Source: Caedibacter taeniospiralis (GTDB lineage: Bacteria; Pseudomonadota; Gammaproteobacteria; Francisellales; Francisellaceae). From it: 26,497 bases of DNA. The notes beneath the pieces are model-generated. The model worked only from the letters and a program-made list of their open reading frames with translations, did not search any database and was not told where the DNA came from. Positions within the stretch are counted from its first letter, which is position 1. Every line of letters starts with the position of its first letter. The stretch lies in contig NZ_PGGB02000002.1 in NCBI RefSeq assembly GCF_002803295.2, forward strand, positions 37,252 to 63,748. The letters are read 5' to 3'. Both the position numbers and the translations under genes were made by a program. Positions 1-26,497 of this stretch are shown one piece after another.

Positions 1-260
1 GAGTAGACCCGGGTAGCCTTGCGCTGTTGATCAGCAAGCGACGTGCCGAAGGCGCCAGAGCGAAGTCTGTGAAACAGCTTTTACCCAAGGCGTAGAGTAG
101 AATCGGAGGAGTGTTGTCCGTTCGGAATGAGCGTAGCGAATTTGTGAGGACATGCCGAGGAGGCGGACGGCCCGGGCAAAATTTATACCGCCGAGGATAG
201 CCGATTCGATTTTGTGTATGGATATACAAAATTTATCATGAGGCCCGAGGCACCCTACTG
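1..260. other. GC-rich non-coding block of unknown nature (possible structured RNA, or the tail of an element lying upstream of the window)
   Basis: No ORF of 60 aa or more on either strand. My hand count gives about 104 G+C in nt 1-180 (~58%), against visibly AT-rich surroundings. The 10-mer caaaatttat occurs at 177-186 and 227-236, each followed by ccgagg (191-196, 245-250; also 155-160). There is an imperfect hairpin at 209-232, and the block ends in caccctac (251-258). Confidence 0.3.
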
Positions 261-638
261 TTGAGTCTCAAAAAATCGGTCGAACTCAATAAGAAAAAGC
301 TCAGTAAAGCAAAACAGCTGCTGATGGAAATCTGCCTTGATCTTGTTTTTAATATGCGAATGCACCTGATCAGCGTGCACTATCTGGCAGAAACTTATCA
401 AGAAACCATGCAAAGCTTTATGCAAGGCAAGCACGAGATGGTTTTGTTTATTGTCAATGATTTAAAAAACATCATAGCACGTACGCCAATGCAGGCAGTG
501 CATGCGAAAGAAGTAGGAAAAGAGCATGCCATCGCTGATGCCGTAGATGCACAGATTGAGCAAAACTTACAGCAATTCCATGAATTAGCTTATCAAGCTC
601 AAAGCGCGTTAGACACATTCAAAAACTCCTGCCAGTAA
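261..638 (+). CDS. Hypothetical, predicted all-helical 125-aa protein; no family recognised
   Basis: Track ORF with a TTG start; an alternative ATG is at 324 (MEICLD...). It has no signal peptide and no motif I recognise, and it lies between two GC-rich repeat-bearing non-coding stretches. Confidence 0.45.
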   Translation: MSLKKSVELNKKKLSKAKQLLMEICLDLVFNMRMHLISVHYLAETYQETMQSFMQGKHEMVLFIVNDLKNIIARTPMQAVHAKEVGKEHAIADAVDAQIEQNLQQFHELAYQAQSALDTFKNSCQ

Positions 639-683
639 TTTGCGGACAGTTTTTCACTGACGGTGGGGTCCGTGGTGCACGTC

Positions 684-712
684 GGTGGATGCGCTACACT
701 GATCCACCCTAC
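684..712 (-). repeat. REP-like palindromic unit with a GTAG head
   Basis: The minus strand reads GTAGGGTGGATcagtgtAGCGCATCCACC. The stem is ggtggat (684-690) / atccacc (702-708), followed by ctac (709-712). The layout matches enterobacterial REPs (GTAG/CTAC tetranucleotide plus hairpin), and it shares GTAGGGTG-N8/9-AGCGCAT with 7772-7800. Confidence 0.5.
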
Positions 713-829
713 CGCAGAAAAATGGGCGAAGCTTACGTCATCACTCAAAGATGTCTGCCGCTAACTCCCTGGAGTTTTTATCCCATCAGCGATATGCTGG
801 GCTTATCCAAAGGCATTTTAAATTGAACC

Positions 830-1693
830 ATGATTAGGCTAAGTCCATTATTACAAGCTTTTTTAAGTGTGGAAAAAAATAAGACCGTGCACGCGGCGGC
901 AGAGACACTTTTTTTAACCCAAACGGCGGTGACACAAAGAATCAAACAGCTTGAGGATAAGCTGGGCGTGTCATTATTTATTCGTTCCAGAAAAGGCATG
1001 CAGTTGAGTGCTGAAGGTCAGATACTATTAAGATACTGCCATGACATGCAAAACCTGGAAAATAGTTATTTGCACAGTTTGAATATGACTGAAAGCAATC
1101 ATATCATTCCGATTAAAATCGTCTCTTCTTCAACCTTAATGAAGACACGGATTGTTGAACCTGCGTCAGCAATTGCCAAGATCTATCCACAATTAAGATT
1201 GCATTTGCAAATCCATGATATTGAAGCACGACACGAGATGCTAAGGATGGGGCAGGTTGATTTGGCGGTTGTCAGCAACAAACACGTTTCAAAGGAAATG
1301 TGTACCAAATCACTTCAGCCTGAGCGCTATGTGCTTATTGTGCCAAAAGAATGGCAGAGTAAATCCATTTTCGAAGTGGTAGCCAATGAAAATATTGTGG
1401 ATTTTGATCCCAGTGACAATATTACTTTTTCATATTTGGCAAAATACTGTTTACTAGAAAATGCACGTAAGGATCGACATTTTATTAACTCACCAGACCA
1501 GCTAGCACAACTTGTTGGTTTGGGTTTGGGATATACGGTAGTGACCAAGCAGTTTTATCAGCAGTATTGTGACCACAAAAGGGTAGTCATATCAAACCCG
1601 CATTGGTTTTATGATCATGAAACATCCTTGTGCTGGTATGATCGCGGCGTCTTGCCTCATTATTTCAAAGCATTGATTGATGCGATTGCATGA
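830..1693 (+). CDS. LysR-family transcriptional regulator, ArgP/IciA-like
   Basis: The N-terminal wHTH LLQAFLSVEKNKTVHAAAETLFLTQTAVTQRIKQLEDKLGVSLFIR resembles E. coli ArgP (ITQSAVSQRIKQLE). The 287-aa length and C-terminal effector-domain layout fit ArgP. It is convergent with the minus-strand cluster. Confidence 0.9.
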   Translation: MIRLSPLLQAFLSVEKNKTVHAAAETLFLTQTAVTQRIKQLEDKLGVSLFIRSRKGMQLSAEGQILLRYCHDMQNLENSYLHSLNMTESNHIIPIKIVSSSTLMKTRIVEPASAIAKIYPQLRLHLQIHDIEARHEMLRMGQVDLAVVSNKHVSKEMCTKSLQPERYVLIVPKEWQSKSIFEVVANENIVDFDPSDNITFSYLAKYCLLENARKDRHFINSPDQLAQLVGLGLGYTVVTKQFYQQYCDHKRVVISNPHWFYDHETSLCWYDRGVLPHYFKALIDAIA

Positions 1694-1744
1694 TAATGCC
1701 TTGGCAGCGCTTCTGTGAAATTTAAGACGAGCTTTAAACCGCCG

Positions 1745-1773
1745 AAAAGACAAAAACAGACTGTCGGGACAGT
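1745..1773 (-). terminator. Candidate intrinsic terminator for the minus-strand cluster
   Basis: The minus strand reads actgtcccgacagt (a 5-6 bp stem, 1760-1773) followed by ctgtttttgtctttt, 13 nt after the TAG of the 1786-2355 gene. The stem is short. Confidence 0.35.
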
Positions 1774-1785
1774 AATTAGTCGCTC

Positions 1786-2355
1786 CTATTCTGTATCAGA
1801 AAACAAGAGTTGAATGGGAGATTTTTCTAAGCACGATGGATTGCTGTTTTTTCCTCCTTTCTTTAGTGCATACTTCTCAATTCTTTCACCATTACGAGCA
1901 GTACAGCTAACGCTTATTGTATAGTAATCTAGTCTGGAAAATTCCCCTACATCAAAGCTAATATAGGTGTGATTTTCATCCAATATTTTAAATTGGTAAT
2001 TTAAGAATTGTGGCCAACAATTAAGTAACATGCCTGAATGATTCTCTGGAGAGATTTCTGCTTTCAAATTTTGCCCTGATTCGAGTTTGTACTTTGAGGC
2101 TAATTCTTTCTCAATCACTAGACCTGAACAATAAAAATCGATACTACTTTGATTGGTGAGAGTGACTGGAATATCAACACTTGAGCTGTTTTTCTCTGCA
2201 GTTATTCCAACATACGGAGCAAAAAAAATACTCAATATGACTATTCCCCATTTTCCAATTTTCTTATTGAATAAGCGCACATGTTTTAGAAACGTGCTTA
2301 GGTAATAACAAAAGAATGCCCATGCTATAGCAGGTGCCTCACTAACAATATTCAT
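1786..2355 (-). CDS. Small membrane-anchored or secreted hypothetical protein (189 aa), translationally coupled to the S8 peptidase
   Basis: Its ATG overlaps the TGA of the upstream gene (ATGA at 2352-2355). It has N-terminal hydrophobic segments (AIAWAFFCYYLSTFL; WGIVILSIFFAPYVGITA) followed by a beta-rich soluble part. An alternative GTG start at codon 26 would give a classical signal peptide (MRLFNKKIGKWGIVILSIFFAPYVGITA/EK). Confidence 0.6.
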   Translation of the reverse strand: MNIVSEAPAIAWAFFCYYLSTFLKHVRLFNKKIGKWGIVILSIFFAPYVGITAEKNSSSVDIPVTLTNQSSIDFYCSGLVIEKELASKYKLESGQNLKAEISPENHSGMLLNCWPQFLNYQFKILDENHTYISFDVGEFSRLDYYTISVSCTARNGERIEKYALKKGGKNSNPSCLEKSPIQLLFSDTE

Positions 2356-3968
2356 TTGATGCTCTCCATTTTTTCTGCTTCCAGGGTTATTTCTTCCACT
2401 TTTTGTATCGCGGCAGCGGCATTGACTCTTCCTGTCTCAAGGCAGAGAAGTGGTTGCTCACCACTAAAGTGACACCGCTGTTTGTCATTATCAAAAGGAG
2501 TTGCAGTTTCTTGTAAAATTTTGACTATTTGATCACGTGTCAAATCAGGATTGATTGATAGCATATCGGCAATAATGCCGCTTATCATGGGTGTTGCAAA
2601 TGAAGTACCTGACGTATTTTTATAGGTGAAACTGCCATTGCTATAAAAAGTAGTGTAGAAATTATTTCCATCGCCGCCAGGGGCTGCAATTTCAACGGTA
2701 TCATCAGAGGCTGAGTAGCCTGCAAGATCCCCGTTTTGCCCAAGCGCAGATACGGTAATTACTCCAGAACAAGTCGTTAATGGATTATATTTAGTAGGTA
2801 ATGCTAGATTGCCAGCAGCAACTACAGCAACTGCTTTGGCATCCAAGACAGCTAATGCTGCTTGTTCTAATGATGGGGAGATTACATCACATTCCCAAAG
2901 ATTTTGTTCAGGAACTGGTGAAGTTCCAAAGCTCATATTCAATACTTGTGCGGGGTTAGGGTTGTCAATAGTCGGGTGCATCCCTACTGCCCATAGCATA
3001 CCATCAATGAAATTACTGCTATAAGTAGGAAGGACTTTAACAGGCACAATCATTGCTTTTGGAGCAACGCCAAGTACCCCATTTCCCTGTATTTTTTGCC
3101 CTGCAATAACGCCAATAACCTGAGTTCCATGAATGTTGGGTTGCCCATCATTTAAGTCACTTAAAGCATCAGGGCGTGTTGCATCGTACATAAAGCGATA
3201 ACCGTAAACTCCTGGATGATTACTCAATCGCTGTAGCTGACTCATAAAATCAGGATGTGCTGTATACCCTGAATCAAGTACGGCAACGGTGACTCCTTCG
3301 CCTTCTGCGGCAAATAGTCGCTCATCCTGCTGATTAAAAATATTAGCACCATAACTAATCCCTCTTAGGGGATGCTCATATTTTCCATACATATACCATT
3401 GCATTATATTGGGCGCTGTGACACTGCCACCTCCAACAGGTTCGCTCATTGGGATAAGTTTTGGATTAGCTTCAACGCTAAGAACCCCTTCAAGCTCGCG
3501 CATTTGATTTAGCTGTTTCATGGTTAATTCGGTGCTGGATTCCAGAATATGCGCTCCAGTACTCATAGTTCCTTTATCTGTAAAGTGAATCCCAGAAGCC
3601 TTAAATAACTGATCTAATAGTTCAGTTGAGACAGGAGTATTCATTTGTAATTTTACAGCAGCCATTTGTGCAGCGAGTTTTGACGCTTTGGTCATTTTCC
3701 CTGTATAGGGGTTAACAGCAGTTTCCAAAAGGTGCTTTTGCTCCTCTGTTGGTTTCAACTTGATAATGATGCTATTAATTGGATATGCCTGAGGCAAGTC
3801 AGTGCTGGCAGGAACTTTCTGATGAGGTGCCGATTGGTTATCCATTTTTACTGTTTGTAATTGCGTATTCTCCTTAGCATGCTGTGATGGTATAGCATTG
3901 TCATTTGCATATACATTTCCTATTAAGCAAGCAGTCACCAGCGTTAACGCTTTTGTAATGTGCATCAT
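2352..3968 (-). CDS. S8-family (subtilisin-like) serine peptidase, secreted, with an N-terminal propeptide
   Basis: Catalytic triad motifs are VAVLDSGY (Asp), HGTQVIGVIAG (His) and SGTSFATPMISG (Ser), with the oxyanion Asn in NMSFG. The signal peptide is MMHITKALTLVTACLIGNVYA/ND. An SD aaggag lies 8 nt upstream of the ATG. Confidence 0.95.
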   Translation of the reverse strand: MMHITKALTLVTACLIGNVYANDNAIPSQHAKENTQLQTVKMDNQSAPHQKVPASTDLPQAYPINSIIIKLKPTEEQKHLLETAVNPYTGKMTKASKLAAQMAAVKLQMNTPVSTELLDQLFKASGIHFTDKGTMSTGAHILESSTELTMKQLNQMRELEGVLSVEANPKLIPMSEPVGGGSVTAPNIMQWYMYGKYEHPLRGISYGANIFNQQDERLFAAEGEGVTVAVLDSGYTAHPDFMSQLQRLSNHPGVYGYRFMYDATRPDALSDLNDGQPNIHGTQVIGVIAGQKIQGNGVLGVAPKAMIVPVKVLPTYSSNFIDGMLWAVGMHPTIDNPNPAQVLNMSFGTSPVPEQNLWECDVISPSLEQAALAVLDAKAVAVVAAGNLALPTKYNPLTTCSGVITVSALGQNGDLAGYSASDDTVEIAAPGGDGNNFYTTFYSNGSFTYKNTSGTSFATPMISGIIADMLSINPDLTRDQIVKILQETATPFDNDKQRCHFSGEQPLLCLETGRVNAAAAIQKVEEITLEAEKMESIK

Positions 3969-3993
3969 ATGAATTACTCCTTAGACGATAAGA

Positions 3994-5046
3994 CTAGTGA
4001 AAGCTATCCAGGTGTTCATTCAAACTTTCACAATTCATCGGTTGTCCTGTATATAGATACTTTGTTAGCTTCCTGGAAAGTATAAGATCTATTGCGGTCA
4101 TGTCCTGTTCGTTTGTCGTTGCATATACTAAGAAATCGCCATCTGGGTCATTCGCTCTATAAAGCGGCATCTCTTTACCGCTGTCTCTGGATACAAGGCG
4201 CGCAACCAAGGCGGTTTTTAGCGTGCTGCCATCAGTGGTGTAATCTGTTAGATAACCTGCACTCAGACTTGGAGGTATATTCGAGGTCTCGTTTCCTGAA
4301 AGGGTCTGCAAGCCCAAAATCCAGGGGTTATCCCAGGCAGTAATGAAACTATCTACTGTATTTACCCAGTCAGAAACCGCCCATAGACCGCATGACCAAT
4401 CTTTTACAGCACCTTCTTCAAAACCAGCCTCGCACAACGCATCGTGAATTTTATTGACAACGATACTCTTTCCTAAATTCAGTGCTATCTGCGTCAGATT
4501 TTCGCCTGATTGTCCTAAGGTATAATTGAGATAATATTGCCTCACAGGAACCTGAACTTCGCTCCATTTATTTGTAGGCACTGTGCTACAAAATTGATCA
4601 TCATAAACATTAAACTCAAGCACACTTGACCAGGCAAAATTGAGTTTAGATGAAGGCTTTCCAGGATGAAAATCAGCATCACGTCCTCCTGACATGACTG
4701 CAGAGTAATTATTGCCAACTTTTTTGTTGAAAAAACTTGCAGCATCTGTGTTGCCTTTTCTTCCTACTTCCCAAAAGCAGTGGATCGGATTTTGAGCGTT
4801 TCCACTCTCATTGTAGGTGAAACATCCTGGATCCTTAGCATCTTTTCTTTGGTCAGATGGAATGGAGTAATTTGTGGTAGCTTCACCTGCAATACCATAA
4901 GTCACATCTTGAGCATCCATTTGATTGCCGTGATGATCCTTAACTGTAATGTAAAATGATTCGTTATGTGTATAGACTTTAGCGTTGATATTACTGGCAA
5001 ATGCCAATAAACCTAGAAATATGGGGAGTATTTTTTTGTGATTCAT
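3994..5046 (-). CDS. Secreted hypothetical protein (350 aa); no family recognised
   Basis: It has a clear Sec signal peptide (MNHKKILPIFLGLLAFASNINA/KVY) and an SD aagga 7-8 nt upstream. The mature part contains several Cys, and the gene ends in TAG. Confidence 0.75.
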   Translation of the reverse strand: MNHKKILPIFLGLLAFASNINAKVYTHNESFYITVKDHHGNQMDAQDVTYGIAGEATTNYSIPSDQRKDAKDPGCFTYNESGNAQNPIHCFWEVGRKGNTDAASFFNKKVGNNYSAVMSGGRDADFHPGKPSSKLNFAWSSVLEFNVYDDQFCSTVPTNKWSEVQVPVRQYYLNYTLGQSGENLTQIALNLGKSIVVNKIHDALCEAGFEEGAVKDWSCGLWAVSDWVNTVDSFITAWDNPWILGLQTLSGNETSNIPPSLSAGYLTDYTTDGSTLKTALVARLVSRDSGKEMPLYRANDPDGDFLVYATTNEQDMTAIDLILSRKLTKYLYTGQPMNCESLNEHLDSFH

Positions 5047-5174
5047 TATTAGTTTCCTTCTAGTCTTTGTTGGTTTCCTGATAACCTGATGGCAGTTTCC
5101 ATTAAGCTATGAGCATGAATATAGTTACTTTTTTTAAAATAGTAATGGTTTAGATAAATATTTATTCAAATTAA

Positions 5175-6794
5175 TTACACCCCACCACGTACACACATAA
5201 TGTAAAAATTCCTTGGTGCACTTCCATATGCAGTCTCTACGCTGGTCTTATCAGCATAATGCAAGTCACCATCCCAGGTTCGTACTGTCCAGCCGTAACT
5301 GGAATTTTTTTCGGTATTAGCAAGGGTAGTACTTGTCCAATATTCTCCTTTTATATCATCATTTCCGCCTGAAATATTTTCAAATGGGGTATGTAGATTC
5401 AGCTGATCAGCCTGATTCGTAACTGATAGATCCAGCAAGCTCATCCATTCAAATACATTGGGAGCACGCCAGTCATCCTTATCTGCCAAGGATAAATTGG
5501 CACAAGTTTTTATGGCATCCCGCCAGTTTAATGGGTTGCCTTCATTATTAAGGCTGGGATCTTTTTGCCATATCAATCCCGATAAGGTATCTATAACGGT
5601 CCCATCGTTATTATCATTGAAGCGTGAAGCAATATTCCATTGCAAACCTGTTTGATGCTCGCCATCTTCTCCTGAGCCACTACATGATCTTTCAACACCA
5701 TCTATGCCATAACATAATTTCTGACCAGTTTGCAGTACAGGACTACTGCTGTCAGGTACCGCTTCACCTCTGACACACCAGGTTCTCACCCTGCTGTCAC
5801 TTGCTTTTTCTAACAATCCATAAAGTGTATTACCATCGGTTAATCCTATTGCCCAGGCATAACTCGTATTCGCCATGACTGTTGTGCTACTCCAGTAGCC
5901 TTTGTTAACGTTAGAGAATCCTAAGGCATTTAAAATATCCATTGGTTTTGCGCCATAGTTAATAATACTTTGCAATTCATTGCGATTTGGTAGGCGCCAA
6001 TCACTATATTCACCCTGGTTAAGCTCCATGCAGGTTGTCAGTGCGGTTGTCCAATCCACTGTATTTCCTTCATTATTAACACTAGGGTCTTGCTGCCACA
6101 TAAGTCCTGTTAGGTTATCGCTAACGGTTGTATCATTGTTCACGGTGAATCGTGATGACATATCTAGAGATTGACCTGCTTTGATTTCACCATCTTGTCT
6201 TGGAAAATCTTCCGCTTCAGTACAAAGTATTTCGCCATCCATCCCATAACACTTAGTTTGACCTGTTGCAGAAATAATCCTATTAGAAGGCAGAAAAGTC
6301 ATTGAAATCGGGTATTTAATCACACTGTTGGTCGCGCCATCCAGTGTGGCAACAATTTCTCCAGAGACATTTTTTCCTAAACCTGAAGTATCGGTGATAT
6401 TAAATGCAATATTGCAGCTTTCTCCTGGCTGAAGGACTGCACCTGTTTGAGTCACAGGATCATAACAGTTGGCGTTAGCTCCCACCCCATTTGTGTTGGT
6501 TAGGCTAAACTGAACACCCTCCACCATAGGATAAGTAATGTTATTAACATGAATACTGTTGTAAGTTACAGCACCAACAGGAATAGATGCACCTCGACCC
6601 GAATTACTTATAGTTGCCTCAAAATACCCTGGAATATTTGAAAGAATCGTCATAGGCACATCACGCGCAACCTGTCCTGTAACCTGAGCTGCGATGGGGG
6701 TACTGATATTTTCTTCGCCGCTGCTACCGCCACCGCAGCCTGTAAGAAGTGTTGCTAACATTAGTGCACTTAAGTGTCTTTTAGTGATTTTCAT
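5175..6794 (-). CDS. Lipoprotein with an N-terminal Cys-pair beta-sandwich domain and two tandem DUF1566 (Lcl C-terminal, lectin-like) domains
   Basis: The lipobox is MKITKRHLSALMLATLLTG/CGGGS. Two DUF1566 units carry CYG.DG...GL(M/I)WQ.DPS.NNEGN..W..A...C..L......DWR.PN..E.......YW(S/T)STT. The antisense track ORFs at 5458 and 5980 are mutually similar and lie 522 nt apart, which confirms the internal duplication. Confidence 0.9.
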   Translation of the reverse strand: MKITKRHLSALMLATLLTGCGGGSSGEENISTPIAAQVTGQVARDVPMTILSNIPGYFEATISNSGRGASIPVGAVTYNSIHVNNITYPMVEGVQFSLTNTNGVGANANCYDPVTQTGAVLQPGESCNIAFNITDTSGLGKNVSGEIVATLDGATNSVIKYPISMTFLPSNRIISATGQTKCYGMDGEILCTEAEDFPRQDGEIKAGQSLDMSSRFTVNNDTTVSDNLTGLMWQQDPSVNNEGNTVDWTTALTTCMELNQGEYSDWRLPNRNELQSIINYGAKPMDILNALGFSNVNKGYWSSTTVMANTSYAWAIGLTDGNTLYGLLEKASDSRVRTWCVRGEAVPDSSSPVLQTGQKLCYGIDGVERSCSGSGEDGEHQTGLQWNIASRFNDNNDGTVIDTLSGLIWQKDPSLNNEGNPLNWRDAIKTCANLSLADKDDWRAPNVFEWMSLLDLSVTNQADQLNLHTPFENISGGNDDIKGEYWTSTTLANTEKNSSYGWTVRTWDGDLHYADKTSVETAYGSAPRNFYIMCVRGGV

Positions 6795-6964
6795 TCTATT
6801 TTCCTTATGGTTTCTAGTGTTTTTAATATCAAGTGTGATTTATACTTACACCAAAGAAGGTTGGATAACGACCTTATCGATTTGGTGAGTGTATTTTATG
6901 ACCAGAAAATAGAATTGAAGAGTGGGGAAGTTTGTGAAACAAAAGGAATTTTTCCCAGGGGGAG
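6731..6964 (-). repeat. Copy A of the duplicated promoter/5'UTR/lipoprotein-signal module
   Basis: It aligns without gaps to 13821-14054 at an offset of exactly 7,090 nt, with about 204/234 identical by hand count. The 170 nt non-coding part matches at about 150/170. Shared elements are a candidate -10 cataaaat (TAAAAT = 6893-6898 on the minus strand), the dyad ggaatttttcc (6945-6955) and the inverted repeat caccaaa/tttggtg (6849-6855 / 6881-6887). Confidence 0.85.
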
Positions 6965-7223
6965 TTTGTGTTGTTTAGCCGAAAATTCGGCAACAGCTTT
7001 TATTTAAGGTTTTAAAGAAGGCTCTTTTGGTGTTTCAGGGAGGTATAAAAAAAGTGATGACGGTGTTGTTTAATTCCCATAAATATTGTAGTTTTATGAC
7101 AATTAATGCAAACCTGGTACAGCTCAGGTAAAGGGATAACGAAGTGATTAAGACTCAAGATTTGCTGGATGAACAGCAATGTTATTATGATGGTTATAGT
7201 GGATACACAACAATAATGAAAAT

Positions 7224-7579
7224 TTAGTGTTGGGTTTTACTTTTTAACTCTTTTTTCAATTTCAATACAGCACCACGATCAAGACCTGTACATTCAACCA
7301 CCAAATCATCACTGAGTCCTTTGGTAAGCATGGCTTTAGCTGTATGCTCTTTTTCTAAAAAGCGACCTTGCTGTATACCTTTTTGTACTCCTTGCTGTTC
7401 CCATTTCTCCGCTACCGTCATAACATCACCTTTCAAATTTGGTTTACTGTGGATGATTCTATCATAAAATTCTTCTGTTTCCATATCCGTTCGCCCGGCA
7501 GATACGTCATTAAAAAGCAAACGGCGAAGTCTCTATTGCTAATTAAATCCTTGAAAACGTGATCATGTTTATTTGTCAT
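7224..7579 (-). pseudogene. Rpn-family recombination-promoting nuclease/putative transposase (YhgA-like) remnant with a large internal deletion and a frameshift
   Basis: The N-terminus from the ATG at 7579 reads MTNKHDHVFKDLISNRDFAVCFLMTYLPGE, the HD.VFK...FL...LP signature of RpnA-like proteins. It runs straight into the family's C-terminal tail in another frame (MTVAEKWEQQGVQKGIQQGRFLEKEHTAKAMLTKGLSDDLVVECTGL). The ~180-aa PD-(D/E)XK core is missing. Confidence 0.7.
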
Positions 7580-7663
7580 TTATTACCTTAAGAAAAGCAT
7601 TAACCCCTTTTCCCCTACTGGAATCATCAAAACTTTTGAAAATAAATCCGATATTCTCCAGCG

Positions 7664-7686
7664 GTTACGTAACTGAAGTTACGTAA
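7664..7686. repeat. Palindrome/direct repeat gttacgtaac-tgaa-gttacgtaa
   Basis: It is read directly from the sequence. gttacgtaac is a perfect 10-bp palindrome, repeated 4 nt later. It lies just upstream of the decayed Rpn gene. Function unknown. Confidence 0.3.
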
Positions 7687-7737
7687 GGTACCACAAACCT
7701 GGCATCAGCTACAATACACGCTTTTGTCTTTTGGGCG

Positions 7738-7860
7738 ATGACCATATTTCCACCTGCTCTAATGGTGCTAAGCCCCCATGCGCTTTGAAAAACACCCTAC
7801 CTCGCAAGCCCCTTGAAAAGAGGGGAATAAGCGGCAGGTGGGCGGGAAGATGGAAGATGA
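7738..7860. repeat. Composite repeat block: REP-like unit (7772-7800), a small hairpin, and a module shared with the window end
   Basis: 7805-7858 aligns collinearly with the reverse complement of 26428-26497. The exact blocks are aaagaggggaat (12 nt), gtgggc and ggaagatgg. The minus strand of 7772-7800 reads GTAGGGTGtttttcaaAGCGCATGGGGGC. The 8-mers ccacctgc (7750-7757) and gcaggtgg (7834-7841) form an inverted pair. Confidence 0.55.
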
Positions 7861-7968
7861 TCGGTGCCGTCTTTATGTAAGCAGAAGACCTGCAGGCGGA
7901 TACATTCCAAACTTGTGAGTTTAGAATGCGGCTGGGAGGAAGCTTAGCTTGAAACAAAGTATAAAATA

Positions 7969-8211
7969 TCAGGATTCGTAAGGGTTTTTAACGCGTACAG
8001 GGGTTGTTTTCTCGTCTCTGCTATTAATTCCTAGCTGACCGTAGTAATTATCACCCCAACAATATAAGCCGCCGGTGATATCAATGGCACATGTATGGTA
8101 GAGACCTAAACTTACCTGAGTTACCTGATCAACCTTTAAACCTTCGCCAGGGTGGACTTTTACAGGAACAGAACTGGCGGTGTTTTGATTATTTCCTATT
8201 TGTCCAAACAT
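7969..8211 (-). CDS. C-terminal RCC1 blade fragment (end of blade 6 plus blade 7) of the interrupted giant lipoprotein gene
   Basis: It is in frame with 8242-9906, separated by TAG 8242-8244 plus 10 sense codons (PGGLYCWGYN). It contains GLYCWGDNYYGQLG. It is not credible as an independent gene. Confidence 0.55.
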   Translation of the reverse strand: MFGQIGNNQNTASSVPVKVHPGEGLKVDQVTQVSLGLYHTCAIDITGGLYCWGDNYYGQLGINSRDEKTTPVRVKNPYES

Positions 8212-8241
8212 GTTATAACCCCAGCAGTATAATCCTCCTGG

Positions 8242-9906
8242 CTAGGTAATTGCACATTGTGATTTATCTCCACCAGAAAATCCTAACGTGGCAATGCGAT
8301 TTGACGTGAACCCTTCTGTTCCATCACTAATTTTTGTTGCCTGAGAGTGAATGCCTGTGTTCGCATCCCCCTGACCTAAAGCCCCTAGCATATTATTTCC
8401 CCAACTATATAGCTGGTGATTGGAGTCAATAGCGTATGCTGCATTATAACCTAAACTTACTGAGCTAATGTGACTACTATCAAAACCTGATGCTAAATTG
8501 CTTGGTACTTTAACAGGATTATAAGCCAAGGTGCTAGATTCTGTGCCTGTGATAGCATTCCGTTGATTTCCCCAGCAATATAAACTATTGGATAGGGTTA
8601 TGGCACAAATACTATCTCGAACTACACTTATTTCTTTTACATGATCAGAATCAAATCTATCTTCACCAAAACCCACTGATTCTAATTTAACAGGGGTGCT
8701 TTTAACTATCATTGCAAAATCATCATTAACATCAAACACGCCCCAGTAATAAAGTGATTGCTTGTCTCCTTGTTGACTAATAGCATAAATTGCTCCTGTA
8801 CCTATCGCAACACTAATAACATTGTCAGGATTAAAACCCTCGCTGCCTGCCTTTATTTTTTGAGGAGTGGCTTGCCTTGTGACATCTAGAGATGTTGTGA
8901 GCTGTCCATATTGATTATTGCCCCAACAATAAAGTTGATGATTATCTGTAATGGCACAAGTATTTTGGCGACCAACTGAAACAGATAAGACATTATCTGG
9001 AGTAAAACCCTGATCTCCAGCAACAACCGCGGTGGGGGTAGATATGTATGACTTATTTCCTATTCCATCTCCCAATTCTCCCCACGCACCACTACCCCAG
9101 CAATATAATTTATGCCGATAATCAATTGCGCAGGTTGTACTGTTACCAGAAGCTACCTGCAACCAGGGATAAACCATCTTAGTATTAATGGTAATGTTTT
9201 GTGCGCTGGCATTTTCGGCATTAACCACTAACCTGGATTCGTAGCTGGCATCCCAAGAGCTGACTGTCGCAGGATTAGCAGGATAGTTTCCGCTTAAAGT
9301 CACCGCACAGCTTTCGCCAACTCCTAAGGTTTTACCGTCACAGTTGCTTGACAGTAATACGCCAGGAGAACCAATTGCGTCAATAGTTTCCAGTGCATTT
9401 GCTTTTAATGTAACAGAACGCACTCCTGTATTTTTCACCCAGATAGTCGTTTTGAACTCAGGATTACTATATAGCTCAAGGGCTCTGGTCTGTGGCTGAT
9501 CATCACTATCCACCAGCGTAAACTCTTCTGAGGTTATTATGGTATTAAAGCTTGCTTTGGCATTCTCATGCAGGTTGTTACCCACTTCATCAGCCAATAA
9601 CCGTACTTCAACAGCGCTGGTCGTTACTGGCGCATCTTTTGCCACTTTAATATAGGCGGTGCATGATTCCCCTGGGGCAAGACTGTCTTTGACACTGCAA
9701 GAATCATCGGCATCCGAATAGCTTAGTGACAGCCCCTCGTGTGTGCCATTTATCATAAGATATGAGCCAATAGTAGCGCCTTGATAAGTTCTAAGGGTAA
9801 ACGGTCCATTATTGGTAACCGTCAACGGGTACTCAAGGTCGGTCGTATCTGAAATGGGCATAACTGTTGGTATCTGTATTGTGGCTGTGCTCTTTTGAAT
9901 TATCAC
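8242..9906 (-). CDS. Middle segment of the interrupted giant gene: two Cys-pair beta-sandwich domains plus RCC1 blades 1-6
   Basis: The track start is GTG at 9906, and the frame stays open upstream to the TAG at 9982-9984. Motifs are DDSCSVKDSLAPGESC and SSNCDGKTLGVGESC, followed by repeated CAI(T/D)....LY(C/S/Y)WG...G.LG blades. Confidence 0.7.
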   Translation of the reverse strand: MIIQKSTATIQIPTVMPISDTTDLEYPLTVTNNGPFTLRTYQGATIGSYLMINGTHEGLSLSYSDADDSCSVKDSLAPGESCTAYIKVAKDAPVTTSAVEVRLLADEVGNNLHENAKASFNTIITSEEFTLVDSDDQPQTRALELYSNPEFKTTIWVKNTGVRSVTLKANALETIDAIGSPGVLLSSNCDGKTLGVGESCAVTLSGNYPANPATVSSWDASYESRLVVNAENASAQNITINTKMVYPWLQVASGNSTTCAIDYRHKLYCWGSGAWGELGDGIGNKSYISTPTAVVAGDQGFTPDNVLSVSVGRQNTCAITDNHQLYCWGNNQYGQLTTSLDVTRQATPQKIKAGSEGFNPDNVISVAIGTGAIYAISQQGDKQSLYYWGVFDVNDDFAMIVKSTPVKLESVGFGEDRFDSDHVKEISVVRDSICAITLSNSLYCWGNQRNAITGTESSTLAYNPVKVPSNLASGFDSSHISSVSLGYNAAYAIDSNHQLYSWGNNMLGALGQGDANTGIHSQATKISDGTEGFTSNRIATLGFSGGDKSQCAIT

Positions 9907-9981
9907 TTCTGCCGAGTTTACCTTGGTTTTCCCTGAATTATCCTTATAGTTTAGGTGAAGATAAGCAGACTCTCCTGTATG

Positions 9982-12900
9982 CTAGGCATCCTTATCGGCA
10001 TGAAGCGTGATATTACAGCTTTGTTTGGCAGCTAAGACGCCTGTGCACTGATTGCTTTGAATGCTGATGCCATAAAGGGTGTCATCAAGCTGTGCCTGAA
10101 CTAATTCAAGTGCCTGACTGGTCTGATTGGTAAAGGTAATGGTATGTTGTTCTGTTGCAATGGTGACGGGTGAAACACTGATCGCTTGGTTCGCCACAAA
10201 AATAGCAGGGTGAGTAACATCACTATTGGCAGCACCCAACGCTAAATAATGTGAGTTTGTATTGTCTGCGAGATTATCCTTATACATTGTAAGAGCCTCT
10301 GCTGCGGATGACTTAAGCGCAATGTCCAGTCTTGCCTTTTGATTGGGAGCCTGGTAGCTCAACATGATTTTGCCTGGTTGTTCGGGTAATACCAGTTTAT
10401 TGCCATTGAACTTGACAAAGGCGATCTCCTGATACAGTTCATCGGGCATATTGCTGAAATCCACATAGGCATTATTGAGTCCTGTGGTGGATGAAAAGGA
10501 AAGTACAGAAGTATTATCAGGAATAAAATCTACGGTTACATTTCCTTGCTCAAAGTCCATGGATTTCTGACTATCTACCGCCGTTGTATCAAACTGCATA
10601 ATCGTTTCAGTCATAAGGTTTTGAGTCTCCAGATCTTCAATCTCAAACTTAAGCTCGCCCTTAAACTCTGCACTTAGGTCACTTAAGGTGACATTGAATT
10701 GAAGTGTGGCCTTTTCACCAGGTTGCAAAGTAACACCCTGACTGCCATCCCATAAATTACCATTGACCATGGGGGCACTTGTATCAAACAGAGCACCCGC
10801 GGGAGCAGTGACATTGACCAGCTTGATACTGTGAGTATTAATATTGGTGAACTCAGCTTGAGCTAGGGCTGTTTTTCCTATTAAAATAGTTTGCGGGATC
10901 AGCGATTTTGGTGTCATCAACATATTATCCAGTGCGGGATTAAGCAAAATGCTACCGACAGGCGCTTCTTGCAGATTCCCCACCTTTTTACTCATTAAAA
11001 CATAATTCCCTGACGGAAGGTCTTTGTCGTGAGCAATAAGCGCAATCGTTGCCTGGGCCCCATCGGCAACTCCTTTGGTGACGGAGTTTCCTTTGGTGCT
11101 ATCGGTAATTTCAATCTTATCTGAAGATACAACATTACCCTGGGCATCACGTACTTCAAAGGCATCAGCCACTGAAGTAATTCCAAAAATACTAAAGCTA
11201 TTATTGGCTATGCCATCATCACTATTGCTAAGAATAACATCCGTTGTGCTGGTTTCACCCTGAGTCTTAGGCAGATGCATGATGATATAACCCGATGCAG
11301 ATTTTGCGGTTAATGATGCCGATGCAATATTGAGCGATATATCACTTTCATAAACATTCCCTTCGAGCCCTTCTACGTTCAAAGATACTTTCATTGTGTG
11401 TTGACCGTTGGGTACTTCTTGAGCCGCAGTTAATGTGATAATCTGATCCGCGTCAGGCATGATTTCGCCGCTTAGCTTATCCGCTTGTATCCCTAGCGGA
11501 AGATCACTAATCGTAAAGGTAACCAGTTTGGATGTTGGATTCGTGAGTTTTAAGTATTTTTGACCTGGAGCGATATACGAAACACTTGAGGGTTCAAAAT
11601 GCACAATACTGGTAGAAACTGAAACAGCAGGATAAATCGTTGCATGATTGTTGCTTTTTAGCGCAATTATTTTGTTCGTTACGTTTTGGTTAAGTGCAAC
11701 CTGTGCATTTTTAAGTGCATTCAAATTATCGCTTGTAAGGGCGAAATCAAGATGGATATGCTTATGTGCTTTTGGTAATAAATCCCCTGATAAGGTTAAA
11801 ATACCCGTGTCAGGATTATAACCATTACCTGAGAAACTCTGGTAAATTGCTGCATCCAATTTGGATAAATCCAGCGTAATATTTTGCGCACGTACACTGC
11901 CCTGGTTATCAATCACTACATCCAGACCTGTGCTGGCGTCAACATTGATACCATTGAGGCTTTGCAAGCTTGTATCAAGTGTAGAGGAAGCAACAAATTG
12001 AGTATTAAAGGCAGGTGTTGCATAAATTACGCTGTCATTATTGAATGCTAAGCGCAATATTCCGTTGACACTGACACCTTCTGTGGCTGTCACACGACAT
12101 TGATAAACTTTTGTTTTACCAGGTTCAATGATTTCTCCTGCTTTAAGATCTCCACAATCCCAGGAAGCGCCATCACTATGGACATCACTGAAATCAACGG
12201 CTGATATTGTCAATATCGTTTCACCAGGATTAGCGATTTTAAAACTCATCAAGCCCTGGTTGCCTGGCGCTACTCTAGCAGGAAGTGACTGCATCATAAT
12301 GACATTGGCACCCTCCGGAGAAGCTTGCAAATCAATCATCGCAATCGTGGCGGATTTAACGTTGTTTTTCGCAATGGCATTGAGTTTATATGTACCTAAA
12401 GCCGCATCTTTATTGCTTGATTGAATACCAATCTGACAACTGTTACCTGGTAGCAACTGAGCACCTTTACAGGAGTTCATTGGACTATCAACAATTTTCA
12501 AATCACCCCCAGCCACACTAAACTGATCACTTAGTTTATCGGCTAGATAGGCGATATATTTGCCTTTATTGACGATATTCAGGTAGCTTGCTTTGGCGTT
12601 GGTCGAGCTGTTTGATCTTAAAACAACAGGATTATCTTCCTCTACACTTAACTGGGTACTGGCATCAATGAGTGCGGTTAAATTGACGGAATACATGTGC
12701 CCTGAGCTATCACTTAAAATAGCGTTAAATGGATACTCTCCTGAGATGGCGTTTTTTGCTGCTGACACCTTAAATTCGATGCTATCACCTGGCAATACCT
12801 GGTCTCCTGAGCCAACACTAGAAATAATGCTAATATATTGCGGATGATCAACAGAGAATTCTAAAGAGTTGAAACGCAGTTTACCTGCATTGCTTGGAAT

Positions 12901-13884
12901 CGTAAGAATAATACTGTCATTATTTCCCTTAGAGATGGAGACAGCCTTGTTACTCATATCAAAGGGTTTATCGCTGGCAGTAAGCGCAGGCGCTACTTTA
13001 TTGGCTGCCGTCGCGCTCCCCACATAAAGCTCATTGATTTCCAAAGCACCATTATTCTCTAAACTACTAAGTAAGTTAGCATCTTTTAATACCTCTGATG
13101 CCTGACCTTTGACAAAGAACGTAATCTTTTGACTTCCTGCAGCAGGAATATTAGGAACAATAATACGTTTTTTCTTCTCGTAATAAATACCACCTGCTAA
13201 TGTATTCCAATCTATGGCGTTAATTAACGCATCTGGTAGCTGCGTAAGATCGATGTACGTACCGTTGATTGCTGAGTCTGCTGTGTTATTTAAAATAAAT
13301 TCTGTTTGAGCATTTGGACGTATGCTGGCAGCCTTAGAGGAGGATACCGCTGAAGTCAGTGCAAGCTGATCCGCCGGTACAAAGTGTGTATCAATGGCGA
13401 TTTTAGAAGAAATATCACCGCTATTAGATTTTGCTGAAAATATTAAGTTTCCTGTGATGCTTGAGTTGTCACTACCACTTACAGCTATAAATTGAGAGCA
13501 GCTCTCCCCTGGGTTTAAGTGAGCACCAACTACACCATTCCAACAAGCTTTATTCGCGCCGACCTGTGCTGTTTGATCCAAAGTAAATTCAACACTGGCA
13601 TTACCTGTTTTATTCGTCTGGTCAGATAATCCTGTAATGATCATCGTGTTATCACTTACCGTGCCTGCGCCAACTATTGAAGACAATGTTACGGGGTTGC
13701 TTAGTTTAATTTCCATTACGCCATCGGCATCGGAGGCGATGGTTTGAGGAAGAGAAATGACGGATGTCAGATTTAATGGCGTTGCAGGCGTGACATTTCC
13801 GCCATTTCCTTCGCTGCCGCCACCACATCCGCCAAGAAGGGTTGCTAACATCAGTGAACTTAAGTGTTTTTTAGTGATCTTCAT
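9982..13884 (-). CDS. Giant surface lipoprotein, N-terminal 1300 aa: a lipobox followed by many beta-sandwich domains resembling choice-of-anchor-D/ASH folds
   Basis: The lipobox is MKITKKHLSSLMLATLLGG/CGGGS. The C....L.PG.SC motif recurs (ACWNGVVGAHLNPGESC; SCKGAQLLPGNSC; QCTGVLAAKQSC). The gene ends at an in-frame TAG that cuts through a domain. Confidence 0.85.
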   Translation of the reverse strand: MKITKKHLSSLMLATLLGGCGGGSEGNGGNVTPATPLNLTSVISLPQTIASDADGVMEIKLSNPVTLSSIVGAGTVSDNTMIITGLSDQTNKTGNASVEFTLDQTAQVGANKACWNGVVGAHLNPGESCSQFIAVSGSDNSSITGNLIFSAKSNSGDISSKIAIDTHFVPADQLALTSAVSSSKAASIRPNAQTEFILNNTADSAINGTYIDLTQLPDALINAIDWNTLAGGIYYEKKKRIIVPNIPAAGSQKITFFVKGQASEVLKDANLLSSLENNGALEINELYVGSATAANKVAPALTASDKPFDMSNKAVSISKGNNDSIILTIPSNAGKLRFNSLEFSVDHPQYISIISSVGSGDQVLPGDSIEFKVSAAKNAISGEYPFNAILSDSSGHMYSVNLTALIDASTQLSVEEDNPVVLRSNSSTNAKASYLNIVNKGKYIAYLADKLSDQFSVAGGDLKIVDSPMNSCKGAQLLPGNSCQIGIQSSNKDAALGTYKLNAIAKNNVKSATIAMIDLQASPEGANVIMMQSLPARVAPGNQGLMSFKIANPGETILTISAVDFSDVHSDGASWDCGDLKAGEIIEPGKTKVYQCRVTATEGVSVNGILRLAFNNDSVIYATPAFNTQFVASSTLDTSLQSLNGINVDASTGLDVVIDNQGSVRAQNITLDLSKLDAAIYQSFSGNGYNPDTGILTLSGDLLPKAHKHIHLDFALTSDNLNALKNAQVALNQNVTNKIIALKSNNHATIYPAVSVSTSIVHFEPSSVSYIAPGQKYLKLTNPTSKLVTFTISDLPLGIQADKLSGEIMPDADQIITLTAAQEVPNGQHTMKVSLNVEGLEGNVYESDISLNIASASLTAKSASGYIIMHLPKTQGETSTTDVILSNSDDGIANNSFSIFGITSVADAFEVRDAQGNVVSSDKIEITDSTKGNSVTKGVADGAQATIALIAHDKDLPSGNYVLMSKKVGNLQEAPVGSILLNPALDNMLMTPKSLIPQTILIGKTALAQAEFTNINTHSIKLVNVTAPAGALFDTSAPMVNGNLWDGSQGVTLQPGEKATLQFNVTLSDLSAEFKGELKFEIEDLETQNLMTETIMQFDTTAVDSQKSMDFEQGNVTVDFIPDNTSVLSFSSTTGLNNAYVDFSNMPDELYQEIAFVKFNGNKLVLPEQPGKIMLSYQAPNQKARLDIALKSSAAEALTMYKDNLADNTNSHYLALGAANSDVTHPAIFVANQAISVSPVTIATEQHTITFTNQTSQALELVQAQLDDTLYGISIQSNQCTGVLAAKQSCNITLHADKDA

Positions 13885-14054
13885 TCTGTTTTCCTTATGG
13901 TTTTTGATGTTTTTAACATCAGTTGTGATTTACGCTTACACCAAAGAAGATTCAATAATGACCTTCTCGATTTGGTGAGTGCATTTTATGACCAGAAAAC
14001 AGATTTGAAGAGTGGGGAAGTTTGTTGAATAAAAGGAATTTTTCCCAGGGGGAG
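13821..14054 (-). repeat. Copy B of the duplicated promoter/5'UTR/lipoprotein-signal module
   Basis: It is the gapless partner of 6731-6964 (see that entry). The candidate -10 TAAAAT is at 13983-13988 (minus strand), the dyad ggaatttttcc at 14035-14045, and the inverted repeat caccaaa/tttggtg at 13939-13945 / 13971-13977. Confidence 0.85.
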
Positions 14055-14227
14055 GCTAAGCTTGAAAAATCACTAATTGGAGTTACGTACTTTAGATTTT
14101 TTTTAAACTACAAAAGCCTTCTTTGAAGCCACTCCTTGGCTAACGGAGGGGAGTTTAACAAAAAGCTGTCAAATATTCCCATTCACTTGTGAAGCGGGTG
14201 GTTAAACCGTTGCATTGCTCACAGTAA

Positions 14228-15196
14228 TTAGAGAAATCCTGCTCCTTGTTGCATATCATCCTCTAGGCACTGAATAACATATTTGTCTATTTCCGCATTC
14301 ACTTTTTGAGACAAAATGATAACATCTGGATCTCGTGAAATTGTCCAGTCAGGTAGTAATTTTACTAATTGAGCTCGATCACTACTTGCTTTGACAAGTG
14401 TTTCATTAAGAATACCAATACCTAATCCCTGTTGAATAAGTTCCAATATGACAAACTCCATGCCCATCTTACAAACGATGTTCAGTTGAATTAGTTTTGT
14501 TGTGCCATCTTTCAATAATTGAATTTGCCCTGTTTCAAGAGGACTTCCAAGATAGTTGAGTCCAGTAAGATCATTTGGGTTTAAAATTGAATGCGTTAGT
14601 GAGTCTAAATATGGTTGACTCGTATATAATGCGAACTTCCCTTTAACTGTTTTAAGCACTATCCATTTATCCTGATCAAGCAAGTGTAAATGTTCTTTGA
14701 GTAAAAGTAGCATGTTAAAACTATCTGCAAGTTCCTGTAGGTGGGCACCGAAACGCGCAATCATTGTAGGTGTTATCACACCGATTTCAAAGGTTATTTG
14801 TGGGAATTTTTTTCGTAATTTTGCTAGTAGCAGCTTGGCAGCATAATGGTATCCCGCTGGAAATGCCAAGATCCTGTAAACAATATTTTGACGAATCGAT
14901 TCAAAATTGCTGAGATCTATTTCTAGGCGTTCTATTTTGGGTAAAATCACTGCATAAAGCTTGTGTCCAAGTGGAGTTAAGGCAATATTTTGAACACCAC
15001 TTTCACTATTTTTTAATAAAGGACCTTTGATAGCAAACTCCAGCTCGGCTAAGTAACGGCGCGCTGTTTTAATATCAATGTTAAGAGCATCAGCTGCTTT
15101 TTTACGTGAACCCTGTTGAACAAGTACTTTAAAATATACCAATTCCCGTGCGTACTTGAATAGGTTTACACTAAAACTACCGTTTTGAATGGTCAT
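14228..15196 (-). CDS. LysR-family transcriptional regulator (divergent member)
   Basis: The wHTH-like N-terminus is LVYFKVLVQQGSRKKAADALNIDIKTARRYLAELEFAIKGPLL...LTPLGHKLY. The protein is 322 aa, and an SD aaggag lies 6 nt upstream. It sits directly upstream of the giant lipoprotein gene on the same strand. Confidence 0.8.
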   Translation of the reverse strand: MTIQNGSFSVNLFKYARELVYFKVLVQQGSRKKAADALNIDIKTARRYLAELEFAIKGPLLKNSESGVQNIALTPLGHKLYAVILPKIERLEIDLSNFESIRQNIVYRILAFPAGYHYAAKLLLAKLRKKFPQITFEIGVITPTMIARFGAHLQELADSFNMLLLLKEHLHLLDQDKWIVLKTVKGKFALYTSQPYLDSLTHSILNPNDLTGLNYLGSPLETGQIQLLKDGTTKLIQLNIVCKMGMEFVILELIQQGLGIGILNETLVKASSDRAQLVKLLPDWTISRDPDVIILSQKVNAEIDKYVIQCLEDDMQQGAGFL

Positions 15197-15221
15197 TTAC
15201 TGCTCCTTTTCGAATGCTAAG

Positions 15222-15911
15222 TTATCCTTTTTTCAAAGGGTTATTGTGCTGCGAAGATAGCGGCTGAGAAAGAAGCCAGTCATTAAGCGTTTTTGCCAAC
15301 TGTTCTGCTAACTTATTTGCAGCTTGCGCGAAGCCTTGGGCGTCGGCACTGGTTTCCTGTTCCAGAGCAAATGTCTTAACTGAGACCGCCTGTCCGCTGT
15401 TAGCATCCGTCAGGGTATAAGTTACAGATAAAATGACTCTGCTATTATTGCCTTCTATGATTTGAGTAAGCTGGTTTAGATTGCCCGTTAGACGGTAATC
15501 GGCATAGCCAATAAAATTGCTTGAAACAACGCTTTTAAAGCTTCTGTAGTGTTGCAAAGCTTGTAACAGGTTTTTACCAAGCATTTGCTGTGGCTCAGCA
15601 GCCCATGCGTTTTGGGTATAACTTGATAGCTCAAAATTATGTTCGCGATAGTACATTTGGGTTGAGTTATAAGGTGAGTCGGCTGTTAATGGGGTGGCAA
15701 ACAAAGTCAGATCAAATGGCTTATTTGATGTTCGAATTCCAGCTTTTTGTGCTGTGTTGGCTTGATTTACTTGCAAGTTGGGAGAAAGAATTTGATATTG
15801 TTTGACCTGTGGCAAATCAACAGGCGATAAAATACTACAGCCACTAATGAGTTCAAAGCCTGCGGCAGCTGTCATAAGTTGTAGGGTTTTTAGATTAAGG
15901 TATTTACGCAT
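15222..15911 (-). CDS. ABC-type transport auxiliary lipoprotein (DUF330/PqiC-YmbA-like)
   Basis: The lipobox is ELISG/CSIL. The 229-aa size and the position as last gene after an MCE protein are typical of COG3218 components. Its start overlaps the upstream stop by 1 nt (TAATG). Confidence 0.75.
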   Translation of the reverse strand: MRKYLNLKTLQLMTAAAGFELISGCSILSPVDLPQVKQYQILSPNLQVNQANTAQKAGIRTSNKPFDLTLFATPLTADSPYNSTQMYYREHNFELSSYTQNAWAAEPQQMLGKNLLQALQHYRSFKSVVSSNFIGYADYRLTGNLNQLTQIIEGNNSRVILSVTYTLTDANSGQAVSVKTFALEQETSADAQGFAQAANKLAEQLAKTLNDWLLSQPLSSQHNNPLKKG

Positions 15912-16819
15912 TATTTTTCTCCAGGACCTGGTTTTTTTGGCAACTTGCCTCGTATGAGCATCGAAGGGTTTTGATTCATCTTTTTGAATAGCTCAGAAAG
16001 TTGAGCTGACGTTTGGTTAAGGCTGTCCAATGTCTGGGTAATCTGGGGTAGCAGAATATTATTAACGCCCTGCAGAGTTTGATTGTTGAAGCTTGTAAGC
16101 GTTTTACTCACATCTTCCGAGGCTTTGGCAACTGCTTTTGCGCCATGATTAACATTATCCGCAATTTGATTAAGCTGTTGAGAGCTTGTAGCTGCATTTT
16201 TAAGAATAATGTTTAAAGACTCAATACTTTGGTAAATATTTTGGCTGCTGGTTGCTAAAGCATTAGAAATATCTTCGACATTAGCCACAATGTGGTTGAT
16301 TTTTTGAACATTGTCATCACTGATAATCCTGGCAACACGTGTTGATATTTGGGAGACCTGTTCCGCTACGGTACTCATTTGATTAACAATATCCGTCAAA
16401 AAGGAAGGTTTGGTATTGACGACAGGGTAGGGTGGAGAGATGGCAGGCTTAACAAGAAACTTGGTCAGCTCTTTTGATAAAGACAAAGTAATAAACACCT
16501 GTCCTGTAATTCCCTGGGGGACTAAGCTTGCATAAGTCGTGTTGTAAATGGGAATGCCCTGTTGGATTTGCATCACGACAATCACAATGCTTGGATTTTC
16601 TTTATCAATACTGATGCTTTTCACTTTGCCGACATTTACACCATTGTAGTTAATCGCAGCATTAACATTTAGTCCTGTAACTGATTCATTAAAGCGTGCA
16701 ATATAGGTGTCATACTTTACATCTTTTAATCCAAATGCAAGCCAAAATCCAATAAAAATCATTGAGGTCGTGGTGATAATGATAAACAAACCTGCAACAA
16801 AATAACGATTGTTTTTCAT
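15911..16819 (-). CDS. MlaD/MCE-family substrate-binding protein
   Basis: It has an N-terminal TM helix (YFVAGLFIIITTTSMIFIGFWLAF) and an MCE core (GLNVNAAINYNGVNVGKVKSISID), followed by a long helical C-terminus. An ATGA overlap links it to the upstream ATPase gene. Confidence 0.85.
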   Translation of the reverse strand: MKNNRYFVAGLFIIITTTSMIFIGFWLAFGLKDVKYDTYIARFNESVTGLNVNAAINYNGVNVGKVKSISIDKENPSIVIVVMQIQQGIPIYNTTYASLVPQGITGQVFITLSLSKELTKFLVKPAISPPYPVVNTKPSFLTDIVNQMSTVAEQVSQISTRVARIISDDNVQKINHIVANVEDISNALATSSQNIYQSIESLNIILKNAATSSQQLNQIADNVNHGAKAVAKASEDVSKTLTSFNNQTLQGVNNILLPQITQTLDSLNQTSAQLSELFKKMNQNPSMLIRGKLPKKPGPGEK

Positions 16820-17619
16820 GGCTGTGATCCTAGTGTTAGTTTGATATCCTTATTGGTTTTTCCACCATTAAAGAAATCATTTAAGTTTTTGTGTTGTGTC
16901 ATTTTAGCCGCATTTTTGACGTTGTCGTGAATAAGCACTCGCTTATCATCAAGGTAAACAACTTCATCAACTATTCGCCAAATACTCTCTAGATCATGGG
17001 TTATCATGATTATTGAGAGATTTAAGTCATGCTTTAGCCTTAGTATGAGCTGATCTAGTGCATAACCTGAATGGGGATCAAGCCCTGCGGATGGCTCATC
17101 TAAAAATATAATCTCAGGATCAAGAGCCAATGTGCGAGCAAGCGCTACACGCTTAAGCATGCCACCGCTTAACTGAGAAGGATATTTATGGTAGGCATCT
17201 TCCTTAAGACCAACCATTTTAAGCTTTAAGCGAGCAATGTCGATCACAACATCGCGACTAAAGCGGGTATATTCCTGCAGGGGAAACATGACGTTTTCAA
17301 GTGCGGTTAATGCACTAAAAAGCGCACCACCTTGAAACATCATCCCCATTTGGCTGGCAAATTGCCGACGTTTTACTTCATCATCACATAGATCAGAAAT
17401 CTTTTGCCCTAGTAAGTAAATTTCGCCTTCAGTCACGGGTTGCAGCATTAAGATTTCATGGATTAAGGTGGTTTTTCCAGAACCACTTCCACCAATAATT
17501 GCAGTAATCAGATGTGGGTAAATTGTAAGGTTGAGATCTTTATGCACCCAGACACCATCAAAACAGGTGCCCAAGTCTTTTATGTCGATGATTGGCTGTC
17601 TATCAGCGATCTCTGGCAT
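16816..17619 (-). CDS. ABC transporter ATP-binding protein, MlaF-like
   Basis: Motifs are Walker A GGSGSGKTT, signature LSGGMLKRVALAR, Walker B IIFLDEPSAGLD and H-loop MITHDL. I prefer the ATG at 17619 (MPEIADRQPIIDIKDL) over the track start at 17676, which overlaps the permease gene. Confidence 0.9.
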   Translation of the reverse strand: MPEIADRQPIIDIKDLGTCFDGVWVHKDLNLTIYPHLITAIIGGSGSGKTTLIHEILMLQPVTEGEIYLLGQKISDLCDDEVKRRQFASQMGMMFQGGALFSALTALENVMFPLQEYTRFSRDVVIDIARLKLKMVGLKEDAYHKYPSQLSGGMLKRVALARTLALDPEIIFLDEPSAGLDPHSGYALDQLILRLKHDLNLSIIMITHDLESIWRIVDEVVYLDDKRVLIHDNVKNAAKMTQHKNLNDFFNGGKTNKDIKLTLGSQP

Positions 17620-17636
17620 GTTAAACCCCGATTGCG

Positions 17637-18725
17637 CTAAATAATATTGAGAATAAGGCATCTGCGACAATAACAAGGAAAAAGGAAAATTGAGTAAACA
17701 ACGCTTTTTGTCGTCTCTTGACCAATGCTTAAAGAATTATTTTTTACAACCGTGCCTCGATAACAGCCCACGGTGCCGATGATTATGGCAAAAAAAGGAG
17801 CCTTGATTAAGCCTGTGAAATAGTTGTTAAAAGATATAGCTGTAGAAAAGCGTTGCAAAAAATCGAAGAAGCTGATGCCAAGGGAGGCTTTAGCCATGAG
17901 CATGCCCCCAATGCAGCTGATGATATCAGCAACCACAATAAGAAGTGGCAGAGAAATCATCATGCCAATAATGCGTGGTAAAATAAGGCGCTTAATCGGG
18001 CTTATGCCAAATGTTCTAAGCGCATCGATTTCTTGTTGGACTTTCATCGAGCCAAGTTCAGCTGCGTAAGATGATGCGGATCTTCCCGCAACGATAATCG
18101 CCGTAATCAAAGGAGCAAATTCACGTAATAAGGAAATGCCCAACAAGTCGACGACAAAAATATTGGCGCCATAGATTTTAAGCTGGGAGCCGATCTGGTA
18201 ACAAAGCACAATGCCGATGAGAAAGCAAAGAAGTGATACAATAGGAACAGCTTTCGCGCCAGTTTGAATGATGATGTCGAGTAAAAGGCGCCATTTAGTT
18301 GCAAACGGGGTACGAATGACTTGCAGGTAGCTCATGACGGTGGCACCTATAAAGGCAATAAGGTTCTTACTGTCTTTGATGTAATTTGTTGTTTGTTCAC
18401 CAATTTGATAAACCTTCTCGTAAGTATTTAAAGGCTGTAAACGGCTATCATAGGAGGTATAGTTCTTATGAATCAGATCAATAAGGTTTTGTTGTATCTT
18501 TGTTGCCACAATGGTGGTATTTGGAAACAGCTGTTGGATTTTATAGATGAAATAAGCGCCAGAAGTATCAAGTTTTCCAACCTTCTCTACATCAATCTTC
18601 ATGATTTTTTGCTTAATATTTTTGATCTTGGCAAGTATCCTTTGGTCAATGGTTTGCCAACACCACTGCCCTGTTAAGGCTAAGATATTGTCAACAACGT
18701 GAAACTGAGCTTGATGGTTGGGCAT
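17637..18725 (-). CDS. MlaE-family ABC permease fused to an N-terminal STAS/MlaB-like domain; probable 1-nt frameshift near the 3' end
   Basis: The polytopic C-terminal half is typical of MlaE (LLREFAPLITAIIVAGRSASSYAAELGSMKVQQEIDAL). The likely start is ATG 18725 (MPNHQAQFHVVD); the track start at 18848 adds an implausible leader. The last 16 aa (FPCYCRRCLILNII) look out of frame; see findings. Confidence 0.85.
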   Translation of the reverse strand: MPNHQAQFHVVDNILALTGQWCWQTIDQRILAKIKNIKQKIMKIDVEKVGKLDTSGAYFIYKIQQLFPNTTIVATKIQQNLIDLIHKNYTSYDSRLQPLNTYEKVYQIGEQTTNYIKDSKNLIAFIGATVMSYLQVIRTPFATKWRLLLDIIIQTGAKAVPIVSLLCFLIGIVLCYQIGSQLKIYGANIFVVDLLGISLLREFAPLITAIIVAGRSASSYAAELGSMKVQQEIDALRTFGISPIKRLILPRIIGMMISLPLLIVVADIISCIGGMLMAKASLGISFFDFLQRFSTAISFNNYFTGLIKAPFFAIIIGTVGCYRGTVVKNNSLSIGQETTKSVVYSIFLFPCYCRRCLILNII

Positions 18726-18926
18726 GGAGACTTTTTCATTTTCATTATTTTTTTCATCCTTGATGACAAAATAGCGAACAACCCCACCGAAGTATAGTGG
18801 GTTACCACCAAATTCTTGGAGGCGGTTATGGCTTTTACACGTAAACATGCGATTAACTTTTGATTAATACCTGCATATAACGCACAATAGCAGCGTTTAA
18901 AATAAAATGAAAAGCTGTCAAAGTCT

Positions 18927-19607
18927 ATGTTGGTAAAAAAGAAAATACAAGAGCAGACTAAGTCTGCTCAGGTCTTATATTCCAGGCGTGAAGAATGGTT
19001 AAATACACTGACCCATTTCGTCGGCGCTATGTTTAGCATTGCTGCGTTGATTATGCTGATCATGAAAGCCGTTGGTACAGGGCTTGTGACGAATGTGGTT
19101 GCGGTAACAGTTTTTGGAGTGACGCTGATATCGATGTATGGCGCCTCAAGTCTTTATCATGGGGTTTCTAACCTGAAAGCGAAAAAAATATTGCGTAAAA
19201 TTGATCACCTGAATATCTACTTTTTAATTGCGGGAACTTATACGCCCATCGCACTTATTGCCCTGTCTGGTGTTTATGGATGGATTATTTTCACGCTGCT
19301 TTGGAGTGCAGCATTAGCAGGATTGGTTTATAAAATCCTGTTTTTTGGTGATGGTTGGTTATCAACGACTTTATACGTCATCATGGGTTGGGTAGCAATT
19401 GGTTTTATTGTTCAGATTATTAATGCTTTACCTGGCGCCTGTTTAATGTGGATTGTTTTGGGTGGTGTCCTGTACACCAGTGGTGTGATTTTTTACATGC
19501 TGGATGAAAAAATCGAGTTTTGCCATTTCTTGTGGCATCTTTTTGTTTTAGCGGGCAGTATGGCTCATTTTTTTGCCATCTATATTTACATTGCAGCTAT
19601 GCGTTAA
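18927..19607 (+). CDS. trhA: PAQR/hemolysin-III family membrane protein (TrhA-like)
   Basis: It has seven predicted TM segments and conserved motifs SSLYHG, DHLNIYFLIAGTYTP and HLFVLAGSMAHFF. Length is 226 aa. Confidence 0.9.
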   Translation: MLVKKKIQEQTKSAQVLYSRREEWLNTLTHFVGAMFSIAALIMLIMKAVGTGLVTNVVAVTVFGVTLISMYGASSLYHGVSNLKAKKILRKIDHLNIYFLIAGTYTPIALIALSGVYGWIIFTLLWSAALAGLVYKILFFGDGWLSTTLYVIMGWVAIGFIVQIINALPGACLMWIVLGGVLYTSGVIFYMLDEKIEFCHFLWHLFVLAGSMAHFFAIYIYIAAMR

Positions 19608-19672
19608 TCTGCCTTGGCGATGAGAGAAAGCGTGTTTTTTAGTATCAAATTAACCTAAATCAATCAACTAAA

Positions 19673-20365
19673 ATGAGCAAAAAAACAGAAAACCATGCGA
19701 TTAGTGCAATGATATTGGCTGCGGGACGTGGACGCAGAATGGGGGATATGACAAATAAGATTCCCAAACCACTCGTAAAAGTGAACGGCAAAGCACTCAT
19801 TGAATGGCAAATAGAGCGGTTGGTGAGTGCGGGGGTAAGTAACCTTGTTATCAATGTTGCCTATCTTGCTGATTTAATTGTCAGTGAAGTCGGCTTTGGT
19901 GAGCGTTGGGGAATTCATATTTGCTATCTGTATGAGCCTTTGGATGAGTATGATACAGGCGGCGGTGTTAAAAGAGCCATTCCCTGGTTGAGTGACCCTT
20001 TTGTTGTTGTGAATGCCGATGTGATGACGGATTATGATTTTTCCCATATTATGCGCTACAGTCAGCAAATGTCGGCGCTTGCACATTTGGTGCTGGTTCC
20101 CAACCCTAAGCACAATTTAGCAGGTGATTTTAGCTTAAATAGTGCGGGTACAATTATCAATAAAGTCAACCAGAGTTATACCTATACAGGGATTAGTGCT
20201 TATAAAAAAGCGCTATTTAACAAGGTATCAACAGGCACAAAAGTATCCCTGCCAGGTATTTGGCAACCTTTTATTGAACAACAGTGTATAACAGGCGAAA
20301 TTTTTCACGCCAACTGGTGTGATGTCGGTACCCCTGAGCGTTGGCAGGCAGTAAATGGGAAATGA
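19673..20365 (+). CDS. murU: Nucleotidyltransferase, N-acetylmuramate alpha-1-phosphate uridylyltransferase (MurU)-like
   Basis: It is collinear with Pseudomonas MurU as I remember it. Matching segments are AMILAAGRGRRM...PKPLV, LAHLVLVPNPKHNLAGDF, YTGISAY and WCDVGTPERW. Length is 230 aa. Confidence 0.75.
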   Translation: MSKKTENHAISAMILAAGRGRRMGDMTNKIPKPLVKVNGKALIEWQIERLVSAGVSNLVINVAYLADLIVSEVGFGERWGIHICYLYEPLDEYDTGGGVKRAIPWLSDPFVVVNADVMTDYDFSHIMRYSQQMSALAHLVLVPNPKHNLAGDFSLNSAGTIINKVNQSYTYTGISAYKKALFNKVSTGTKVSLPGIWQPFIEQQCITGEIFHANWCDVGTPERWQAVNGK

Positions 20366-20395
20366 AAAGTAACGATAAAAGAAAATATTCGATGG

Positions 20396-20424
20396 TTTCA
20401 TTTGGAAGGCTCTTCAGGTAGAAT
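20396..20424 (+). promoter_or_regulatory. Candidate sigma-70 promoter for the ABC pair
   Basis: TTTCAT (20396-20401), a 17-nt spacer, then TAGAAT (20419-20424), 34 nt upstream of the ATG at 20458. This is a consensus match only. Confidence 0.25.
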
Positions 20425-20457
20425 CTCACGCCATGAAGATATCCCCTGAATCTTGCA

Positions 20458-22260
20458 ATGGAAAAGTCATTCTATAATATCCCTGCCACGCGGTTATTGC
20501 CCAGTAGATGGGATCTTTTTTCTTTATTTCTTGTGCTGTCTATAGTTTTTGTGGTGGCCTGGGTTTGCAGTTCTTTGGGTGGGGTAGTTGATTACCGAAG
20601 TTCACAAAGTGTTGCACAGTATCAGCATATTTCCATGGACTTATGGAATTTGCCTGGATATGCAGCCAATACGACGGTGCGAATGTTTATGGCACTTTTA
20701 TGTTCGTTTATTTTTAGCTTTGCCATTGGCGCCTGGGCTGCCAAAAGCAGACGGGCTGAGAGCATCATTATCCCAATCATTGATATTTTGCAGTCGATTC
20801 CCATTCTGGGTTTTCTGGCAATTACAGTTACGGGTTTTTTAGCTATTTTTCCCTACTCATTGTGGGGTGCGCAATTAGCCGTTACTTTTGGACTCTTCAC
20901 GGCACAAGCATGGAATATGATGTTGAGTTTTTATCAATCACTGAAAACGATTCCTAAAGAATTGCGCGAAGCTGCCGATATGTATCAGCTATCTGGTTGG
21001 CAGCGTTTTTGGAAACTGGAGGTCCCTTTTTCAATGCCAGGACTCATCTGGAATACGATGATGTCAATGTCCGCAAGTTGGTTTATGGTCGTGGCTTCTG
21101 AAAGCATTGTCGTGAATTTTTCAGCAAGTACATCAGGCGCAATCAACTTGCCAGGAATAGGCACGTTTATTGACCAGGCTAATAATGATAGGAACTTCAC
21201 TGCCGTGATTGCAGCGATTATCGTCATGTTATTGGTTATCGTTCTTTATGATCAGTTGATTTTCAGACCGATTGTTAAATGGTCAGAGAAGTTCGTGGTC
21301 AGTGAAATGCAGCAGGAGACAGGATCAAACTCATGGTTTTTAAAACTCCTGCAACGCTCAACGATCTTGCAAAGCTTTAGTTATTTTATGACGTTGCAAG
21401 CCAATCGACTCGTCAATATCTCCTGGTTTAAAAAGGATCTTGATAAAAGTTATAATCAGGCTGTGCATCAAAAAATTGGCAAGGGAGACTCACGTTTGCA
21501 GGCAGCGATTTGGCAGTTGTGCGTTGTGATGAGCATTGCTTTGTTTTTGTATTTGGCATGGCGATTTATTTACGTCAATACACAGGAACCCATTACCTTT
21601 CAGGAAACAGCTAAAGTATTTGGTTATGGTGTATTAACTGCACTGCGTGTATTTGTGATCATCGTCATTGCTTCAATGATTTGGGTTCCTGTGGGTATCT
21701 GGATTGGCCTTCGCCCTGCCGTGGCTGAAAGAGTCCAGCCATACGCGCAGATTTTTGCCGCTTTTCCTGTCAACGTACTTTACGGATTGCTTGGAACAGT
21801 TGTGATTGCCTTTAATCTAAATTTTAATATCTGGTGTATCGTGCTCATGGCATTGGGAACTCAGTGGTATATCGTATTTAATGTAATCGCTGGCGCTTCA
21901 GCAATTCCGCATGAGTTGAAGATGGCAGCTAAGAACATGCAACTAAAAGGCATGGTCAAATGGTTTAAGTTTTTATTTCCAGCGGTTATGCCATTTTATG
22001 TTACAGGAGCCATAACCGCAGCAGGCGGAGCCTGGAACGCAAGCATTGTCTGTGAATATATTAACTGGGGTAAAGACTCCGTGATTATGGCTTCTGGCAT
22101 TGGAGCATATATTTCACAGCAATATAATGCGCCAGGTGATCACACTGCCAATATCGCGCTTGGTGTGGCGGTGATGTGTATTCTGGTGGTACTGACTAAT
22201 AAGCTATTTTGGCGGAGATTGTATAACTACGCTGAAAAGCGTTTTAGCATGAATATGTAA
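20458..22260 (+). CDS. ABC transporter permease, fused double BPD-type (NitT/TauT-like) transmembrane protein
   Basis: The 600-aa polytopic protein has two permease halves; EAA-like loops lie near ELREAADMYQLSGWQRFWKLEVP and HELKMAAKNMQLKGMVKWFKFLFP. Confidence 0.85.
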   Translation: MEKSFYNIPATRLLPSRWDLFSLFLVLSIVFVVAWVCSSLGGVVDYRSSQSVAQYQHISMDLWNLPGYAANTTVRMFMALLCSFIFSFAIGAWAAKSRRAESIIIPIIDILQSIPILGFLAITVTGFLAIFPYSLWGAQLAVTFGLFTAQAWNMMLSFYQSLKTIPKELREAADMYQLSGWQRFWKLEVPFSMPGLIWNTMMSMSASWFMVVASESIVVNFSASTSGAINLPGIGTFIDQANNDRNFTAVIAAIIVMLLVIVLYDQLIFRPIVKWSEKFVVSEMQQETGSNSWFLKLLQRSTILQSFSYFMTLQANRLVNISWFKKDLDKSYNQAVHQKIGKGDSRLQAAIWQLCVVMSIALFLYLAWRFIYVNTQEPITFQETAKVFGYGVLTALRVFVIIVIASMIWVPVGIWIGLRPAVAERVQPYAQIFAAFPVNVLYGLLGTVVIAFNLNFNIWCIVLMALGTQWYIVFNVIAGASAIPHELKMAAKNMQLKGMVKWFKFLFPAVMPFYVTGAITAAGGAWNASIVCEYINWGKDSVIMASGIGAYISQQYNAPGDHTANIALGVAVMCILVVLTNKLFWRRLYNYAEKRFSMNM

Positions 22261-22293
22261 CTGAGTTTACATACTTGAAGGTGAAAAAATAAT

Positions 22294-23628
22294 ATGGCAA
22301 TTGAAATAATCCATGGCACAAAGCAAATGGCAGCAAAAACAATTTTAAATGTTAATAAAGTTTCCAAAGCATTTAAAAAATCGGATAGGCAGGACCTGAT
22401 TGTTTTGGATCACGTTGATTTTACGATGAAAGAAGGGGAAATTGTTGCCCTTCTGGGTAAATCAGGTTCGGGCAAGTCAACCCTGCTTAGAATCATTGCA
22501 GGACTGACGGCACCTACTACTGGTGAGGTTATTTATCGCGAAAAGAAGGTTTCAGGCCCAGTGCCTGACATCTCGATGGTTTTTCAAAGTTTCGCTTTGA
22601 TGCCATGGTTGACCGTTTTACAGAATGTAGAGCTTGGGCTTGAGGCGAGAAACATAAGGGCTCAAGAACGTAAGGAAAAAGCGTTAAAGGCAATTGATAT
22701 GATTGGCTTGGATGGTTTTGAAAATGCTTATCCAAAGGAGCTTTCAGGAGGCATGCGTCAACGGGTTGGTTTTGCTCGCGCGTTAGTGCTACAGCCTGAT
22801 TTATTGCTGATGGATGAGCCTTTCTCAGCGCTTGATGTCTTGACAGCCGAAAACTTACGCGAAGATTTGCTTAAGTTATGGGAAAAAAACGATGCGATGA
22901 AAGGCATTTTATATGTTACCCATAATATTGAAGAAGCGGTTTTAACGGCAGATAGAATTATCATTTTTGGCAGTAACCCTGGATTTATTCGTGGTGAGCT
23001 AAAAGTTGATTTAGCCCATCCTAGAAACTCAAATGATGAAGCGGTTGAAGATTTAATCGATGAAGTTTATCGCATGATGACGACAGCTGAAACACGAGAG
23101 TTAAGCGAGCGGATGAATAAGCGTAAAGCGCTTAATATTGGCTACCGTTTGCCAGATGCTGAAGTATCAGAGCTAACGGGTTTATTAACAGAAATGGACG
23201 ATCTTCAGGCAAAAGGTTCGATTGACCTGCCTGATTTGGCGGATCATGTACGCTTGGATATTGATGATTTATTTCCGATTATTGAAACATTATCCGTGCT
23301 TCATCTGGCAAGTGTTTTAGATGGTGATATTTTGATGACGGCTTTAGGTAAACAGTTTATGAATGCCGATATCGAAGAACGTAAGATTATTTTCTCCAAA
23401 CTACTGGTGCAACATATCCCACTGGCTCGTCACGTGGTGAAAGTACTGAAGGAGCGACCAAATAAAAAAGCGCCTGAATCACGCTTCTTATCTGAGTTGG
23501 AGGATCACCTAAGCGATGATGAGGCTCAGCGCGTGTTCAGTACTTTTATTGGCTGGGCGCGTTATGCCGAAATTATTGAATACGATGCAGCAACAGGGAT
23601 TTTAAGTTTAGATGAAACGAATACTTAG
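22294..23628 (+). CDS. ABC transporter ATP-binding protein (nitrate/sulfonate/bicarbonate type) with a ~190-aa C-terminal accessory domain
   Basis: Motifs are Walker A GKSGSGKST, signature LSGGMRQRVGFARAL, Walker B LLLMDEPFSALD and H-loop YVTHNIEEA. An SD aaggtg is upstream. The gene ends in TAG. Confidence 0.9.
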   Translation: MAIEIIHGTKQMAAKTILNVNKVSKAFKKSDRQDLIVLDHVDFTMKEGEIVALLGKSGSGKSTLLRIIAGLTAPTTGEVIYREKKVSGPVPDISMVFQSFALMPWLTVLQNVELGLEARNIRAQERKEKALKAIDMIGLDGFENAYPKELSGGMRQRVGFARALVLQPDLLLMDEPFSALDVLTAENLREDLLKLWEKNDAMKGILYVTHNIEEAVLTADRIIIFGSNPGFIRGELKVDLAHPRNSNDEAVEDLIDEVYRMMTTAETRELSERMNKRKALNIGYRLPDAEVSELTGLLTEMDDLQAKGSIDLPDLADHVRLDIDDLFPIIETLSVLHLASVLDGDILMTALGKQFMNADIEERKIIFSKLLVQHIPLARHVVKVLKERPNKKAPESRFLSELEDHLSDDEAQRVFSTFIGWARYAEIIEYDAATGILSLDETNT

Positions 23629-23684
23629 TGTTTTCAGTGAGTAATGTGGAAAACCTGGGTTTGCCAGAATTTTTGTCCATTTTT

Positions 23685-23746
23685 ACCTGACCACTACCCC
23701 CATTCTTGAGACTGGTCGCTATATTGTAAGGGTTAGTGGTTCAGGT
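23685..23746. repeat. Long imperfect inverted repeat at a convergent gene junction (possible terminator)
   Basis: The arms are acctgaccactaccc (23685-23699) and gggttagtggttcaggt (23730-23746), with a ~30 nt loop, followed by ttattt. The motif cctgaccact recurs at 26488-26497. Confidence 0.35.
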
Positions 23747-23760
23747 TTATTTGAATAAAC

Positions 23761-23791
23761 GTAGGGGTGTATTGAATACGCCCTTGGGGGC
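23761..23791 (+). repeat. REP-like palindromic unit with a GTAG head
   Basis: The sequence is GTAGGGGTGTATTgAATACGCCCTTGGGGGC, with the stem ggtgtatt/aatacgcc carrying one G-T pair. It has the same head (GTAGGG.TGT), tail (TGGGGGC) and length class as the minus strand of 7772-7800. Confidence 0.5.
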
Positions 23792-23817
23792 AAAATATGG
23801 TCAACACCGAAAGTCTG

Positions 23818-25137
23818 CTAAAGAACCTTTAATGAATTAAGCATAATCAAAAAGCAGCATAGTGTGATAATCACAGGCATTGGTTTTAATTGGGTTCTAT
23901 CCTTGATAAGAACAATGATAAACCAGCTGATCATACCCCAAACAATGCCCTCAGATATCGAAAGTGTCAGCGGCATTAAGATAATGGTCATAAAAGCAGG
24001 AACCACTTGTGAGAGATCATCCCAGTGAATTTGTTTGACCGAGCATAGCATAAAACTACCAACAATAACGAGGGCAGGTGCCACTACAAACATAGGTACC
24101 ATCATTACCAGAGGTGCTAAAAATAAAAAAGGTAAAAATAGTAAACCTGCGACAACTGCAACGAGCCCCGTGCGTCCACCAACGGAGATCCCCGTAATTG
24201 ATTCCACGTATACCGAGGTTGGCGAGCTGCCTAAAAGACCTGATGATGCTGATGCGAAAGAGTCGACAATTAATGACTTCTTAATACGAATTGGCTGACC
24301 ATCTTTATCAAACCAGTTTGAGGCTTGTGCCAGGCCAATCAGCGTGCCTGTGCTGTCAAAAATGTTAATAAATAGAAAGGTAAATATGGCTGGAATAATC
24401 GCAATTTTAAAGCTTCCCAACCAATCTATTGAGAAGAAAAGCGAAAAATCGGGTGGTGAGAATATATGTGTTGGCGTGTGCATGATAATTTCATCTCCAA
24501 ATAAGCGACCCACTGGAAAAGAAAGTACACAGCCTACAATAATCATCAGTAAAATAGCGGCTTTAAAGCGAAAGGCAAGGAAGATGATCAGGGCAAAAAA
24601 ACAGATCAAAAATATCAAGGTTTCTGCGGTCAAAGGTGCAATTTCCAAGAGCCCTGAAGGCGCTTGATGAATGAAACCTGCATTATAAAAACCAACCAAA
24701 GCAATGAAAATTCCGATACCTGCACCGAGTCCATGCTTAATGCCATCAGGAATTCCCGCAAGAATTTTAGTACGAATGTTAAAAAGGGCCAAAAGTGCAA
24801 AAATAATCCCTGACCAGAATGCCGCACCCAGTGCCACCTCCCATGGAATTCCCCAGGCTTTGACGATGGTATAAGTAAAAAATACATTCATCCCCATAGC
24901 AGGGGCAAGTGCGTAGGGGTTTCTGGCATAAAGACCCATGGCAATGGAAGCAAAGGCTGAAATGATCACAGTACTTGTTACCAGTGCGTTTTCAGGCATC
25001 CCTGCTTGAGAAAGGATTTTGGCGTTCACCACGATGATATAGAGCATTGCAAGAAAGGTAGTGATGCCTGCAATAAGCTCGGTGCGTAGGGTGGTGTTAT
25101 ATTTTGCAAATTCAAAATAATGAGATAAAAAATTCAT
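23818..25137 (-). CDS. NCS2-family purine permease, AzgA-type (adenine/guanine/hypoxanthine)
   Basis: The N-terminus FEFAKYNTTLRTELIAGITTFLAMLYIIVVNAKIL is typical of the AzgA/PurP/GhxP subfamily. It is a 439-aa polytopic protein and ends in TAG. Confidence 0.9.
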   Translation of the reverse strand: MNFLSHYFEFAKYNTTLRTELIAGITTFLAMLYIIVVNAKILSQAGMPENALVTSTVIISAFASIAMGLYARNPYALAPAMGMNVFFTYTIVKAWGIPWEVALGAAFWSGIIFALLALFNIRTKILAGIPDGIKHGLGAGIGIFIALVGFYNAGFIHQAPSGLLEIAPLTAETLIFLICFFALIIFLAFRFKAAILLMIIVGCVLSFPVGRLFGDEIIMHTPTHIFSPPDFSLFFSIDWLGSFKIAIIPAIFTFLFINIFDSTGTLIGLAQASNWFDKDGQPIRIKKSLIVDSFASASSGLLGSSPTSVYVESITGISVGGRTGLVAVVAGLLFLPFLFLAPLVMMVPMFVVAPALVIVGSFMLCSVKQIHWDDLSQVVPAFMTIILMPLTLSISEGIVWGMISWFIIVLIKDRTQLKPMPVIITLCCFLIMLNSLKVL

Positions 25138-25173
25138 GGTCGATGAGTAAGTCAGCTAGTCTTCAAGCGCGCT

Positions 25174-25182
25174 ATTGTAACA
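25174..25182 (-). promoter_or_regulatory. Candidate extended -10 element (TGTTACAAT) upstream of the purine permease
   Basis: The minus strand reads tgttacaat about 37 nt upstream of the ATG at 25137. The -35 is poor. This is a consensus match only. Confidence 0.25.
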
Positions 25183-25249
25183 TGAAATATAAAACATACC
25201 ACGATCAGATTGCATGCTTAGGGAATGAGATTTTTAAAATTTACCTTAG

Positions 25250-25468
25250 GGTGCAAGATTACGCATTCCCACGCGGGAGCATGGTAAAGAAGATGGCAGT
25301 GAGAATTTAGAAAAACTGGCAAGCAGGGCTTTAGATCAGATTCGTCAAAAAAACTATATTGCTGAATTAAAAGCTCAACCACAGGCAAAACGAATCCTTA
25401 TGTTGGGGCTGGCTTTTAATCATAAGCGCGTTGTTGTCAAACATCATTGGCAAACAAAGAATAAATAG
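25250..25468 (+). pseudogene. 3' remnant of a PD-(D/E)XK nuclease family gene (PDDEXK_9/DUF1703-type C-terminus)
   Basis: My hand translation gives ...EDGSENLEKLASRALDQIRQKNYIAELKAQPQAKRILMLGLAFNHKRVVVKHHWQTKNK*. This matches the usual tail of AAA-ATPase-like/PDDEXK_9 proteins (A..QI..K.Y......kI...GiaF.gK). A stop lies immediately upstream at 25247-25249, and there is no N-terminal part. Confidence 0.55.
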
Positions 25469-25498
25469 GAACTGAACTTTATATTCATAGGCTGATTT

Positions 25499-26341
25499 TT
25501 AACCAAAAGATTGAGTTGCAATCATTTCACCCATTTTGGTGCTGCCCAACATGGCATTACACCAATGAACTTTGTGATCAGGAAATAATGTGATAATCGT
25601 TGAGCCAAAGTTAAACAAACCGATTTCATCCCCCTTGTTAAAGTGTAAATTTTGATCTTTGTAATCAAAGTGAGTCACTTTGTTATAGTAGTTTGGCGCA
25701 ACAAGCTTATGCCAAGCCGTTTCAATACCAGCAACCAGCATCGCACCGACAAAAATTACGGCGATTTCGCCAATCACGGTATCAAAATAGCAGATAAGGC
25801 GCTCATTTTTAGCAAAGACATCATCGATATTTTCTGCGGTGAGCTCACTCACAGAGAACAGTTTCCCTGGGATATAAATCATGCGTGTCAGCTGCCCATC
25901 CAGAGGCATATGCACGCGATGATAATCCGAAGGGGATAAGTAAATCACGGCAAAATCGGTATAGTCCGCCGTATGAGTATTTGCAGTTAATGCCTTTAAA
26001 GAAAAGGTTTTGCCTTTTGCCTGAATAAGTCTGCCATGTGTTATTTCTCCAGCCTGAGTTATCTTACCATCGGCAGGTGAAACAATGCTGTGATCATTTT
26101 GATCAATCGGGCGTGCTTGCGGTTTTAATCTTCGTGTGAAGAAAGCATTAAAGCTTGTGTAGGCTTTAGGATCCTCAATCAAAGCATCGCTTAGGTCAAT
26201 CTTAAAACGTTTGATTGCCAGTGAGATTAATTTGTTTTTGATCGCAGGGTTTTCGCAGTTGGCAAGTCTGCCTGCCAGGCGTGATAAAAAGGCCTGTGGT
26301 AAGATTTTCTGAGTGGTTAAGAATAAAGTATCTTTAAACAT
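25499..26341 (-). CDS. psd: Phosphatidylserine decarboxylase proenzyme
   Basis: It has the self-cleavage motif FNFGSTIITLF (G-S-T) and the conserved segment DYHRVHMPLDG. Length is 280 aa. Confidence 0.95.
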   Translation of the reverse strand: MFKDTLFLTTQKILPQAFLSRLAGRLANCENPAIKNKLISLAIKRFKIDLSDALIEDPKAYTSFNAFFTRRLKPQARPIDQNDHSIVSPADGKITQAGEITHGRLIQAKGKTFSLKALTANTHTADYTDFAVIYLSPSDYHRVHMPLDGQLTRMIYIPGKLFSVSELTAENIDDVFAKNERLICYFDTVIGEIAVIFVGAMLVAGIETAWHKLVAPNYYNKVTHFDYKDQNLHFNKGDEIGLFNFGSTIITLFPDHKVHWCNAMLGSTKMGEMIATQSFG

Positions 26342-26423
26342 GCGTGATTTCGCGATATATTTTGGCGGGCATTGTAAATTATTTTACTTCTGCCAGCCAC
26401 TGATTTATTGTGAGCGAGTTTTG

Positions 26424-26497
26424 GCTATGACCATCTTCCTGCCCACTTGCATTAAATTCCCCTCTTTCCAAGAGGGGTGGACACTTGCCTGACCACT
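26424..26497. repeat. Second copy (inverted, truncated by the window end) of the composite repeat seen at 7805-7858
   Basis: It contains a perfect 8-bp hairpin cccctctt/aagagggg (26459-26477). The reverse complement aligns with 7805-7858 through aaagaggggaat, gtgggc and ggaagatgg. Confidence 0.55.

Follow-up and report, generated by a model that had tools for sequence, protein, structure and literature searches.

Three open reading frames on the minus strand of a 26,497-nucleotide stretch of DNA (hereafter the window) from Caedibacter taeniospiralis, an endosymbiont of Paramecium, at positions 9982–13884, 8242–9906 and 7969–8211, lie in one common frame. They appear to be the pieces of a single gene for a modular surface lipoprotein of about 1,971 residues, with a lipobox signal, a stalk of tandem Ig-like domains and an RCC1-like propeller. 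The two in-frame TAG codons between the pieces are very probably ordinary, recent, strain-specific nonsense mutations that have inactivated the gene doubly, and not sites of programmed readthrough. An ordinary, freshly broken gene is the most likely explanation because an almost identical relative lacks both stop mutations. Annotation should treat the three ORFs as a single disrupted gene, and the locus offers no evidence of stop-codon recoding in C. taeniospiralis.

The complete ancestral reading frame of this gene (7969–13884, minus strand) consists of 1,971 codons and a TGA terminator, with the two TAGs inside. Translation of positions 13884 to 7969 bore out the proposal of the initial annotation that the three ORFs share a frame with two internal ambers, and its hand translations across both gaps proved correct; among the 1,972 codons stops occur only at codons 1301 and 1881 and at the terminal TGA, and each of the remaining five frames across the same interval contains 97–213 stops. 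Stop 1 (codon 1301, 9982–9984, minus strand) lies in the context GCC TAG CAT and is flanked by the residues HADKDA*HTGESAYLHL, and stop 2 (codon 1881, 8242–8244, minus strand) lies in the context ACC TAG CCA and is flanked by CAIT*PGGLYCWG. The C at +4 that had been noted at both stops is present in the sequence, and both TAGs create the hexamer CCTAGC. The two larger ORFs are identical to C. taeniospiralis proteins that NCBI lists separately (WP_100551210.1 and WP_100551209.1).

The N-terminus of the giant protein carries the lipoprotein signal MKITKKHLSSLMLATLLGGC, and the signal peptide (13825–13884, minus strand), read from the sequence, ends in the lipobox LLGG-C with the cysteine at residue 20. 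This region (MKITKKHLSSLMLATLLGG-C) matches the lipobox pattern [LVI][ASTVI][GAS]C, and the motif is common to family members: inspection of the aligned sequences located the lipobox cysteine in six of seven, and the pattern alone flagged five of the seven, missing LTTGC in P0107. The protein is a bacterial lipoprotein by its sequence, and its lipidation is predicted. The stalk (9172–13824, minus strand) comprises about 1,550 residues of tandem Ig-like β-sandwich domains, as judged from AlphaFold, Foldseek and profile matches, and contains a recurring L-x-PG-E/N-SC motif. An AlphaFold model of residues 21–620 is all-β with a mean pLDDT of 83.6, and its top Foldseek matches are ciliary central-apparatus entries, with a strong E-value (1e-17) and TM-scores that are low because the rods are multi-domain; further matches are to alpha-2-macroglobulins, an RTX adhesin and PrgB Ig-like domains. 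No Pfam family matches the stalk domains above threshold, HYDIN_VesB_CFA65-like_Ig (PF22544) being found only below its gathering threshold (E 0.0013 in the Facilibium subflavum orthologue P0103). The 50 residues that precede stop 1 match a VesC Ig-like domain weakly (E 0.0027), and the approximately 30 residues just after it are, where the model begins, its sole long segment of low confidence (pLDDT 37–53), which supports the view that stop 1 cuts through a domain.

The C-terminal head (7972–9171, minus strand) is a seven-blade RCC1-like domain. RCC1 (PF00415), RCC1_2 (PF13540) and WD40_RLD (PF25390) of Pfam all match above cut-off on both sides of stop 2, profile searches return UVR8, HERC2 and RCC1 at E-values from 1e-40 to 1e-18, with UVR8 and HERC2 at 1e-40, and Foldseek returns UVR8, RPGR and HERC2 at 1e-18. 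Seven '[LY][YC]WG' blade motifs are found at residues 1593, 1651, 1711, 1768, 1825, 1885 and 1940; stop 2, at residue 1881, lies four residues ahead of the sixth, and blades 6 and 7 therefore need the third ORF. The blade motifs and the Pfam matches agree with the earlier placement of stop 2 inside blade 6 and with a full seven-blade propeller only when all three ORFs are joined, so that the anatomy first proposed, a giant lipoprotein that carries an RCC1 propeller head and is interrupted by two domain-cutting ambers, was right. Stop 1 takes away 670 residues, including the whole propeller. The G-x-L-G motif is missing from blade 3 in the window allele.

The initial annotation had suggested an alignment of orthologues across both stops, and this gave sense codons at both sites in three of three. 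The orthologue of Facilibium subflavum (P0103, contig L001) is uninterrupted over 1,955 residues and has TAT at the site of stop 1 and GAA at that of stop 2. A syntenic C. taeniospiralis-like metagenome contig (L002, protein P0104) encodes an uninterrupted protein of 1,975 residues with TAC and GAG at these sites, and the same two codons are found in the independent contig L003, which spans codons 718–1971 of the gene and is uninterrupted over that part. The window frame is collinear with the intact P0103 and P0104 from end to end, and it differs from L003 by 12 substitutions and no indels over 3,765 nt. The more distant family members P0107 and P0108 also have tyrosine at the site of stop 1. 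Since the three uninterrupted orthologues have sense codons at both sites, the TAGs arose in the window lineage, each by one base change, from the Tyr codon TAC by a C-to-G change at window position 9982 and from the Glu codon GAG by a G-to-T change at 8244. Features of a pseudogene made by nonsense mutation are thereby present: orthologues are intact, the stops are derived by single-base changes, and both cut domains (an Ig-like domain and blade 6). The suggestion of a very recent double nonsense inactivation gains support from TAC and GAG both in a contig that differs at 12 gene positions and in two remoter orthologues.

Polarised with L003, L002 and Facilibium, the window-derived changes over residues 718–1971 amount to two nonsense, four nonsynonymous and no clearly synonymous substitutions, five of the six being transversions. 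The nonsynonymous changes, in minus-strand codons, are L1169Q (10379), Y1225H (10212), S1698A (8793) and V1734L (8685), of which the last two are the only window-derived changes downstream of stop 1 besides stop 2. The lineage of L003 acquired two synonymous and three nonsynonymous changes. The probability of no synonymous change among six is 0.22 under neutrality, which fits relaxed selection in a sample that is small; the six derived changes hint that constraint on the gene has loosened in this lineage, but they are too few for proof. Two nonsense changes among six derived substitutions are somewhat above the expectation for random mutation (P ~0.02), an excess for which ascertainment accounts in part; given stop 1, the probability that the three changes downstream include one or more additional stops is 0.13. 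A comparison of the lineages (17 versus 19 changes) gave no excess of rate in either one. At the divergence of the window lineage (0.16%), the expected number of additional downstream stops is about 0.15, and because this lineage has so few changes, no selection is needed to explain why there is no further decay. The observation of the initial annotation that there is no frameshift in 5.9 kb is true and is predicted by the youth of the lineage alone.

The same annotation had also considered leaky readthrough or amber suppression, through a weak TAG-C context or a suppressor tRNA, which would yield mostly a stalk-only lipoprotein and rarely a head-bearing form. We consider this highly improbable and find the proposal unsupported, although both stops are ambers with C at +4, the downstream 2 kb is free of extra stops and frameshifts, and the downstream pairwise dN/dS is below 1. 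The pairwise values between the window and L002 are 0.20 upstream of stop 1 and 0.36 downstream, and since the TAGs are missing from the near-identical relative, the downstream signal is older than the stops. Recoding sites are expected to be conserved, and a stop codon is absent from the orthologous positions in L003, L002 and Facilibium, even though L003 and the window gene differ at just 12 of some 3,760 positions. The ancestral residues differ between the sites (Tyr and Glu), so that no single suppressor restores both, and the two further window-derived changes downstream are both nonsynonymous. TAG is moreover a normal terminator here: four solid window genes stop with it, conserved neighbours among them, and the ABC ATPase gene has it in L002 as well as in the window. 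The C at +4 is also no distinguishing mark, as the true TAG terminator of the permease gene at 23818–25137 has it too. Searches of the 26,497-nt window found neither tRNA genes nor Rfam elements, and neither of the 120-nt stretches that follow the TAGs folds more stably than shuffled sequences (z = 0.25 and 0.10), which speaks against a stimulatory RNA structure. At E. coli readthrough rates, two successive basal readthrough events would multiply to about 1e-4 or less, which also counts against this explanation. Were UAG readthrough appreciable in this lineage, whether through a suppressor tRNA, a weakened RF1 or the weak TAG-C context, the locus would represent a newly arisen two-product gene, for which we see very little likelihood.

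A sequencing or assembly artefact would mean that the true codons are TAC and GAG, that the gene is intact, and that the TAGs, and perhaps a 7-bp duplication in the neighbouring mlaE, are draft errors. The published C. taeniospiralis genome, of strain 51K from a laboratory Paramecium culture, is a draft assembled from total Paramecium DNA (PMC5773718), and of the mere 12 gene positions at which the nearest relative L003 differs, two are exactly the stops. The excess of transversions among the window-specific changes and the hexamer shared by the two stops could likewise hint at an artefact or at a mutational bias. The bases were called from Illumina MiSeq 2x300 reads in an ABySS assembly, with ONT reads serving only to join contigs (PMC5773718, PMC7297999). 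Data of this kind seldom yield consensus substitution errors, and still more seldom two within one gene. In addition, the other 11 of the 12 L002 genes that have a window counterpart are free of internal stops, and the differences between the window and L003 outside this gene look ordinary; real strain divergence therefore exists. An artefact is thus less likely than real nonsense mutations, and we regard it as unlikely.

We give just as little credence as to readthrough to an adaptive truncation, in which positive selection in an intracellular or laboratory setting favoured loss of the head, or even of the entire protein, and the 1,300-residue stalk-only lipoprotein would be a functional product. 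The nonsense excess among the few derived changes would fit such selection, a headless form is conceivable in a modular family with exchangeable heads, and the first ORF retains its signal peptide and promoter cassette. Against this, stop 1 falls within an Ig-like domain rather than between domains, a second stop would have no role in this model, and no headless orthologue of about 1,300 residues was seen among the family members, P0109 (1,109 residues) apparently being a fragment. Upstream of stop 1 there are two derived nonsynonymous changes, one at a tyrosine conserved in Facilibium, and no synonymous one, which suggests that the first ORF is also unconstrained.

On the preferred reading, double nonsense inactivation, the C. 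taeniospiralis lineage would recently have gained two independent single-base nonsense mutations, at Tyr 1301 and Glu 1881. Translation would halt at the first TAG and give at most a 1,300-residue stalk, broken off within an Ig-like domain and missing both its final domains and the head. The 670 downstream codons, with no signal peptide or ribosome-binding site of their own, would be effectively untranslated; no SD-like sequence was found ahead of the candidate restart codons. The second stop would have been neutral once the first had occurred, and the gene would be otherwise intact through the extreme youth of the lineage, not through continued selection on its downstream part. Such a course would be gene erosion of the ordinary kind for an obligate endosymbiont, and the small genome (1.3 Mb; PMC7297999) is as in reductive genome evolution.

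The neighbourhood carries further lesions. In the window strain mlaE is frameshifted by the 7-bp duplication, and a C-terminal remnant of an Rpn-family nuclease/putative transposase gene (7224–7520, minus strand; TIGR01784, E 2.4e-7, model positions 215–268 of 273) occupies the spot of a GH18 gene in relatives, which is present in L002 and L001 and missing from the window and L003. These lesions and the single-base stops derived relative to intact orthologues resemble the nonsense pseudogenes of host-restricted bacteria; unlike the usual cases, this gene has been caught at 0.16% lineage divergence, with its frame otherwise perfect and its pieces annotated by NCBI as normal proteins. The locus would show cleanly how gene loss begins in an obligate endosymbiont, and it may mark a surface protein that is dispensable to this lineage. 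With programmed readthrough and supE/supF-type amber suppression it shares an in-frame UAG with C at +4 and coding-looking sequence downstream, but it differs in that the stop is unconserved, no stimulatory RNA structure accompanies it, TAG is an ordinary terminator, the ancestral residues differ between the sites and no suppressor was found in the window.

The gene belongs to an uncharacterised family of lipoproteins of about 1,900–2,000 residues with a conserved Ig-like stalk and interchangeable heads (the RCC1 propeller, Lcl_C or another propeller), which may matter for host contact in Fastidiosibacteraceae, a modest descriptive point. The long β-sandwich rod with a distal head recalls giant Ig-like-repeat surface proteins such as RTX adhesins, PrgB and Legionella Lcl; unlike RTX adhesins and PrgB, the window protein has an N-terminal lipobox anchor in place of an RTX/T1SS or LPXTG system, and its head is an RCC1-like propeller. 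An Lcl_C head, as in Legionella Lcl, is found on the distant member P0110 and on an intact paralogous lipoprotein of 539 residues encoded nearby (5175–6794, minus strand; Pfam Lcl_C (DUF1566), E 6e-45), which shares the signal peptide and the N-terminal domain of the stalk with the giant protein; its N-terminal 176–187 residues are 34–38% identical to that protein. The head itself is a seven-blade RCC1-type propeller like those of RCC1, UVR8, HERC2 and RPGR, according to Pfam, PDB profiles and Foldseek alike; unlike these proteins it is presumably extracytoplasmic, because it is placed at the end of a lipoprotein stalk, and unlike in RCC1 nothing in the giant lipoprotein points to Ran-GEF activity. 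The RCC1-repeat effectors LegG1/PpgA of Legionella provide a further comparison for the RCC1-like domain.

The minus-strand ORFs 9982–13884, 8242–9906 and 7969–8211 lie in one common frame, as the initial annotation had claimed. Translation of 13884–7969 gives 1,972 codons in which the only stops are TAG at codon 1301 (9984–9982, stop 1), TAG at codon 1881 (8244–8242, stop 2) and the terminal TGA, and the remaining five frames contain 97–213 stops each. Both TAGs are followed by C. The description of the product as a lipoprotein with an RCC1 propeller that is cut by stop 2 is also borne out, since a lipoprotein signal (MKITKKHLSSLMLATLLGG-C) can be read from the sequence at the N-terminus, the Pfam families RCC1, RCC1_2 and WD40_RLD match on either side of stop 2, and seven blade motifs are present at residues 1593–1940, the sixth beginning four residues past the stop. 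The first 1,300 residues have no Pfam match. The first and middle ORFs are identical to WP_100551210.1 and WP_100551209.1, respectively, both from Caedibacter taeniospiralis, an obligate cytoplasmic endosymbiont in Paramecium tetraurelia.

Intact orthologues carry sense codons at both positions. The Facilibium subflavum protein P0103 (1,955 residues) is collinear from the signal peptide through the last blade, shares 47% identity in the part before stop 1 and 38–41% in the part after it, and has TAT (Tyr) at stop 1 and GAA (Glu) at stop 2. Protein P0104 (1,975 residues; WP_395947197.1, labelled C. taeniospiralis by NCBI) falls within the 90% cluster of the first ORF and is encoded on a syntenic metagenome contig, L002, whose neighbourhood matches the window in its mla operon, LysR gene and Lcl_C lipoprotein; here the codons are TAC and GAG. 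The same two codons are found in L003 (JACCDZ011448219.1), an independent contig that covers codons 718–1971 and differs from the window over this range by 12 substitutions and no indels. In P0107 and P0108, family members at a far greater distance, the stop 1 position likewise holds a tyrosine. A scan of genome contigs with the first ORF found no relative, and a later scan using the alignment returned Facilibium as the sole one. Polarised with L002 and Facilibium as outgroups, the two TAGs both arose in the window lineage. The orthologue alignment called for in the initial annotation thus favours one of its options: the best explanation, and in our judgement a probable one, is that the giant lipoprotein gene was genuinely and very recently inactivated by two nonsense mutations specific to this lineage. 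The split gene is an ordinary finding.

The main rival, that the TAGs are errors of assembly, we regard as unlikely. The 1.3 Mb genome of strain 51K, with 36 tRNA genes, was assembled with ABySS from Illumina MiSeq 2x300 reads, and Nanopore reads served contig joining only (PMC5773718, PMC7297999); the supplement of PMC7297999 mentions neither RCC1 nor a suppressor. Two minor unexplained points speak for an assembly error, namely the transversion-rich spectrum of the window-derived changes and the hexamer CCTAGC in which both new TAGs sit (window 8241 and 9981). Four of the six CCTAGC copies pre-exist in L003, and their clustering is probably a composition effect. Enrichment of CTAG or CCTAGC as a systematic signal was rejected, as CTAG is not over-represented (31 observed versus 40 expected). 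The other copies of CCTAGC/GCTAGG are at 8030, 8384, 10862 and 11492, so that all six in the 26.5-kb window lie within the giant gene.

Relative to L002, the gene has five indels, all multiples of three. The dN/dS values (Nei-Gojobori) are 0.20 before stop 1 and 0.36 after it, and a three-taxon relative-rate test of the downstream part gives 17 window-specific replacements versus 19, with no excess. These figures indicate divergence that built up in an intact gene and are silent on the time since the stops arose, so the downstream dN/dS proposed in the initial annotation reflects the intact-gene period. The dS against L002 is highly mosaic along the gene, from 0.03 to >1; between window 7969–13884 and L002 10001–15928 it is ~0.03 in some 100-codon blocks and >0.8 in blades 3–6. 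This pattern suggests that allelic recombination or gene conversion may have acted, especially in the propeller/head region.

For timing, L003 is the informative comparator over codons 718–1971. Six derived changes fall in the window lineage: two nonsense, four nonsynonymous (L1169Q, Y1225H, S1698A and V1734L) and no clear synonymous one. On the L003 branch, two changes are synonymous and three nonsynonymous. At 0.16% divergence, one would expect only ~0.15 additional stop-creating events over the downstream 2 kb, so a frameshift-free 5.9 kb needs neither selection nor readthrough. The earlier observation of no frameshift is correct, and low divergence suffices to explain it. Two nonsense changes in six are slightly more than expected (P about 0.02, for a locus chosen for its stops), and, given stop 1, the probability that at least one of the three downstream changes creates another stop is about 0.13.

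Recoding was proposed in the initial annotation as leaky readthrough or suppression, with the C at +4 as a sign of weak termination. TAG terminates four solid genes within the window; one of them encodes an ABC ATPase, and its L002 orthologue ends with TAG at the same place. The terminator of the permease gene is likewise TAG-C, so a C at +4 is not distinctive. Among the 12 L002 genes with a window counterpart, 11, all but the giant gene, are without an internal stop. Neither tRNA genes nor Rfam families were found in the window, and the predicted folding of the 120 nt that follow each TAG is no more stable than that of shuffled sequences (z = 0.25 and 0.10). The ancestral Tyr and Glu differ, so the protein could not be restored by one single suppressor. 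Basal UAG readthrough in E. coli is about 1e-2 or less per site; at that rate, the chance of a ribosome passing the two stops in succession would be about 1e-4 or lower. With TAG a normal terminator, no RNA structure after the stops and no conservation of the stops in orthologues, functional readthrough is highly improbable, and none of the results backs it; the same is true of adaptive truncation, to which we give equally little credence.

Re-initiation after the stops was considered and rejected, there being no SD-like sequence upstream of GTG 9906, ATG 9861 or ATG 8211; any restarted product would be without a signal peptide. A compensated frameshift hidden in the degenerate blade 3 was likewise rejected, as the other frames are stop-filled and the difference consists of an in-frame 15-nt indel plus substitutions. 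Blade 3 (window 8690–8760, residues ~1711–1735) is without the conserved G-x-x-G-x-L-G loop in the window and L003 allele (WGVFDVNDDFAM, versus WGQNAYGSLGIG in L002). The absence of this loop is unlinked to the stops, because the intact L003 gene has the same allele.

The AlphaFold model of stalk residues 21–620, built from a family alignment of 11 sequences, is of high confidence (mean pLDDT 83.6) and features consecutive beta-sandwiches. Foldseek ranks ciliary central-apparatus entries first (E 1e-17), followed by alpha-2-macroglobulin domains, RTX-adhesin extender repeats and PrgB Ig-like domains. Sequence-level backing for the fold is limited to sub-threshold Pfam matches to HYDIN_VesB_CFA65-like_Ig and a weak VesC match; the stalk is covered by no Pfam or NCBIfam model, and an NCBIfam search with a full-length orthologue gave zero family matches. 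In the model of the middle ORF the first about 30 residues are poorly predicted; they are the remainder of the Ig domain that stop 1 interrupts. Two further beta-sandwich domains follow, prediction is poor again at about residues 200–270, and the model ends in an incomplete RCC1-like propeller. Foldseek matches this model to UVR8, RPGR and HERC2 (E 1e-18). The intact protein would be a putative surface-exposed rod presenting a ligand-binding head.

An exhaustive HMMER search returned a small family in which the stalk is constant and the heads vary. The Caedibacter and Facilibium proteins and P0108 carry an RCC1 propeller, P0110 carries Lcl_C, P0107 has a different beta-rich head, and the shorter proteins P0113 and P0117 show matches to Reg_prop/Rax2-type propellers. 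P0103, P0107, P0108, P0110, P0113 and P0117 belong to an uncharacterised lipoprotein family of about 1,000–1,975 residues with a conserved Ig-like stalk and interchangeable C-terminal heads. The 539-residue neighbour (5175–6794) is a short paralogue that combines the signal peptide and N-terminal domain of the giant protein with an Lcl_C head. The two genes share a ~220–240-bp cassette (13813–14054 and 6744–6963, ~88% identity) comprising the upstream region and the lipoprotein signal peptide MKITK[KR]HLS[SA]LMLATLL[GT]GCGGG.

Erosion is also suggested by the surroundings of the gene. In L002 and in the Facilibium contig L001, the stretch next to the giant gene on its downstream side (15929–19038 and 6644–9496, respectively) carries a GH18 (chitinase-like) gene; L002 alone has an extra 178-residue ORF between the two genes. 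The GH18 gene and this ORF are both absent from the window (6795–7968) and L003, which have instead ~1.2 kb in which the C-terminal part of an Rpn-family nuclease/putative transposase gene survives (7224–7520). In mlaE (minus strand, ORF 17637–18848), a 7-bp tandem duplication relative to L002 (17674–17689, TTTTCCT on the coding strand) frameshifts the final ~17 codons, giving ...SIFLFPCYCRRCLILNII before the stop versus ...SIFLVIVADALFSILFSARGI in L002; it is a second strain-specific lesion, or possibly an assembly error. At about window 7374, in the Rpn remnant, L003 has the 12-bp unit CAGCAAGGTATG in three additional copies, and it is missing the 21 bp at window 7581–7601; these are indel polymorphisms in a decayed intergenic stretch.
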